In this document: positions 1-64,000 of the stretch, one piece after another
Numbering within the stretch: position 1 is the stretch's first letter
How the letters are laid out: each line of letters begins with the position of its first letter
Virus record (IMG/VR): IMGVR_UViG_3300046542_000248
Location: 182,902 to 246,901 of that record
Length of the DNA stretch: 64,000 nt
Direction: 5' to 3' (one strand)
Made by a program: the position numbers and the translations under genes
The notes under the pieces: generated by a model
What the model saw: the letters and a program-made list of their open reading frames with translations, nothing else
The model's database searches: none
Told to the model about the DNA's origin: nothing

Positions 1-195
1 GTGTGGCTTAAAGAAAATTGGAAAGCCCTCTTTAATGAGGAACCTGTTGATATTAGGACTGAAATAGCCGAGACTCTAGTGAGATTCGGCTATAATACTT
101 ACACAGATTCTATCGGAGATAAGATCATAGCTATTATGAATATTAGCGGTGAGTCTGTAGAGCAAACTGTAAAATCTATATTAGGGGTGAGCTAA
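1..195 (+). CDS. hypothetical protein, WLKxxWK tandem paralog 1 (possibly 5'-truncated)
   Basis: WLKENWK start and LGY motif shared with the next two ORFs. Confidence 0.6.
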   Translation: MWLKENWKALFNEEPVDIRTEIAETLVRFGYNTYTDSIGDKIIAIMNISGESVEQTVKSILGVS

Positions 196-492
196 ATGAT
201 TAGAGTATGGCTTAAACCTGATTGGAAGCAAATTCTTGGAGAAAAAGTTGCAATAGTCCAAATAGCGGGTGGGAATGTAGTTTCATACGAAAGCCCACCC
301 AATATAAGATTAACTATCATTGACCATGATAGTCTTCAAGAAGAAATTCCTGAAGTTCTTGATGATTTAGGTTATAAGTACAATGATGATGAAGACTTCT
401 TATCTGATTTACACGATGATGTAGTTCATGTCATTGCTAAGACTGGAAATGAGGATATCAAAAGTATTATTAAAGATATCCTAAAATTATAA
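196..492 (+). CDS. hypothetical protein, tandem paralog 2
   Basis: MIRVWLKPDWK; SD ggggtgag; aligns with 508..855. Confidence 0.75.
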   Translation: MIRVWLKPDWKQILGEKVAIVQIAGGNVVSYESPPNIRLTIIDHDSLQEEIPEVLDDLGYKYNDDEDFLSDLHDDVVHVIAKTGNEDIKSIIKDILKL

Positions 493-507
493 TCTGGAGG
501 ATGATCT

Positions 508-855
508 ATGTTTAGAGTGTGGTTAAAAGATAACTGGAAAGAGATCTTTGCAAGTAAAACGGTAATAATTGAAATTGCAGATGGAGAAATTGCAGATTTC
601 GAAATTCCCGAACACATGGATCTTATCGTTATCAATCACGATAATTTATATGATGATCTACCAATTGCATTAGAAAATTTAGGATATGAAGATTCTGTTA
701 CTATGGCTCAAGAGATACATGATTTAGTTGCTGACGTTATGCGAGAAACTCAGAATGAAAATCTCGAAGCGGCAATAAAAGCTGTTCTTGCTGAGCATTA
801 TATTGAAATAGATGATGAGGATGAAGAGGTTCTCATCACAATTGTTGAAGATTAA
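508..855 (+). CDS. hypothetical protein, tandem paralog 3
   Basis: MFRVWLKDNWK; SD ggagg; acidic. Confidence 0.75.
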   Translation: MFRVWLKDNWKEIFASKTVIIEIADGEIADFEIPEHMDLIVINHDNLYDDLPIALENLGYEDSVTMAQEIHDLVADVMRETQNENLEAAIKAVLAEHYIEIDDEDEEVLITIVED

Positions 856-953
856 TGTATTAAGGCTATGGGAGTGTACTCATAGCCTTGTTTATATTAT
901 TATTTATTTCCCCTTGGAATATAGATAAATACTAACTGAAAAGAGGTAATTGA

Positions 954-2405
954 ATGTCATATGGCATGGATTCTCACATGGAAGAAGCATTATTAAAACT
1001 GGTAAACGAAAAACTGGATAAGAAAGATCAGCTCAAGATCAAGAAGTATCAAATGAGCGTACTATATGTATACGACCCAACCATTATCAAACAAATCTTG
1101 AAAGCCTGTAAATTCAAGGATGTTGGTAATATTTATGACTATCCGAAAGTATTCCCTAAGATGCGGATGGTTAACGGCTTCGATCTTACTGCCAATTTTG
1201 AATCATTCTTACGGATTGGCGTATCCAAGAAATTAAACACGGCGGTTATCTATAACTTCCAAGAGTATTCGTACTATTGTGTCTTCATGATTGACACTAA
1301 GATGCTCAAGAAGTTCGCCAAAGTCACTAAGCCGATCATTCAACAAGATTTATCTCAAATCAATATTTTCCAAGACGTTAGCTTCAAATGCAAACCTGGA
1401 CAATATCTTGAGGTATCTAAAGCGATCGGTAATCAAACAAAACCAGTTAATGCCGTTAAGAAAACTGTCTCTGATGAGAAGCTTGTCTTCGAAGAGAAGT
1501 CAGTTGTAAGTGAAGTTTTGGATGATATCACAAATTTCTTTACCGACGAAACCAAAGACTTCTATAAGAAAATGGATATTCCATTTAAACGTGGTTCTAT
1601 TCTTCATGGGCCGCCAGGAACAGGAAAATCTGCCGCTGTTCGTGAATTGATTCGTCGAATCGGTTCCGACGTTAGTAAAATCATTATCAGTCCAAACGTG
1701 GGATATGAGATTACGCATATCTTAGCATCAATGCTTCGTGCCTTGGACGGCAAGCCTGCAATTATCATTATTGAGGATATGGATTCTCTCATCAATGAAG
1801 AGAATCGCTCCGAGTTCCTCAATATCCTTGATGGTGTAGATGTTAAATCTGGTTCCTACATTATCGGTACTACAAACTACCCTGAACGTATTGACCCTGC
1901 ATTCGTTAATCGGTCTGGTCGATTTGATCGTGCATTTAAGATCGACAATCCGACACATGCAACTAGAAAACTCTTCTTTGAGAGTAAGAATCTTAAAGAG
2001 GTTTTCAATACTGAAGAGGACATTGCTGAGATCTTCGCTAAGTTTACTGAAGGTCTTCCAATGGCTACATTGAAAGAAGTTATCACAACTGCAAAGTACA
2101 CTCTTGCAGGTAATCCAAAACTGACTGTGACAGAAGCTGTCGAAGGTGCTACCAATAAGTTGAAATCCGACAAAGTGAAGCATATCGACGCTCACAAGCA
2201 GTTTAAGAATAAGAAGAAGAAAAATAAATTTGGATTCCAATCCAATGATGATGATGATGTGGAAGAGTTCGATACAGACAGCCTCGATGTTGTAACTGCG
2301 GCTACTGTTGAAGCGGTCAAAGTTGCTGGTAATGAAAAAGCAACTGGCTATATCAAGATCGTGAAGAAGGAAAACGCAGAAGTTGTCTTCGCTATGATTC
2401 CTTAG
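954..2405 (+). CDS. AAA+ ATPase
   Basis: Walker A GPPGTGKS, Walker B IIIIEDMD, sensor TTNYPERIDPAF, SRH RSGRFD. Confidence 0.92.
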   Translation: MSYGMDSHMEEALLKLVNEKLDKKDQLKIKKYQMSVLYVYDPTIIKQILKACKFKDVGNIYDYPKVFPKMRMVNGFDLTANFESFLRIGVSKKLNTAVIYNFQEYSYYCVFMIDTKMLKKFAKVTKPIIQQDLSQINIFQDVSFKCKPGQYLEVSKAIGNQTKPVNAVKKTVSDEKLVFEEKSVVSEVLDDITNFFTDETKDFYKKMDIPFKRGSILHGPPGTGKSAAVRELIRRIGSDVSKIIISPNVGYEITHILASMLRALDGKPAIIIIEDMDSLINEENRSEFLNILDGVDVKSGSYIIGTTNYPERIDPAFVNRSGRFDRAFKIDNPTHATRKLFFESKNLKEVFNTEEDIAEIFAKFTEGLPMATLKEVITTAKYTLAGNPKLTVTEAVEGATNKLKSDKVKHIDAHKQFKNKKKKNKFGFQSNDDDDVEEFDTDSLDVVTAATVEAVKVAGNEKATGYIKIVKKENAEVVFAMIP

Positions 2406-2423
2406 TCAACCATCATAAACAAC

Positions 2424-2466
2424 GACTACCTATATGTAAAAGTATAGGTAGTCTTATTTTTTTTTT
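2424..2466 (+). terminator. intrinsic terminator
   Basis: stem gactacctata/tataggtagtc followed by a T run. Confidence 0.85.
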
Positions 2467-2490
2467 GCCGCAAGTAGTAGCGTATATAGG

Positions 2491-2500
2491 TATATATTAT
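2491..2500 (+). promoter_or_regulatory. putative early (virion RNAP) promoter TATATATTAT
   Basis: motif recurs in ~10 intergenic positions upstream of accessory genes; resembles the phiKZ early TATATTAC core. Confidence 0.7.
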
Positions 2501-2572
2501 TGATGAGTATAAGATAGAAATATAATCTATCTCATAACTCTGCTAAACATATGAAGGAGAGCTGCTAATCTT

Positions 2573-3019
2573 ATGATTACAACGACAGTAACAGCAATTG
2601 CTACACAAAAAATGGTGGATATGGAATTCGTATTCCCTACAACGGATTATGCAAAACCGATTGAATTCAAGTATGAACATGCTGAAGAATTGAAAAAAGT
2701 TTTAGCGTTCCTAGCTGAGAGAGAAGAAATTATCGTGCATGATGATCATAATAGCGGCACTGATACTCGTAAGCTTTCGGCTATTGTGGTTCTTGCAACT
2801 GGTCATATCTGTGAATCATTTACAACTTCACGTCACTGTTTAAATCCTGTATATATTGATGACGCGAATAATAATTTGCATCTTTCAACTCTATCTTGTG
2901 CAGGTAATATTTATACAACTGACGATCCTAAGTATTATCGTAATGCAATCGCTGAATACAATAAAGGCATGCTTGGTTGGATGCCTAGTAAAAGAATTAT
3001 CGCTTACAAAATATTCTAA
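2573..3019 (+). CDS. hypothetical early protein
   Basis: 148-aa ORF, SD gaaggag, downstream of early motif. Confidence 0.7.
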   Translation: MITTTVTAIATQKMVDMEFVFPTTDYAKPIEFKYEHAEELKKVLAFLAEREEIIVHDDHNSGTDTRKLSAIVVLATGHICESFTTSRHCLNPVYIDDANNNLHLSTLSCAGNIYTTDDPKYYRNAIAEYNKGMLGWMPSKRIIAYKIF

Positions 3020-3041
3020 TTAGAGAAAAGGATGATAACCC

Positions 3042-3353
3042 ATGAAAAACTTTATCAAAGAAGCAATTAAACTTATATATATTAAATTCGGATATTTCTT
3101 AATGATCCTTCTTGGTCTTAGTATTATCTTTAACAGAACTTCTGAAATCAATGGCTGGATTGGAATGCCAATCGTAGTTATCATTATGCTAACTGCATTA
3201 TTCACTATGGTGATGGTTGAGTTTAATGATGATAAAGATTCATTCACAGTTAGATTCCTTAGAAGATTCACAAAGATAGATGTACTGCTTGCTTGTGTAT
3301 TAATAATCTTCTACATAGGCGCTTGTAATGGCTGGGTAGATATGGTACAATAG
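3042..3353 (+). CDS. small membrane protein (about 3 TM)
   Basis: hydrophobic segments; SD aaaggatg. Confidence 0.7.
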   Translation: MKNFIKEAIKLIYIKFGYFLMILLGLSIIFNRTSEINGWIGMPIVVIIMLTALFTMVMVEFNDDKDSFTVRFLRRFTKIDVLLACVLIIFYIGACNGWVDMVQ

Positions 3354-3394
3354 ATTCATAGGAAAGAGTTACCGCAAGTAGTGGGCTTCACAGC

Positions 3395-3404
3395 TATATA
3401 TTAT
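3395..3404 (+). promoter_or_regulatory. putative early promoter TATATATTAT
   Basis: exact motif; flanks duplicated with 2467-2531. Confidence 0.7.
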
Positions 3405-3473
3405 TATTGGGTATAAGATAGAAATATAATCTATCTTAACTATAAACTAACTAGCCTTAAGGAGGCAAACAAA

Positions 3474-3941
3474 ATGAAAATCACTATTAACAAAACAGAA
3501 ATGGTAAAAATCAACGGACTGGTAAAAACAATCTTTGAAAAGGTAGTCGCTGATCTTGGATTAACGGCAGGAATTGAAGCTGGTGCTTTCGATGTAATCG
3601 TTGATATGTTCAACCAAGAAGGTCCGGTTGATACTGGAACTGCAATTGTCACTGTATCTGTAACTGGCGAAGAATTAACAGTTGAAATCAAGGAAGAGTT
3701 CCTTGATAACTACTTAGAATTAATGAACGACATTGCAACTGACGTGCTGGCATTTGCAGTTACACATAAAGAAATCCTAATGCTTGGTGCTAGAAAAGCT
3801 GTAAACTCAATCGTTGGAAAAATGAGAGCGGTAGTAATGTCCACAATGTACAAATACTTCTTGCCAATCATGGAACCAGGTAAAGCGCTTATGGTTACAG
3901 TTCAAGGAAGATTCGAGAAGTTCGTTGAGAAATGCCTATAA
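3474..3941 (+). CDS. hypothetical early protein
   Basis: 155 aa; strong SD taaggagg. Confidence 0.75.
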   Translation: MKITINKTEMVKINGLVKTIFEKVVADLGLTAGIEAGAFDVIVDMFNQEGPVDTGTAIVTVSVTGEELTVEIKEEFLDNYLELMNDIATDVLAFAVTHKEILMLGARKAVNSIVGKMRAVVMSTMYKYFLPIMEPGKALMVTVQGRFEKFVEKCL

Positions 3942-3959
3942 TATCGCATTCATAAAATG

Positions 3960-3992
3960 GAGAATGGGACTTCGGTTCCATTCTCTTTATTT
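3960..3992 (+). terminator. intrinsic terminator with cUUCGg loop
   Basis: gagaatggga-cttcgg-ttccattctc-tttattt. Confidence 0.85.
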
Positions 3993-4038
3993 AATTTAAA
4001 ATTTTTTCTACGTTCCACGAGTCGAAAGTCGTATAAAA

Positions 4039-4048
4039 TATATATTAT
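4039..4048 (+). promoter_or_regulatory. putative early promoter TATATATTAT
   Basis: exact motif after a terminator. Confidence 0.65.
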
Positions 4049-4164
4049 TATAGAGTATCCCACATAGATGATTAATGCCATCTTAATTTATTTTATCAGA
4101 TGGACCAATAATCCAGAGATACTGGTGAGGTTTATGAAAGGAATCTATTGTGGGTGATTTAGCT

Positions 4165-4482
4165 ATGAAGTACGAGTTTAAAGGTATTGATTTTGATATT
4201 GATGAAGAGAAAGATGAGAATGGAGTTGTAGTATTTTCATGTATTAACGAAGCACATATACATCCAGTATTTCTCCGTACAAACAATGTAAACATGTTTC
4301 AGTACAAAATTGGAGATGGAGATGACGACGAAGTTGAATGGGGTTGCTGCACAAGCAAGACTCAACTTGTAGAAAATTTTATAGATGCCGCTAATATATG
4401 TGATAGACTAGATGGTGATTTCACTATTCCTAGTTGGTATGATAGCACTGATGCTTTACTGCATTACATAGAGTGGGTATGA
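4165..4482 (+). CDS. hypothetical acidic protein
   Basis: start moved to the ATG after ggtgat. Confidence 0.65.
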   Translation: MKYEFKGIDFDIDEEKDENGVVVFSCINEAHIHPVFLRTNNVNMFQYKIGDGDDDEVEWGCCTSKTQLVENFIDAANICDRLDGDFTIPSWYDSTDALLHYIEWV

Positions 4483-4592
4483 CTCACTTAGAGGAGAGAT
4501 ATAATTCTCTCCTCTTTATTTTTTATAGACAAGGAAAAATTAATTTTGTCCAAAACTTTCTATTAGAAAGTAAACTTAAAGGAGTGAAATAT

Positions 4593-4907
4593 ATGTTAAT
4601 GAAGCCACGCCCATGTGCTTATTGTGATTCTCTTGCATATGCAATTGATCCTATTAGATTTTGGATGACCCACAGATATGATGGCTTCTTTAATTCTACA
4701 AGACGAATAGCTTTACCATATGCTGGCTGTTCACGTTGCCATAGAAAAGTAACTGGTATGACTAAGGATGAAGCTATTAAAAATTGGAATAAAATAACAA
4801 ATTTCATAGCACCATTACTTTATAATAATTCGCATAGTTATTTCAATAATCTACGTAAAGCAGGAGGTCTATATGGAAGCTATACTTCATTCATGCCCGT
4901 TCTGTGA
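4593..4907 (+). CDS. Lar-like (restriction alleviation) zinc-finger protein
   Basis: PCAYCD...CSRC...TKDEAIKNWN pattern; SD aaggag before ATG 4593. Confidence 0.65.
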   Translation: MLMKPRPCAYCDSLAYAIDPIRFWMTHRYDGFFNSTRRIALPYAGCSRCHRKVTGMTKDEAIKNWNKITNFIAPLLYNNSHSYFNNLRKAGGLYGSYTSFMPVL

Positions 4908-5229
4908 TTTTAGTGCAGAGATTAAAAAGACCATAGATCTATATGCAGATAATCCGCATTTATTTGTGCAAGATAGATCTAGAAAATTTGTTATTCATTG
5001 TACTAATTGTAAAGTGGAAATGTTTGGATCATCCAAGGAAGCATTAATTGAAACATGGAATAATCAACGAGATAGAATATCAATGCTACAATATGCAAAT
5101 TTACGCACTCATTTCCAAAAATTAATTAAAGAAGTCCTTGGACTTGATTACTATAATGAGGGAATGGATGTTTATATGTGCGATGAATTTTCATGTCGTG
5201 ACATTAAACAAAAATTAAAGAAGAAGTAA
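4873..5229 (+). CDS. Lar-like zinc-finger protein with C-terminal extension
   Basis: SCPFCD...CTNC...SKEALIETWN. Confidence 0.7.
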   Translation: MEAILHSCPFCDFSAEIKKTIDLYADNPHLFVQDRSRKFVIHCTNCKVEMFGSSKEALIETWNNQRDRISMLQYANLRTHFQKLIKEVLGLDYYNEGMDVYMCDEFSCRDIKQKLKKK

Positions 5230-5240
5230 ACCTTTATATG
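5229..5240 (+). promoter_or_regulatory. putative nvRNAP promoter, AACC-N6-TG class
   Basis: AACC tttata TG, 23 nt before the SbcC start. Confidence 0.55.
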
Positions 5241-5263
5241 ATCTTGGGAGAGGGTGAATATAA

Positions 5264-7990
5264 TTGTATCGTTTAAAGACCTTCGAAGCTAATAACTTTA
5301 TAGGATTTTATAATGGTCTGAGTAAGAAGAAAATTACTTTAGATCTTAGTCGTTTTAGAGACAAATCTGTTTTTGTTATCATTGGTGCAAATACCAAAGG
5401 AAAGTCAACACTAGCATCTATTCTTCATCCATTCTCTGGCACTACTGATAATCGTGATAAATTTATCAGAGAAGAGAAAGAAGGATATAAGCTATTAGTT
5501 TATGAAGATATGTATGACGAAAGTCGTCAGATAAAAATAAAGCATGTTTATATTCCTAATAAGTCTGGCTCTCATTCTACCAAATCATACATATTTAAGA
5601 TTGAAAATGGTGAGGAGCTGGATTTAAACCCTAATGGTAATGTATCATCATTTCTATTAGCGGTAGATCAAGAGTTCGGTATTGATCAGGATTTCCTGAG
5701 ACTATCCACTCAAAATGAAGATATGGTTGGTTTAGTTAAAATGACTGGAGCCAATCGTAAAGATCATATCTATAAATTTGTACCTAAAGCTGATGACAGT
5801 ACAATTTATCAACGAATTATTACCAAGAAGCATAGGGATGTGGCTTCATTCCTCAAATCAATTATTGACAAACTTGGTAAGATGGACGATGAAGTCACTG
5901 TTAGTGAAAAACTGAAAGAGATTGAGACTGCTACAAATGAACTCGTTGAGAAGCGAGATAAAACTATAGGAAAGATTAACAAGTACCAAGCAGAATTAGA
6001 TCAGATTGATCCTGATGGTAAACTTGAGTCTGACTATAAGGAAATCAAATCTACATTGAAAGATCTTGAGAGAACTCAAGAGAAACTATTATCCAGACTT
6101 GAAGGGATTCGAGAAAGATTTAGTATTGAATCTCTGATGGAATGTGATAAGAAACTGAATGATATCATTGCTACTCGTAATAAAGCATGGGAGCAATTGA
6201 TTGATCTTAGATCACGATTAAACTCGAAGAAGTATCTGAAGTCAACTCTATTAGACCAGATTACTGAAAAGGAATCATTCCTAAATCAGATATCTGGAGA
6301 TTATTCCAAATCAGATCTTGAAAAGTTGATGGATGAATACATTGCGACAGTTAAGAACTTTGACTCCAGAACTAAGAAGCTTAATAGCTCTTTGTCTGCT
6401 GATGATTTAAGACAAGGTATTACTGTCATTGAAAATCTCAGAGAATTTATGGTTGATGTTTATAATAACTGTGACAGTGCATCTATGCTTGAAGAAGCTA
6501 TTGGATACATATTCACAAATAAGCTTGAAGCTAAATATGCTGATACTAAAGAAAAGCATGATAAGATTAGGGAGAAAGTCGAAGGACTAACTTCCAATAT
6601 CACAAAACTATCTGCTTTTGAACACATGAAAAACAGTATAAGTAAACGTCCAAAAGACTGTACTATTGATTCATGTGAGTTCCTACAAGACTATCACAAG
6701 TGGATTCAAATTGATAAGAAGATTAAACAGTTTGAGTCTGATCTTGGTGAAGTTGATTCTGATTATAAAGATTTGATGGATAAAGTAAAGCGATATGCTG
6801 AGATGATCAATGTAAAAGGTAAAGTTGAAAACCTTGTGAATATCTACAAGAGTCAGCATTATCTTATTTCTAAGCTACCGTTCAATGACTCATTCTCTAC
6901 TCAAGAGAAACTTTTAAAGATCCTAGAGAAGTATAACTCAATCGAGAATGTAGAGAATCAATACTACGACTTGATTGAGATTCTTCAGGATAAGGCTGAG
7001 TATGAAGAAATTAAGAATATCAAAATTCCTAAGATTAAGATTGAGCTTGAGAAGTTTGATACTAATAAGAATATGATAGACACTATTAAGAAAGATCTTA
7101 CATCTCTAAATAGCAAGTATGATGAGGTATTTGCAGATATTAAGAAAGAAGATAAAGAGCTAGAAGACCTTGAAGAATTATATGAGGAACTTAACTCTAA
7201 GTCTGAAACTCTTACTGAAGCCAGAGATCAATTTGTTAAGCTTCAAGATGGTAAAGACAGCATCATTAAACTCTCTGATAAGTTTGATTCTATTAAGAAT
7301 AAAACTACTCGGATTGATGAGCTGCATGAGAATCTTGATGAGAAGAAAGATAAACTCAAAAGTATTGATTCTAAACTAAAACCTTTAACTACTGAGAGGG
7401 ACAAGTATAAGTATCAAGAAATCCGAATAAGAGAATATAATCTTGAAAAGGAAGTTCTTGAACAAAACTTTAAGATTATTGGCTTAATCAGAAAAGCACT
7501 ATCTACTGATAAGGGTATGGCTGTAAGTCTATTGAATATGTATGTGGATGAAATCAGAAGAACAGCAAATCTCTTACTTAGTGAGACATTTGATGGTACT
7601 CTACATCTACATCCGTTTAATATTGATGAGAAGGAGTTTGCAATTCCATTTAGTCATAATGGAGAAACTGTAGATGATATCTCTAAAGGTTCCACATCAG
7701 AAAGAGCATTTATGTCAACCTGTCTATCAATGTCACTTATCGAGCAAGTAATTGCTGAGTATGGTATATTGACACTAGATGAAGTTGATGCTGGATTCTC
7801 TGAGCAGAATAAAGCAGTATACTGTAATATTCTGATGAAACAAATCAAACGTATTGGAATCTCTCAGGTCTTCATGATTACTCATGCTAGACAGTACTAT
7901 GAGAACTACAAAGATTCTGTATGCTTCATCCTGTTCCCTGAACATGGTATGGACAAATTTGATTCAAGCAGTATGATTAAAATCGCCTAA
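5264..7990 (+). CDS. sbcC: SbcC/Rad50-like SMC ATPase
   Basis: Walker A GANTKGKST, long coiled coils, central Cys pair CTIDSC, signature SKGSTSE, Walker B LTLDEVD, H-loop MITH. Confidence 0.92.
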   Translation: MYRLKTFEANNFIGFYNGLSKKKITLDLSRFRDKSVFVIIGANTKGKSTLASILHPFSGTTDNRDKFIREEKEGYKLLVYEDMYDESRQIKIKHVYIPNKSGSHSTKSYIFKIENGEELDLNPNGNVSSFLLAVDQEFGIDQDFLRLSTQNEDMVGLVKMTGANRKDHIYKFVPKADDSTIYQRIITKKHRDVASFLKSIIDKLGKMDDEVTVSEKLKEIETATNELVEKRDKTIGKINKYQAELDQIDPDGKLESDYKEIKSTLKDLERTQEKLLSRLEGIRERFSIESLMECDKKLNDIIATRNKAWEQLIDLRSRLNSKKYLKSTLLDQITEKESFLNQISGDYSKSDLEKLMDEYIATVKNFDSRTKKLNSSLSADDLRQGITVIENLREFMVDVYNNCDSASMLEEAIGYIFTNKLEAKYADTKEKHDKIREKVEGLTSNITKLSAFEHMKNSISKRPKDCTIDSCEFLQDYHKWIQIDKKIKQFESDLGEVDSDYKDLMDKVKRYAEMINVKGKVENLVNIYKSQHYLISKLPFNDSFSTQEKLLKILEKYNSIENVENQYYDLIEILQDKAEYEEIKNIKIPKIKIELEKFDTNKNMIDTIKKDLTSLNSKYDEVFADIKKEDKELEDLEELYEELNSKSETLTEARDQFVKLQDGKDSIIKLSDKFDSIKNKTTRIDELHENLDEKKDKLKSIDSKLKPLTTERDKYKYQEIRIREYNLEKEVLEQNFKIIGLIRKALSTDKGMAVSLLNMYVDEIRRTANLLLSETFDGTLHLHPFNIDEKEFAIPFSHNGETVDDISKGSTSERAFMSTCLSMSLIEQVIAEYGILTLDEVDAGFSEQNKAVYCNILMKQIKRIGISQVFMITHARQYYENYKDSVCFILFPEHGMDKFDSSSMIKIA

Positions 7991-8008
7991 CGGTTTAATG
8001 CAATTATC

Positions 8009-8020
8009 AACATTTATATA
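8009..8020 (+). promoter_or_regulatory. putative late promoter AACA-N6-TA
   Basis: AACA tttata TA; matches the AR9 late consensus. Confidence 0.65.
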
Positions 8021-8051
8021 GATTTTAATTAAAAAAGGATGGTGATTCACT

Positions 8052-8525
8052 ATGGGCAGTAATAAAGAAGATCGTCGCAGTCCTTCAACTTCATTTATTC
8101 ACGGTATAAAAGTTCGTAAAAGCGTGGCACAAGCTGCTCCAGTGAGTGGTACTGATGCAATTGTTACATGGGATGTAGAGGATTGGGATAGTGTTGCAGT
8201 TGGTGAATCTAAATACCATAGCATTGTAACTAACACTACCCAACTGATTGCTCCTCGTGAAGGGAAGTATACTCTTAAAGCTTCCTTGGATTATGCAGCA
8301 AACGCAACAGGTCTTCGTTCTGTTGGTTACAAAGTTAATGGCGGAGCAACTCTGCTATTCACTTCTATCACAGCGGCTGCTTCGGACACGGTTGCAGGGT
8401 TTGTTGATATTGCACTTGCTGAGGGTGATTATGTTGAAATCGTGGCAAATCATACAGCAGGCGCTACTTTAGATGTTGAAGCAACTGTGCGTACATTTGC
8501 TACATTGCAATTTAACGGTTACTAA
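8052..8525 (+). CDS. beta-sandwich (C1q/TNF-like) protein, likely virion fibre or decoration
   Basis: all-beta pattern with APREGKYTLKAS and LAEGDYVEI; late promoter. Confidence 0.55.
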   Translation: MGSNKEDRRSPSTSFIHGIKVRKSVAQAAPVSGTDAIVTWDVEDWDSVAVGESKYHSIVTNTTQLIAPREGKYTLKASLDYAANATGLRSVGYKVNGGATLLFTSITAAASDTVAGFVDIALAEGDYVEIVANHTAGATLDVEATVRTFATLQFNGY

Positions 8526-8528
8526 TAA

Positions 8529-8571
8529 AATAACGGTATAGGATTAATTTCCTATACCGTTATTTTTTTTT
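8529..8571 (+). terminator. intrinsic terminator
   Basis: 15-bp stem aataacggtatagga/tcctataccgttatt plus T run. Confidence 0.85.
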
Positions 8572-8599
8572 GTTTAATGCAGATTCATAGAGTAAAGAG

Positions 8600-8609
8600 T
8601 ATATATTAT
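8600..8609 (+). promoter_or_regulatory. putative early promoter TATATATTAT
   Basis: exact motif. Confidence 0.65.
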
Positions 8610-8652
8610 TCTCCTGATATAGTAAGAATAATTAATATTAGGAGGTTTATAT

Positions 8653-9141
8653 ATGGAATATAAAGTTGAGGATTGGATTGTTGGTAAAGAAAAGATTCTA
8701 TTTATTACTGGGTATAGTGGATCAGGTAAATCTACTTTAGCTGATCAAATGGCACGAACTCATAATGCTTATCATATTGAATTGGATATGGTTAATATTA
8801 ATCTTAAGTTAATGTATGGTGAAGATGTTTATCATGGCTGGACACATCCTCAATATTCAGCAGCCGTATTTCATTGGTTAGAATTATGGTTTCTAAATGA
8901 AAGAGTTGTAGTTGAAGGTGGTCAGGTATTAAAGTTAGATTTTAATTGGGTTAGTAAGCATTCTTTTATAATAACTAAAGCTGGGATTATAAAATCTTCG
9001 GTTATGGCAATAATAAGAGATTTTAAGAAAGAGCATTGGGCTAGATATAAATCTATCACACCGTTATATCATATCAAAAAGAATCTAGTTTGGCGTAAGC
9101 GATTAGAAAGATTTATAGTATTAGCGGACACATTCCTTTAA
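8653..9141 (+). CDS. P-loop nucleotide kinase-like protein
   Basis: ILFITGYSGSGKST; VVVEGG; similar to the N-terminal half of 62303..63805. Confidence 0.8.
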   Translation: MEYKVEDWIVGKEKILFITGYSGSGKSTLADQMARTHNAYHIELDMVNINLKLMYGEDVYHGWTHPQYSAAVFHWLELWFLNERVVVEGGQVLKLDFNWVSKHSFIITKAGIIKSSVMAIIRDFKKEHWARYKSITPLYHIKKNLVWRKRLERFIVLADTFL

Positions 9142-9163
9142 CGTAAGTACAAGCCTATATAGG

Positions 9164-9173
9164 TATATATTAT
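9164..9173 (+). promoter_or_regulatory. putative early promoter TATATATTAT
   Basis: exact motif preceded by tataggta, as at 2491. Confidence 0.7.
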
Positions 9174-9218
9174 TATTGTGTAATAACTAATTATATTTGG
9201 GAGAGGAGGTGAGTATCA

Positions 9219-9278
9219 ATGGTTAAAGTAGCTCTATTCGTTATCAAAACCGCAGTAAAAGTATTGGTTAAGAAGTAA
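9219..9278 (+). CDS. 19-aa cationic amphipathic peptide MVKVALFVIKTAVKVLVKK
   Basis: below the ORF-track cutoff; very strong SD gagaggaggtgag; first ORF after an early motif. Confidence 0.65.
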   Translation: MVKVALFVIKTAVKVLVKK

Positions 9279-9355
9279 TCTCGTACATATTTATCTCTGC
9301 TATTATTGGCTTTACTCTACTAAAAATAATTCACTTAGAAAAGGATGATTATCCC

Positions 9356-9568
9356 ATGATGCAAAAATTTATCCAAACTGCTCAAAATCTACAAACTACT
9401 GCTAATACAACACAAGAGGCTGTAAAATGTTTTGCTATGTCCTGTAACATATGCTGTAAACGTGGTATTAAAATGGATTGCGATCGCTGTCCAGTTAAAG
9501 TAAGCCACGAATTGGTTGTTGCAGTATTCGCTGATCTGGAAGAATACGATAGAAACAAGAACTCATAA
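9356..9568 (+). CDS. small Cys-rich protein
   Basis: CFAMSCNICC...CDRC; SD aaaggatg. Confidence 0.7.
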   Translation: MMQKFIQTAQNLQTTANTTQEAVKCFAMSCNICCKRGIKMDCDRCPVKVSHELVVAVFADLEEYDRNKNS

Positions 9569-9644
9569 TATTATTCTATTTTACTGATAACGAACAAATC
9601 GGGAATATGGAGAAATTCTCTATGTTCCCTTTACTAAATATAAG

Positions 9645-10112
9645 GTGGTAACCTACATGACTATTAATCTTATTCCTACTTTTGATCAGGAATCATTGGA
9701 AGAAACTTACGCACAGCTTAAAGAAAATGGATATACAGGTGTAAGATATACACCTGAAGGACATAAAGCTCTATTAATCGAAATTCCTCATATTGTAACA
9801 AAAGCTATCCGTAACTTTATATCTCAAAATGTAACTAAGATGGATGCTATATCTTATATGGAGCATCTTCTGTATAAAGATAAACAAATTCCAAATAAGT
9901 TAGCTTTATCTGCTGATGCTTCTTTCGCTAATTTTCAGTTCATACTCCGCCATGATCGGATTGATCTTAAGATTTATAAAAATCAGCTACAAAAATATCC
10001 AGAAGCATTCAAACTGCTACAATCAGCACATGACATGTATACTATAATTAATATCGCATTTGAACATGCTGAAAAAATTTTAATCACCCTGAGCACACGT
10101 GATGCTCCATAA
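9645..10112 (+). CDS. hypothetical protein
   Basis: 155-aa ORF in a co-directional run. Confidence 0.65.
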   Translation: MVTYMTINLIPTFDQESLEETYAQLKENGYTGVRYTPEGHKALLIEIPHIVTKAIRNFISQNVTKMDAISYMEHLLYKDKQIPNKLALSADASFANFQFILRHDRIDLKIYKNQLQKYPEAFKLLQSAHDMYTIINIAFEHAEKILITLSTRDAP

Positions 10113-10132
10113 CCTATAGGAGAGTGTTAGTT

Positions 10133-10594
10133 ATGCAAATTATTGATGATAAGCTTCAAGGACGTTACGGTAATAAAGGAGTCATCACTACGATTACTCC
10201 TGATAATATAATGCCAATGGCTTTTGACGGTGTACAGCCACAAATAATATTTTCACCACTGTCGATTCTAAATAGAATTGATGACGAAGAGTTAGAAAAT
10301 CTTATTATTGAAAGACTTAAACTAAATCATATTGCTCGTTTGGTTGATGAATTCTATCATCAAGTTAAAGCTCAGTATGGATTAGAAACTGTATTCCTAT
10401 CTGAGAAGAAAGTATCTGCTATGATCGCAATTGAAATGAGTGATAGATTATCTTACGTTTTTGAAAATACATTATACTTAGATGATGAAGTATTATTTGA
10501 TGATATAATGCTTGAACTATTTTCTGAAGGTGTTGAAGATGAAAGAGATATTGTACAAAGTATGATTTCATATATTAATATTAAGAGGAGGTAA
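10133..10594 (+). CDS. protein with an N-terminal RNA polymerase beta-subunit fragment
   Basis: DDKLQGRYGNKGVITTITPDNIMP...DG...IIFSPLSILNR matches the beta GDK..GRHGNKG..MP..DG..NP..R block; the rest is unrelated. Confidence 0.75.
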   Translation: MQIIDDKLQGRYGNKGVITTITPDNIMPMAFDGVQPQIIFSPLSILNRIDDEELENLIIERLKLNHIARLVDEFYHQVKAQYGLETVFLSEKKVSAMIAIEMSDRLSYVFENTLYLDDEVLFDDIMLELFSEGVEDERDIVQSMISYINIKRR

Positions 10595-10601
10595 ACCTAC
10601 T

Positions 10602-10994
10602 ATGCCTACTACTTGGACTAAATTTGATAAGAATAATATCCCTCCATCAGATGTACAATATTTGATCACTGATGGATTCGTTACGGAGATAAGCCGTTGG
10701 CCGTCTGAAGATTGGGGATTGTTTTATGGCGGTATAAGAAAGGTGAAAGATGTTACTCATTATTCAATTATAACATTACCTTGTAAACATCTCATCATTG
10801 AAAACTTAATGGGTGGAGTTGCATGGATTCATTTTGAATGTGAAAGTGAAATTGATGCAAATCTATTCTATAAAGAAATGGCTGCTCATGCACCACATAG
10901 CCGATATCAATTAATGACTATCAGTATTAGTGCATTGGAAGAATGTATTAACACAGGTGTTATGCAATATCTCGAAGATACTATTAAAATGTAA
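10602..10994 (+). CDS. hypothetical protein (DUF551-like N terminus)
   Basis: W...P...YLITDG...VTHY pattern; SD aggaggt. Confidence 0.6.
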   Translation: MPTTWTKFDKNNIPPSDVQYLITDGFVTEISRWPSEDWGLFYGGIRKVKDVTHYSIITLPCKHLIIENLMGGVAWIHFECESEIDANLFYKEMAAHAPHSRYQLMTISISALEECINTGVMQYLEDTIKM

Positions 10995-11019
10995 TCTATT
11001 TATAATGGAGGAATTACAT

Positions 11020-11298
11020 ATGTTAACAATTGCTAAAATGTTTCAATTTGCCACTACTAAAGTTCATCAGCCAATTACTATTATAACTAATGAATTCGTT
11101 TTAGATGAGCACTATGCTCAAGCAATAATTGATCTGGAGAAAAGAACAATTGCGCGTGCTGCTAGATTGACAGTTCTTCTTAAACGCCGCACTTATTTCA
11201 ACTACTTCAATGTACGTAAGCGTTATGGATTAACATTTAAAAACTTTAACTATAAAGTTGATAATGGTCTATGGGCTGAACTTGTAGCTGATAAATAA
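11020..11298 (+). CDS. hypothetical protein
   Basis: start moved to the ATG after ggagg. Confidence 0.65.
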   Translation: MLTIAKMFQFATTKVHQPITIITNEFVLDEHYAQAIIDLEKRTIARAARLTVLLKRRTYFNYFNVRKRYGLTFKNFNYKVDNGLWAELVADK

Positions 11299-11314
11299 GA
11301 AATAAACTGACGAG

Positions 11315-11767
11315 GTGTATGAAATGGAACTAACTGAAAAGCAAAAAGAAGTTTTTGAAAATCTTAGGAAAATATTTATAGATGCTTTTAAGATTGAGCT
11401 TACTGATGATAATTATTTAATTATTACTTATAAAGATGAATCATTTACTACTTCTACTGATATTGCTGGTATAACAACTCTTGTTGAAAAACATAATCAG
11501 CCAATTGAAGGTATAGCTACTGCTTTAGTAGGGTTATTTTCTAAAATGCAGATTGAGAGTCGAGCTAAGAAATTAGTCGGGATTAAGATTAATTTGAATG
11601 ATCCATTAATGATGTCGACTCAAGAAGCTGCTAAAAAATGGAATATCGACGATTCAAATATTCGTCAACGTATCAAATCTTTTCCTCAAGGAAGTATTCG
11701 TAAGTTTGGTAAACAATGGGTTGTCACTGAATATGGTATGCGGTGTGTATTTGGTGAACCAAGATGA
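11315..11767 (+). CDS. C-terminal helix-turn-helix DNA-binding protein
   Basis: MSTQEAAKKWNIDDSNIRQRI...RKFGKQWVVT, an excisionase/MerR-like winged HTH. Confidence 0.75.
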   Translation: MYEMELTEKQKEVFENLRKIFIDAFKIELTDDNYLIITYKDESFTTSTDIAGITTLVEKHNQPIEGIATALVGLFSKMQIESRAKKLVGIKINLNDPLMMSTQEAAKKWNIDDSNIRQRIKSFPQGSIRKFGKQWVVTEYGMRCVFGEPR

Positions 11768-11774
11768 AAGACAA

Positions 11775-11822
11775 AATAACTCACAAAGGATTTGATTTCC
11801 TTTGTGAGTTATTATTTTTTTG
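11775..11822. terminator. bidirectional terminator between convergent genes
   Basis: 16-bp stem aataactcacaaagga/tcctttgtgagttatt. Confidence 0.85.
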
Positions 11823-11823
11823 C

Positions 11824-13062
11824 TTAATATAGATGTGGAACTGAGATAACTTGGAATACCTGATCTGTACGTTTACATTTCATGATATCCTTATCGTCAT
11901 CCCATTTAGGATCAAGGTCTTTCTTCTTAGGAAGAAGTCCTGGATAATCATCTTTAAATCCTCTAAGAATCTTTCCATGATTATCAAGAGCAATTACTTG
12001 CCAGTCATCAGTTTTAAAGGATTTCATGATGGCAACTTTATATTTGCCTTCCATGCTAATAGCAAGTTCATGAGGAGACATATCAATGTCACCGCTCTTA
12101 ATGAGCTTAGTAACTCGTTTCTCGAAACTCTCCTCTTGACCTCTGTCCTTCAGCTTATTTTTTTTATTTTTACCTTTATCTTTCTTACCGTTATCATCAT
12201 CGTCATCTTTAGACTTTCCTTTAGAACTGAAAGCACCAGATGCAAGAAGTTGAGGGAAGAACTTATTCATCATGGCGATGTTTTTAGTTTTCTCATCACC
12301 TTGAGTACCTTTATCTTTAACACGTTTAAGCTCAAGATCAATTCTCGATTTCTGAATATCGGCAATGGATCTTGCACTTGATGCCCTTGCGTTAAACAAG
12401 TTTACTTTAGCAGAGATAAGATCTTTAAGCATAATGTGCTTGCTTCTAGATCTTGATTCTTTAGTCTCTTTAACCATATCATTGATATCGGTAAGAGCTT
12501 CAGACATATCAATTAAGTTCTCCCTAATAAGTGCAAGAGGTTCTTCGAATTTCTTATCGAATTCCTTTTGCTCCTTTTCAAGAGCACGTTTCTCAACGTC
12601 TTCCTCACTGAGTTCAACTTTCTTTGCACCTTTTTCTTTCGATGTGACACCAGAGAATTGTTCACCTTTCTTACCTTTTTTACCACCATGGAACTTATCT
12701 TTATATTCCTTGATAGCACCATGAAGAAGTTTAGCAGATTCAGGCATCTTACTAAGTTTTTTCTTTTCTTTCTTACGCTTCTTCTTTTCCTCTTTAAGCT
12801 TTTTCTTTTCTTTCTTGGATAAACCCTTCTCCTCGATTTCTTCGAGTGCAGAATGTTTCTTACGAAGAGATTCTAATTCCTTTCTCTTCTCCTCGATCTT
12901 GTCTTCCATATTTTTATTAAGCATGGAAGCGCCCCAAGCAGATAATGAAACTTTGATATAGCCATTACCAGAACGTTTGTCTTCATGAAAATCCTTCTTC
13001 AGTCCCTGTTCTTCCATTTCATCATCAGAGATATTGATTCTAGAAACTTTAGCTCTTGGCAT
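11824..13062 (-). CDS. Lys/Glu-rich coiled-coil hypothetical protein (late)
   Basis: 412 aa, low complexity; AACA-N6-TA upstream. Confidence 0.8.
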   Translation of the reverse strand: MPRAKVSRINISDDEMEEQGLKKDFHEDKRSGNGYIKVSLSAWGASMLNKNMEDKIEEKRKELESLRKKHSALEEIEEKGLSKKEKKKLKEEKKKRKKEKKKLSKMPESAKLLHGAIKEYKDKFHGGKKGKKGEQFSGVTSKEKGAKKVELSEEDVEKRALEKEQKEFDKKFEEPLALIRENLIDMSEALTDINDMVKETKESRSRSKHIMLKDLISAKVNLFNARASSARSIADIQKSRIDLELKRVKDKGTQGDEKTKNIAMMNKFFPQLLASGAFSSKGKSKDDDDDNGKKDKGKNKKNKLKDRGQEESFEKRVTKLIKSGDIDMSPHELAISMEGKYKVAIMKSFKTDDWQVIALDNHGKILRGFKDDYPGLLPKKKDLDPKWDDDKDIMKCKRTDQVFQVISVPHLY

Positions 13063-13100
13063 ATAACTCAGTCCTTCCTGTCTATTAATGAATAATAAGT

Positions 13101-13112
13101 TATTACGATGTT
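13101..13112 (-). promoter_or_regulatory. putative late promoter AACA-N6-TA
   Basis: minus strand AACA tcgtaa TA. Confidence 0.65.
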
Positions 13113-13168
13113 TTTAATGTAAAAATGTAATATGGAATGCAGGAAGCCCCACATTCCATATCTTATAA

Positions 13169-14401
13169 TTAAAGTTTTTCTAGAGTGTCCAGAGTGTTAT
13201 TCACACTTCTTAGGAATACTCCGTTCAAGCTAATGAAGTAAGCAATGAAATCATTGATTTCTTTTGTAATAACCGAAAGTGCTCTATAGGATTTTCTATC
13301 CATCATACCAGCTTCAACAACAGCTTTTTCAGAATCTTTCAACCCGTTCAAAGCATCATTGGATAAACCATCCAATAGTTGTCTATTCTTCTCAACAACG
13401 TCTGTCAGATGTTTTAAACCATTAAGAATTTCTTGAGTGGTGAGTTCTTGTGAACCATTTAAGCGTTTCCATTTATCACCATCTTCTTCTTTTTCAAATG
13501 TAGCTAAAGAACCAACTACACCTGATAGCTTTTTACCAATATCATCTTTCCGATTTTCCCCAGAAATAAATTGTTCAAGAGCGAATTTTACATTCTCATT
13601 GAAGTCCTCATCACTTTTATCAAGTTTATTAAGTCCTTCAATTCCGTCGAATGCATCTTGTTTACGAACTACGTTGTGTAGAACTTTATCTTGAATAGTT
13701 TTCACTTTATTGATATATACTTCCATCGTTTCCATCTTTGCAAATGTTAACGGTATTCTAATAGTTCTAGCTTGTTGCTTTGTAAACTTAGCATCGTCTT
13801 CTTCTCTTTTCTTACGTTTTGCTTCAGCCGCAGCCTCTTTCTTTTCTTTCTCAAGTTGAGCCAGCTTTTCTTGTTCTTCTTTTAACTGCTTTAGCTTTGC
13901 TTCGTATTCTGCATTTTCTTTATCTTTTAATTCTTTCATTTGATCTTTTAATTTATCCAGATTGGCTGCAACAGCATCAGTCATTGCAGTAAGTTTTTTC
14001 TCGGTTTGTGCATGAATTTCATCAGCTTTAACACCTTTAAATTCCGACTTCTTCATTCCTTCAGGTTGAGCCAACTTCTTTTCCACATCTTGTATTCTAA
14101 CTTTAGTATCTTTTACATTTTTGGAAAACTTGGATCGGATAAAGTTAACGAAGAGTCTAATTTTATCTCCAATCCATTTAAAGAATTTCTTAATGCCTTC
14201 GATAAACTTATTATCATCCGATTCTGTCAAATAAGTGCCAGACCAAGCTTCGAATAAGATATTATCGGTTGTAGTTGATTCATACATCAATGACTCTAGA
14301 GTCACAGGCTCAGGCATAACAAGTTCTGGGACATTTCCAGAACTAATTTCACCCATATTATATCCTTCCATAATGTAACGCAGTTTTGTTGAAATTTCCA
14401 T
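13169..14401 (-). CDS. internal head protein, KLxLIxEG family
   Basis: MEISTKLRYIMEG; repeated ES/EA sites; amphipathic FFKWIGDKIRLFVNFIRSKF. Confidence 0.7.
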   Translation of the reverse strand: MEISTKLRYIMEGYNMGEISSGNVPELVMPEPVTLESLMYESTTTDNILFEAWSGTYLTESDDNKFIEGIKKFFKWIGDKIRLFVNFIRSKFSKNVKDTKVRIQDVEKKLAQPEGMKKSEFKGVKADEIHAQTEKKLTAMTDAVAANLDKLKDQMKELKDKENAEYEAKLKQLKEEQEKLAQLEKEKKEAAAEAKRKKREEDDAKFTKQQARTIRIPLTFAKMETMEVYINKVKTIQDKVLHNVVRKQDAFDGIEGLNKLDKSDEDFNENVKFALEQFISGENRKDDIGKKLSGVVGSLATFEKEEDGDKWKRLNGSQELTTQEILNGLKHLTDVVEKNRQLLDGLSNDALNGLKDSEKAVVEAGMMDRKSYRALSVITKEINDFIAYFISLNGVFLRSVNNTLDTLEKL

Positions 14402-14429
14402 TTACTTTAACCTCCTATATAAAATATTC

Positions 14430-14441
14430 TATTTATATGTC
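14430..14441 (-). promoter_or_regulatory. putative late promoter GACA-N6-TA
   Basis: minus strand GACA tataaa TA. Confidence 0.55.
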
Positions 14442-14465
14442 ATCCAGTCTCTTATAAGCGTTAAA

Positions 14466-14475
14466 TATATATTAT
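14466..14475 (+). promoter_or_regulatory. putative early promoter TATATATTAT
   Basis: exact motif. Confidence 0.65.
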
Positions 14476-14515
14476 TAATATGACTATAACTATATCATAT
14501 TGGAGGAGGTAGGAA

Positions 14516-14758
14516 ATGTTTAAAACTCATGTAATTAAACTTAAATGCACAGGTAAAGACTGTAAAGACCATCAGAAGATTGAACTACAACCTGAACATT
14601 ATAACTCGGTAGCAACTGATATTAATCACTGGAAATCTATCGCTTTATGTGATGATTGCTTACAAAAGAAAATGGCTAAACGTGCCAAAGAATTTAGGAA
14701 TTTTATGGGTGATCCCAATGCAACTTTGGCTGAAATTTTAAATGGCCGCAGAAGATAA
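14516..14758 (+). CDS. small zinc-binding protein
   Basis: CTGKDC and CDDC; SD ggaggagg. Confidence 0.7.
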   Translation: MFKTHVIKLKCTGKDCKDHQKIELQPEHYNSVATDINHWKSIALCDDCLQKKMAKRAKEFRNFMGDPNATLAEILNGRRR

Positions 14759-14780
14759 AATACATTTTCAGAGTTATCAA

Positions 14781-14792
14781 AACCCTTAGATA
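14781..14792 (+). promoter_or_regulatory. putative nvRNAP promoter, AACC-N6-TA class
   Basis: AACC cttaga TA before the DNA polymerase. Confidence 0.55.
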
Positions 14793-14824
14793 ATAAATCT
14801 ACTCTATAGGAAAGGGCGCTGAGA

Positions 14825-17800
14825 ATGGCTGACAGTGGCTTATTATTACCAAAACCAGTATTAACCTTGCCAGAGGGTAAGGACAATGTGCTAATTACCA
14901 ACGTGCAATATATGAAGTCGCGTAAGTTAGATAACGGCTCATACTCTGATGATAAATTGTACGTAGTCTACAGAGACTTCGATACAAATAAGAAGAACCT
15001 GCAAATTATCAGTAATCCAACTACAAACTATTATACTACTAAACCTGAATATCGAGATGATTTTAAAACTCAAAGGGAGTTTATGAATCTCGATCAGGTT
15101 GAGATGCAAGAAAGTCTCTATAAGAATATCCATCGAGATTTATTCAATATGCTTAAAAAAGATCAACGATCCCAAGAAGATCGGGATGTGAAGATGGTAA
15201 TTGAACGTGCTCAAGAACTTGGCAGATGGAGTGCGATCAAAGAATCAAACAAATGGAGACATGCTTATTTCTCAGATACCGATATATTAGATTACTCGTA
15301 TATTACTGCAAATCTTCACTACAAACCACAGGAGACAATCTTAACTAAGTCCTATTTTGATATAGAGACTGATATCTTGGGTCGTTCGAGATTTGATATA
15401 GACAGAGGTCGTGCACCTATTTGGGCAATGACCATGATCTATGACTATGATATCAATCTTAATAAAAAATGTAAGCCAAAGGTATTTACCTTCTTACTTA
15501 GAGATCACAAAAGATATCCACAGCAAAAGAAATTTGAAGAGCAGATGGATAAATTCATTGATCGAGTTCATGAAGAATGTGATCACAAGTATGGGGTTGC
15601 AGATTATCATGTAATGATATTCGACGATGAAGCTGAAATGCTCTACAAAATGTTCCAAATTCAGCATTTAATGAAACCTGACTTCACGGGTATCTGGAAC
15701 ATGCCGTTTGACCTTTTAACCCTACACAAGAAAGCTCAATACTTAGGAATCCCTCCTGAGATTCTATTCTCACATCCAGACTTTAAAGAAGCTTGGTGTC
15801 ATTACCATCTTGATGAGAGATACAAGAATGACTTCAAGAATCGTGGGGATAATTTTAACTGCTTATCTTATACAAAATATACAGACCAAATGATGGGTTA
15901 TGCCGCTAGACGTAAAGGTGGTAAAGACTACGGTTCAAATGGTTTGGATAACATTGCAAAGATTGAATTAAAAGAAGGAAAGCGTAAATGGGATAGATCT
16001 TCGACAAATACAATCAATTCACCAATCGAAGAGTATTTCAATGCTGTACTCTACAATATTACAGACGTTTGGCTCTTAGCTGGTATTGAAAGAAAGACTG
16101 GAGATATTGATGACCAGTTTTACAAAGGCTATGATGCTGGAACAAGATTTGATAAGGCTAATAGACAAACTGTAGCTTTGAAAAACTTATGGTCCTTGGG
16201 TTACTTTGAACAAGGATACGTAATGGGTAATAATATTAATGCTGATTATATCTCTGAATACGGTGCTCAACAAGCTGAAGTTGTCATTGATGAGGATGAT
16301 GAAGAGAAGCTTAAAGGTGCATTGGTAGGTAATCCGTTGAATCTTAATAGAACTGGTGAGAAGATATTCGGTGATAAACGATCCGATCGTCTATTCTCAG
16401 AACTACTTGATTTGGATGCCGCTGCAATGTATCCTAATAACAAACTGAAGAATAATATTGCAAGATCTACTCAATATGGTAGATTGATTATCCGAGGTAA
16501 AGTATCACATCTTGAGTACGGCTTAACTCCTGCACTTAGGGGTGGGGAGTTTGTCGATGATTATGAGACTCAAGACTGGATTAAACTCGGTGTTAAATGG
16601 TTCAAGCTCAAGAATATTGAGAAGTACTTTAATGAGTTCGAGGATTGGTCGAAGAAAGATCGAACTCTCATTTACTTTAAAGGTAAAAATACTGATGTCT
16701 TCTTCGATCTATGGTCTGAAAAGATGCTCAGCATTTTCTCAATCATGTATCCTAATAAGAAAAAGAATCTCATTAAGTCATATCTAAAATATGTCTATAA
16801 TAGAGATGTCAAAGATGCAAAAGCTACAATCTATAATAACTATGATGATATAGAGTATCAAACATCATTGCTTTCTGTAATTGATTGGATAGCTGAAGTT
16901 CGTCCAATCCTTACTGAATCTGGTACATTCTTTAAACGTCATGATGAAACTGGGTTAATCCCTGGTCTAATCATCCTTGACAATCTGCTTAAACAACGTA
17001 AGAAACTTAAAAGAATGGCTCTGAACTACAAACAAGCTGGTGAAATGGATCTGTTTAGATTGTTTGATCTTAGACAGAATCGTAAGAAAATCTTTGCGAA
17101 CTCAGAATATGGAGTTAGTGGAGCACCATCAGCATTTAACTACAATTATCATGTGGCACAGTCTGTAACAAGTAAAGGTCAGACTCTTATCAGTAATGCA
17201 ATGACCTTATTTGAAGATTTACTCACAGATACTCTTCAGTTCTATGATATGAACGAATTGTTCCACTATTGTGATAATATCATAACTGAAGCCTCGAAAT
17301 ATCAGGATGCTATAATTCTGAATGCAAATAAAACTGTTAAGGAAGTATTGAAACGTCTGAAGAAGAAATGTGATAACATTGAGAAGTTCAATGAGGATAT
17401 GGTTGAGCGCTATTTAGGGAATGTTTCTCAAGAAGGACTCAACAAAATCTTCTACAAGAATAACATCAATCAATTCCTTTCTGAAAGTGATTATGTACAA
17501 AAGCTTCTGCGTAAATTTGTGAGACAAACGTCTACATTTATGAACCCAGAGCATCCTCCTAAACGTACAGCAGGTATTCTGAAAGAGTTTACAAATATCG
17601 TTCTAGAATACTGTCACTACAATTATCACTACTATGGACGGATTGACAGACTGATTAACAGTCCTCGAAACTCTGTACCTATTATTGATACTGATTCAAA
17701 TATTATCACTGTTAAAGATCTCTTAGATCATATTAAGACATTTGTGTCTGAAGATTCTAACAGAATTAAGATCGTAAGAAAAGATAGTGAAGAACGAGTA

Positions 17801-18646
17801 ACTGAAAGCAATAAGCTTAAGCTTATCAATATCATTGCTACAGTTCTTACTGAAGCTATCTCAAGATCTCTTCAGAAGTTTGAAGAGATTACGAATACTA
17901 CTAATACACCACTTGGAACTTATGCATTTAAGAATGAATTCTACTTCACATCACTACTGGTTGGTGAGGGTAAGAAGAGATATCTTTCTAACTACAAACT
18001 CCAAGAAGGTAAGTATTTCCCTAATGGTATTACAGACGTTAAAGGTTTTGATTTCTTGAAGATCTCCGCTGCTCCAGAAAGACTGCGGAAAGAGATTGAA
18101 TCAATTATCTTTAAACATATTGTATCTGATAAGGTAAACATTCAAAAAGCTCTTAAGAAGTTCCTTAAACTTGAGGACTCAATCAGAGCTAGTCTGTTAG
18201 AAGGAGATAAAGAACTCTTAAATATCTCTAAGGTTAATACAATGGATGCTTATGCTGATCCATTTAGTATTGGTCAATTTAAAGCAGCGTACATCTGGAA
18301 TACAATCTATCCAGATAAGGAAATTCAATTCCCTGCTGTAGTTAATTTGATCAAAGTTGATATTGCATCTGCTAAAGATATTGCTGTATTGGCTATCGAG
18401 GATAAAGAATACTTTGATATCCTAGTAGATCTGTTAAAGACACATGAGATGAGAACTGGAATTACACAAATTGCAGTACCACTCGATCAAGAAGTGCCAG
18501 AATGGTTGTTAAAGATAATGGATGTTGAAACTATGGTTCAGAAGTATATGAATCTAGTTGAACCTATTCTTGACTGTCTGGGTATTAAATCTGTATACAA
18601 AACATCCACGGGTCGATACATCTCAAATATCGTAGACGTAGGATAA
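14825..18646 (+). CDS. family B DNA polymerase, phiKZ-like, single polypeptide
   Basis: ExoI YFDIETD, ExoII NMPFD, ExoIII YNITD; motif A DLDAAAMYP, motif B KIFANSEYG, motif C DTDS. Confidence 0.93.
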   Translation: MADSGLLLPKPVLTLPEGKDNVLITNVQYMKSRKLDNGSYSDDKLYVVYRDFDTNKKNLQIISNPTTNYYTTKPEYRDDFKTQREFMNLDQVEMQESLYKNIHRDLFNMLKKDQRSQEDRDVKMVIERAQELGRWSAIKESNKWRHAYFSDTDILDYSYITANLHYKPQETILTKSYFDIETDILGRSRFDIDRGRAPIWAMTMIYDYDINLNKKCKPKVFTFLLRDHKRYPQQKKFEEQMDKFIDRVHEECDHKYGVADYHVMIFDDEAEMLYKMFQIQHLMKPDFTGIWNMPFDLLTLHKKAQYLGIPPEILFSHPDFKEAWCHYHLDERYKNDFKNRGDNFNCLSYTKYTDQMMGYAARRKGGKDYGSNGLDNIAKIELKEGKRKWDRSSTNTINSPIEEYFNAVLYNITDVWLLAGIERKTGDIDDQFYKGYDAGTRFDKANRQTVALKNLWSLGYFEQGYVMGNNINADYISEYGAQQAEVVIDEDDEEKLKGALVGNPLNLNRTGEKIFGDKRSDRLFSELLDLDAAAMYPNNKLKNNIARSTQYGRLIIRGKVSHLEYGLTPALRGGEFVDDYETQDWIKLGVKWFKLKNIEKYFNEFEDWSKKDRTLIYFKGKNTDVFFDLWSEKMLSIFSIMYPNKKKNLIKSYLKYVYNRDVKDAKATIYNNYDDIEYQTSLLSVIDWIAEVRPILTESGTFFKRHDETGLIPGLIILDNLLKQRKKLKRMALNYKQAGEMDLFRLFDLRQNRKKIFANSEYGVSGAPSAFNYNYHVAQSVTSKGQTLISNAMTLFEDLLTDTLQFYDMNELFHYCDNIITEASKYQDAIILNANKTVKEVLKRLKKKCDNIEKFNEDMVERYLGNVSQEGLNKIFYKNNINQFLSESDYVQKLLRKFVRQTSTFMNPEHPPKRTAGILKEFTNIVLEYCHYNYHYYGRIDRLINSPRNSVPIIDTDSNIITVKDLLDHIKTFVSEDSNRIKIVRKDSEERVTESNKLKLINIIATVLTEAISRSLQKFEEITNTTNTPLGTYAFKNEFYFTSLLVGEGKKRYLSNYKLQEGKYFPNGITDVKGFDFLKISAAPERLRKEIESIIFKHIVSDKVNIQKALKKFLKLEDSIRASLLEGDKELLNISKVNTMDAYADPFSIGQFKAAYIWNTIYPDKEIQFPAVVNLIKVDIASAKDIAVLAIEDKEYFDILVDLLKTHEMRTGITQIAVPLDQEVPEWLLKIMDVETMVQKYMNLVEPILDCLGIKSVYKTSTGRYISNIVDVG

Positions 18647-18657
18647 ACAAAAAGAAA

Positions 18658-18684
18658 AGACTGGGGTCAATTAAGCCCCAGTCT
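18658..18684. terminator. bidirectional terminator
   Basis: agactgggg/ccccagtct between convergent genes. Confidence 0.7.
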
Positions 18685-19045
18685 CTTCTACTGTTTCTGT
18701 TTTAGGTATTTCTGTTACTTTCTCTTTCGTCTTCCTAGTAAGCGTAGGAAATCGGGTAGCCAACTCATTGGTATGACTGGCTGTTGCTGACACCAGAATA
18801 CCATTAGCTACCGACAGAAAGTATGTTTGCCATACGTGTAAAGCACTTGGATTGACGTTAATCTGTACAAGAATAAGAATAACGGTTGCCACAAATAGTG
18901 AATAAACATTTGTAGGAACCCATGGTGCAAAACTGCCGAGAAGTCCTTTAGTATAAGCTACAATAAGGAAACAAAGCAGAGATGCTCCTCCAATAGTTTG
19001 GAGGTTTTCAAATGTAAACATTGAATCGCCTGCCATATGATTCAC
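18671..19045 (-). CDS. putative holin (3 TM, Firmicute phage type)
   Basis: three hydrophobic helices and a charged C-tail; TxGGA..IV..TK..PT..S..VA..NG.LV pattern. Confidence 0.6.
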   Translation of the reverse strand: MNHMAGDSMFTFENLQTIGGASLLCFLIVAYTKGLLGSFAPWVPTNVYSLFVATVILILVQINVNPSALHVWQTYFLSVANGILVSATASHTNELATRFPTLTRKTKEKVTEIPKTETVEETGA

Positions 19046-19069
19046 CCCTTAAAAATTATTATATAGGAG

Positions 19070-19312
19070 TTGATTTACATGAAATGGAAAGACTCGTTTA
19101 AGAGGTTACAAAAAGTTCAAGAAAATAAGATATTTCTAACTACAATGATTGTCGTTAATTCTATTGATGAATGGGTAATTAATATTCCATTTATGTATAT
19201 TATGGGTATGATATTATTAGCATCATTTGCGGATGATATATTAAATGGTGTTTATGATGACGATGATGAGGACGATGATCGGGATGGTGGAATACCCGTT
19301 ACATCGAGCTAG
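19070..19312 (+). CDS. small membrane protein with acidic tail
   Basis: hydrophobic core then DDDDEDDD. Confidence 0.55.
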   Translation: MIYMKWKDSFKRLQKVQENKIFLTTMIVVNSIDEWVINIPFMYIMGMILLASFADDILNGVYDDDDEDDDRDGGIPVTSS

Positions 19313-19341
19313 AAATATCAATAATAATGTATTATATCTAA

Positions 19342-19353
19342 AACCAGATATTA
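19342..19353 (+). promoter_or_regulatory. putative nvRNAP promoter, AACC-N6-TA class
   Basis: AACC agatat TA. Confidence 0.55.
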
Positions 19354-19387
19354 GAGATTAATCCCAATTTGCAAAGGAGAATTAACC

Positions 19388-20233
19388 ATGCAGCAAAACA
19401 ATGAGAGAAAACCATCAGTTGAAACTTTCGGGTATAAGAGTATTAATGAAGATACTCAAACCTGTTTGGCGGTAAGATATTTCGAAAGAACTGCCGCTAT
19501 CGGTATCCATCTTCCAGTTAAAGACGGGAACAAAAGTTACCTTCAATTTGATTATAAAGGTGGAGCAATCGCATATCTACAACCGCGTGATTGTAAAGCT
19601 ATTCACAAGAAAGGTTCCAAAGTTCTCAAGAAGTTTGAAGAAACTGGAGAATTTGAATCTTTCGCTATCGGTCTGAAAAAGGGCTTGATCGAATTCGCAT
19701 CTGCCCGTGACTTGAAGAATAAATTAAAGCACCTTACAGGTGATGTTAATCCAAATGACATTTGTGCAGTTGTTTATCTCACTGGTGATGATAGCAAACG
19801 CTCGAATGAATATTTGGTTCACGTATTCAATCAAGACAAAATCGTTAAAGGATATCAACCGGATAACGGTAGCTATAGCGTTGAATATGAAAATTCCGAA
19901 TTCGATTATTTCCTTGATGCATTGTATGACTTTGCTAAGGCTATGACGAATGGATATGTTCATGCACAAAATCACGAAGATCGTTATTCACAAAAACGTC
20001 TTGAGCAAAATATCTTTATGATGCTGCAAGCATTAAACGTTGATATTTCCAAACCAATGGCTCCTGCTAAAGGTGGAAATAGTGGCGGTTCAAAAGGTAA
20101 CTGGAGTGGTGGCAATTCATTCAATTCCAATCGTGGTGGAGGTCAAAGTCAAGGTCAAGAGATCGAAACTGAGAATCCAACTGATGAGGAATTGGAAAGA
20201 ATCATTGCTCAAATGACTGAAGGCGACGAGTAA
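19388..20233 (+). CDS. putative single-stranded DNA-binding protein
   Basis: beta-rich body, Gly/Asn/Ser linker, acidic tail ending EGDE; near the polymerase. Confidence 0.55.
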   Translation: MQQNNERKPSVETFGYKSINEDTQTCLAVRYFERTAAIGIHLPVKDGNKSYLQFDYKGGAIAYLQPRDCKAIHKKGSKVLKKFEETGEFESFAIGLKKGLIEFASARDLKNKLKHLTGDVNPNDICAVVYLTGDDSKRSNEYLVHVFNQDKIVKGYQPDNGSYSVEYENSEFDYFLDALYDFAKAMTNGYVHAQNHEDRYSQKRLEQNIFMMLQALNVDISKPMAPAKGGNSGGSKGNWSGGNSFNSNRGGGQSQGQEIETENPTDEELERIIAQMTEGDE

Positions 20234-20274
20234 CATCGTCCCTTCTTCTTTTTTAACCTGAAAGAGGTGAGCAG

Positions 20275-20961
20275 ATGTTAAAGTTCTATAACGGCGAAGA
20301 GCATCAAAATATTCTTATCCTCAATTATAATACAGTCATTCTTCAATCTGTAGGATTTCTTATGTATGTAAAGAAACATCTTAAAATGGATAATCCGTTA
20401 TCTCATCTTGAAGGTACTGAATTTATAGTTAATGTATTACAATTAGCTAATAAAAACACTGCTAGTATTCTGAACGATCCTACTATAGATGAAGAGTTCT
20501 ACTTTAACTTCATCAAGAAAAAATTTGTAGAAGTTAGTGGAGAATCTCCTATTGGTGCTATGCAATCATACATCACTATCCTACTATCTCAAAACTTTGT
20601 TAATAGAATTCACATTGCTTCTCCAGCAGACGTTGGAATGAAGACTGTGTTTCCTAACATTTCTGATGTTCAGTTTGATATCTTTGATGTGGATGCAATA
20701 GTCGATTATATCAATACTCATAAAATTACTTCTCTGTACATACATGATATAGACCTACTAAAGAAAGTTATCGAACATCCTGATATGGATTCGGAACAAT
20801 TCACGTATCTATTATCAAAGATCGGTTATAACTATCGAGAGATAGAAGATGCCGCATTCTTTAAACTTCCAGAAATCATGGATCTACGAGATGAAAAACG
20901 CTTCTTATTGGGAATAGTAAATCTACTTACCACTGATGAGGCTGAAAGTTTCTTATTATAA
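20275..20961 (+). CDS. hypothetical protein
   Basis: 228 aa; SD gaggtga. Confidence 0.7.
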   Translation: MLKFYNGEEHQNILILNYNTVILQSVGFLMYVKKHLKMDNPLSHLEGTEFIVNVLQLANKNTASILNDPTIDEEFYFNFIKKKFVEVSGESPIGAMQSYITILLSQNFVNRIHIASPADVGMKTVFPNISDVQFDIFDVDAIVDYINTHKITSLYIHDIDLLKKVIEHPDMDSEQFTYLLSKIGYNYREIEDAAFFKLPEIMDLRDEKRFLLGIVNLLTTDEAESFLL

Positions 20962-20973
20962 AACCAATTCGTA
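20962..20973 (+). promoter_or_regulatory. putative nvRNAP promoter, AACC-N6-TA class
   Basis: AACC aattcg TA before the chaperonin. Confidence 0.55.
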
Positions 20974-20989
20974 AAGGGGCAATTATACA

Positions 20990-22750
20990 ATGGATCGTCA
21001 ATACTTCCGTCAAAACATTTCTAACCCGCAAACATTTCACGGGACAGTTTCCCATGTATTCGATGTACTTGAAAACACAGTTGGTGCTACATATGGACCA
21101 GGTGGTACTCACAATATCTTCATGATGGGACCTGGAGAACTTAGTTCATCCAAAGATGGGCTTGAGAATTTGACTATGATGAAAATGGACAGCACAATTG
21201 CTCGTACAGTTCATCAAATGGCTATCGAAGTTGCTCAGCGTCAAGCATCCATCGTTGGTGATGGTACAACTTCCGCTGTTCTTATAATGGCTCAAGTGTA
21301 CAAACAGCTTCGTACTTCCAAAGCATTGTGGAATAAATATACATCTTCGACGATTCATAATGCAATGAATCAAATCCAAGATGGTATTATCTCTATGCTT
21401 AAAAACGCTGCATCAAAAATCAATACCGATGAAGAAGCATTCCACCTTGCGTACACTTCAACAGATCGCAATCGTGATCTAGCGGATGTTATCGCAAAGG
21501 TTTACAAAATCACTGAAAACTTTGCTGATACGAATATTATCCTTGACTATAGTGCAACGGAACAAACGTATCATTCCAATAGCAAAGGTCTATCAATCAT
21601 GGGTCGTATGATGAACCAAGCGTTCAATAACTACGATATCGAAACTTGTAAATTGAAAGAAGTTGAAGTTGTCGTAGTTGATGGTGCTGCTACTATCACT
21701 AATGACATCCTTGAATATGCAAATCAATTGAAACTTAGCGGTAAATCCTTGTTGATTATCTGCTCTGGTATTAAGAACGAAAACTTCTATCGTTATATTG
21801 AAGCAGTTGCTCAAAAGCAACCTGCATTCTTGCATAACATGGCAGTAGTATACAGCGATGCTAATACATTGCAAAAGAAAGATACTTACTATGATTTGAT
21901 TAAATCATCTGGCTGCGCAATCCTTGAAGAAGGCGTTGAGCTGAACAGTGAAACAATTCGTGAAATCTCCAAAGGGTATGCTCAAAACGTATTGATCAAA
22001 GACAAGAAAATGACTCTTGCTGGGTTTAACCAAACTCCAGAGTTAGAAACTTGGATTGAATCAATTGCTGCTCAAATTGCAGAGATTCACACAATGAACG
22101 ATAATCCGGAAGTATCCAAAGAAGATGTTCTTCAATCTCAAATGAAGATCAATTCGTTGAAAGCTCGCCATGCTAAACTTAAAGATGGTACTACTACTAT
22201 CTATGTAGGTGGCGAAACTAGTCAACGTAAATCTATTAACTATCGTCTTGTCGAAGATGGTGTTAAAGCGTTACAAGCTGCTTTGAACACTGGTTACTTC
22301 GTAGGGTGTAATACTACTACGATGAATGTTATCTATCAACTTCTGATCAAACAGAAGCAATCTAAGGGTAATCTAGATGATGTTTACGGACAACTTCTAA
22401 CGATTATTCTTACCGCTTACATTAATGTATACAAGAAGTTGGTTACAAACCGTGTAGCAACAGCTACCGAAGAAGCATTCTATCAAATGATTATCAATGA
22501 AAAATGTGCTGATATTATCAAGCCAATGGTTGATGATGTATCAGGTATTGAAGTTGATGTCAAGTATGCTGGAACTCCTGTATTCTGCGTAGTAAATCTA
22601 GCTGATGGTGATGAACTGGCTTCTGTAGTAATCAATCCTGCATCCACTGATACACTTATTGTGGAAAAAGCAATTGATGCTGCCTTGATTCTCGCTACTG
22701 CTAATACAATCATGACCGATGAGCATAATGAATTTGAATCTGTCCTTTAA
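20990..22750 (+). CDS. groEL: phage GroEL-like chaperonin (AR9 gp228/EL gp146-like)
   Basis: TYGPGG, SKDG, GDGTTSA, IYVGGET, EDGVKA, AIDAALILAT. Confidence 0.93.
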   Translation: MDRQYFRQNISNPQTFHGTVSHVFDVLENTVGATYGPGGTHNIFMMGPGELSSSKDGLENLTMMKMDSTIARTVHQMAIEVAQRQASIVGDGTTSAVLIMAQVYKQLRTSKALWNKYTSSTIHNAMNQIQDGIISMLKNAASKINTDEEAFHLAYTSTDRNRDLADVIAKVYKITENFADTNIILDYSATEQTYHSNSKGLSIMGRMMNQAFNNYDIETCKLKEVEVVVVDGAATITNDILEYANQLKLSGKSLLIICSGIKNENFYRYIEAVAQKQPAFLHNMAVVYSDANTLQKKDTYYDLIKSSGCAILEEGVELNSETIREISKGYAQNVLIKDKKMTLAGFNQTPELETWIESIAAQIAEIHTMNDNPEVSKEDVLQSQMKINSLKARHAKLKDGTTTIYVGGETSQRKSINYRLVEDGVKALQAALNTGYFVGCNTTTMNVIYQLLIKQKQSKGNLDDVYGQLLTIILTAYINVYKKLVTNRVATATEEAFYQMIINEKCADIIKPMVDDVSGIEVDVKYAGTPVFCVVNLADGDELASVVINPASTDTLIVEKAIDAALILATANTIMTDEHNEFESVL

Positions 22751-22820
22751 TTAGTGGCAGAGAATGGACAATGGATTAATGATATCCATTGTCCATTTTA
22801 TTTATGAAGGAGCGGTTGCG

Positions 22821-23465
22821 ATGTTTGATGATCTATTTGAGCAGAGAACTGAGTTACTATTTGAATCTACTGATATGAAGGAAAGTACTGAGCCTGTATA
22901 TGTAATGCTTACTCATACGGGAACTGCACTAAGTACTCTTATTAAAAAGGCTACTGGTGTGCCTTATTCTCATGCATCTATTTCTTTCGATTCGAGTATG
23001 AAATCTATGTATTCAATGGGAAGAAAGTATAAGAAAATTGCATTCGTTGGAGTATTCGTTAAGGAAGATATTAAAGAAGGTTTGTTTAGAGATGTTGCAG
23101 ATAGTGCCACATATAGTTTATATGTGACCTTTGTAACTCCTGAAGAAAAAGAAGCAATGCTTGCTAAGCTCGAAGAACTTTCCTCAATACATTTAACGAG
23201 TAAACTAAAGTATAGCTTTCTTGGCTTGCTTTATAATAAAATGAATATAGCTAAGGATCGTGGCGATAAAAAATTCTGCTCCGAGTTCGTAGCTGTAATT
23301 CTTGAATCTGGTAAGAACTTCTTTAGCAAGCATACAAGTTTGGTTCGTCCTTATGACTATGCTAAACACAAAGAGTTTAAGTTCATCAAAAAAGGTATGG
23401 CACGGAATTATAGCCAAAAAGAAGTTGATGATCGTATTGCTCAAATCAGGATGGTGAATAAATAA
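22821..23465 (+). CDS. permuted papain-like NlpC/P60 (YiiX/YaeF-like) protein with MFDDLFE N terminus
   Basis: YSHASISFD (His) precedes FCSEFVA (Cys); start moved to the ATG after gaaggag. Confidence 0.75.
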   Translation: MFDDLFEQRTELLFESTDMKESTEPVYVMLTHTGTALSTLIKKATGVPYSHASISFDSSMKSMYSMGRKYKKIAFVGVFVKEDIKEGLFRDVADSATYSLYVTFVTPEEKEAMLAKLEELSSIHLTSKLKYSFLGLLYNKMNIAKDRGDKKFCSEFVAVILESGKNFFSKHTSLVRPYDYAKHKEFKFIKKGMARNYSQKEVDDRIAQIRMVNK

Positions 23466-24229
23466 TGGCTGATCTTTCTATTAATCAGTATGTATCAAAT
23501 CCTTTAGGTAAAGGATCTTCTGCTAGTTCTCTAAAGATTATTAAAACTGAATATGATGCTAGGTATGACGCACTCTTAGATATGTATGATGAATTTCAAA
23601 CTCATATTTATAGAAATAAGAATGCATACTACATCCATCTATTAATCCCTTCTGAAACTACTAAAGACTTATCTTATGACGTTGTACTTAAGATTGATAG
23701 AGCGTCTGCTACTAAAGAATCCAATTATATCAATTGGGCTATGAAAGCAATTAGTAACTCCCCTGCATTTGCATTTACCTTTGCTAATACCTTTAAACGG
23801 AATGGAACTTTGATTGAGGAACTTAAATCAATCATTCCTTCTCAGACTGTAAAAGAATTTGCAGAGATTCGTAACCCTCATAAGCTTCCAGGTGTAGATA
23901 AATCTATTTACTATGCTTGTAAGTATATCAAAGAGAGTTACTCTAATATTGATGAGATTGATAAATTTGCATCTGATCTTGACCTGAAGAAGCTTATCAA
24001 AGAGCTTAGAGACTTCAGTGAGATCATGAAAGCCAAAGATATTGATCAAAAGAAAAAGGCTGAAGAAAAGAAAGAACAAAAAGCTCAGGAGAAAAAGGAG
24101 CTTAATGAAAAACTACACAATAGGGAACATGTTATAGGAAAAATTACTACAAAATCTAATTCGAAAACATCAATCAAGGCAGCCACAGCTAAGAAGGCTT
24201 CCAAGGCAAAAAAAGCAAAACGTATATGA
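23465..24229 (+). CDS. hypothetical protein, Lys-rich tail
   Basis: 254 aa; YDVVL and SNSPAFAFTF motifs; between chaperonin and sigma-like gene. Confidence 0.75.
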   Translation: MADLSINQYVSNPLGKGSSASSLKIIKTEYDARYDALLDMYDEFQTHIYRNKNAYYIHLLIPSETTKDLSYDVVLKIDRASATKESNYINWAMKAISNSPAFAFTFANTFKRNGTLIEELKSIIPSQTVKEFAEIRNPHKLPGVDKSIYYACKYIKESYSNIDEIDKFASDLDLKKLIKELRDFSEIMKAKDIDQKKKAEEKKEQKAQEKKELNEKLHNREHVIGKITTKSNSKTSIKAATAKKASKAKKAKRI

Positions 24230-24243
24230 TATCTATTTCAAAA

Positions 24244-24270
24244 AAGAGAACTGAAGGGAGCAGTTCTCTT
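24244..24270 (+). terminator. intrinsic terminator-like hairpin
   Basis: aagagaactg/cagttctctt. Confidence 0.6.
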
Positions 24271-24286
24271 AAAATTTTCTACGAAA

Positions 24287-24296
24287 TATATATTAT
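24287..24296 (+). promoter_or_regulatory. putative early promoter driving the sigma-like subunit
   Basis: exact TATATATTAT. Confidence 0.7.
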
Positions 24297-24343
24297 TATA
24301 TTAGTCATCTATTATCTATTAGAGGGGAAAGTGAACGGGGAAG

Positions 24344-25858
24344 ATGAGAGCTGATGTCTGTAAACCAAATAGGTATCTAACCGAACAAACTAAACTATTC
24401 AGACTGGGAAAGAAGGACACATTCATTTGTGACTTCGAGAAAATGTTTCCCAATATCGAGAAAAAAGGCTTAAACATCTTTTACATCCCTCGTCCTGCAT
24501 TCTATAAGAAGGGAGATTTAATCTGCGATACAATCAATGTATTTATGAACTATTACGATCCAGATCGTGAGTTAATTACCTGCTATATCAATATGAAGGT
24601 TATGACCGACCTGAGTAATCTAACGTATACGTTCAAAAGCTTCATCAACGATATTGTGAACAAGGTATTCAGCAAATCAATGGTGAAGAAAGTTCGAGGC
24701 TTCGTAGAAGAACAATATCGAGTTGACCTTGAAATCTCTACAGACAAAGATGAGAAATACAAGGAAAACCCGTATCAATTTACGAACAAACATGGAAAGG
24801 TATTGATGGCGATCAGTACTGCTATCAAAATTATCATTCCAATTATCTCCCATTACTATTCAGTACGAAAAGACATGGTAGAAGATATGATCATGAAGAA
24901 ATTCTTGTATCACTGCTTCTATGCCTTATTCCCTATCTTCGAGAAAGATGAAGAGGATAGAGATAAGGATATGAATATCTATAACAAGCTTTACGCTACA
25001 GTGGACAAGATTATCGAAAACTCGACTCACACTGATAGTGGTATGTGGAAACGTAATAAGAACAAAGGTATTACGCCTTCCTCAGAAAAGACTCGGATTA
25101 CCAAAATGGTTATCCAAGATCTTCTGTACAAATATGAATTTGATAAGATCCTTATTAACTTGAATTATGTAGGTATCAGAGGTGCTCTGAAATTTACAAT
25201 TGAAGGTAAGGATACTCATGATTATTCAGATATCAATACCAAGCGTTCCGATAGTAAGATGTCCGGTCTGGAACAATTGGAAATGAACGCTGCGAGAATT
25301 GATGAGCGAGATATTATTATCTCAAGTGCGGGTAGTAAGCATAAGATCGAAAAACTTGTAAAGCAATATAAGATTGAGATCAAAGACGAGGACATGAAGT
25401 TCTATGAGAATAATCTTCAGATGTCGTCCACTCAAACTAATATGGTCTTGCAATTCTTTGCTGATGACTTTAAAGGCTTAGAGAATATGAAACTCATTAC
25501 TAGGCAAGACTTCTTTAGACTGATTATCATCTTGAAGGAAGAGTTATATAGAAGAGGATTCCGTGTGGTTCCAAATCTTATTACTGGTCGTCCTTCTAAT
25601 CGTATCAAGGGAAGAAAGATTGGAACCAAGAAATTGGCGAAGATCAAAGCATTCCCACGCTACTATAACTTGATGAAGCAATACAAAGATGTAACTTCAA
25701 GTATCAATGAAGACATCATCATCAAGTACATCGGTACGTTTATCAACAACCCTCTTACATACGTAGATCACCAAAACAAGGCTCTACTTGGAGAGGACAT
25801 CGAGATTAACGAAAATATGATCATTGATGAGACTATCCGTCTGATCGAAATGTTCTAA
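24344..25858 (+). CDS. non-virion RNAP promoter-specificity subunit (AR9 gp226/phiKZ gp68-like)
   Basis: size, position near the chaperonin as in AR9 (g226/g228), and recalled similarity (DFEKMF, YxxxDxI, SxLEQLEMN..RxD); needs HHpred confirmation. Confidence 0.72.
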   Translation: MRADVCKPNRYLTEQTKLFRLGKKDTFICDFEKMFPNIEKKGLNIFYIPRPAFYKKGDLICDTINVFMNYYDPDRELITCYINMKVMTDLSNLTYTFKSFINDIVNKVFSKSMVKKVRGFVEEQYRVDLEISTDKDEKYKENPYQFTNKHGKVLMAISTAIKIIIPIISHYYSVRKDMVEDMIMKKFLYHCFYALFPIFEKDEEDRDKDMNIYNKLYATVDKIIENSTHTDSGMWKRNKNKGITPSSEKTRITKMVIQDLLYKYEFDKILINLNYVGIRGALKFTIEGKDTHDYSDINTKRSDSKMSGLEQLEMNAARIDERDIIISSAGSKHKIEKLVKQYKIEIKDEDMKFYENNLQMSSTQTNMVLQFFADDFKGLENMKLITRQDFFRLIIILKEELYRRGFRVVPNLITGRPSNRIKGRKIGTKKLAKIKAFPRYYNLMKQYKDVTSSINEDIIIKYIGTFINNPLTYVDHQNKALLGEDIEINENMIIDETIRLIEMF

Positions 25859-25867
25859 CAATAACTG

Positions 25868-25900
25868 GAGATAGACTCGTATAGGGTCTATCTCTTATTA
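25868..25900 (+). terminator. intrinsic terminator
   Basis: gagatagac/gtctatctc-ttatta. Confidence 0.7.
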
Positions 25901-25927
25901 CTTTAAAAATATTAGGAGGAATAAGAA

Positions 25928-26761
25928 ATGTCCAATAAAATGTATATGGTTCCAGTAATGCCTAAAATTGCTGATACAAGAGTAACTCGTCAAATGCGTC
26001 ATTATATGGAGCATGCCACTGTAGATTTCACTATAACTGACCATTTCAATGAAATTTATGTTACGCTTAATTTAAAAGTGTTATATCATAAAAGTTTTCT
26101 AGAGTACTTTCGTAGTTGGATTGACGCTGATGCTGAATTTGATAACGTTCCGCATAAATATTCATCAGAAAAAGATATTACATGTGAGGTACTAACTGGT
26201 AATTTTCATGAGGATGGTAGTATTAGCGAATTAACAAATTATGTAAACTTACGAGCAGGTCATGTTCGTAGAGAAGGTGAATATTTAATAATCTCATTTA
26301 GAGGTCAAATTAAACCATTAGGTTCTAATGAAATTAAATACTTTACTGAAACTTGGCAAGAGCATTTACAATCTATAAAGGAATATATGAGTGATGTATC
26401 AACTCCTCCAAAAGCTGCTAATAATACTGTAGATTTCATGGAAAAATTAAATGAAAAAGAAGCAAAGCTTCATATGTATAAAGCTCAGATGCATTCTCAA
26501 TTATATATGGGTATAGTATTATCAATATTAGCAATTATTGATGAGAAATATTTATTACCTGAGAATGTTTCTATGCATAAGTTAAGTAAATGCTTTAATC
26601 AGGCCACTGATGAATTGCTGGCTGATGAGGAATTTATAAATACATATGGTCTGGATAAAGACTATACTCCATCAGAGCAGTTATTAATAATCAATCGTAC
26701 TGTAGATAGAGTTATCGAGTTATTTCTCGGTGATGAGTTTCAGCCTGAAAAAATTAAGTAA
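25928..26761 (+). CDS. hypothetical protein
   Basis: 277 aa; SD aggagg. Confidence 0.7.
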   Translation: MSNKMYMVPVMPKIADTRVTRQMRHYMEHATVDFTITDHFNEIYVTLNLKVLYHKSFLEYFRSWIDADAEFDNVPHKYSSEKDITCEVLTGNFHEDGSISELTNYVNLRAGHVRREGEYLIISFRGQIKPLGSNEIKYFTETWQEHLQSIKEYMSDVSTPPKAANNTVDFMEKLNEKEAKLHMYKAQMHSQLYMGIVLSILAIIDEKYLLPENVSMHKLSKCFNQATDELLADEEFINTYGLDKDYTPSEQLLIINRTVDRVIELFLGDEFQPEKIK

Positions 26762-26811
26762 TATTCTCTTGGTGACAAGAGATTATATATGAATTATTAG
26801 GAGGAAAGTCT

Positions 26812-27663
26812 ATGACATATCCAAATGAAGTTATTGCTGTATCTAATATGTATCCTATATCAGTAGAACTTAATAACGCCGTTAGATCGTCTATTGAAAA
26901 AGGTGCATCTATTACATTAGGTCCACCTGTTGATAGATCTTCTAAGATGTTAGTATATTTAACAGTGACTGAAGGGATAGACGCTTGTAAACAATATTTT
27001 GAGCAGCTATCGGAAGTTATCGAATCACATAAGAAAAATAAGCCAGGATTACAATTGATTGCTGGTGTTGATGTTATATGTGCAAAGAGGGATGAGTCCA
27101 ATAATAGCAGCTTTTGGGGAGCATCCGGTACCAGTTTTGGTTTATATGCATATACCCAACTAACTTTACTCAGTGTCATGCACAGAGAAGGTAGTACGGT
27201 TTTTGCGTTAACAGGATATTTAAAAAATATCAATGATATTGAGATTAATTATTTGGAGAAATTATTAGAAGCATATAATAAATCCAAACCAGATTTTTCA
27301 ACTAAGGTTACAATAAAACTTGAAGGTGTTGAGCTTTATGCATATCAAAAGCAAGTTGATAATCAACTTCACATAACTTTAACTACCGAAAAGAAAGCTC
27401 TAACATCCGCTCTTGATAGTAGTTTTGTAATGAATATGACTGAAGGTACATCTTTAACCTATGCATTAAATTCTGCTGCAATTCCTGATAAAATTAAACA
27501 GGCGATGGAAACTTTGAAAGAAACCAGAGATAATCTGGATTCAATGCAGGTTGGTCAGCTTCTTAATTATGTCGAAAATGTTAAGAGAGATTTATCAAGC
27601 GCTTACGATAGTTTAGATAATCTCTATTGGAGTGCTTTTTACCATATGAAGAAAGAAGGTTAA
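26812..27663 (+). CDS. hypothetical protein
   Basis: 283 aa; SD aggagg. Confidence 0.7.
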   Translation: MTYPNEVIAVSNMYPISVELNNAVRSSIEKGASITLGPPVDRSSKMLVYLTVTEGIDACKQYFEQLSEVIESHKKNKPGLQLIAGVDVICAKRDESNNSSFWGASGTSFGLYAYTQLTLLSVMHREGSTVFALTGYLKNINDIEINYLEKLLEAYNKSKPDFSTKVTIKLEGVELYAYQKQVDNQLHITLTTEKKALTSALDSSFVMNMTEGTSLTYALNSAAIPDKIKQAMETLKETRDNLDSMQVGQLLNYVENVKRDLSSAYDSLDNLYWSAFYHMKKEG

Positions 27664-27666
27664 ACA

Positions 27667-27948
27667 ATGTATTTAATTCACACTCTGAAAGTTAGTGTAG
27701 AGATCGAAGCATTTAAAAAGATCTCTGAAATTGATACACTTAAAGCTAAAGATTATCGAGTTCTGTTTCATCTGATGACGCATCTAGATGGTAGGACTGC
27801 AAAATCTATCAGTCCAAAGAAAATCGCCGAACAACTTGGACTTGATAAAGATGATGTTAAAAAGTCTTTGGTAAAATTAATCGGTGTTGAATTACTGATT
27901 ATGGAGTCTAATGAACACGTCAAAGATGGTTATAAATTCACATTTTAA
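27667..27948 (+). CDS. winged-helix DNA-binding protein
   Basis: DYRVLFHLM...SISPKKIAEQLGLDKDDVKKSLVKL. Confidence 0.75.
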   Translation: MYLIHTLKVSVEIEAFKKISEIDTLKAKDYRVLFHLMTHLDGRTAKSISPKKIAEQLGLDKDDVKKSLVKLIGVELLIMESNEHVKDGYKFTF

Positions 27949-27968
27949 CCCTTGGGAGGGGCGAACAA

Positions 27969-28289
27969 ATGAGACAACTTATTTATCAAGATCAGTGGAA
28001 ATTAACATCACGTGTATTGAGTACTATGCATTTCATATTTACAAGAAATGAAGATGGTACTGTAGTATACAATAAAAATGCTGGAAGCAATGGTAATCAA
28101 ACCAATATTTATAAGACCACTAAATCTAATGAAGAAATTGCTGCTGAAGTTGGAGAGGTTATTAACAACTTTAAAACTAAAATTGCCAGTAGCAGTCCGT
28201 TTATTAGATTCGTCCGTGCTTTTATTCATGGTACAAAATTGGATAAAGAAATTGAAAAGATATTCGATGAAGACATTACTGAATATTAA
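27969..28289 (+). CDS. hypothetical protein
   Basis: SD ggagggg. Confidence 0.65.
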   Translation: MRQLIYQDQWKLTSRVLSTMHFIFTRNEDGTVVYNKNAGSNGNQTNIYKTTKSNEEIAAEVGEVINNFKTKIASSSPFIRFVRAFIHGTKLDKEIEKIFDEDITEY

Positions 28290-28299
28290 AGGAGGATAT

Positions 28300-28662
28300 A
28301 TGAGCGATCTTCAAAAGGATATTGATAAATGGAAAAAAATAACTGAGCTGCAAGAAACATCGGGTGATCGTGTTACATGTCCAGAATGCAAAGATCAAGT
28401 TGCATTTTGTGATTGCCCTCAACGATTAGCTCAAGAAATATTAACAAAATTAGTTGAAGATGATATGATTATTACTGAGGATAAGTCTGATACCAAACCG
28501 GTAGAAAATCCTCTTAATCGGTTTGTGGATAAAACTTCTACTTTGGATGAAGAAAGTGGAATTACTACAAATCATTATAAATATCGTTCTATACTCAATC
28601 CCAAGGTTCAACCTGGCGACAGGATTACAATAAGCATTAACAATTCGAAAGGGGATAATTAA
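28300..28662 (+). CDS. hypothetical protein with Cys cluster
   Basis: CPECKDQVAFCDCP; start moved to the ATG after aaggagg. Confidence 0.65.
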   Translation: MSDLQKDIDKWKKITELQETSGDRVTCPECKDQVAFCDCPQRLAQEILTKLVEDDMIITEDKSDTKPVENPLNRFVDKTSTLDEESGITTNHYKYRSILNPKVQPGDRITISINNSKGDN

Positions 28663-28663
28663 A

Positions 28664-29020
28664 ATGGCTGGTAAACAAGTGAAGATTCGTGCAAAGAAAG
28701 ACGGTATTCTTTCGAAGAAGCTGATTAAGAAAATTAACGGTGGTCACGAGGACGATACCAAAAAGAAGAAAAAGAAAAAGAAGAAAACGTCTGAGTGGAA
28801 GCCGCACAAGAAGTTCAAAAAGAAAATTGTGCACATTGAGACTAAGAAAGGCAAGGATAAAAAGAAGAAAAAGAAAGAGCATAAAGCTCCTATCAATTTC
28901 AAGAGTTCCAAGAAGTCATCTTCGAATACATCGGACGGTGCAAGAATCTTCCAGCTCTTGAAGAAAGATATGGATATTAAACTTGAACTTACTAAGCTGC
29001 TTCAAAAGATTTTAAAGTAG
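28664..29020 (+). CDS. extremely Lys-rich basic protein, putative nucleic-acid binding
   Basis: long poly-K runs, 118 aa. Confidence 0.65.
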   Translation: MAGKQVKIRAKKDGILSKKLIKKINGGHEDDTKKKKKKKKKTSEWKPHKKFKKKIVHIETKKGKDKKKKKKEHKAPINFKSSKKSSSNTSDGARIFQLLKKDMDIKLELTKLLQKILK

Positions 29021-29045
29021 TCTGATTAATTTTCAATTATAAGTA

Positions 29046-29057
29046 AACACTTATGTG
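29046..29057 (+). promoter_or_regulatory. putative late promoter AACA-N6-TG
   Basis: AACA cttatg TG, followed by inverted repeat tgtggatat/atatccaca (29054-29082). Confidence 0.5.
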
Positions 29058-29113
29058 GATATGACTGTGGGTTATATCCACAAAAACTAACCAGCCTTAA
29101 GGAGGCAAACAAA

Positions 29114-29893
29114 ATGAACAATGTACAATCTTGGGTACCAACGAAAGAAATGAAAGTAGTAAGCTTTAAAAATGATGTAATCGTATTTCCGTTTGAACAA
29201 GCAGGATTTCCACTAACAAATCCACACTTCAAAAACGAACGTCAAAATTACAAAAAGAATTTTGACCAAATTACACATTTCATTAATTATTTTATGAATG
29301 TGTACGATGTTGCAAGTCACGTAATTGATACGTATAACTTGCATAAGATCGTCGTTGATTCTAGTCTAGCACCGCGTTTGGAATATTTCGTAAATAACTT
29401 CTATACTGATCTATTCACACAAGAAGTTATTGACAAAATTAAACAAATGGTGAAAGATAATCTGGATCATGAAAACGTTTCTAACCATGTGTATTATGAA
29501 GCTATAAAAACCGAAGATTTGCTAATTATGTCTATCGCAACCAGATTAGTTCTACCAATGATAACTCATTATGATATCATGGAGCACAATGGTTCGGGCA
29601 GAAATATATACATCTATATCAAAGAATTATTTAAACGATTTGGTTTTAATGCACTTAATACCGAACTATCTCTAATGTGTATAGATAGAGTTCGGACCAA
29701 CTATACTGATAACAGGATACTTTGGGTTCAACAAAATTATCCTCTTACGCAGATTGCTCTTAATTTATTCGAAAAAGCTATCGTCACAAATGCATTGTAT
29801 AAATTCGATTTTGATAAGAATCCATTATCATTTATGGAAATTATTATCTCGCAATCGTTACTATTTGTGACGGCATCAAAGCAACCAGAATAA
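29114..29893 (+). CDS. truncated paralog of the gp226-like sigma subunit (N-terminal domain only)
   Basis: collinear motifs shared with 24344..25858 (FE..F; YKK..D.I...IN.FMN.YD; S.A....P.I.HY; LYK..FDK). Confidence 0.75.
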   Translation: MNNVQSWVPTKEMKVVSFKNDVIVFPFEQAGFPLTNPHFKNERQNYKKNFDQITHFINYFMNVYDVASHVIDTYNLHKIVVDSSLAPRLEYFVNNFYTDLFTQEVIDKIKQMVKDNLDHENVSNHVYYEAIKTEDLLIMSIATRLVLPMITHYDIMEHNGSGRNIYIYIKELFKRFGFNALNTELSLMCIDRVRTNYTDNRILWVQQNYPLTQIALNLFEKAIVTNALYKFDFDKNPLSFMEIIISQSLLFVTASKQPE

Positions 29894-29902
29894 ACCAACA
29901 AG

Positions 29903-29942
29903 ACCTACCACTGTAACAAGTGGTAGGTTAATTTATTTTTTA
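29903..29942 (+). terminator. intrinsic terminator
   Basis: acctaccact/agtggtaggt plus T-rich tail. Confidence 0.75.
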
Positions 29943-29955
29943 AGGAGAGATAGAA

Positions 29956-30714
29956 ATGTCGAAATATATACAAATAATCCCCAATCATTTTGGGATAAAG
30001 ATGTTAGAAAATGTTGCTCGTGGAAGTGGTAAGTCTGTAACTCTTCCATCTGACGGGCTTGAATATGAATTACTCAAAGCATACGTTGCAAACTTTCCAA
30101 AGAAGAAGGAAGGTAATCTTCCTAAGAAATTTCAACATGCTGGTTCAGATACATTTGTTATCCATGCTGAGACTAATGAAAATAAACCTGTTAGAACACT
30201 GGGACCTCAAGATCCTAATGAGGTATATAGATTCTTTGGAAGAATCAAAAGAAAGAAGCTCAATCAAATCATTACTAAACATCCTTATGCCAAGGTTTTA
30301 GTTGATCTTGGAAATGGGCTTAATAAGAGGGTTCCTATTAGAATCTTTAAGAAGTTATTACAGATTAAGTTCATTATCTTTGAACGAGACTACGAGTTCT
30401 GTTCACCTGATGAACATGAGTCTGAGTCGATGAATGTTGTCTGGGAAGCACCTCCTGAGATCATAAAGGAGTATATCTACTCTATCAACCAACTACTTTA
30501 CGTTCTTACTGTAGAGAGTTCTTATGATAAAGCAGTAGAAAACTTCCTGCTATCCAAATTCTTCTTATTGGTAGGACAAGAGAAAACTCTAAAGATCATG
30601 TATCAAAATGGTAAGTGTGAGAAGATGAAACTTGATGCGTTCTTAACTGAATATGGAATTAACGTTGATGTAAACTTCAATCGTATTTGGGATAAACAAG
30701 GAAGGTGGTCATAA
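29956..30714 (+). CDS. hypothetical protein
   Basis: 252 aa; SD taaggag. Confidence 0.7.
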   Translation: MSKYIQIIPNHFGIKMLENVARGSGKSVTLPSDGLEYELLKAYVANFPKKKEGNLPKKFQHAGSDTFVIHAETNENKPVRTLGPQDPNEVYRFFGRIKRKKLNQIITKHPYAKVLVDLGNGLNKRVPIRIFKKLLQIKFIIFERDYEFCSPDEHESESMNVVWEAPPEIIKEYIYSINQLLYVLTVESSYDKAVENFLLSKFFLLVGQEKTLKIMYQNGKCEKMKLDAFLTEYGINVDVNFNRIWDKQGRWS

Positions 30715-30715
30715 T

Positions 30716-31027
30716 ATGACTATGAATATGAGAGCAGTGGGACACGGAATGCCATCTTATGCAGCAATAGCTGGTTTGTTAGCAGGTTCACATTTTAAAG
30801 GTGAAACTGAACATCCTTCTAAATCAAATCCACCATCCTCAGCAATTCAAAAAGAATTTAGAGCAAAGATGCAAGCAAAGAGAGAAGAAGATCGTAGATG
30901 TTTTCTAATCCGTAAAGGTGTTTGTCCATCTTGCCAAGGTAAATTAACCCGTGGTAAGAAGGATAAACAGATGGAATATAAACGTCAATGGGTCTGTACT
31001 CCTTGTGATAAAATTCATTATATCTAA
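30716..31027 (+). CDS. zinc-ribbon protein
   Basis: CPSC...CTPC. Confidence 0.7.
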   Translation: MTMNMRAVGHGMPSYAAIAGLLAGSHFKGETEHPSKSNPPSSAIQKEFRAKMQAKREEDRRCFLIRKGVCPSCQGKLTRGKKDKQMEYKRQWVCTPCDKIHYI

Positions 31028-31235
31028 GAAAAACAAAGAATTCGGTAGAGAGCACTTAGCCCTCTACCGAGTTTATTTTTTTTTTGTTTACTTATTAGCT
31101 ACAAATAATGAAGGATTAGTTATTAATCTAACTTGTTTAAAATACTTCTTTAATTTTCGAGAAGTCATATCTTTATATGCTGGTATATTTGTATGTACTT
31201 CTTTAGCTGATATAGCAACTGCTGGTTGTGATCTT

Positions 31236-32273
31236 TTAGACATTTGAATCGCTCCTTTTTAATAAAAGTTCTTTATTGATTTTATCTTGATCATGATTAA
31301 GCATTCGACATTGATCATCATACCATTGCTGATCTTTACCGAGTTCAAAGAAATTATACTCAATATAAACAAAGTTATTAACAGATTCTTTATTAAGTAT
31401 TTCTCTAAGAGTATCTAAATCCATCATATAATAACTATCTTCCCATTGTAAAGCACCATTAATTACATGATCTACATGAAGAGATGAATTATCATCTGTA
31501 ATGAATGAAGAAATCATAATAGAACGAATCTTATTAGAATTATACCTGGCTGACATTGCATTAGCCCTATAGAAAGCTGGGATAGAAGCAGAGAATAGAG
31601 GCTCAAAGAATTTGACACTATCAGCAAGATGATAGTATTGCACATTCATAAACAATTCTCTACCGTACCAATCTGCCTTCTGAATACTTGTAGGAATTGG
31701 TATTGTCATAACACCCGTATTTAAACGAGTATTCTTAATTTGTCTAGCTCTTTCAACCATTTTATGCGTTGTATTGAAATAGTCTGGAAGATTGTGAAGA
31801 ATTTCACCAATACGATTAAATACAGCAGCATTGTTTTCTGTATCAGGGTTAATAACTCCTACATTGCTACCATTTTCTCCGAATAGGAATAGATATGCTA
31901 GTAGTTGTCCATAAGTCAATTCCCTATGATGCTGTCTTGGAAGTCGTACAACGTGATTAAGATTATTAAACGCAGTGTACAGAATTGCAAAAGTTCCTTT
32001 ATTGATAGGAAAATGTTCTGTTGGAGTTGCACCGCCGCCCATAGTTTCAATACGAGCAACTTCTCTGAAATAATACCAGGGATTGGTTGTACATTCCAAG
32101 ATAATCTTTTGCTTCTGTACAGATGTGAGGTTTGGATCATATGGATCTACATCTTGTAAATCATTATTATGCAGATGTAACATATGCGGAACTGTTAAAC
32201 CGTGTTCCTTAAATAATTTGTACAGAGCAAGGAATGAAATGTTCTTAGTATTGTGATGATACCAATAACTCAT
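31236..32273 (-). CDS. degenerate terminase-large-subunit ATPase paralog (no nuclease domain)
   Basis: TKNISFL...VDPYDP...EC..NPWYYFREVARI, typical of jumbo-phage TerL N termini; PRQHHRELT in place of PRQxGKT; 345 aa only. Confidence 0.7.
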   Translation of the reverse strand: MSYWYHHNTKNISFLALYKLFKEHGLTVPHMLHLHNNDLQDVDPYDPNLTSVQKQKIILECTTNPWYYFREVARIETMGGGATPTEHFPINKGTFAILYTAFNNLNHVVRLPRQHHRELTYGQLLAYLFLFGENGSNVGVINPDTENNAAVFNRIGEILHNLPDYFNTTHKMVERARQIKNTRLNTGVMTIPIPTSIQKADWYGRELFMNVQYYHLADSVKFFEPLFSASIPAFYRANAMSARYNSNKIRSIMISSFITDDNSSLHVDHVINGALQWEDSYYMMDLDTLREILNKESVNNFVYIEYNFFELGKDQQWYDDQCRMLNHDQDKINKELLLKRSDSNV

Positions 32274-32557
32274 TCTGCTTCCACCTTTACATTGAAATTT
32301 TTCATTTCTTCTGCAATGATTTCATTAGCTCGTTGATCACGATGGAAGATGGTTTTAATATAATCCGCTACTTGACCTCTGTTCCTAGAAAGAGAGTTTG
32401 TAGTAGCGACAGCTCTAGAAAGCTTTTCAATATTAATAGAACCATCTTCATTTTGGAAAGTGACCGCTTTAGTAGGATTCTCTAAAAGTTGTCTAACCTT
32501 CTTTTGAATCAAGTGCTTTCTTTCAGTAGTCAAATCTTTGGTCGCTGTTTTTAACAT
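32270..32557 (-). CDS. hypothetical protein
   Basis: 95 aa; SD aggagg; overlaps the start of the TerL paralog by 4 nt. Confidence 0.65.
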   Translation of the reverse strand: MLKTATKDLTTERKHLIQKKVRQLLENPTKAVTFQNEDGSINIEKLSRAVATTNSLSRNRGQVADYIKTIFHRDQRANEIIAEEMKNFNVKVEAE

Positions 32558-32577
32558 TTGTGTAGCCTCCTATAAAA

Positions 32578-32587
32578 TATATATTAT
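32578..32587 (+). promoter_or_regulatory. putative early promoter TATATATTAT
   Basis: exact motif upstream of primase. Confidence 0.55.
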
Positions 32588-32675
32588 TAACTAGTAACAA
32601 TACCATCTATATAGCGTTTCTAAATACTTATTATTTAATAAACCTTTAATAGAGAGGAAACGAGGTGAAGACTAA

Positions 32676-33731
32676 ATGGATAGTCAGAAAGTAGAATACA
32701 TAATTAAAACTTTATTCGAATCTTTAAAGAATGTGAAATATAATACTGACCAAACTGAATTACTGTGTGTATGTCCATACTGCGCTGGTGGCCGAAAAGG
32801 GGAGCGCTCGTTCTATATATCTATACCAACTAAAGAAAAACCAAGATTCTTATACAGATGCTTCAGGGCTGGCTGTAGACATGGACAAACTAAGGGTTAT
32901 ATCACACCAGATTTCCTTAGGATGATTGACTGTAATAATTACGAAGCGAACATTTACCTTAACGGGTTGAATAGGCAAGATGTAAAAGAAAAGAGATTTA
33001 CTAAGAAAGGTGCTAGATACCTAAAGAATTTTCCTTCTCCTGAAGATAAGTTGTCTAGAGCTAAGTTGCACTATCTTAATAAAAGATTGGGTATTGATCT
33101 AAAGATGAAGGATCTAATTAAGTTAAAGATCCATACTAATATGAATGAATTGTTTAAGTATAATGATGTATCTGTAGATAAGAAGAAAGAATATTACTAT
33201 AAGAATCTTTCTGATCATGGGATTGGATTTATATCCACGTATAATGATTACATTAATATACGAAATGCCACTGGTACAGAAAAGATTAAACGCTATACAA
33301 TCGTAGATATCTTTGATGCCGATGATGACGTTGAGAAATTCAAAACGTATAATATTCCTACAAAGATAGATCTACTCTCTGATGATCCAATTGAATTAAT
33401 TCTTGCAGAGGGATCGTTCGATATACTTTCAGTCTTCTTTAATATAGAAGATGAGGATGTCTTCAATAAAGTATATTGCTCAGTCTCTGGAGCTTCATAT
33501 GAAAGAATCATTAATCATTATATAAGACAATTTGGTTTGTTGGATTTAGTAGTAAAGATCTACTCAGATTCAGAAGTTGAATTATCTTATTATGAACGAA
33601 TCTATAAAAACATCAAGAAGTTTACCAATAGTCTTGAAATGTATGTCTACTATAATAAGAAGAGTGGGCAAAAAGACTTTGGTGTAACTAGAGAAGAAAT
33701 GGATATTCAAGAGAATTATATCTGGAACTAA
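32676..33731 (+). CDS. DNA primase (zinc finger + TOPRIM)
   Basis: CPYC...CFRAGC; LILAEGSFD; YSDSE; KDFG. Confidence 0.88.
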   Translation: MDSQKVEYIIKTLFESLKNVKYNTDQTELLCVCPYCAGGRKGERSFYISIPTKEKPRFLYRCFRAGCRHGQTKGYITPDFLRMIDCNNYEANIYLNGLNRQDVKEKRFTKKGARYLKNFPSPEDKLSRAKLHYLNKRLGIDLKMKDLIKLKIHTNMNELFKYNDVSVDKKKEYYYKNLSDHGIGFISTYNDYINIRNATGTEKIKRYTIVDIFDADDDVEKFKTYNIPTKIDLLSDDPIELILAEGSFDILSVFFNIEDEDVFNKVYCSVSGASYERIINHYIRQFGLLDLVVKIYSDSEVELSYYERIYKNIKKFTNSLEMYVYYNKKSGQKDFGVTREEMDIQENYIWN

Positions 33732-33734
33732 ACA

Positions 33735-33845
33735 AACAAAAAGCCGACCATCGAGGTCGGCTTTTCTGTTTTTCACAATCTCCTTCTAGATAGAAAGGAT
33801 CACCTCCGCGCCGAAGCGCATCAAAATGATTTGTGAAGATATATC
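33735..33845 (-). ncRNA. candidate structured small RNA or 3'-UTR element
   Basis: AACA-N6-TG at 33845-33856; closing stem; GCGC-UUCG-GCGC hairpin; GGAGGUGAUCC; second hairpin; terminator. Confidence 0.5.
33738..33765. terminator. bidirectional terminator
   Basis: aaaagccgacc/ggtcggctttt. Confidence 0.85.
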
Positions 33846-33855
33846 AATTAACTGT

Positions 33856-35145
33856 TTATTTTTTTGTGGGTAATACTATTTTACCTGCCATATCCATAGT
33901 GATCTGGCTAAGACCATCTAGGAACTTCCATGCTATGGAATTATGAACTACTGTAAAGTCTGTTGCTAATTTAAACATGTAGTTGTAAAGCTTGATAAGA
34001 CTATCCAACTTAGATTTATAATCAGCAAGTACTCGTTGCTCAGCATTTACAATATTCCACTTATTAGCTTTCTTAGCATTATCAATTCTATCCAAACTTA
34101 ATTGAAGTTCTTTAGTGATCATTTGCTCATAAAGTTTAAGTTTAGCTGGAATAACCTTATCAGCATAATCAATAATTTTTTCTTGCTGCCTTTCCATATG
34201 CTTTGCTTTCTCATATAGATAATCCATATCATCTTTGGGCCATACGATCACTTTCTTATTCGGACCATAGAGATTTTCATAGATAGATTCTTCACTATAC
34301 GGAGTTTTGAATACTTCCGCAAAGATAGAATCAAGGAATCGCTTCTCATTATCAATGATAGAATCGGTGAACATTACTACCTTAGAATCAGTTTGAGTTA
34401 AACCAATGATTCTTTGGATACGATCATCAAAGATATCAAATACCTTTTCGATCCCTTTAGCAAAGAAATCATAATCAGGTTTATCATACACATGAGAATG
34501 AACTGTCATCTCATAATTGATACTCTTCATATCAACTAACTTTGCAAGCTCTGGGTACTTCTCTTTCCATTCCGATTTAGCTTCATCAGCTTTACTTTTC
34601 TTACGAGAAAACTTACTCTTTAAGAAAGCAATAAACTGAAGTACTTTCTCTTTAATCCATTTAAAGAACCTACTGATATAAGATAAGAATCCACCATTAG
34701 AACTCTCAGTCAAAATATCCATAACAGATTCTGTAACATAATCGTTATTAATTAAAAGAAAATCAGGCAATGAGGATTCATGCAACTTATGTAATTCTTC
34801 CTCAAGTTCTGCAATTCTTTCCTTATTAGCCTCAGCACCAGATCTTTTCAGTAAGAAAATCTTATGACTAATTTCTTTCTTTTGCTGTGAAGTTGATGGT
34901 GGAGTTGAAGATACAATCTCATCATAACGCTTTTGAAGTTCCTCAATCTGTTTAGCAATCTCATCACTATGACCATGAAGTTGCTGCTGTCTAAGTTTGC
35001 CGATTCTAGTTTTAATTTGCTGCTTTTCATGTGTTACACGATTCTCATCTTTCCATTGAGGTAATGGGAAGTTAAATGATGATTCGTTTATTTCCTGAAA
35101 AGAATATCCTTCTTGAATAAGAAGTAGTTTAGAAGTTACATCCAT
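33856..35145 (-). CDS. internal head protein, KLxLIQEG family
   Basis: MDVTSKLLLIQEG; LTES; FFKWIKEKVLQF; start moved to follow SD ggaggg. Confidence 0.75.
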   Translation of the reverse strand: MDVTSKLLLIQEGYSFQEINESSFNFPLPQWKDENRVTHEKQQIKTRIGKLRQQQLHGHSDEIAKQIEELQKRYDEIVSSTPPSTSQQKKEISHKIFLLKRSGAEANKERIAELEEELHKLHESSLPDFLLINNDYVTESVMDILTESSNGGFLSYISRFFKWIKEKVLQFIAFLKSKFSRKKSKADEAKSEWKEKYPELAKLVDMKSINYEMTVHSHVYDKPDYDFFAKGIEKVFDIFDDRIQRIIGLTQTDSKVVMFTDSIIDNEKRFLDSIFAEVFKTPYSEESIYENLYGPNKKVIVWPKDDMDYLYEKAKHMERQQEKIIDYADKVIPAKLKLYEQMITKELQLSLDRIDNAKKANKWNIVNAEQRVLADYKSKLDSLIKLYNYMFKLATDFTVVHNSIAWKFLDGLSQITMDMAGKIVLPTKK

Positions 35146-35235
35146 TGCTATCCCTCCATAATTGATTATTCTAATTATAAGTTTTACATGCAAAAAGCCA
35201 TCTACATTTTTAGTAGATGACCTCTATTATGCAGA

Positions 35236-36298
35236 TTAAAGATTTTTACCTTTTTCAACGATTTTCGTATACTCAGCGTTAGCAATCTGTTCAGTCTTCG
35301 AAAGAAGACTCTCAGTGATGCTACCATGAGTTACAATGAAATCGTTAGTAATTTTGATCAGGTAGTTGAAAGATTTAACTACGAAACTTAATTTACGTTT
35401 CATTGTCATGATCTCTTTACCTGCTTGAGTTGCAGCGTCATGATCTTGAGAACTATTTGCTTTGTTCAATTTCTCTGTAGCTAGAGCAATTTGAGTATCA
35501 AATGCTCTCTTGTAATGACCAAGTTCTTCTTTGAGGGTTTTCTCTGAGAAATTAATGATACGATTACTTTGATCTTGCATATGACGCAATTTTGCTACCA
35601 ATTTAGTCATATCGAAAACGGTAACGGTTTCTTTCTTAGCGTCACCGTATACCAGTTTAATCAAATTCTCTTTACTATAATCAATACCAAGAGCAGACTT
35701 GAAAAGAGAATCAAGGAATTTCTGCTCATTATTAATTGCAGTGTCGTTGATTCCTTTTGCGCTGTCATTAGGAGTAGACACAATTGAAGATACGCTGTCT
35801 TTAACTGTGCTGTAAACTTTTCCTAAACCAATTTGCCAAGAAATCTACATTGTCTTTATCGTATACATTAGTATACGTTTCAACTTCATAGTCAGTAACC
35901 GATTTGCCAACAGTTGCTTTGAATTTCGGACTTTCAATTATTGCTACTTGCTCTTTAACTTTCTCTTCAACTTTATCGGTTCTAGTTTTAGTAGTACCGC
36001 CAGTGAATTTACTTTTAACGAACTTAACGAATTGTGCAATTTTATCAGCAATCCATTGGAATAGCTTAGCTACTGTAGCAAGGAATCCTTTGCTTTGAGC
36101 AGCACCATCACTCTCAGTGAGAGAACCGATTGTTAAATCAGCCATAAAGTTAATATCAGTTGAAACGCTCTCAATGAATAGTGAGAATTCATCACCAGCA
36201 GCTTCTGTTACTAGCTCTGTGAAACTTTTAGCACCAGAATTGATTTCTCCGATAGAGAAACCTTCCTGAATAAGTTGTAGTTTTTTTGCAATTTCCAT
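35236..36298 (-). pseudogene. KLxLIQEG family head protein interrupted by a +1 frameshift near 35830
   Basis: removing one base joins MEIAKKLQLIQEG...DFLAN to GLGKVYSTVKDS...INNEQKFLDS, collinear with neighbours. Confidence 0.75.
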
Positions 36299-36344
36299 GA
36301 CGTTTCCGCCTCCCATTATAATATTGTACACTAATTAGAAGTTG

Positions 36345-37367
36345 TTAAACGTTAACTGTAACTACAATATCACTGCGCAGTTTATCGGTCACAGTTTTAT
36401 GAGCCATCATAAATTCATTTGCAAGTTTAAATGTGTATTTGTATAGCTTAGAAATTTGCTGCACTTTAACTCTATTTACTTCCATCAAGTAATTTTGTTT
36501 GGCAATGGTTTGAGCATCCATATTCTTTGCCAGTATTTCAGTCTCATGATCCTGTATTTCAGGATTATTGATTCTATTAATCTTTTCCTCAGCTCTTGCA
36601 ATATGTATATTCAGAGCTGCTTCATAGTTTGAAAAATCTTTAGATATAGTTGATTTAACGAAATTAACAATCGCCCACTCTTGTGATTCCAAATGACTCA
36701 ATCTTGTATACAGAGTAAGTAGATTAGCACTGGAAGCATTAACCTTTTTGATAGGTCCATATATAATATCAAATATAGCGTTATTGCTATAATTAACATC
36801 AAAGCAGTCATTAAAGATAGTATTCATGAATTTTTGTTCATTATCAATATCAGGATTAACTGTAGTTGGATCTCCTGATGAATCGTGAAGTACTTCTAGA
36901 GCACGTTTATTCAGTACTTCAAAAACTATATTCACACCATTTCCAAAGTAGTCTTCTTTTTCATAATCAAATACATTACTGTATACATCAATTTGCTTTA
37001 CACCTTGAGCTTCAAACTTTATTCTAAACTCAGGCATCTGTATTCTATCAATAGATTCTTTGATAGACTTATTAATCTTAGTAGTATCAATTCTATTAGA
37101 TGAAAACTTATGTGTAATAAATTTAATAAATTGTGATATCTTTTCTCTAATCCAAGCAAGGAATTTTTTAATCTGTACCAAGATTCCAGTACCTGAACTT
37201 TCATAGATCATCATTACTGACATACTGTCAATATCGGAGATAACACCTTCAGTGAATAGTGATAGGCTATCGCTATTAATTGATTCAAATATTGATACTT
37301 TGCCAGCATTAATATCTTCAATAGAATTACCTTCTTGAATTAAACGTAGTTTTCTTGAAATATCCAT
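36345..37367 (-). CDS. internal head protein, KLxLIQEG family
   Basis: MDISRKLRLIQEG; YES; FLAWIREKISQF. Confidence 0.75.
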   Translation of the reverse strand: MDISRKLRLIQEGNSIEDINAGKVSIFESINSDSLSLFTEGVISDIDSMSVMMIYESSGTGILVQIKKFLAWIREKISQFIKFITHKFSSNRIDTTKINKSIKESIDRIQMPEFRIKFEAQGVKQIDVYSNVFDYEKEDYFGNGVNIVFEVLNKRALEVLHDSSGDPTTVNPDIDNEQKFMNTIFNDCFDVNYSNNAIFDIIYGPIKKVNASSANLLTLYTRLSHLESQEWAIVNFVKSTISKDFSNYEAALNIHIARAEEKINRINNPEIQDHETEILAKNMDAQTIAKQNYLMEVNRVKVQQISKLYKYTFKLANEFMMAHKTVTDKLRSDIVVTVNV

Positions 37368-37450
37368 ATTTGTACCTCCGTTATTATAATTTTCTATCAT
37401 AGGTTTCATAAATAAGATCATCTACCGCGAAGTAGATGATCTCTTAATTT

Positions 37451-38329
37451 TTACATATACTTCTCAATCATCGTTAATTTATTAATATGTGCATTCACGT
37501 ATGAAAGAATCTCTGGATATGTGTGTAACATTGTTTCACACAGAAGTTGAATGATCTTGAAACTGTCATCAGCCATTGCACTAAGATTCTCTATTTGAGT
37601 TTCGTAGTAACCTAATGCCTGATGCATATCTTTCCATAGATCATAGAATGAATCAGTGAATATGATAATATTTTGAATTTGCTCTTTGGACTGTATCCGA
37701 ACAGCGGCTGATTTATTAAGCGATAAATCAAGTGCATTCGGTGTGACATTTTTATCATAGGAAATTGGCGCTCCATTGAGTACCTTTCTCCAGATAATAC
37801 TTTGCATTCCGTTAACATCAGTACTGGATGTAATTTCGGAATTATAACCAGCACCAGTATACGCATAATCAACGTAATCAGCATTGACATCTTCGAATTT
37901 ACCAACCAAATTTTTTAGAACTGTCATTGCAGCATTTGGATCATTGACAATCATATCAAAATTGTCTGGAACCATAAATGGATGAAATTCTTTACTCATT
38001 ATCTTTTTCAAACTGGATGTAGTTTGTATGTGAGTTTCATGTTTCTTCTTTTGAAACATGTGCATTATGAAAGTTTTAAATTGACGAATCTTTTCGAGTA
38101 TCCAATTAATGAACTTTCTAAGAACGCTGGTTTTATCGCCATCACTCTCTTTGAGTATATTCATACTCATTTGAGAAACGTAGCTAAAATCAACAGCGAC
38201 ACTTTCTATGAATAATTGAAGTTCATCAGCGGATTCATTGATACTGGAGAATGATTTAGCTTCTCCTGAATTGATTTCTCCGATTGAGAAACCTTCTTGA
38301 ATAAGACGAAGTTTCGATGTTACGCTCAT
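37451..38329 (-). CDS. internal head protein, KLxLIQEG family
   Basis: MSVTSKLRLIQEG; LKES; FINWILEKIRQF. Confidence 0.75.
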   Translation of the reverse strand: MSVTSKLRLIQEGFSIGEINSGEAKSFSSINESADELQLFIESVAVDFSYVSQMSMNILKESDGDKTSVLRKFINWILEKIRQFKTFIMHMFQKKKHETHIQTTSSLKKIMSKEFHPFMVPDNFDMIVNDPNAAMTVLKNLVGKFEDVNADYVDYAYTGAGYNSEITSSTDVNGMQSIIWRKVLNGAPISYDKNVTPNALDLSLNKSAAVRIQSKEQIQNIIIFTDSFYDLWKDMHQALGYYETQIENLSAMADDSFKIIQLLCETMLHTYPEILSYVNAHINKLTMIEKYM

Positions 38330-38354
38330 GGTATATAAACCTCCCGAATTATAT

Positions 38355-39227
38355 TTAAGTCATATTTCTATCTAGTGTAACTAAACGTCCTAAATGTGAA
38401 TCAACGTATTTAAGAATTTCTGGAAGTGTATACAAGATAGTCTCACATACAAGCCTTATTGATCTAAAGCTTTCGTCCGAGAGACTTCTTAGTTTTTTCA
38501 ATTGACCTTCGTAATAAGATAAAGATTCATTGATATCTTTCCATAGATCATAAAAATTACCAGCAAACTCAACGATATTTTGAACTTGATATGATGAGTT
38601 AATTTCGACCGATGGCACTCGTTTAAGTGTAATATCTATCGCAGATTTAGTGATGTTATTATCACTTGTAATATTGCGACCAATTATCACTTGACCCCAA
38701 GTAACTTTTCTAAGATCAGAAATACTTTGATACCGAGTCATCTCAGCAGTATCTCCATTATATACAGCATCAAATCTTCTAACCAATGAATCTTCAAATC
38801 TTTCCATTACATCTTTGAGATTTTTAATGGCATCTTTAGGAGAATATACCACATCTTCAAAAGTATCATAAAAAACAAAAGGTGTAAAATTCTTACCTAA
38901 TAGAGATTGTAATTTTGCTAGATGAGTATAAGTTAATTCTTGTTTTTTCTTTCTAAACAAATTCATTAGTAGCATTTTAAATTGACCTATTTTCTGAACG
39001 ATCATATCCAGAATTCTTCTGAAGATAAGATCTTTATTAGGTCGGTTAACAGGTACATCACTCTCTTGTAAGAGAGAATTACTCATCTCAGAAATATACT
39101 CCAAATCAATAAAAAGACTGGAGAAAAGTAAAGAGAAGTCATCTTTTGGAAGTGTAATATGTCCTGTATTTATATCACTTATGGTATATCCTTCTTGGAT
39201 GAGTCGAAGCTTGGATTGTATGTCCAT
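38355..39227 (-). CDS. internal head protein, KLxLIQEG family
   Basis: MDIQSKLRLIQEG; LQES; close paralog of 37451..38329. Confidence 0.75.
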   Translation of the reverse strand: MDIQSKLRLIQEGYTISDINTGHITLPKDDFSLLFSSLFIDLEYISEMSNSLLQESDVPVNRPNKDLIFRRILDMIVQKIGQFKMLLMNLFRKKKQELTYTHLAKLQSLLGKNFTPFVFYDTFEDVVYSPKDAIKNLKDVMERFEDSLVRRFDAVYNGDTAEMTRYQSISDLRKVTWGQVIIGRNITSDNNITKSAIDITLKRVPSVEINSSYQVQNIVEFAGNFYDLWKDINESLSYYEGQLKKLRSLSDESFRSIRLVCETILYTLPEILKYVDSHLGRLVTLDRNMT

Positions 39228-39288
39228 CACTAGGCAACCTCCTGTCAACGAATAATTTTTACTCCGTTGTAATTATAATTACAGGTTA

Positions 39289-39300
39289 AACACATCAATA
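39289..39300 (+). promoter_or_regulatory. putative late promoter AACA-N6-TA
   Basis: AACA catcaa TA. Confidence 0.6.
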
Positions 39301-39322
39301 ACGGTGATTTTTTTAAAAGTAA

Positions 39323-39360
39323 GTATAAAATATTATAAAGTGTGTATAAAATATTATAAA
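39323..39360 (+). repeat. 17-bp direct repeat gtataaaatattataaa x2, 21-bp period
   Basis: exact copies at 39323-39339 and 39344-39360. Confidence 0.9.
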
Positions 39361-39373
39361 AGGATGTGTAACT

Positions 39374-40657
39374 ATGAAAGTATTAAATGTTCAAAATTTA
39401 ATTGAAACTCAGGCTAATCTACGGCAGGAGAGAAATCTAAGTCAGTTCGTAAGATTCCTTGATACAAACCCTGTGCCATCGACTTATTACTCTATTAATA
39501 ACCCAGAATCTACCACTGAAATTGGTACTGGGGATGTTATGTCCTATGTGGCTGAAGATTCGCCAGTTCGATATAACAAAATTCTTAATCTACCTTTATT
39601 TTCAGTAAATGCAATCACTGCTACTATTACCTACGATGAAACAACTGGTACTTATACTGAATATGCTGATCAGGCTCAGGTATTGAATCAAACGATTCAG
39701 CCTAACCCTGGTGATGCATTCATTATCGGCTCATTTAATCCTGAAATTATCTTCATGATCACAGCAGTAGGTATCCGTGCTATTAAAGGTAAAGATCATT
39801 ATATCATTGAGTATTCGGTTGTACCTACTTCTCGAATCAAAAGAATCGAGAATCAAGTTACTGATACTTATGAAACAATTTACAGAAATATCGGTACTGA
39901 AGATAAAGCTATCATTAGAAGAGAAGATTATAATCTTCTTGAACAATGTGTAGATTCTTATGGTAAACTTCTTGACCGATACCTTGAGGAGAATTATGAT
40001 GACGATATTGGCTATTTACGAACTCCTGACAATCTATCAGATGATATTTTGGGAATGGGTACTTGTAAATATCTTATAAAGTTCCTTACCGATAATAGAG
40101 TAATCTATTTCGATGAGATTCTTGAAATGATCTTTGCATTTGAAACTCCATTAGCATTTGAACCTAAACACAATCGTAATTATAATAGAACTTTCTTCCT
40201 TCAAAAGTTTATTACTAAAACTATGGAGAAAGATATGATGAGTTATGTATCATTCAGATCTCTTCCTGTAAGTTTATTCAAAGAGATCGAAGATGTCACT
40301 CTATACCAATCTATTGAATTTGATTATTTACCAATTCAATGGGTAGAACCTACTCCAGACCCTGAACTAGAAACGCCTCCTGAAGAGGGAGAATTAGAAC
40401 TTGTATTACCTGAAGCTCCTTATGGTTCTATGCTATTATTAGATTATCTTTATACTAATAGTATCATTGATAAAAACTATGAAGGATTAAGTGGTTTGAA
40501 ACTTGTAGTTGCTAAAGCATACAATGATGAGAAAATTACTGTAGATGAATTTAATACAGCAATTAATGATTATGATGCTACAGACTTCGAACGTTTCTAT
40601 CTTATCCCATATGTATTATTTATTCTTAAAGTAAAGATCAAAGCCCTACAAAAATAA
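39374..40657 (+). CDS. virion structural protein (jumbo-phage neck/connector-like)
   Basis: TYYSIN..ESTT..G...Y...DSP.RYNKI and QPNPGDAF pattern; late promoter. Confidence 0.6.
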   Translation: MKVLNVQNLIETQANLRQERNLSQFVRFLDTNPVPSTYYSINNPESTTEIGTGDVMSYVAEDSPVRYNKILNLPLFSVNAITATITYDETTGTYTEYADQAQVLNQTIQPNPGDAFIIGSFNPEIIFMITAVGIRAIKGKDHYIIEYSVVPTSRIKRIENQVTDTYETIYRNIGTEDKAIIRREDYNLLEQCVDSYGKLLDRYLEENYDDDIGYLRTPDNLSDDILGMGTCKYLIKFLTDNRVIYFDEILEMIFAFETPLAFEPKHNRNYNRTFFLQKFITKTMEKDMMSYVSFRSLPVSLFKEIEDVTLYQSIEFDYLPIQWVEPTPDPELETPPEEGELELVLPEAPYGSMLLLDYLYTNSIIDKNYEGLSGLKLVVAKAYNDEKITVDEFNTAINDYDATDFERFYLIPYVLFILKVKIKALQK

Positions 40658-40667
40658 ATTATCAATC

Positions 40668-40679
40668 AACAATCGAATA
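40668..40679 (+). promoter_or_regulatory. putative late promoter AACA-N6-TA
   Basis: AACA atcgaa TA. Confidence 0.6.
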
Positions 40680-40712
40680 AGGCCTGATATAAATAAGAAA
40701 GGTGGCAAACCA

Positions 40713-41015
40713 ATGTTCAATTCTCTTGCACAAGCGCGAAAGCAACGAATGGTAAATGCTTTTCATAACCAACTTATCCGCGAGTCTGTATTAGATCTCG
40801 TTGAAGATGACGGAACTGGTGAAATTGGAATTGATTCCTCTCCGCTGCTAATGGACCCTGAAACTGATATTCCGGACGATGTATTGGATTCAGTTGAAGC
40901 CCGAGTTGATGAAGTAATTGCTGGTTTGGATATCAGCAATATGACAGAAGAAGAGTTGGATGCTGTAGCTGATCAAATCATTGCAGGTCTAAACACAACT
41001 TCTTCTGAAAACTAA
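40713..41015 (+). CDS. small acidic late protein (scaffold or internal-peptide-like)
   Basis: 100 aa, very acidic after IRES. Confidence 0.65.
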   Translation: MFNSLAQARKQRMVNAFHNQLIRESVLDLVEDDGTGEIGIDSSPLLMDPETDIPDDVLDSVEARVDEVIAGLDISNMTEEELDAVADQIIAGLNTTSSEN

Positions 41016-41040
41016 ACTAAAACGAAAAGAGGAATAATCA

Positions 41041-41775
41041 ATGTCTAACCAAGAAGAGCAAGTACAAGAAGTACAAGGACCGACTCATAAGTGGATCGTA
41101 GTAAACGATCTTAACCGTGAACTTTCCCCGATCGGGTACGGATTCCAAAGTCCGATTTATCGCCCATCGCTATTTCCGGTAGACATTATCGGTCAGCTTC
41201 TGAACGTTTCCAAAGTAACGGCAATGTTCGAAGTGTATGAACAAGATCACACGCTACAAGTTCCATTAAACAATGCTAACTTCCGCAAACCGTTTGATGT
41301 AATTTGGGCAGAAGTAAATCCAGAAACTCCATTCCCTTGGACAAATACAGTTGAAACTGTTGCAGCTCCTGCTGCTTCTACACCTGTACCAGCGGATATT
41401 GAACAGACCGAAGTTATTGGTTCTGTTACATTGACTGGTAAAGTGGATCTTCCTGCTGGCACTACTGTTGGTGGTGAAGAAATCGTTACAGCAAAAACTG
41501 ATGCTGATCCTGCCGCTGAAGTAGTTGAAGGTAGCGAAGCTGCTATTACTGAAACAGGTACAACTGAAGGAGCTTCGGAACAAACTGACGCATCCGCTAG
41601 TGAAACTGTTACAGAGCAAACCGATGCACCTGCTGCTGCTGAAGTAGTTGAAGGTGGAGAAACTGTAGTTAAAGAAACTGCTGAGAAAGTTGCTGATGTT
41701 GCTCCTGCTACAACAGAAACTACTCAACCTGCTGCTGGCAATAAACAACAAAAAGCTCAACAACAACGTCGTTAA
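41041..41775 (+). CDS. late protein with Ala/Glu/Thr-rich repetitive C-terminus
   Basis: AAEVVEG x2, EQTDA x2. Confidence 0.7.
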   Translation: MSNQEEQVQEVQGPTHKWIVVNDLNRELSPIGYGFQSPIYRPSLFPVDIIGQLLNVSKVTAMFEVYEQDHTLQVPLNNANFRKPFDVIWAEVNPETPFPWTNTVETVAAPAASTPVPADIEQTEVIGSVTLTGKVDLPAGTTVGGEEIVTAKTDADPAAEVVEGSEAAITETGTTEGASEQTDASASETVTEQTDAPAAAEVVEGGETVVKETAEKVADVAPATTETTQPAAGNKQQKAQQQRR

Positions 41776-41784
41776 TAAAACAAG

Positions 41785-41820
41785 CTCCAAGAGTCTTTCG
41801 AGGCTCTTGGAGTTTTATTT
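41785..41820 (+). terminator. intrinsic terminator
   Basis: ctccaagag/ctcttggag-ttttattt. Confidence 0.8.
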
Positions 41821-41834
41821 GTTATTATTCAAAA

Positions 41835-41846
41835 AACCTTTAATTA
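41835..41846 (+). promoter_or_regulatory. putative nvRNAP promoter, AACC-N6-TA class
   Basis: AACC tttaat TA before RusA. Confidence 0.55.
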
Positions 41847-41862
41847 GAATTATAGCAAAGGT

Positions 41863-42564
41863 GTGATTATACTGGCTAAACGACGATTTAAAAATAAGAA
41901 AACTAAAATATCAGAATACAATACAAAGTATCATGATATTCCTAAAGATGATCCAGTTGCAAGAGTAATGCATTGTATTGGTGATAAACTAACTGAAAGA
42001 CGAGTGAAAGAAATCATTCGTAGAAAGAATAAGATTCTTGCTGAACGTACTTATTCCTGTATCAATCTTACTCTTTATGAAGAGCCAAGTGGTAGTGAAC
42101 GACCACGTCATCGCTCTATCGGTGATATGATTACTACTTATGTACCTAATGCTAAAGATAATAAGAATTACATATTAAACTTTGTCAAGAAACTGAATAA
42201 AGATATTCAAACTGTTCATACTCCTATCTTTATCAAGATTGATATCTATCATCCGATGCCATCTAGTGCATCTATTGAAGAGCAGGTTTTATTTGAAGCA
42301 AAGATTATTCCTCCTGCTACTAAACCTGATATTGATAACGTCTATAAAGCATATACTGATAACTTGATCGAAATCTTATTCTTGGATGACGATCTCATTT
42401 ATAAAGCTAATCTGGAGAAATTCTATTCATTCCTTCCTAGGATTGAAATGAAGATCTATTATGCTGATCAATTTACTTCTAAATATATTTATGATAAGAT
42501 TCGAAACAGAAAGAGTTTCAAGCGAATCTCTAGTAAGATCGAACTATCTAAGCTAATTATGTAA
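41863..42564 (+). CDS. rusA: RusA-like Holliday junction resolvase
   Basis: KPDIDNVYKAYTD...DDDLIY catalytic motif. Confidence 0.85.
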   Translation: MIILAKRRFKNKKTKISEYNTKYHDIPKDDPVARVMHCIGDKLTERRVKEIIRRKNKILAERTYSCINLTLYEEPSGSERPRHRSIGDMITTYVPNAKDNKNYILNFVKKLNKDIQTVHTPIFIKIDIYHPMPSSASIEEQVLFEAKIIPPATKPDIDNVYKAYTDNLIEILFLDDDLIYKANLEKFYSFLPRIEMKIYYADQFTSKYIYDKIRNRKSFKRISSKIELSKLIM

Positions 42565-42599
42565 GTATATATTCTTGATAAGAAGAGAGGATTTATTTC

Positions 42600-42866
42600 A
42601 TGCAAAATAATGTCGAGATTCTTCAAAAGATGACAAAAATGGTACTAGAAGAAGCTGAGAAAAATACTTTTGATTTTTCAAATTCTCAAGATAGTAAGTT
42701 GGAAAACATGATGGACAATGTTTATAATCGCGTAGCTCATTATCTTGCTAGACATGAAGGAGAAGTTATCCTTGCCCCAAGATGTATTATGAAAAATTCA
42801 AAGATTTACATAGTATCAATAGATCTCTGTAAACGCCCTGTTGACATTGATTTTAATATCAAATAA
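42600..42866 (+). CDS. hypothetical early protein
   Basis: TATATATTCT variant at 42566-42575; SD gagagg. Confidence 0.6.
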   Translation: MQNNVEILQKMTKMVLEEAEKNTFDFSNSQDSKLENMMDNVYNRVAHYLARHEGEVILAPRCIMKNSKIYIVSIDLCKRPVDIDFNIK

Positions 42867-42875
42867 TTATCTTAA

Positions 42876-42887
42876 AACCTTATATTA
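42876..42887 (+). promoter_or_regulatory. putative nvRNAP promoter, AACC-N6-TA class
   Basis: AACC ttatat TA before the lysin. Confidence 0.55.
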
Positions 42888-42912
42888 ATCCACTGAAAGG
42901 AATGATTAATTA

Positions 42913-44127
42913 ATGAGCAGCATTTTCGGTTATGATCGTGGCGGAGCACTTAGTTCAACTCAATTGAAATCTCTTGCAACGTATGAAGGAGGTAAGTTCA
43001 GTAAGTTCTTTATTCGTTATCTTGCTGAATCTTATTCTTGGAAATACTTCTCCTGGCCCGAGGTAGAAAGACTTTTGGCAGAAGGTTATATGATCGGATC
43101 TGTATTCGAAGACGGTGCAGATAGTATTAACGAAGGTTATGAAGCTGGTAAAGCGGCTGCTGGTAGATCCAAAGCAACTGCAATCCGCGTTGGTCAACCT
43201 AAGAAAAGTGGAATCTTCTATGCAGTAGATTATGATGCACCTGCATCTGATTACGATGCAATTGAAGCATTCCTTAAAGGGGCACAAGAAGTTCTCGGTG
43301 ATGACTTCTTTGCTGGTGTTTACGGTAAGTATGATGTAATTGAAGAAATGGGTAAACGGAAAGCATGTAAATACTTCTGGCAAACTCTTGCTTGGAGTCG
43401 TGGTAAACTTTCCGAATTTGCTGATATGTATCAATACAAAATTGATACTCCTGCAAACGGAATTAACGTTGACTTCAATGAATGTTTCAATCCTGAGTTC
43501 CTTTGGGGTCAATACAAAGAACCAGTTCCAGTTCCACCTGTTGTAGTGGTACCTCCGAAGATTGTAACTCTTTCGATGTATGATGATGTACCAGTAGATC
43601 ACTGGGCAGCATCGGCTATTGAAAAAGCTTTTAAGAAAAACTTTATGAGTGGCGTTTCGGATAGAAAGTTTGGTCTTAACCAAGAAGTTACTCGTGAACA
43701 ACTTGCGGTAGCTCTTGATAAAGCTGGTCTTTTAGAATCTGATGCTTTTGCTAAAACATCTGCAAGCTTAGTATATAGTGATGTGCCTGAATCTCACTGG
43801 GCAGCATCTGCTATTATGAAAGCTTTTAACAAAAATGTTATGAGTGGTGTTGGTGGTGGTAAGTTTGGTCTGGGTGAAGAACTCACTCGTGAACAATTTA
43901 CTACAGTTCTAGCTAACCTTGGTCTTATTACAATGGGTGAATCCTATTGGAAAATTCCAGATATTTACACAGATGTGCCGTCCGATCACTGGGCAGTTAA
44001 ATCCATCAAAAACGCATACCTTAAAGGTGTGATTGTTGGTGTGGGTGAACACCAGTTCGGTATGGGTGAAGCTGTAATGCGCGAACAACTTGCAAAAGTA
44101 TTCGACAACATGGGTAAACTGGATTAA
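42913..44127 (+). CDS. peptidoglycan hydrolase: GH25-like (DUF1906/Rv2525c-type) domain + three SLH domains
   Basis: FIRYL, FYAVDYD, GVYG, FWQTLAWS; three DVP..HWA..I...G....FG....TREQ repeats. Confidence 0.85.
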   Translation: MSSIFGYDRGGALSSTQLKSLATYEGGKFSKFFIRYLAESYSWKYFSWPEVERLLAEGYMIGSVFEDGADSINEGYEAGKAAAGRSKATAIRVGQPKKSGIFYAVDYDAPASDYDAIEAFLKGAQEVLGDDFFAGVYGKYDVIEEMGKRKACKYFWQTLAWSRGKLSEFADMYQYKIDTPANGINVDFNECFNPEFLWGQYKEPVPVPPVVVVPPKIVTLSMYDDVPVDHWAASAIEKAFKKNFMSGVSDRKFGLNQEVTREQLAVALDKAGLLESDAFAKTSASLVYSDVPESHWAASAIMKAFNKNVMSGVGGGKFGLGEELTREQFTTVLANLGLITMGESYWKIPDIYTDVPSDHWAVKSIKNAYLKGVIVGVGEHQFGMGEAVMREQLAKVFDNMGKLD

Positions 44128-44135
44128 TAATTAAT

Positions 44136-44170
44136 AAAGGTTAGTGGGATTTATTTCCCACTAACCTTTT
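44136..44170. terminator. bidirectional terminator
   Basis: aaaggttagtggga/tcccactaaccttt. Confidence 0.85.
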
Positions 44171-44195
44171 ATACTGAAATAAATAATTGTAATAA

Positions 44196-44933
44196 TTATT
44201 TGCCGGTCCACATATCCATCATTAATTTTTTAAGGGTAGCTTCAGTCATTACGAAATAACCGTTTTGACCCCAATTTTTACCCCAACTGTTGAGAATTTT
44301 GTAATATGTCGTTGTGCCCTTTGTATAGTAATCTACGATTAATACCTCATGACCACCAAGTTGCTGTTCTCCACGCTTAGGTGTCGGAACAATACCAGTT
44401 GTTGCAACCTTTTGGGATTCAAAGGAATTATAAACGAGCATTCCAAGTGCTACAACATCACCGGCTGCTAAGGCGGCTTTAAGCATTGATGCATCTGCAA
44501 TACGATGATATTCACTAATTTTATATTTAGCAGCTTCAGTTTCAGCAAGAGCTGATGGTTTAGTTGTGAAATCAGTATCATGGTATGGCATCAAACTGTC
44601 GGTACATACACCAAGGGTGTTAAGTACTTTCATACCATCACGAGGATAAGCGCCAGAATCCTGTGATATGGTCCCTTCAATAAGACGCTCATGCCAATAA
44701 ATGTAGGAACGGGATACAACCACAAATGGTACACCAGCTTGTTTTAGACGATACATTTTGAGACTTGCCAATGCATTGCCAGTACATGAACCTTGCTGTC
44801 CCTGATCAAAAACCCAATCAATTAATATCGCATTGTTGGTTTGTTTCGGTAGCAGTGATGTATCACTAACCGTTGCACGATAAAATTTGTCTTTCAAATT
44901 CTGCTTATCTTTCAATACTGGATACTTTTTCAT
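44196..44933 (-). CDS. papain-like C1A cysteine peptidase
   Basis: DQGQQGSC, GGHEV, LNSWGKNWGQNGYF. Confidence 0.92.
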   Translation of the reverse strand: MKKYPVLKDKQNLKDKFYRATVSDTSLLPKQTNNAILIDWVFDQGQQGSCTGNALASLKMYRLKQAGVPFVVVSRSYIYWHERLIEGTISQDSGAYPRDGMKVLNTLGVCTDSLMPYHDTDFTTKPSALAETEAAKYKISEYHRIADASMLKAALAAGDVVALGMLVYNSFESQKVATTGIVPTPKRGEQQLGGHEVLIVDYYTKGTTTYYKILNSWGKNWGQNGYFVMTEATLKKLMMDMWTGK

Positions 44934-44967
44934 TTTATCACCACTCCTATGATTATAAATTATCGTA

Positions 44968-44979
44968 CATCAGAATGTT
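44968..44979 (-). promoter_or_regulatory. putative late promoter AACA-N6-TG
   Basis: minus strand AACA ttctga TG. Confidence 0.55.
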
Positions 44980-44983
44980 CTAA

Positions 44984-45508
44984 ATGAAAAAGGAGGAGAA
45001 AAGAATTATGGATGAAATTCAATTGATAAATATTTTTGAAGAGAACGTAGTTATCCATCCCAACATGAATAGCCTCATCAAGAAAGAATTTAACAGTAGC
45101 AGGATTCAAGATCTTATCAGAAAAGATTCATTCTATGGTGAAGCTTTAGATAGTGATATGATCCTAGCAAGATCTGTATCTGATTTGAATATGATTCAAG
45201 ATAGAACTTCAGCGATTCAAATTCTTTCTCTTAAAGAAGATGGAGAATCACTTAAAGTTACTTTTAAATTCCTAGAGAATAACTTTGCTCAAGAGGTAAA
45301 ACAAACCTACATAGAAAATCCTCAATCCTATAAAATTCGCGCAAGAGCATTTACTGATTCTGGTCAAATGACATTCTTTCTAGTGACTTTTGATCTTATT
45401 CCTAATTTCCCATTTAGAACTGTGGGAACTGTTACACGAACTGAAAAAGGATTTTCTTTAAGAGCAATTGATTATGCAATGAAAGAAACCGAAAGGAATG
45501 ATAACTAA
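44984..45508 (+). CDS. hypothetical protein
   Basis: 174-aa ORF coupled to the kinase start. Confidence 0.6.
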   Translation: MKKEEKRIMDEIQLINIFEENVVIHPNMNSLIKKEFNSSRIQDLIRKDSFYGEALDSDMILARSVSDLNMIQDRTSAIQILSLKEDGESLKVTFKFLENNFAQEVKQTYIENPQSYKIRARAFTDSGQMTFFLVTFDLIPNFPFRTVGTVTRTEKGFSLRAIDYAMKETERNDN

Positions 45509-46305
45509 TGGCTGTAACTGGAAAACGGATGAAGAAGTGGAAATTTAAAAAACCTTATGTCATCGGAATCGAGGGATTAGATGGTACAGGTAAGGAAACT
45601 AGCACTAAAGGTTTAAAAACTCTTTTGGAATCTAAGGGATATAAGGTTAAGATGGTTTCTTTTCCTATGTATCATAAATGGCATGCATTCTTGGTTAGCT
45701 ATTTCTTAAAAGGGAAGTTTGGTAATTCTCCATATTCAGTTTCACCAAGAATTGCATCATTATTTTACGCCATTGATCGCTTCTTTGGTTATCATTTTGG
45801 AATCAAGCAGGGTATTAAAGCAGAAGCCGAAGCTACTGGTCATCCTTATAACTTCTTGATCTTTGATAGATATAGCACTTCAAATATGTTATACCAAGGT
45901 GCTAAAGGTAAAACGATTAAGAAAGGTTTGAGGATTGCTAAGTTTGTTGATTTTGTTGAGCACACCTTATTCAGATTACCACGTCCTAATAAAGTTTTTT
46001 CATTAATATCATCTGCTGAACAATCTAGGGATGGTATGAAGAATAGAGAAGCCCTTGATATATTGGAGAAAGATCTGGACTATCAGCGCAAAGTACGGAA
46101 ATTCATGAATACTTTAATCATGGAGTATAAATGGTTTCCAGTTGCTACTAGGAAAGATGAAGCTCCATATGAATGGTATCCTGTAGAAGATATTGCAGAA
46201 GTTATGTATTCTTTTATTGATTTCCCTGCATTGGCTGCAATGAAACTTTCCAGTGGTACTGAAATTGGTATCGTTGATTCTATTACAATTACGAAACACA
46301 GATAA
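45508..46305 (+). CDS. tmk: thymidylate kinase-like (deoxy)nucleotide kinase
   Basis: IEGLDGTGKET, SFP, LIFDRYSTSN..YQG, LPRP. Confidence 0.85.
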   Translation: MAVTGKRMKKWKFKKPYVIGIEGLDGTGKETSTKGLKTLLESKGYKVKMVSFPMYHKWHAFLVSYFLKGKFGNSPYSVSPRIASLFYAIDRFFGYHFGIKQGIKAEAEATGHPYNFLIFDRYSTSNMLYQGAKGKTIKKGLRIAKFVDFVEHTLFRLPRPNKVFSLISSAEQSRDGMKNREALDILEKDLDYQRKVRKFMNTLIMEYKWFPVATRKDEAPYEWYPVEDIAEVMYSFIDFPALAAMKLSSGTEIGIVDSITITKHR

Positions 46306-46306
46306 A

Positions 46307-46347
46307 ACGGATAGGGAGAAATCCCTATCCGTCTTTCTTATTTTTTT
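46307..46347. terminator. bidirectional terminator
   Basis: acggataggga/tccctatccgt. Confidence 0.8.
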
Positions 46348-48642
46348 TTAGATTTTGTTTCTGTAGTAATCTTGTGTAAGCTTATTGATTTTGGATTGAT
46401 CATAGTCACCGAATTTCATCGTGTTGAAAGTTTCATGGATTGTATACAGTGTAACTGTTTCAGCCATGATAGTTTCTTTTTGACTATTGATATCAAATCC
46501 AGTTCCAAGATGAGTTGCTTCTTGGATATATTTCTTGGAGCGGCTCATAACGATAGCTTCAAATAGACTCGCTGGTCCAGTGACAGCACCTTTATGGCTT
46601 TGTACCGCTTCTTGAATAGCTTCTCCACCTTCGGGGATCTTCTTGGAAAGTTTGGACAGAAGTTTTTGCTCATCCGCCTCAAGTTTCTCCATACGAGTTT
46701 CCTCAGCTTCGATAACTCCAATGATTTTGGATTTAACCACTTCAACTACTTTATCTTTACCAGTAGCAGATGCGATCGAGTCGATAAGTTTCTTCTCGTC
46801 ATCATCCAAGAAGTCATTAAGTTTAGGATACTTACCTTGTTTCAACTCTGCACTAGCAGCTTCCGAGATACCATTCGGATTAGCCATGTAAAGTTTTTTG
46901 TAAACAGCAGCTTCAAGGCAAGCCAATTGACCATGAATTTCTGGTGATGCAGTATCTTCAACTGATTCACGCATAGTTCTGATCATAACAGGAAGATCTT
47001 GTTTAACATCGAGGCTAGAATCATCAGATTCATTTACGATATTAACAATGTGCGCAATATCAGAAGCACTTGCTTCATACAGTTCGAAGAATTGAGCAGC
47101 TTCGAATACTGTGTTTGCAAGCATATCCATACCGACTTTGTGATCAAGTGAAAGAAGAGGAGAAATGCTTTCGCGAATCATCTTCTTACCACCACGGTTA
47201 AGATCAACTTGATTTAAGAAGGATTCAAGACGAACTCCTTGCTTAATCATGTTTGTAACTTCATAACCATGACGACGACCAGTTTCAACCACGGAAGAAA
47301 GGTTACTACGGTAAGCTCTACCTTCCTTAACGTATTGATCTTTTACCTTGTCAGGTAAGTTAGGAAGTTTAAGTGCTTTAATAATCAAGAGGGTAATGTT
47401 GGAACCAGAGTTACCATGTTTGATGAATTCATTGTGATAATTGGAATCTCCTGTAATGCGGTTAGCAAGTTTAAGATTTTCCAATCCTTGGTAAGCATCA
47501 AGGTCAATCATCGAAGTGCTGATCTTTTGCTTCAGACCAGTGATAATATCTTCGTGATTTACTGAAGTATTGGAAGTTGCATCAGCTTCTGTCAAAAACT
47601 CAACGAAAGACATTTCGTGAAGCTGTTTAGTTTGTTGCTTCTCAATCAACGATTGACGATATTGATTGATTACAACGATTGCTTTGTAAATAGAAACGAT
47701 CCGCTCGCCGACTTTCAAGTATTCTTTGGAATCGACAGGATAGTTCTTTTGAAGCTTTTTAAGAGTGATTGCTACGTCAATTGCTACATAGTAATAGCTA
47801 TCAACTTCAGCAAGAGTTTTGCGTAGAAGCTTATCTCTCAAAGTATCAGTGGATTCTTTACCAAATACGCCATTTACTACAGATAGAAGTTTATCTATAA
47901 CTGTATAGATACTTTTATCTACAGCAACTCCGCAACGAAGAACGATAATTGCTGCTTGAATGATTTTATGAGCAGAAGCTACCTTTTGCTCAAGAGTAAA
48001 GCGTTGGAACTCAGATGTGAGTTGGTCTACAACCGCACGAGCTTTATTCACTTTCTCCTCTTCAGTAATAGGAGTGACTGCAGAATGTACATGGTGGTGA
48101 TCATGAACAGATTCACCAATTACTTGTAGAGCATCAATGATTACGCTATCCAAAGATGTGCTGTTGAATTCATTCTCAAGAAGTGCAGTATATACACCTT
48201 CGTTCATTGATACGAGATTTTCAGCCCGTTCAATAACGTTCTCGATGATGATATTAGAATTCTTAGTGAATTCTTTAAACTTACCAAGAGTAGTAATATC
48301 ATTCTCTTTCAGAACTTGATAGAAGTAAGTTTCGAAAAGAGTTTTGATATTCTCTTGATACTCTGCTTTAGCAGATTCATCAAGTAGCAATGCGGATTCA
48401 AAGATTCCATACATTGCATCTTTCACTACGCTAATTACTGCACCTTCACGTAGGAATTTACGTTCAATACTTCTTGAAGCTTCTGTGTTATAAGTACGAT
48501 CGTACTCAGACGCAAGAGCATCAATTGAACTTTCAAGAAAACGGCGGTGAGCCTTCGTTGCTGCAAGCTCAGCTTCCATCATTACTTTACGATTATGATT
48601 CATAATACTTTTTTGAAGTTCAAAACTCGATAGATCGAACAT
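46348..48642 (-). CDS. virion (head) protein with many xxE processing-type sites
   Basis: 764 aa; frequent ES/EA motifs; late promoter at 48680-48691. Confidence 0.6.
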   Translation of the reverse strand: MFDLSSFELQKSIMNHNRKVMMEAELAATKAHRRFLESSIDALASEYDRTYNTEASRSIERKFLREGAVISVVKDAMYGIFESALLLDESAKAEYQENIKTLFETYFYQVLKENDITTLGKFKEFTKNSNIIIENVIERAENLVSMNEGVYTALLENEFNSTSLDSVIIDALQVIGESVHDHHHVHSAVTPITEEEKVNKARAVVDQLTSEFQRFTLEQKVASAHKIIQAAIIVLRCGVAVDKSIYTVIDKLLSVVNGVFGKESTDTLRDKLLRKTLAEVDSYYYVAIDVAITLKKLQKNYPVDSKEYLKVGERIVSIYKAIVVINQYRQSLIEKQQTKQLHEMSFVEFLTEADATSNTSVNHEDIITGLKQKISTSMIDLDAYQGLENLKLANRITGDSNYHNEFIKHGNSGSNITLLIIKALKLPNLPDKVKDQYVKEGRAYRSNLSSVVETGRRHGYEVTNMIKQGVRLESFLNQVDLNRGGKKMIRESISPLLSLDHKVGMDMLANTVFEAAQFFELYEASASDIAHIVNIVNESDDSSLDVKQDLPVMIRTMRESVEDTASPEIHGQLACLEAAVYKKLYMANPNGISEAASAELKQGKYPKLNDFLDDDEKKLIDSIASATGKDKVVEVVKSKIIGVIEAEETRMEKLEADEQKLLSKLSKKIPEGGEAIQEAVQSHKGAVTGPASLFEAIVMSRSKKYIQEATHLGTGFDINSQKETIMAETVTLYTIHETFNTMKFGDYDQSKINKLTQDYYRNKI

Positions 48643-48679
48643 ATTTTATTTCCTCCTTAAGAATAATTAATTTTTTCCT

Positions 48680-48691
48680 TATAAGACTGTT
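48680..48691 (-). promoter_or_regulatory. putative late promoter AACA-N6-TA
   Basis: minus strand AACA gtctta TA. Confidence 0.65.
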
Positions 48692-48743
48692 TAAAGTAGT
48701 AAAGAAAACCGTATAGGAAATAAAGATCCTATACGGCTTTTCG

Positions 48744-51700
48744 TTATACCGGAATGACCTCAATATCAATCTTACTAATATCAAGTTTAACGAATTCAGG
48801 TACATATTGCAGTAATTGATCTTTGTTCATAATATCAAGAGAAGGAGTTGTATTGATTAGGGATTGATACAGAAGTCCGAAATCATTAATCTGTCTAAGT
48901 TCAAATGCAAGAATACGAGATTGTTTGTATTTGAACTCATTCTCTACTTGAGTAATGATATTCGAGAAGTAAATACTTTCATTGATACTCATACTGGAAA
49001 CGTTAATAGTTTCGATCAGAGGTTGAATAAAAGCTTTTAAGTCTGCAACCAATGTGGTATCAGTTCTAGTAGAAAGCATACGAACTCTAAACTTCATCTT
49101 AATATCAAGACGGTCAAGAGATGTTACAGTATTTTCCATTCTAAAGTAATTAGATTTTCCATAAGTTGCATAGAACTTGAAGTCAATCGAAGAGTTATTC
49201 TTGATCTGATTCAAGATAATCTTTAAAGTTTCGTTACTATTCTTAATAACGTTAGATACTCGATCAATATCGGCTCGAAGCTCAGTATACTTGATCAAAG
49301 GAATCTGTTTAACGCTAAAGTCCATATCACTGCCACCAGAAGGCACATAGTTAATGATAGACTGTACCAATCGAGTCATATTAACCATTAATGTGACCTT
49401 ATCAAATTCATTAGTATAAATATTAAGAAGACCATAGTTTGCCATATTAGGAACGACGTTATTGTAAGTACCTTTATCTGTATAATTACCATCATTATAG
49501 TAGATACCGATACCAATCTTCACATCGTTCAAGGGACTAATATGATCATATATCAGATCCGAACCTTCAGTATAGATGCTGTCTTTGATACGTAATTCAT
49601 CATTAAGAGTGATATAATCATCAGTCTTTAATTCAGCAGATACTACAAAGTAGTTATCGTTCTTATTATAAGAAACGATCTTCATATTGAAATATCCTAC
49701 AATATTATTAGCATCAGTGGCAGAGTATACATAGCCGAACAATTTGAACATTGAAACGTCTATGATATTGCCGCTACTATCAATAATTCCATTAGGTAAA
49801 GCACTTGTAGGGACGATATTAAGATTAATCTTATAAGAAAATTCATTATCAATTGCATTCCGTGAAATCGTGAATTTGTTAATAATGAATTGTAATGGAG
49901 CATTAGTATTCGAGTAAGCAATCGAAACTGTATGCTCTTTATTAATACTATTAAGATAGTATGAGATTGAAGGTGGGTCTTCATTGATTATCATAAGATA
50001 CGGACAGCCGAAGAGGAACTTATTTGCATTTTCCTCTAATGAAGAAATTAATGTCGCATTACGTTTAAGAGGTACGAAATCATTCACTGTATTGCCCTGA
50101 ATGTTTTCAGTTGCAATAACTTCAAATTTTCTTGGGTTGATAATTGAAACCCATGTACCATCAGACCCATTAGCATTAGTTCCTGCTGAATCTTCATATT
50201 GAACTTCTACAGAACCTAGTGCATAGCTTCTGATATCGCTGTATGGAGTTGCCATAGTTATACCAGAAAGTAATGTAGGAGTTGCCATAGTTATAATAAC
50301 TTCAGTAAATTTAGTAGGATCATTCAACGCACTAGTATTACCTGCTGTCCAGAAAGTTGCTGGATCACCATCGAACATGTTGTCGATAGACCCTGTAGCA
50401 AGATCAATAGTACCAGTATGATTTGCACCTTGAGTAAATGTAAATGCAGTTCGAGGTAATACATTCGAATACATATCAATTACGTTAAGTACTCTAAAGT
50501 TAGATTCATTGTTGATCGTATTACCGGACAATCTCAGTCTGATACGTTTTACTTTATAATAAACGGTATCATTCTTTGCAATCTTGAAATTTTGTCCGTC
50601 TATCAGTGAATAAGCAGTTGATGGGTATATTATGCGTCGCGATGTTTGAGGATAATAAGCATTAACATCAGCAGCTTTGATTACACCATCAAGAGAATTT
50701 GTTGAAATAACGTTTCCATTCACATTACGCATAATCATGAATGCCGTATATTTCTTCTCATAGATATCAATCCGTTTCTTGATAAAAATGGTGTTATTAA
50801 CAACGTCGGTATTTTTAAAGAATCGGTTTAAATCATTCTCAGTATCAATAGATCTGAGAGTAGATTTGTAGTTAATAACTCTTGCTCTAATTTCTTCAGT
50901 AGTTAATGTATCAGTACCACCGAGAGAGTTACTAATAATAATCATATTAAAGTAACTTCCAGTATAGTCGATAGTATTAAGATATGATTCTGGAGAAATT
51001 TCAATTGTACCACCATTGTACGTGAAGTTGGCAGCCTTACCTTTAGTGGTAAACATATCTACTCTAATTTCACCATTGAAGTTGAAATTAAATGCAGCAG
51101 GAATAGATAGTCTAATCTTCCCAGGTTCTGTATCATTATAATACAGATATTTATTATTTTCCGATGTTAATTTAGAAGTATAGTAGAACTTGTCTACTTT
51201 GATAAATTCAGCATTATCATTATTTCTATAGAATACATTGAAATATGCAAGCTGATCATCGTATTTGAACTCAATACCCTGTAATGGAATTCGTTCAGTT
51301 TCAGTGATATTGTAAGTATCGTATTTCTTACGAACCTGTAAAAGATTTGTATTAAATAGAAGATACTTTTCAGAATCAATGGAAAGATTCTGTGTGATCA
51401 GGAATGGGTTAGTAATGTTAGAGATAGAGTTTTCTCCATCAAGTGTATATTGAGCACTGTATGAGAAATTACCATTAACTTTTCTACCCAAAATGTTTAC
51501 TGTAAATGGAAGCATAAAAGTAAATCCTGAAATTGTGATTATCGAATCTTTATGGAGAGTGAATCGAATATTAGACGAATCAACGGCCCATTTAGTTTCA
51601 AGATAACTAACAGGAACACCAATACTCACATTGATCGAAGCAGGTACAGCACCAGGCAATGTAAGCTCTGGATAACTTGCAGCTTCTTGAATGAGCGTTG

Positions 51701-51902
51701 GTTTTGTAGCTGTGATAGTTAATTTTTCTTTTGCTTTGATAGCATTATTTACGATTGAGTTTTCGTATATAGTTCCCATAGTTTCAGCAACCATACCGAA
51801 TACACCAATCCTATTTTTAGATAATTCTGCGAAATCATCATCAAAATACTTTGGTGCAATGTCATTGATAATTTTATTGATTATATCCACATTTAAAAGC
51901 AT
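48744..51902 (-). CDS. baseplate wedge-like structural protein with inserted discoidin-like domain
   Basis: 1052 aa; TTKGKAANF, SLGGTD.LT.EE.R baseplate-J/gp6-like pattern; MFDGDPATFW insert. Confidence 0.7.
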   Translation of the reverse strand: MLLNVDIINKIINDIAPKYFDDDFAELSKNRIGVFGMVAETMGTIYENSIVNNAIKAKEKLTITATKPTLIQEAASYPELTLPGAVPASINVSIGVPVSYLETKWAVDSSNIRFTLHKDSIITISGFTFMLPFTVNILGRKVNGNFSYSAQYTLDGENSISNITNPFLITQNLSIDSEKYLLFNTNLLQVRKKYDTYNITETERIPLQGIEFKYDDQLAYFNVFYRNNDNAEFIKVDKFYYTSKLTSENNKYLYYNDTEPGKIRLSIPAAFNFNFNGEIRVDMFTTKGKAANFTYNGGTIEISPESYLNTIDYTGSYFNMIIISNSLGGTDTLTTEEIRARVINYKSTLRSIDTENDLNRFFKNTDVVNNTIFIKKRIDIYEKKYTAFMIMRNVNGNVISTNSLDGVIKAADVNAYYPQTSRRIIYPSTAYSLIDGQNFKIAKNDTVYYKVKRIRLRLSGNTINNESNFRVLNVIDMYSNVLPRTAFTFTQGANHTGTIDLATGSIDNMFDGDPATFWTAGNTSALNDPTKFTEVIITMATPTLLSGITMATPYSDIRSYALGSVEVQYEDSAGTNANGSDGTWVSIINPRKFEVIATENIQGNTVNDFVPLKRNATLISSLEENANKFLFGCPYLMIINEDPPSISYYLNSINKEHTVSIAYSNTNAPLQFIINKFTISRNAIDNEFSYKINLNIVPTSALPNGIIDSSGNIIDVSMFKLFGYVYSATDANNIVGYFNMKIVSYNKNDNYFVVSAELKTDDYITLNDELRIKDSIYTEGSDLIYDHISPLNDVKIGIGIYYNDGNYTDKGTYNNVVPNMANYGLLNIYTNEFDKVTLMVNMTRLVQSIINYVPSGGSDMDFSVKQIPLIKYTELRADIDRVSNVIKNSNETLKIILNQIKNNSSIDFKFYATYGKSNYFRMENTVTSLDRLDIKMKFRVRMLSTRTDTTLVADLKAFIQPLIETINVSSMSINESIYFSNIITQVENEFKYKQSRILAFELRQINDFGLLYQSLINTTPSLDIMNKDQLLQYVPEFVKLDISKIDIEVIPV

Positions 51903-51922
51903 TTAGTTTACCACCTTTCTTA

Positions 51923-53014
51923 TTATCTTGCCGAATCGTGAATATTCCAACTTAAGAAATACTTTCCTGCATACTTCTGAATGATCGGATTACTTACAAA
52001 CGGATAACCCATATCAACATAACCAGTATTGCCAATTCTATAACTATTATCGGCAATAGTATTAGGTTTCTGATGATGTAAAGCTGATAACTTATTCAAT
52101 TCAGAAAGAATATACGGATCTAAGATACCCGACTTACTCTTCATTGAATATTTGAATTGTACTGAAAATTCAGGATATGCAAATTGATCTATGGTAGTTG
52201 CAAATGCACTATCTGGTCTTGTAATAGGAAATACCCCAAGAAGTTTTTCCGAATATACAATTTCTAGAGCACTTTTATTGATTATGCCACCTGATTGCTG
52301 AATCTCTGGTCCAATATGATCACGAGTTACTACATAATACATAGCAACTGCATAATCCAAAATACCAGATTTAATATAATATTCATTAGGTGCATGATCA
52401 CCAAGAAAGACTGCTTCAATATAATCAGTCCATAATGCAATTGTCTTATAGATTGGGAAGTCTCTAGTGTCTGCGAAGTTTAAAGTAATAGTCCCAGACG
52501 TTCTTGAATTCATGGAGTGTTTTGCATAACTTAAACGCATTCCATGAAGCGTATCTCCCTTCTCCACAGTATCTAAAACTTGATCTTCGGGAGTATAACC
52601 TTTAACTCCATTAGAAAGAGAAGGCATGAATGCTGAAGGATGACCAGTATTTTGCTGGAGCTGTTTCATTACAACTTTATTTGCAGTTACTTTAATACCT
52701 TCAACGCTATCACTGTTTTCTTCAATGAATGCAGAGAAGCCAGATCTACCTCTAAGTTTTTCTCTAAGAGGTAATGCTTTATTATCTATATCCATAAGAT
52801 TACAGTCAGGTCTTGTAAAGAATATATGACCTCTTAAACCACCTGGGTGCAAAAATCCCTCAGGTAAATAATATCTGTTAAACATTTCAAGATGAAACCA
52901 TGGGTTAGAAGCATGATTACCTATAAGAGCACGTTCATCTTGTCGTAAAGAAAACTCACTATTTGTTAATCCACTTCTAGCACTGACAATATCTGACCAG
53001 GTTAAAAAGCTCAT
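51923..53014 (-). CDS. tail/baseplate structural protein
   Basis: GHIFFTRPDCNL motif seen in jumbo-phage tube/hub-like proteins; late promoter. Confidence 0.55.
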   Translation of the reverse strand: MSFLTWSDIVSARSGLTNSEFSLRQDERALIGNHASNPWFHLEMFNRYYLPEGFLHPGGLRGHIFFTRPDCNLMDIDNKALPLREKLRGRSGFSAFIEENSDSVEGIKVTANKVVMKQLQQNTGHPSAFMPSLSNGVKGYTPEDQVLDTVEKGDTLHGMRLSYAKHSMNSRTSGTITLNFADTRDFPIYKTIALWTDYIEAVFLGDHAPNEYYIKSGILDYAVAMYYVVTRDHIGPEIQQSGGIINKSALEIVYSEKLLGVFPITRPDSAFATTIDQFAYPEFSVQFKYSMKSKSGILDPYILSELNKLSALHHQKPNTIADNSYRIGNTGYVDMGYPFVSNPIIQKYAGKYFLSWNIHDSAR

Positions 53015-53047
53015 TTATAAAACATCTCCTTCCTTAAAATATACGGT

Positions 53048-53059
53048 TATTCAGGTGTT
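53048..53059 (-). promoter_or_regulatory. putative late promoter AACA-N6-TA
   Basis: minus strand AACA cctgaa TA. Confidence 0.65.
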
Positions 53060-53104
53060 CCTTTCATATAAATACACCCATTAAAACTTCAATATTAAAA
53101 GGAA

Positions 53105-53114
53105 TATATATTAT
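53105..53114 (+). promoter_or_regulatory. putative early promoter TATATATTAT
   Basis: exact motif. Confidence 0.65.
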
Positions 53115-53145
53115 TACTATAGATAAAGAGAAAGGAATTGATCAT

Positions 53146-53361
53146 ATGATTAAGATCACACTTAATATCGAGAATTTTGAGAAGCTAAAAAACGGCACTT
53201 ATAATGATACTAAGAAAACTAATGTATTGAAACCTGTTATAGCAGCGGCTGGAGTTGGAGTACTTGCTGGTACTTTGCTAGAATTAGCATCAAGAGCTGA
53301 TACCAAGATTGGTAAAACGGCTAAACTCCTTAAAGAACTTGTAAGAATCTTCAGCAATTAA
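53146..53361 (+). CDS. small early protein with hydrophobic helix
   Basis: VIAAAGVGVLAGTLL; SD aaagga. Confidence 0.65.
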   Translation: MIKITLNIENFEKLKNGTYNDTKKTNVLKPVIAAAGVGVLAGTLLELASRADTKIGKTAKLLKELVRIFSN

Positions 53362-53542
53362 TATTATTTCTATTGCATTCCATTTGCCACCCTCTTGTCA
53401 TCATCTATAAAGATGAAAACTAATAATTTACAAATGGTCATCGGAAATAGTATTAATTCAATTATACAGCCTTTAAAGGTTGTATAAAAAAGAAGATAAG
53501 GATTATTTTTTTCTAAAATTAAATATCCAACATAGTTATTTA

Positions 53543-53554
53543 AACACACAAATA
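53543..53554 (+). promoter_or_regulatory. putative late promoter AACA-N6-TA
   Basis: AACA cacaaa TA. Confidence 0.55.
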
Positions 53555-53588
53555 ATATTAATTTATTAATTTCCCCGAACTGGAAGGA

Positions 53589-54719
53589 GTGTTGAGTTTT
53601 ATGATCATCGAAGATCTAATTATGCTCGGGAAAAAGGTGATTAAGGATAATATCTTAAAATCCAAAAAAGTCACTTTATCCCAACGATTCAAGTCACTAT
53701 CACAGGCTTCGACTGAATCTACTTATTTTTTCCCAATTGCATGCTCGGAACAAGCTACGCCTGATGAGATTGCAATGTCTATGAAGTTATTTGAGAGGAA
53801 CTATGCTATCTTTACACGAACGGCGTTCTCTCTCATCCCGTATGTCGAAATGTCTAGCTCGGAGTATGGTATTAAGGAGCATCTTTCCAAGGTTCATCAA
53901 AACATTGGAGTTATGCCGAATATGGGTTCTTACAAGTATTCACTTGAAGCATCTACTGAAAATATTAACTATGGTGTACTGAATGAGAACAATGCTTCCA
54001 ATGCATTCGTAAACCATGTTAAAGCGAAAGTATCTAATGACAATACTAGTATTGTAGGTAATTCAAGAGGTCAGAATGGTCAAGCAGCACCGATCACTGT
54101 TGACTATGAGTGGAAGAAAGCAAATGAAGTTCTTCCTACTACGGTAAATATTCCGCTTCGAGTTAATGGTGACAATATGGATCTTCCGGTTCATATTAAA
54201 GCCAATGTTCACAAAGTTCCTACATCTGTATTGGTGCAGGATATTGTTAAAAGTATGAATCAAAGTAAAGGTTTCCTAAACTTTGTTCAATACGTTTCTG
54301 GCGAACAAAAATCTCTAGTCGATTTCCTATTTGGCGTATCCAATATGAAGGAAGATATTTTGAAAACAAATTCTTCTCCTTGGTTGGATGCATTCAAACG
54401 TAGAAAACGTCTTGCTAATCTTGCATGGGGTACAGTTGCTGATAATTATAAACCGATCGGTACAATTGTATTGACCATGAATGAAGTAAACATCTTAAAG
54501 AATCAATATGAAATTGACGTTTTTGTGGAGGCTAAGAAGATTATGACGCAGTACTTCCTGCTTGGATTTATGATCCTCGATCAGACAAATGAAACTGCTC
54601 ATATTCTATTTGATTCCTTCCCAGGATTCCAAGAGTATCCATACAAAACTCTTGAACGTGAAGCTAGTAATCAAGACAAAACATTACGCGATATGATTCG
54701 TGCAATGGGTCGTATCTAA
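53589..54719 (+). CDS. virion structural protein
   Basis: 376 aa; late promoter; structural context. Confidence 0.6.
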   Translation: MLSFMIIEDLIMLGKKVIKDNILKSKKVTLSQRFKSLSQASTESTYFFPIACSEQATPDEIAMSMKLFERNYAIFTRTAFSLIPYVEMSSSEYGIKEHLSKVHQNIGVMPNMGSYKYSLEASTENINYGVLNENNASNAFVNHVKAKVSNDNTSIVGNSRGQNGQAAPITVDYEWKKANEVLPTTVNIPLRVNGDNMDLPVHIKANVHKVPTSVLVQDIVKSMNQSKGFLNFVQYVSGEQKSLVDFLFGVSNMKEDILKTNSSPWLDAFKRRKRLANLAWGTVADNYKPIGTIVLTMNEVNILKNQYEIDVFVEAKKIMTQYFLLGFMILDQTNETAHILFDSFPGFQEYPYKTLEREASNQDKTLRDMIRAMGRI

Positions 54720-54739
54720 AGAAGGGTGGTAAAGTCCAA

Positions 54740-55726
54740 ATGCAATTACAACGAGCTGACCTTGAATTACATGGATTGATTCAAGAGAATTACACTGGAA
54801 CTCTTACTATGCATAAGTTTATGAATTTGACAGAATCTGATAAGGTTTCCATCAGCAAAGGACTCATTGATCAAATCTATGTGACTATTGCTGAACGGTA
54901 TAACTCTATCAACTTCGAAATGGTTCCTAAATCTCTTGGTAAGATTAAAACCATGAAAGAGTATGAAAATCTTAGAGCTTCAATCGACTTGCTTATTGGT
55001 ATTGCTAATGAATCTAAGCAGCCGATCCCTGAAGTTGAGATTATCAGACAATCACTTGATAATTTGGTCATGTTTGAAGAAGCATTCTTCACTGGTTATA
55101 TGAAGAAAAATGCTCCTATCATCATGACTTACAATCTTCTTGCAATGGCAGTATTCTGTAGTACCTCACTTATGATATCCGTATTGGTTGATTTTATTAA
55201 TCAAGGAGCAAGTGGCGGCGATGCAAGACCTTCAGAATCTGTTGATATTATTATCAATCAGAAATACAAACGTCATCAAAATTATTTGATGATTGATGCA
55301 TTGAAGAAATTCAATGATCAAGTTGGTAATGGTAGTTTTGCTCAAACACTTCAAACGTACAATAGACAAAATGCCCAGAACTTAAATGAATCAGCAATCT
55401 TGACTACTGGTTTAGTAATTATCGGTATTGTGTTTATCCTGAAATTCATTCCTCTTGTAAAAGAACTTATCTACCTCTTCTATTACACGAGATTGAAACT
55501 TAGTGATGCACTTGCTATCCAAGCCGACCTTATCAATGGTAACATTGAAGCTCTTAAAAATAAGGGCGTTAGTAAAGATAGCAAGATATTCAAAATTCAA
55601 AAATGGTTTAGTGATAAGCTTACGGATCTTTCCAATAAGTTTGCTTTCACTTATGAAAAAGGCGAAAAACAGGCTGAGATTGAATCTAGGGTGAAACTTA
55701 CACCTGAAGATGTCATGCTCTTTTAG
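54740..55726 (+). CDS. virion structural protein with TM segment
   Basis: LNESAILTTGLVIIGIVFILKFIP; co-transcribed. Confidence 0.6.
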   Translation: MQLQRADLELHGLIQENYTGTLTMHKFMNLTESDKVSISKGLIDQIYVTIAERYNSINFEMVPKSLGKIKTMKEYENLRASIDLLIGIANESKQPIPEVEIIRQSLDNLVMFEEAFFTGYMKKNAPIIMTYNLLAMAVFCSTSLMISVLVDFINQGASGGDARPSESVDIIINQKYKRHQNYLMIDALKKFNDQVGNGSFAQTLQTYNRQNAQNLNESAILTTGLVIIGIVFILKFIPLVKELIYLFYYTRLKLSDALAIQADLINGNIEALKNKGVSKDSKIFKIQKWFSDKLTDLSNKFAFTYEKGEKQAEIESRVKLTPEDVMLF

Positions 55727-55728
55727 AT

Positions 55729-56223
55729 ATGTTTAATGATGTATTTGATAGATTCCATGATAGGAAGAAACTAATCTTTCTGGGCGGTACCTGTAATGAA
55801 ACCACCTGGAGAGATAAACTTATTCCTAAACTGGATGCTGACTATCATATGCCACTTGACTTTACCTGGGATAAAGATGTTACTAAATTAAGTAACGATA
55901 GTTTTAATCCAGTTGTAAAAAATTGGACCCCTGCTGACTATCAGAAAGAGCTTGAAGTTCGAGCATCTGCTGATTATCTTGTATATGTAATCACTCCTGC
56001 AATGAGCGGAGTTTATAGTATTGCGGAAGTAATTGATGATAGTAATAAGAAACCGTCCAAAACGATCTTCTGCTATCTTCGTACTGACGAAGTAAAAGGT
56101 AAGTTTTATAAATTCAACGAGGGACAATGTAGATCATTGGATGCTGTTGGTAAGATGGTTGTAACTAACGGTGCTAAATGGTTCAAATCACTCGATGAAA
56201 TTATTTCTTATCTAAATTCCTAA
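55729..56223 (+). CDS. nucleoside 2-deoxyribosyltransferase-like protein
   Basis: IFLGGTC..WR, FNPVV, ADYLVYVI, YSIAE. Confidence 0.75.
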   Translation: MFNDVFDRFHDRKKLIFLGGTCNETTWRDKLIPKLDADYHMPLDFTWDKDVTKLSNDSFNPVVKNWTPADYQKELEVRASADYLVYVITPAMSGVYSIAEVIDDSNKKPSKTIFCYLRTDEVKGKFYKFNEGQCRSLDAVGKMVVTNGAKWFKSLDEIISYLNS

Positions 56224-56273
56224 ACCTGTGAAGTGAGAGTCGCTTTTTTAGTGACTCTTGCTTTATATTTGCC

Positions 56274-56285
56274 GACAATAAGATA
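56274..56285 (+). promoter_or_regulatory. putative late promoter GACA-N6-TA
   Basis: GACA ataaga TA. Confidence 0.55.
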
Positions 56286-56310
56286 TATCATATAAGGGGA
56301 TGGTGTACAC

Positions 56311-56544
56311 ATGAGTATTGAAACTAAACTTAAATGCATTCTAGAGGGAACATTCATAGAAGAAACTGTATTAACTAGCAGTGAAACCGACGAACTTTAT
56401 GATTTAAAGGATAAAGTTAAGACAGCTAGAGATAGAATGCTGTTCATAAAAGATCCTTCTGAGAAACGTAGTCGTCAAGCAGAACTTGAGCATATGGAGG
56501 ATAGACTACATTCTCTTAGGTCCAAAGCCTTTGCAAGAGGATGA
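56311..56544 (+). CDS. small tagged internal head protein
   Basis: MSIETKLKCILEG then a helical hairpin. Confidence 0.65.
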   Translation: MSIETKLKCILEGTFIEETVLTSSETDELYDLKDKVKTARDRMLFIKDPSEKRSRQAELEHMEDRLHSLRSKAFARG

Positions 56545-56555
56545 GGAGGTTTGAA

Positions 56556-57680
56556 ATGGATATTAAAGAAAAGTTAAAGTATATACAAGAAGGACACTCC
56601 TTCAGCGAAATCGTTTCGGATAATTTCACTCCACTTAATCAAGTATTGAAAGAATCTCATGAGCTATTCATGGAATCTTTTATGGCTGATGCTAAATACA
56701 TTATCGAGATGGGCGAAGATCTCAAATCTAAAGCTACATTCTTTGATCATGTTAAAAATGTATTGAAATGGTTACGTGATAAAGTAGTTCAGTTCATTAA
56801 CTTTATACGTCAAAAGCTATTCTCTTCAGGTAAAGGTACTAAACAAACTGTTAAGAATGTGAAAGATACTGCTGCTAAGATGGAGATCATTGGTCGTAAA
56901 CCATCAAAACGTATTAATCCTGAAGATGAGCCAGATACATATAGTGATAATTCTGAAGATCATGGGATTCTTCATAAAGATGGAACTCTTCACTATAATC
57001 CAGAAAATCATGAGATTACTATATTCTCTAAAGTTCTGGATACTGATAACTTCTTCGATTCTGGATACAAGAGGATATATAATACTCTTCATGAGTATAT
57101 TTCCAAACTGGAGCAGAATCCAAGTAATCATGATCAAATAATTTCTGTAGATGATGTGATTAATACAAAACCTTTTCTCAATAAGGTATTCAAAGAATCA
57201 CTCTCAGTTAATTATGATAAACTAGAAATCTTTAAAAAGATTTATGGTGATCTTATCACTAAACCTATTACAGTTCGTGAGCTAACACTCTTAGCTGATA
57301 AGCTGTATAGTATGGATGAAGAATCTACTGTATTTGCTAATTGGATACAGAAATCTTTACCCAGAGCATTGGATGATGTTGAAAGACACTTTACTAGAAA
57401 TATGCAACTGATTAAAGATAAACTTGAAGTCGGCTCATCTAAAAATGTTCAAGCTGATACTGAGATGGTTAATAATCTTAATGATGCATTAGCTAAAGTT
57501 ATTAAGCTTATGAATATGCAAATGTCGGTTATTCAAATATTTGCCCAAATGCACGTTGAAGTATTTGTGCATCTTAAGGGTGAGATTGAACATTATGACT
57601 GGGTATTGAATCCATCTAATCAAGATTACGATCAGGATGACTTTAATAGCTATGATAATCATGACGGGTTAATTCATTAG
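56556..57680 (+). CDS. internal head protein, KLxxIQEG family
   Basis: MDIKEKLKYIQEG; LKES; VLKWLRDKVVQFINF. Confidence 0.72.
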   Translation: MDIKEKLKYIQEGHSFSEIVSDNFTPLNQVLKESHELFMESFMADAKYIIEMGEDLKSKATFFDHVKNVLKWLRDKVVQFINFIRQKLFSSGKGTKQTVKNVKDTAAKMEIIGRKPSKRINPEDEPDTYSDNSEDHGILHKDGTLHYNPENHEITIFSKVLDTDNFFDSGYKRIYNTLHEYISKLEQNPSNHDQIISVDDVINTKPFLNKVFKESLSVNYDKLEIFKKIYGDLITKPITVRELTLLADKLYSMDEESTVFANWIQKSLPRALDDVERHFTRNMQLIKDKLEVGSSKNVQADTEMVNNLNDALAKVIKLMNMQMSVIQIFAQMHVEVFVHLKGEIEHYDWVLNPSNQDYDQDDFNSYDNHDGLIH

Positions 57681-57684
57681 TACA

Positions 57685-57715
57685 GAGAGATACTTCTAAG
57701 GGAGTATCTCTTTTC
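57685..57715 (+). terminator. intrinsic terminator
   Basis: gagagatact/agtatctct-ttt. Confidence 0.7.
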
Positions 57716-57723
57716 ACTTTGAA

Positions 57724-57735
57724 AACATCGTTATA
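57724..57735 (+). promoter_or_regulatory. putative late promoter AACA-N6-TA
   Basis: AACA tcgtta TA. Confidence 0.65.
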
Positions 57736-57746
57736 ATACTTATTAT

Positions 57747-58820
57747 ATGGAGGGATACAATTTGTTCAATATCGAGCGTAAAGCTAACCGACTTAATGAA
57801 TCTATTTCTATCAACCTTGGTAAAAATACATTCAAAGATACTCTCCTTGAAGCTGGTCTTGATCACTTGAAACTTGATTCAGTGATTACTACAGCTCTGC
57901 AAGAATCTAATCAAGTATATGATGGACATGTGCAAAATAGTTTAAGAGAATACTCTATAGAATCTCTTAACAAAGCTATGGGAATTCTTGAAACTACTAT
58001 TGATATTATTTCAGCATTCAAGAATATCGTTGCTGGAGAAATGGCTCAATTTAAAGCTATCAATAAACGGGTTATTGAAACTTATGAACCTTTATTGAAA
58101 CGACTTGATCGTCACAAGTATGGATATCAAATTCCTGAATACAATCTTGAAAATTTGGAAGCTATTGATATTCTTACTCGTGTACTGAATCTACTCTCTA
58201 AGAAATTCAATTTCAATTTATATGGACCTGGTGCTATAAATTGCGATGAAGTAGAAAGTGCCATTACTAGATTTAAAAGAAATTACAATGAGTATCATGA
58301 GGATCTGAAACGTGCAATTCTTGGAGTTCCTAACTCTGCAAGTATTGATGACTTCCCAGGAATTGTAAGATCCTTCCTAGTAAGTGATAACAATCTTCAG
58401 ATGAAACGTATCGGAGATGACATATTTAATGATCTTCGGTCTGCTGAGATTGGAATTGATTCACTTGATAATGTGATAGGATTGCTGCAAAAAGAAATCT
58501 TTGGCATCCTTGAGCATAAAGCAGTCGTTGAAAATGGTACTGGTAATGATTATGTCAATAGTGTATATACAAATGCTATTATAATTCGTACCAATTTAAT
58601 TGCATCAAGTTTAACCTATATTGAAGATATTATTAAGATCAAAATACACATTGCTGAAGAAATGTGTATCAATCATCGGAAAGTAATCATCGACGGATAT
58701 GAAAAAATATCGAAGGACCCAGAAAGTAACGAGGGTATTTATCTGCCTAACAACGATCCAGAGATCGTTAAAACGCATTCAGAATACCTTAGTGGGCATT
58801 GGATTGGCGCTTCGAAATGA
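57747..58820 (+). CDS. internal head protein (related family)
   Basis: LNES, LLEA, LQES sites; helical. Confidence 0.6.
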   Translation: MEGYNLFNIERKANRLNESISINLGKNTFKDTLLEAGLDHLKLDSVITTALQESNQVYDGHVQNSLREYSIESLNKAMGILETTIDIISAFKNIVAGEMAQFKAINKRVIETYEPLLKRLDRHKYGYQIPEYNLENLEAIDILTRVLNLLSKKFNFNLYGPGAINCDEVESAITRFKRNYNEYHEDLKRAILGVPNSASIDDFPGIVRSFLVSDNNLQMKRIGDDIFNDLRSAEIGIDSLDNVIGLLQKEIFGILEHKAVVENGTGNDYVNSVYTNAIIIRTNLIASSLTYIEDIIKIKIHIAEEMCINHRKVIIDGYEKISKDPESNEGIYLPNNDPEIVKTHSEYLSGHWIGASK

Positions 58821-58870
58821 ATTATGAGTTTAGTAACATCTGATTGTAACAAATAACTTCTTTTTTTTGT

Positions 58871-58882
58871 AACATAGGTATA
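58871..58882 (+). promoter_or_regulatory. putative late promoter AACA-N6-TA
   Basis: AACA taggta TA. Confidence 0.7.
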
Positions 58883-58920
58883 AGGAAAATTAATTTTTAA
58901 CCCCCTAAGGAGGAAACCAC

Positions 58921-60090
58921 ATGTTTAAAGATCTTTTTGAAAGTTCCACAGGTGCAAGCGCTGGTACTCTGCAACTTGAGTCTGCATTTGATTCCGCTGA
59001 ATTCTCTCTTTACCTGAACGAAACTGATTCCACAATTAATGGATTGGTTGATTCCTACCGCGGCGTAATGACAGAAGCTCTTACTGAGAGCGCTGGCATT
59101 ATGAACGAAAGCGTTAACCTTGTTCTTGAACAAGCTAACGAGCATGTTGGTAACAAAATCGTAGCAGCTTTGAAAAAGCTGTGGAACTGGATCGTTAAGA
59201 TCGTTGATAGCTCTATCAACTTCGTAATGACTCTAGTAACAAGCAACAAAAAATTCATCGAAAAGATCAAACCGGAAGTTGCTAAAAAGAACCTTTCCGC
59301 TGAAGATCTTGCAAAAATCACGATGACTTCGTATAACTACAAGCCACAAGCTATCAGCACTGAAAAAGTGACGACTGTATTGGGTGAAGTTGATGCTGAA
59401 GCTCGTGCTGATTACAGCGCAGCAAACAAAGAAAAGCTTGACAAAGTTGTAGAAACTTACAACGAAAACAAACGTAAATCTGCTGGTTGGGAAAAAATCT
59501 CCCTGGCAAACCGTTTGACAAACGTTAGCATGCATGAGGTACAAGACTGGGCACGTTATAAAGACGAGCTTCGTGTATCTCTTCAAGGCGGCGAGAAGAA
59601 AACTACGAAGACTTTCTCCATGGATTTCTTCAAAGTTATCGAAACTTATTCCCAAAATGCCGAAGCAATCAAAGGCATTATGTCCAAATCCAAAGAAGAT
59701 TTCAAGAAAACCATCGACCACATCATCCAAAAAGCTGGATATGCTAAGGCCGAAGGTAAAGGCGAAGGTGCTGATGCTAAAGCTGCATCCGGTCGCGTAG
59801 CTTTCTTGAACTACTTGCGTGCAAGAACTGCTGCTACAGCAGATGCGTTTGCAGAATTGATGAGCATGAAGCTCTCCATTCTTAAACGTGAAGTAGGCGA
59901 AGCTCGTTCATTCTGTATGCATGCGGCTCGCTACAATCCGAAAAAAGCAGAAGGCGCTGCATCCGTGAAAAACGAATCCGCCGCTGTTATTCCTTTCGAT
60001 CCATTATTCGAAGATGCTGAAGAAGTAACTGAAGCTGGTTCGCTTACTGAAGGTGCACAAGGCGGCGCTGCTGCTTCTGTAACTTTCTAA
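58921..60090 (+). CDS. abundant internal head protein (MFKDLFES N terminus)
   Basis: strong SD taaggagg, own promoter and terminator, high-expression-type codons, ES sites at both ends, LWNWIVKIV helix. Confidence 0.65.
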   Translation: MFKDLFESSTGASAGTLQLESAFDSAEFSLYLNETDSTINGLVDSYRGVMTEALTESAGIMNESVNLVLEQANEHVGNKIVAALKKLWNWIVKIVDSSINFVMTLVTSNKKFIEKIKPEVAKKNLSAEDLAKITMTSYNYKPQAISTEKVTTVLGEVDAEARADYSAANKEKLDKVVETYNENKRKSAGWEKISLANRLTNVSMHEVQDWARYKDELRVSLQGGEKKTTKTFSMDFFKVIETYSQNAEAIKGIMSKSKEDFKKTIDHIIQKAGYAKAEGKGEGADAKAASGRVAFLNYLRARTAATADAFAELMSMKLSILKREVGEARSFCMHAARYNPKKAEGAASVKNESAAVIPFDPLFEDAEEVTEAGSLTEGAQGGAAASVTF

Positions 60091-60105
60091 TAGCGTAACG
60101 ATAAG

Positions 60106-60137
60106 AGAGCATACTCCTTGTGAGTATGCTCTTTTTT
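60106..60137 (+). terminator. intrinsic terminator
   Basis: agagcatactc/gagtatgctct-ttttt. Confidence 0.85.
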
Positions 60138-60205
60138 ATTGGATTAAAAAGTATAAGTAGCCAGTATAGGCTACTTATTTTTTCGTCTTTATCTTCTTAT
60201 TTACC

Positions 60206-60217
60206 GACCCTTAAATA
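60206..60217 (+). promoter_or_regulatory. putative nvRNAP promoter GACC-N6-TA
   Basis: GACC cttaaa TA. Confidence 0.45.
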
Positions 60218-60250
60218 AGTAATTGTTACTATTTTAAGGGAGGCTACATA

Positions 60251-60583
60251 ATGAACACACAGCAAAAGCTAAAGTTAATAATGGAAGGTGCTATTCTCAA
60301 TGAAGGCGATGTTATTCAGTTTGGCGATCATCATTTGAGAGAAAGAAGATATCAAGAGGAATTAGATAGACTTCAAACCGAGTTCAATAGATTTATTGAT
60401 GACTTGGCACAAACTATTGCTTATCTCAGCAGAAAGAAAGAAGATGGTTCATTATCCAATGATGAATATCTTGCTAAGATGGGTGAACTTGAATCTCGAC
60501 GAGCATTGATGATTACTTATAATAGTAAGATTAATCATCTTAAGCATGAGATACAAACGATGCAGCAAAGTCGAGGGCATTAA
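60251..60583 (+). CDS. small tagged coiled-coil protein 1
   Basis: MNTQQKLKLIMEGAILNEGDVI. Confidence 0.75.
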   Translation: MNTQQKLKLIMEGAILNEGDVIQFGDHHLRERRYQEELDRLQTEFNRFIDDLAQTIAYLSRKKEDGSLSNDEYLAKMGELESRRALMITYNSKINHLKHEIQTMQQSRGH

Positions 60584-60585
60584 GT

Positions 60586-60909
60586 ATGGATATTAAAAAT
60601 GCCCTTAATCTAATCATGGAAGGTGTCATTCTAAATGAATCTGATGTGATAGATTTTACCGCAAGACAGAGAGTAAAGACATACGAAAATCAAATCAGAG
60701 AATATACAGCACAAGTTACAAAGATGACTGCTGAAGTTCATCGTCAATGGACTATTCTTGAAAGTAAAAAGAAATCTGGTCTTCTAACTGGTGAACAGTT
60801 TATAGAGCAGATGATGGCACTTCAACCTACAACTAGTAGGATTCGTGAAATAGAAACTCAAATTAATATTCTTCAAGATAAAATAGATGGATTATCAAGC
60901 CATGCTTAA
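60586..60909 (+). CDS. small tagged coiled-coil protein 2
   Basis: MDIKNALNLIMEGVILNESDVI. Confidence 0.75.
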   Translation: MDIKNALNLIMEGVILNESDVIDFTARQRVKTYENQIREYTAQVTKMTAEVHRQWTILESKKKSGLLTGEQFIEQMMALQPTTSRIREIETQINILQDKIDGLSSHA

Positions 60910-60923
60910 GGAGGAATAGTACT

Positions 60924-61250
60924 GTGGATACTGTAAAAAAGTGTTTAAAGTTAATTATGGAAGGTACTATTCTTAATGAAAGCGATGTCGTAGATTTTAC
61001 ATCCAGACATAATGCACAAAGATATGAAGAAGATATTCATAACTTCCAACTTCAGCTAAATAAAGTTACTATTGAAGTACGTGAAGCTGAGGATAAGTAC
61101 GATCGACAAAAGAATTCTGGAGAGATTACTACTCATGAATTCGTAGCTAAGAAATTGGCTCTTGAGCCTAAGAAAAAATTAATTCAGTATTATACTCGCC
61201 GAATAGGTGATGCGAAGGTAAATCTTCAATCACTACAGGCACATGCATAA
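60924..61250 (+). CDS. small tagged coiled-coil protein 3
   Basis: KCLKLIMEGTILNESDVV. Confidence 0.75.
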   Translation: MDTVKKCLKLIMEGTILNESDVVDFTSRHNAQRYEEDIHNFQLQLNKVTIEVREAEDKYDRQKNSGEITTHEFVAKKLALEPKKKLIQYYTRRIGDAKVNLQSLQAHA

Positions 61251-61311
61251 TAAAAAGTGAATAGTTCCTATGCCTAGGGAACTATTCATTTCTATATTTT
61301 ATTTTAAGTAA

Positions 61312-61323
61312 AACCTCTAATTA
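61312..61323 (+). promoter_or_regulatory. putative nvRNAP promoter, AACC-N6-TA class
   Basis: AACC tctaat TA. Confidence 0.5.
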
Positions 61324-61332
61324 ATATAATAA

Positions 61333-62301
61333 ATGAAGGGTGGAATTATCTTGAGTATCTTCTCTAAAATTGATACAGGATTGTATATGGACAAGGATAT
61401 TTCTGAAGAAATCACGACCATGTTAGAATCTATAACCAGCACCGATGCACTTATTAATGCATACATGGTAGAAAGTTCTACTATTATTAATGAGGGTGCC
61501 ATTACCGACAGCATTCAAGCTGTTATTGCTAAGCTTATTAGCTTTATCAGGGGATTGTATGAGAAATTTATTTCTCTATTCTTGACCCAATCAGATTATA
61601 TCAAGTATATCCTTGATAAACATTCTGCAAGATTGCATGAATTAACTGATGCAGAATTGAAGACTATTGTATATCAATACACTCAATTCAATATCAGTAA
61701 AGATCTTCCAATATTTGGATATATTGACAATGTGCAAAAGTACATTGATAAACTATCCTCTTTCAAAATTAGCTTCTCAGATATTGAAGACTTTAAAGAT
61801 ATCTTCTCTGAAGAATTATCTGTGATCCGAGGTAAAATTCTTGGTAAAAATGAGAAAATCGCTGAATATGACTTTATTGCTAAAACTCGTGGAATCTTTA
61901 GACCGAATACTGAAGTATTTATGAAGCATATGTCTAAAGCTGATCTGAATAGCATCATTAGCGGGGTTAGTAGTTATAAGAATACTAAATCCATGATCGA
62001 ATCTAATAAAGATTCTCTTACTAGAGAATATAATAAATACTTTAAAGTAATATCCAGTCTAATGAGCGTTAAGTATTCTGATGATGCTCTTGGAGCTACG
62101 ATTACTAATAATAACGGCGATAAAGAGACTGTTGATTTGATTACTGTGAATAAGCATAAGACTTATCAATCATTAATCGTATCTTTCATCTCTCAAATCG
62201 GAGAAGTTTACTCCATTGTATATCGTGAAAAACTTCTTGCTATTAAAGATAAATACGAAATGGAAATGACTATACTATCTCAAGTAATCAGATTGGTGTA
62301 G
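61333..62301 (+). CDS. internal head protein (related family)
   Basis: MLES, MVES, INEG sites, then amphipathic IAKLISFIRGLYEKF. Confidence 0.6.
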   Translation: MKGGIILSIFSKIDTGLYMDKDISEEITTMLESITSTDALINAYMVESSTIINEGAITDSIQAVIAKLISFIRGLYEKFISLFLTQSDYIKYILDKHSARLHELTDAELKTIVYQYTQFNISKDLPIFGYIDNVQKYIDKLSSFKISFSDIEDFKDIFSEELSVIRGKILGKNEKIAEYDFIAKTRGIFRPNTEVFMKHMSKADLNSIISGVSSYKNTKSMIESNKDSLTREYNKYFKVISSLMSVKYSDDALGATITNNNGDKETVDLITVNKHKTYQSLIVSFISQIGEVYSIVYREKLLAIKDKYEMEMTILSQVIRLV

Positions 62302-62302
62302 T

Positions 62303-63805
62303 ATGTTTGACGATCTCTTTGTAGAGGCGAATCTTGTCCTCAATACGGATGATATCTACTATAAATTTGATGAGTGGAAACCTCAGAAAAATAAGAATAT
62401 CCTGTTAGTTACTGGATTATCTGGCAGTGGTAAATCCACATTAGCTAATGATTTATATGAAAAATATAAAGCTAAAGTTGTGTATCTGGATGCATTTGAT
62501 CAGCTAGATACTTCTGCTGGTAATACTTATATGATTGAGGATTTCTTTGCTAAGAAGAAAATAGATTATACTCAATATAAAAGAGTATGGGATATACCTG
62601 ATATAGAATATGATAATATCTTAAATGAATTCTTTGAATTCTGTGTATCAGAAATATATAAAGATCCACACAATCTATACATTATAGAAGGATTACAACT
62701 GTATGCTTATATTGATAAAGCTGCAATTGAAAATCTTCCTATGGTTATTAAAGGAACCAGTTATCTCACTTCTCAATATAGAAGATTAATGAGAGATAAT
62801 AGTGATTCCAAAAATGTAATTAGACCGATAATCTCTGAATTAAAGCATATTGGTTTAGCTGCATTTAAAATCAATCTTAAAGATCAACGAATATTAAAGA
62901 AACTTAAAACAGAGCTACAGCCTAAAAAGAGAGGATCTGATGGAATGTTTGGAGATTTGTTAAGAGAGGCTTCGATGCCTAATGAGTATTACCTACCTAA
63001 TGATGGTGGGAAGATCAAAGCATTTGAGGATGCTTTTGGTGATGATGAAATTAAGAAAAGTATTGCTTACGGTTTCTCTAGTAGTCATGAATATGATGCA
63101 CCAGAGAAAAAGAAAGATGCAGTTAAATCCTGTATCAAATTCGTAAACAACTACGACTGGAAGAAACGTGATCATAAAGTTGAAGATATCGAAGCATTTA
63201 ATAAGCCTCTCAATATGAAGAAGGTTTATAACATTGCTAAGACTATCGAAGAAAAAGGAAATACTGAGCCGTTGATTACTGTGGATAAGATTCACGGATT
63301 CAACTGGCAGTCCAAAGGTAAATCAATTCTCACTGACGGTAATCACCGACTTGGTGCTATTAAAGTATTGGAACAGAAAACATGTCCAGTATATCACGGT
63401 ATATATAGTGGTAATGCTGAGAGAGATCATCAGGATTTCCTTCCTACTATTGAAGATGATAGTGAGGTGGAAAGTGATGAAGAAAATTCAATGCATGAAT
63501 CAAGCAACTTTATTACTGAAGCTGTATTTGAAAATGTAGATAATGTGAAGAACTTCTTCATCGAGTCTGCTAACGAATTCAAACTTCTTCAAGAAGCAAG
63601 TAAGAAAAGAAAGATTGAACGTGTTTCTTTAACTGAAGAGGAACGAGCAGCGGTTGAAGCTAAGTATGGTAAGAACCATGTACTATTTGCTAAGGACGGG
63701 AAGTCCGGTAAGTACTACTGTGCAGCCAGAGCAACGAGTAAATTATATGATTCACCAACTGATATCCCTATGGATGCGGTTAGATTTGTAGCAAGTACAG
63801 CTTAA
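62303..63805 (+). CDS. P-loop kinase + ParB/Srx-like domain fusion with MFDDLF tags
   Basis: LVTGLSGSGKST; IIEGLQ; ILTDGNHRL; internal MFGDLLREA. Confidence 0.75.
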   Translation: MFDDLFVEANLVLNTDDIYYKFDEWKPQKNKNILLVTGLSGSGKSTLANDLYEKYKAKVVYLDAFDQLDTSAGNTYMIEDFFAKKKIDYTQYKRVWDIPDIEYDNILNEFFEFCVSEIYKDPHNLYIIEGLQLYAYIDKAAIENLPMVIKGTSYLTSQYRRLMRDNSDSKNVIRPIISELKHIGLAAFKINLKDQRILKKLKTELQPKKRGSDGMFGDLLREASMPNEYYLPNDGGKIKAFEDAFGDDEIKKSIAYGFSSSHEYDAPEKKKDAVKSCIKFVNNYDWKKRDHKVEDIEAFNKPLNMKKVYNIAKTIEEKGNTEPLITVDKIHGFNWQSKGKSILTDGNHRLGAIKVLEQKTCPVYHGIYSGNAERDHQDFLPTIEDDSEVESDEENSMHESSNFITEAVFENVDNVKNFFIESANEFKLLQEASKKRKIERVSLTEEERAAVEAKYGKNHVLFAKDGKSGKYYCAARATSKLYDSPTDIPMDAVRFVASTA

Positions 63806-63831
63806 TATATTATGATGAGAGGGTGATAACT

Positions 63832-63975
63832 ATGAAACGTGGAAACCTTAAACGTTTGTCAGTAGTTAGTGCAATTATTTTGATGGCTTCATTGAGCGGA
63901 CCAATAACAATTCCGGCGATTGAAGCTGAACGGTTGCGTATGCCTACAAATGAATACGCAAAGGAGATTTCATAA
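63832..63975 (+). CDS. 47-aa secreted pro-peptide (Phr/AimP-like architecture)
   Basis: MKRGNLKR n-region, hydrophobic h-region, AIEA cleavage site; SD gagagggtga; AATATATTAT at 63804-63813. Confidence 0.6.
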   Translation: MKRGNLKRLSVVSAIILMASLSGPITIPAIEAERLRMPTNEYAKEIS

Positions 63976-64000
63976 GATGGATACAGTATTTCTTTCACCA

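What the first reader, a model, noticed from the sequence alone, without database searches (positions are those of the whole stretch)
63804..63975. Unannotated 47-aa secreted pro-peptide resembling Phr/AimP signalling precursors
MKRGNLKRLSVVSAIILMASLSGPITIPAIEA-ERLRMPTNEYAKEIS has a Sec signal with an AxA site and a 15-aa mature tail, a strong SD and an early-type motif. That architecture matches RRNPP quorum-peptide precursors. No TPR receptor lies upstream; the next ORF (ATG 63977, SD inside this gene) is cut by the window edge. Inference: a lytic jumbo phage emitting or jamming host or phage peptide signals.
Basis: partly seen in the sequence, partly recalled or inferred. Interest (0 to 1): 0.65.

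Follow-up and report, generated by a model that had tools for sequence, protein, structure and literature searches.

The report
Conserved small exported phage peptide gene
The 47-codon reading frame is a real, conserved gene of a soil jumbo-phage lineage that makes a tiny protein with a secretion leader, but it has no partner receptor, so the idea that it is a quorum-type signal stays unproven.

Summary
The ORF (window 63832-63975, +) is real. It has a strong Shine-Dalgarno site. An equivalent 45-49-aa ORF was found at 11 more distinct loci. Nine of those sit in the same slot in related jumbo-phage contigs. Two sit in unrelated Bacillales-phage contexts. dN/dS is about 0.1-0.2 for the closer pairs, and there is one copy per genome.

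All members have a basic N terminus, a 13-residue hydrophobic core, a polar turn region and a conserved P-A-I-E-A-E-R-x-R block. That block offers a rule-conforming signal-peptidase site in 11 of 12 members: after Ala29, after Ala32, or both.

The 'early-type motif' is a chance partial match. Only the 8-mer core fits the genome's AR9-type early promoter, and no relative has it.

The downstream gene was recovered because the contig ends overlap. It folds like jumbo-phage virion proteins, not a TPR receptor. The upstream gene is a P-loop NTPase. No TPR_12, TPR_8 or RNPP_C match exists in the complete genome, and there is no Pfam, NCBIfam or PHROG match for the peptide.

Verdict: this is a new family of Sec-leader microproteins of phages of S-layer-bearing Firmicutes. 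It is probably cleaved to a 15-18-aa extracellular peptide, or possibly stays as a membrane anchor. It is not an RRNPP or arbitrium member, and its function is open.

The parts
63832..63975 (+). ORF47 coding sequence (47 aa plus stop), protein P0004
   Evidence: Homologues were found at 11 further distinct loci. dN/dS is 0.21 for L009 vs L018 and 0.12 for L005 vs L007. Single copy in the genome.
63817..63827 (+). Shine-Dalgarno site of ORF47 (GAGAGGGTGAT)
   Evidence: Read from the sequence. Every homologue has a GGAGG, GGGGG or GGTGG site 6-9 nt before its ATG.
63806..63813 (+).
   Evidence: PWM score is -4.6, against 18 or more for the 43 true sites. 1,814 genome positions score as well. The motif is absent before all homologues. 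The AR9 paper reports that one mismatch inactivated a predicted early promoter (PMC5312081).
63832..63855 (+). n-region, residues 1-8 (MKRGNLKR, four basic residues)
   Evidence: Members carry 2-5 Lys/Arg within residues 1-9.
63856..63894 (+). h-region, residues 9-21 (LSVVSAIILMASL); Ser10 and Leu21 are invariant in the family
   Evidence: Alignments A2 and A3. Kyte-Doolittle mean is 2.05 over residues 9-23.
63895..63927 (+). c-region with two candidate type I signal-peptidase sites: after Ala29 (I-P-A|I) and after Ala32 (I-E-A|E)
   Evidence: A rule-based -3/-1 scan of 12 members found the Ala29-column site in 9, the Ala32-column site in 7, and at least one of them in 11. SignalP was not available.
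63919..63939 (+). Most conserved block of the family, I-E-A-E-R-L-R (residues 30-36)
   Evidence: Mean pairwise BLOSUM62 is 2.5 here, against 1.9 (n-region), 1.8 (h-region), 0.4 (c-region) and 0.8 (rest of tail). Synonymous codons vary between loci, so the constraint is on the protein.
63961..63967 (+). Shine-Dalgarno site (AAGGAGA) of the downstream gene, inside the last codons of ORF47
   Evidence: Read from the sequence. In most relatives the purine-rich SD (GAAGAGAGG) encodes the tail's ...EER ending.
63977..64000 (+). Start of the downstream gene (P0001, 339 aa; continues at the contig start, L002:120-1139)
   Evidence: The AF2 model has pLDDT 69.5. BFVD matches are jumbo-phage virion and head proteins. 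There is no TPR fold.
62303..63805 (+). Upstream gene P0002 (500 aa): N-terminal P-loop NTPase, a central ParB-like hint, and a C-terminal domain shared with AR9-like phages
   Evidence: The gene order is conserved in related contigs.
61333..62301 (+). P0003 (322 aa), first gene of the conserved four-gene block
61255..61291 (+). Terminator-like hairpin (15 pairs plus a T-rich tail) that bounds the four-gene block upstream
63858..64000 (.). 143-bp overlap of the contig's two ends (assembly of a circular or permuted genome); one mismatch at 63984

Best explanation
ORF47 is a genuine, single-copy accessory gene of a clade of virulent, AR9-like jumbo phages. These phages infect S-layer-bearing Firmicutes from soil. 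The gene encodes a 47-aa pre-peptide.

Shown: it lies in a conserved four-gene block (P0003, P-loop NTPase P0002, ORF47, virion-protein-like P0001). It has no credible promoter of its own. It starts 26 nt after the upstream stop and ends 1 nt before the next ATG.

Inferred: it is co-transcribed with these genes, probably late, and translationally coupled to the downstream gene.

Inferred from the n/h/c architecture: the basic N terminus and 13-residue hydrophobic core send the peptide to the Sec translocon with the N terminus inside. Type I signal peptidase then most likely cuts inside the conserved P-A-I-E-A-E block, after Ala29 or Ala32. That would release a 15-18-aa charged peptide outside the membrane. 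Its N-terminal I-E-x-E-R-h-R segment is the best conserved part of the family.

Homologues also occur beside a family-A DNA polymerase gene in an SPO2/Emery-like phage. Another follows an EAR antiterminator RNA in an element that carries a tyrosine recombinase. So the peptide probably acts on its own, outside the cytoplasm, rather than with its genomic neighbours. What it binds is unknown. It is not half of an RRNPP receptor-peptide pair.
For: - The gene is real. It is conserved in frame, with start, SD and a length of 45-49 aa, at 11 further distinct loci. dN/dS is 0.21 and 0.12 for the closer pairs. The antisense frame is not consistently open.
- Architecture and cleavage sites.
- There is no own promoter. 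The early-promoter PWM fails, there is no AACA-N6-T[AG] site nearby, and the nearest bound is a terminator at 61255-61291.
- The neighbourhood is virion-related. PHROG 'virion structural protein' hits lie upstream, and P0001 has a virion-protein-like fold.
- Host type: the endolysin carries two SLH domains, GGAGG-type SDs are enriched, and the DNA polymerase is nearest to those of AR9, PBS1 and BpSp.
- The phage looks virulent: neither complete genome has a tyrosine recombinase.
- The peptide is independent of its neighbours: stray members occur in L022 and L023.
Against: - No signal-peptide predictor could be run. The uncharged stretch from residue 9 to 30 is 22 residues long, enough for a membrane anchor.
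- One lineage (L008/L016) has no rule-conforming cleavage site. Two members have Val or Leu at -1 of the better conserved site.
- There are no expression data: only one DNA run holds the sequence.
- The host is inferred, not known.
- A free 15-18-aa peptide has no demonstrated target.
- The C-terminal residues are partly dictated by the overlapping SD of the next gene.
Confidence: 0.5

Rival explanations
1. The peptide is an uncleaved signal-anchor: a bitopic membrane microprotein with the N terminus inside and a 15-18-residue tail outside. It stays in the infected cell's membrane and acts there. For example, it could bind a host membrane protein, block DNA entry of superinfecting phages, or tune lysis timing, as other small phage and bacterial membrane proteins do.
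For: - The uncharged stretch is 22 residues in most members, and Kyte-Doolittle values are compatible with a membrane helix.
- Ser10, Leu21 and small residues at positions 13 and 19-20 are conserved inside the hydrophobic core. That is more constraint than a disposable leader needs.
- L008/L016 has no usable cleavage site.
- An anchored tail would stay on the producing cell, which suits a late-expressed accessory gene.
- In L022 the homologue overlaps a second 36-aa membrane ORF.
Against: - Polar or charged residues (Lys23 in L008; His/Asn in L005; Asn-Thr-Gln-Thr in L007) follow the 13-residue core.
- A -3/-1-conforming site is kept in 11 of 12 members. Two alternative arrangements each preserve a site, which looks like selection for cleavage.
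- The gene is 20 kb from the endolysin, so it is not a lysis-cassette holin.
Confidence: 0.3
2. This is the first reader's reading: the cleaved peptide, or a shorter fragment of it, is a diffusible cue. It would be re-imported by Opp or sensed at the surface, and it would mimic or jam a host or phage RRNPP-type peptide signal. The receptor would be encoded elsewhere, in the host or in another phage.
For: - The pre-peptide is small and Sec-type, which meets RRNPP criteria 1-2 (PMC10075063).
- By general knowledge, Sec-led linear peptides under 20 aa in Firmicutes are documented mainly as signals.
- The tail differs between lineages but is conserved within one. In L009 vs L018 the last 12 codons show 0 non-synonymous and 4 synonymous changes (p = 0.07 only).
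- The family is shared between virulent jumbo phages and temperate-type phages.
- Cross-talk between phage peptide systems is documented (PMC13220667).
Against: - No receptor was detected in any of the three gene contexts. Neither neighbour has a TPR hit, and P0001's fold is not TPR-like; P0002's middle could not be modelled.
- No TPR_12, TPR_8 or RNPP_C match exists in the complete genome; the complete relative has no TPR_8.
- There is no similarity to AimP or Phr families.
- The best conserved part is the start of the tail, not a C-terminal 5-10-mer. The C termini lack the RGA-type ending and are partly set by the next gene's SD.
- A virulent phage has no lysis-lysogeny decision to inform.
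Confidence: 0.12
3. The peptide itself has no function. The short ORF exists only to carry ribosomes to the downstream virion-protein gene (translational coupling), or it is a chance ORF.
For: - The stop lies 1 nt before the next ATG, and the next gene's SD is inside the ORF.
- The same tight arrangement holds in most relatives.
- The C-terminal residues mirror the SD sequence.
Against: - Conservation is at the amino-acid level, with synonymous variation, including the leader architecture and the I-E-A-E-R block.
- Homologues occur before quite different genes (a DNA polymerase A gene; a small membrane ORF).
- In L009/L018 the next gene has its own SD after the stop, yet the tail is fully conserved.
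Confidence: 0.05
4. The ORF is the frameshifted N terminus of a longer secreted protein.
For: The next gene starts 1 nt after the stop, in another frame.
Against: - The downstream protein starts at a conserved Met1 with its own SD in all seven homologues.
- The relative frame of the two genes is 0, 1 or 2 in different loci, and the spacer varies from 1 to about 20 nt.
- The small ORF keeps its stop everywhere.
Confidence: 0.01

Closest known systems
AimP propeptide of the arbitrium system (SPbeta-like temperate Bacillus phages)
   Same: It is phage-encoded. It is a small pre-pro-peptide with a Sec-type leader, and the short C-terminal part ends up outside the cell.
   Different: - aimP lies directly downstream of its receptor gene aimR. 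The mature signal is the last 6-10 residues, mostly ending in RGA, and the system serves a lysis-lysogeny decision (PMC13220667).
- Here there is no receptor gene, no RGA-type ending, no sequence similarity and no integrase.
- The conserved part is the start of the tail.
Phr propeptides of Rap-Phr cassettes and other RRNPP propeptides (PapR, NprX)
   Same: The length, the Sec leader, and a 15-20-aa exported pro-region that extracellular proteases could trim.
   Different: The defining adjacency to a 250-500-aa TPR receptor (PMC10075063) is absent in all three gene contexts and in the whole genome. There are no NCBIfam or Pfam hits.
Small bitopic membrane regulators of bacteria (for example the 47-aa MgrB; reviewed in PMC12648545). 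This comparison comes from general knowledge and was not tested here.
   Same: The size, a single hydrophobic segment with the N terminus inside, and a short extracytoplasmic tail. They act alone by binding a larger membrane protein.
   Different: Those proteins are not cleaved and have no SPase-type c-region. Most are chromosomal. There is no homology.
Phage superinfection-exclusion and host-takeover membrane proteins (T4 Imm and Sp, lactococcal Sie2009, SPO1 gp56). This comparison comes from general knowledge.
   Same: They are small, phage-encoded, exported or membrane-anchored accessory proteins. They are not tied to neighbouring genes and are found in both virulent and temperate phages.
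   Different: Those proteins are longer (about 80-170 aa) with folded or longer extracytoplasmic parts. There is no homology, and SPO1 gp56 is an early gene.

Membership tests
RRNPP quorum-sensing pair (signature of PMC10075063) | 1. The propeptide is small (10-100 aa) | tested here: met
   47 aa here; the family ranges from 45 to 49 aa.
RRNPP quorum-sensing pair (signature of PMC10075063) | 2. The propeptide is secreted through Sec (SignalP Sec/SPI) | tested here: inconclusive
   The n/h/c architecture is present and -3/-1-conforming sites occur in 11 of 12 members by a rule-based scan. SignalP was not available, and a signal-anchor is not excluded.
RRNPP quorum-sensing pair (signature of PMC10075063) | 3. 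The receptor is 250-500 aa | tested here: inconclusive
   The neighbours are 500 aa (P0002) and 339 aa (P0001), so both are in range by length only.
RRNPP quorum-sensing pair (signature of PMC10075063) | 4. The receptor carries TPRs | tested here: not met
   - P0002 gives P-loop NTPase hits only, with no TPR. Its AF2 model is too poor for a fold search of the middle part.
- P0001 has no TPR hit. Its model shows long helices plus a small beta domain and matches jumbo-phage virion proteins, not Rap, NprR, PlcR or AimR structures.
- TPR_12, TPR_8 and RNPP_C are absent from the whole genome, with positive controls working for the TPR models.
RRNPP quorum-sensing pair (signature of PMC10075063) | 5. 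The receptor and propeptide genes are direct neighbours | tested here: not met
   No receptor candidate lies next to the small ORF in the jumbo-phage context, in L022 or in L023.
Arbitrium AimP | aimP lies downstream of aimR; the mature peptide is the last 6-10 aa, typically ...RGA; the phage is temperate | tested here: not met
   - No aimR-like gene is present.
- The C termini are EIS, ECA, RAF, RID, ERV, PGI, GKE and GRP.
- No integrase is found in G000 or G001.
- There is no NCBIfam hit.
Type I (Sec/SPase I) signal peptide | A basic n-region, a hydrophobic h-region, and a polar c-region with small or aliphatic residues at -3 and -1 and no Pro at +1 | tested here: met
   The n-region has 2-5 Lys/Arg. 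The h-region core is 13 residues. Gly, Pro or Asn follow it. Sites occur after Ala29 and/or Ala32. Actual cleavage is not testable with these tools.
AR9-type early (virion RNA polymerase) promoter | AAATATATATTAT-N6-G with near-perfect match (PMC5312081) | tested here: not met
   Only TATATTAT matches. Four of the five upstream positions and the start-site G do not match. The PWM score is -4.6.
Pfam phiKZ_IP (for the downstream gene P0001) | Score at or above the gathering threshold of 27 bits | tested here: not met
   The score is 12.6 bits, E = 0.079, and the genome-wide search found nothing significant. Only a weak fold resemblance to jumbo-phage virion proteins remains.

The most novel reading that the evidence does not exclude
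A receptor-less, Sec-exported peptide made by virulent jumbo phages and shared with temperate-type phages of the same hosts. It would act as a diffusible cue or decoy, read by receptors encoded elsewhere (in the host or in other phages). That would be one-sided eavesdropping or jamming in phage-host peptide communication by a phage that has no lysogeny decision of its own.
Probability: 0.12. Interest if true: 0.8.

Novelty: new member of a known kind. Interest (0 to 1): 0.42.

Why it matters
Small exported phage proteins are often missed by gene callers. Three of the related contigs had no call here, and one had a wrong-frame call. Few such proteins have known roles.

This family is a clean test case. 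It is conserved and single-copy, with a clear leader and a conserved motif at the start of its exported part. It occurs in both virulent jumbo phages and temperate-type phages of soil Bacillales.

If the tail is released, it would be one of very few candidate diffusible peptides from a strictly lytic phage. If it stays anchored, it adds to the little-known set of phage membrane microproteins. As it stands, it is an ordinary but previously undescribed accessory gene family, not a demonstrated communication system.

Tried and rejected
- Pfam, PHROGs and NCBIfam scans of the peptide and all family members found nothing.
- tblastn of the peptide and of P0001 against GenBank phages found nothing useful. 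megablast of the region found nothing.
- The word-based protein search with the peptide found only itself.
- The ESM Atlas feature search gave a best score of 0.79, below the lead threshold.
Bacterial genomes were therefore not scanned for prophage copies.
- The search for related loci with single P0001 in viral contigs found nothing. The alignment version worked.
- P0001 vs P0003 paralogy was not supported. There is only a weak N-terminal similarity of P0001 to the product of window 58921-60090 (E = 0.003).
- phiKZ_IP membership of P0001 was not supported.
- The PDB Foldseek search for P0001 found nothing below E = 0.001. The top rows are long-helix toxins at TM 0.1-0.25, which is meaningless.
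- The AF2 model of P0002 had pLDDT 49, so it was not searched.
- The sequencing-run search found one DNA run from a rhizosphere metagenome, probably the source, and no RNA run. Read laying was therefore not used, and expression is untested.
- The antisense 62-aa ORF (63810-63998) was rejected, because that frame is not consistently open in relatives.
- A force-sensing arrest-peptide idea (SecM or MifM-like) was rejected by reasoning. Only 26 residues separate the hydrophobic core from the stop, too few for the core to leave the ribosome tunnel before termination.
- An AgrD-like reading was rejected: there is no conserved central Cys or Ser thiolactone residue.
- A lysis-cassette holin was rejected because the gene is 20 kb from the endolysin.
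Full report
**1. The observation**

The window holds an ATG-initiated ORF at 63832-63975 on the + strand. It encodes exactly the quoted 47 residues.
- It starts 26 nt after the stop of the upstream gene (TAA, 63803-63805).
- It is preceded by GAGAGGGTGAT (63817-63827), a strong match to the Firmicute anti-SD with good spacing.
- Its stop lies 1 nt before the ATG (63977) of the next gene, whose SD (AAGGAGA, 63961-63967) is inside ORF47.
- An antisense ORF of 62 aa overlaps it. That frame is not kept open in relatives.

**2. The genome**

The window is the last 64 kb of a 246,901-bp virus contig rated 100% complete.
- The contig's last 143 bases repeat its first 143, with one mismatch. The assembly therefore closes on itself, and the 'cut' downstream gene can be read whole (339 aa, P0001).
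- The genome has 35% G+C.
- It encodes a split multisubunit RNA polymerase, a GroEL-like chaperonin, and a DNA polymerase about 27% identical to those of Bacillus phages AR9, PBS1 and BpSp.
- It carries about 43 copies of AAATATATATTAT-N6-G upstream of genes. This is letter for letter the AR9 early, virion-RNA-polymerase promoter consensus (PMC5312081).
- The AR9 late consensus AACA-N6-T[AG] is enriched in upstream intergenic DNA: 2.77 per kb against 0.43 per kb in coding sequence.
- No tyrosine recombinase is present.
- The endolysin carries two SLH domains, and GGAGG-type SDs dominate.
- The only sequencing run that holds the DNA is a rhizosphere metagenome.

My inference is a virulent AR9-like jumbo phage of an S-layer-bearing soil Firmicute. 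The host itself is not identified.

**3. Is the ORF a gene?**

Yes.
- The peptide is a singleton by word search, but the downstream protein has relatives at 42-66% identity.
- Every contig that carries one has the same order: a P0003-like gene, a P0002-like gene, a small ORF, then a P0001-like gene.
- The small ORF is 46-49 aa everywhere. It has its own strong SD, starts about 14-30 nt after the upstream stop, and ends 1-20 nt before the next ATG.
- Gene callers missed it in three of these contigs and called a wrong frame in one.
- dN/dS is 0.21 (L009 vs L018: 10 synonymous, 8 conservative non-synonymous changes) and 0.12 (L005 vs L007).
- The relative frame of the small ORF and the next gene is 0, 1 or 2 in different loci. 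The next protein keeps its own Met1. This rules out a frameshifted N terminus.
- A profile of nine members, searched against 1.84 billion representative proteins, found 11 proteins. Nine are small proteins of this family, ORF47 itself among them; two are longer repetitive proteins that I left aside. Three of the nine were new:
  - One is in the same jumbo-phage slot (L021).
  - One (E = 2e-5) is on a contig with an ArpU-like regulator, an epsC/EAR antiterminator RNA, a second overlapping 36-aa membrane ORF and a small tyrosine recombinase (L022).
  - One (E = 8e-4) lies just before a family-A DNA polymerase gene that is 62-68% identical to those of Brevibacillus phage Emery, Bacillus phage SPO2 and Paenibacillus larvae phages (L023). 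Emery and LunBun lack such an ORF at that place.
- The gene is single-copy in this genome and in a complete 207-kb relative. It is absent from the AR9-like phage Internexus.

**4. Anatomy of the product**

All members share the following:
- Met1, then 2-5 Lys/Arg within residues 1-9.
- A 13-residue hydrophobic core with invariant Ser10 and Leu21.
- A 7-9-residue polar or turn-prone segment rich in Gly, Pro, Asn, Thr and Gln.
- A block with consensus P-A-I-E-A-E-R-(V/I/L)-R, followed by about 10 variable, charged residues.

The block is the best conserved part. Mean pairwise BLOSUM62 is 2.5 there, against 1.9 (n-region), 1.8 (h-region), 0.4 (c-region) and 0.8 (rest of the tail). Synonymous codon variation within the block shows that the constraint is on the protein.

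A rule-based scan required -1 in A/G/S, -3 in A/V/S/T/I/L/G/C, and no Pro at +1. It gave these results:
- A site after the Ala29 column in 9 of 12 members.
- At least one of the two in 11 of 12.
- Members that lose one site keep the other.
- L008/L016 has neither.

This is the classic Gram-positive Sec/SPase I pre-peptide layout. That layout, a basic n-region, an h-region, helix breakers at -4 to -6 and the -3/-1 rule, is established knowledge from von Heijne and from Tjalsma et al. 2000. I did not re-derive it here.

However, residues 9-30 form a 22-residue uncharged stretch, which could also span the membrane as an uncleaved anchor. I could not run SignalP. I put cleavage at about 0.6.

**5. 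Expression context**

- Four of the five conserved bases upstream of the core do not match. The start-site G is also missing.
- The PWM score is -4.6, against 18 or more for true sites, and 1,814 genome positions score as well.
- In AR9 a single mismatch inactivated a predicted early promoter.
- No relative has the motif. Their spacers are too short for any promoter.
- No late-consensus site lies on the + strand from 60900 to the contig end.
- A 15-bp terminator-like hairpin at 61255-61291 precedes P0003, and a strong early promoter follows P0001 at genome position 1201.

The unit is therefore P0003-P0002-ORF47-P0001. Genes upstream hit PHROG 'virion structural protein' families. Late expression is my inference. 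There are no RNA data.

**6. The neighbours are not receptors**
- P0002 (500 aa) has an N-terminal P-loop NTPase domain, a ParB-like hint (and the DGNHRLG motif by eye), and a C-terminal 75-residue domain shared with AR9-like phages. Its AF2 model was too poor (pLDDT 49) to search.
- P0001 modelled at pLDDT 69.5 as long helices plus a small beta domain.
  - BFVD matches are jumbo-phage virion, structural-head and internal-head proteins, including an AR9 virion protein. They are weak (TM 0.3-0.5) but consistent.
  - No PDB match falls below E = 0.001, and no TPR protein appears.
  - Pfam phiKZ_IP is below threshold.
- TPR_12 and RNPP_C are absent from the whole genome, and TPR_8 from both complete genomes. 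The control genomes responded to the two TPR models; RNPP_C passed its cut-off in only 1 of 14 controls.

**7. Interpretation**

What is shown:
- It is a real, conserved, single-copy small gene.
- The product has Sec-leader architecture.
- It sits in a tight operon with virion-module genes.
- No receptor partner was detected in any context.
- The family also occurs in two unrelated phage contexts, which suggests the product works on its own.

What is inferred:
- It is exported with the N terminus inside.
- It is probably cleaved within the conserved block.
- It is probably expressed late.
- It probably acts outside the cytoplasm.

If cleaved, a free 15-18-aa peptide would diffuse away from a monoderm cell. 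It has no positive support beyond architecture. There is one faint pherotype-like pattern: the tail differs between lineages but is identical between L009 and L018 (0 non-synonymous, 4 synonymous changes; p = 0.07).

If it is not cleaved, it is a membrane microprotein whose exposed tail could serve exclusion, lysis timing or control of a host membrane protein.

My estimates:

| Reading | Probability |
|---|---|
| Exported and cleaved accessory peptide of unknown target | 0.5 |
| Uncleaved anchor | 0.3 |
| Signal or jamming peptide | 0.12 |
| Coupling-only ORF | 0.05 |
| Frameshift artefact | 0.01 |

**8. Comparison and novelty**

It works like a Sec-type pre-pro-peptide. It is not a member of the RRNPP, Phr or AimP systems, because the defining receptor features were tested and not met (criteria from PMC10075063; AimP features from PMC13220667).

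It is a previously undescribed sequence family with no Pfam, NCBIfam or PHROG model. It belongs to a known general kind, the small exported phage accessory proteins. Interest is moderate. It would be high only if the diffusible-signal reading were shown.

All translations used genetic code 11.

Noticed in passing
window 63858-64000 = genome 1-143: The contig's two ends overlap by 143 bp, with one mismatch at window 63984 (C vs T; Thr3 vs Ile3 of the downstream protein). This indicates a circular or circularly permuted assembly, with a population variant. IMG/VR lists the record as 'linear'.
   Followed up: yes
whole genome, e.g. window 53106-53125; genome 1201, 23198, 76435: About 43 copies of AAATATATATTAT-N6-G lie 25-60 nt upstream of genes. 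This is identical to the AR9 early (virion RNA polymerase) promoter consensus, although protein identity to AR9 is only about 27%. The AR9 late consensus AACA-N6-T[AG] is also enriched in upstream intergenic DNA.
   Followed up: partly
window 42913-44127 (+): The endolysin combines an Rv2525c-like glycoside-hydrolase domain with two S-layer-homology (SLH) domains. This points to a host whose wall carries the polymers that bind SLH domains.
   Followed up: partly
window 20990-22750 (+): A phage-encoded GroEL-like chaperonin (PHROG 5725, E = 7e-55).
   Followed up: no
L022 3601-3730 (+): An epsC/EAR processive-antitermination RNA (Rfam RF01735, 49 bits) lies on a phage-like contig. It sits between an ArpU-like regulator gene and the stray family member (4139-4276), which overlaps a second 36-aa membrane ORF (4263-4373).
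   Followed up: partly
window 62303-63805; L008 1674-3820: The upstream protein P0002 (P-loop NTPase plus a ParB-like part) is one 500-aa gene here but two genes (237 and 447 aa) in a 187-kb relative. Its last 75 residues occur as a stand-alone 80-aa protein in the AR9-like phages Internexus and Goe21.
   Followed up: partly
L005 1632-1772, L006 1652-1792, L007 3851-3997, L008 3839-3979: Automatic gene calls missed the small ORF in three related contigs. In L008 they called a wrong-frame 30-aa ORF (3820-3912) instead.
   Followed up: yes
window 61255-61291 (+) and 60153-60178: Strong terminator-like hairpins (15 and 10 pairs) separate blocks of the virion-gene region. The first bounds the four-gene block that contains ORF47.
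   Followed up: partly
window 58921-60090 (+) vs L002 120-1139: There is a weak N-terminal similarity (E = 0.003, 37% identity over 68 residues) between P0001 and the 389-aa product of a gene 4 kb upstream. This may mark a family of paralogous head proteins.
   Followed up: no
window 63810-63998 (-): A 62-aa antisense ORF overlaps ORF47. It is longer than ORF47, and a naive longest-ORF caller picks it instead. It is not conserved as an open frame in relatives.
   Followed up: yes
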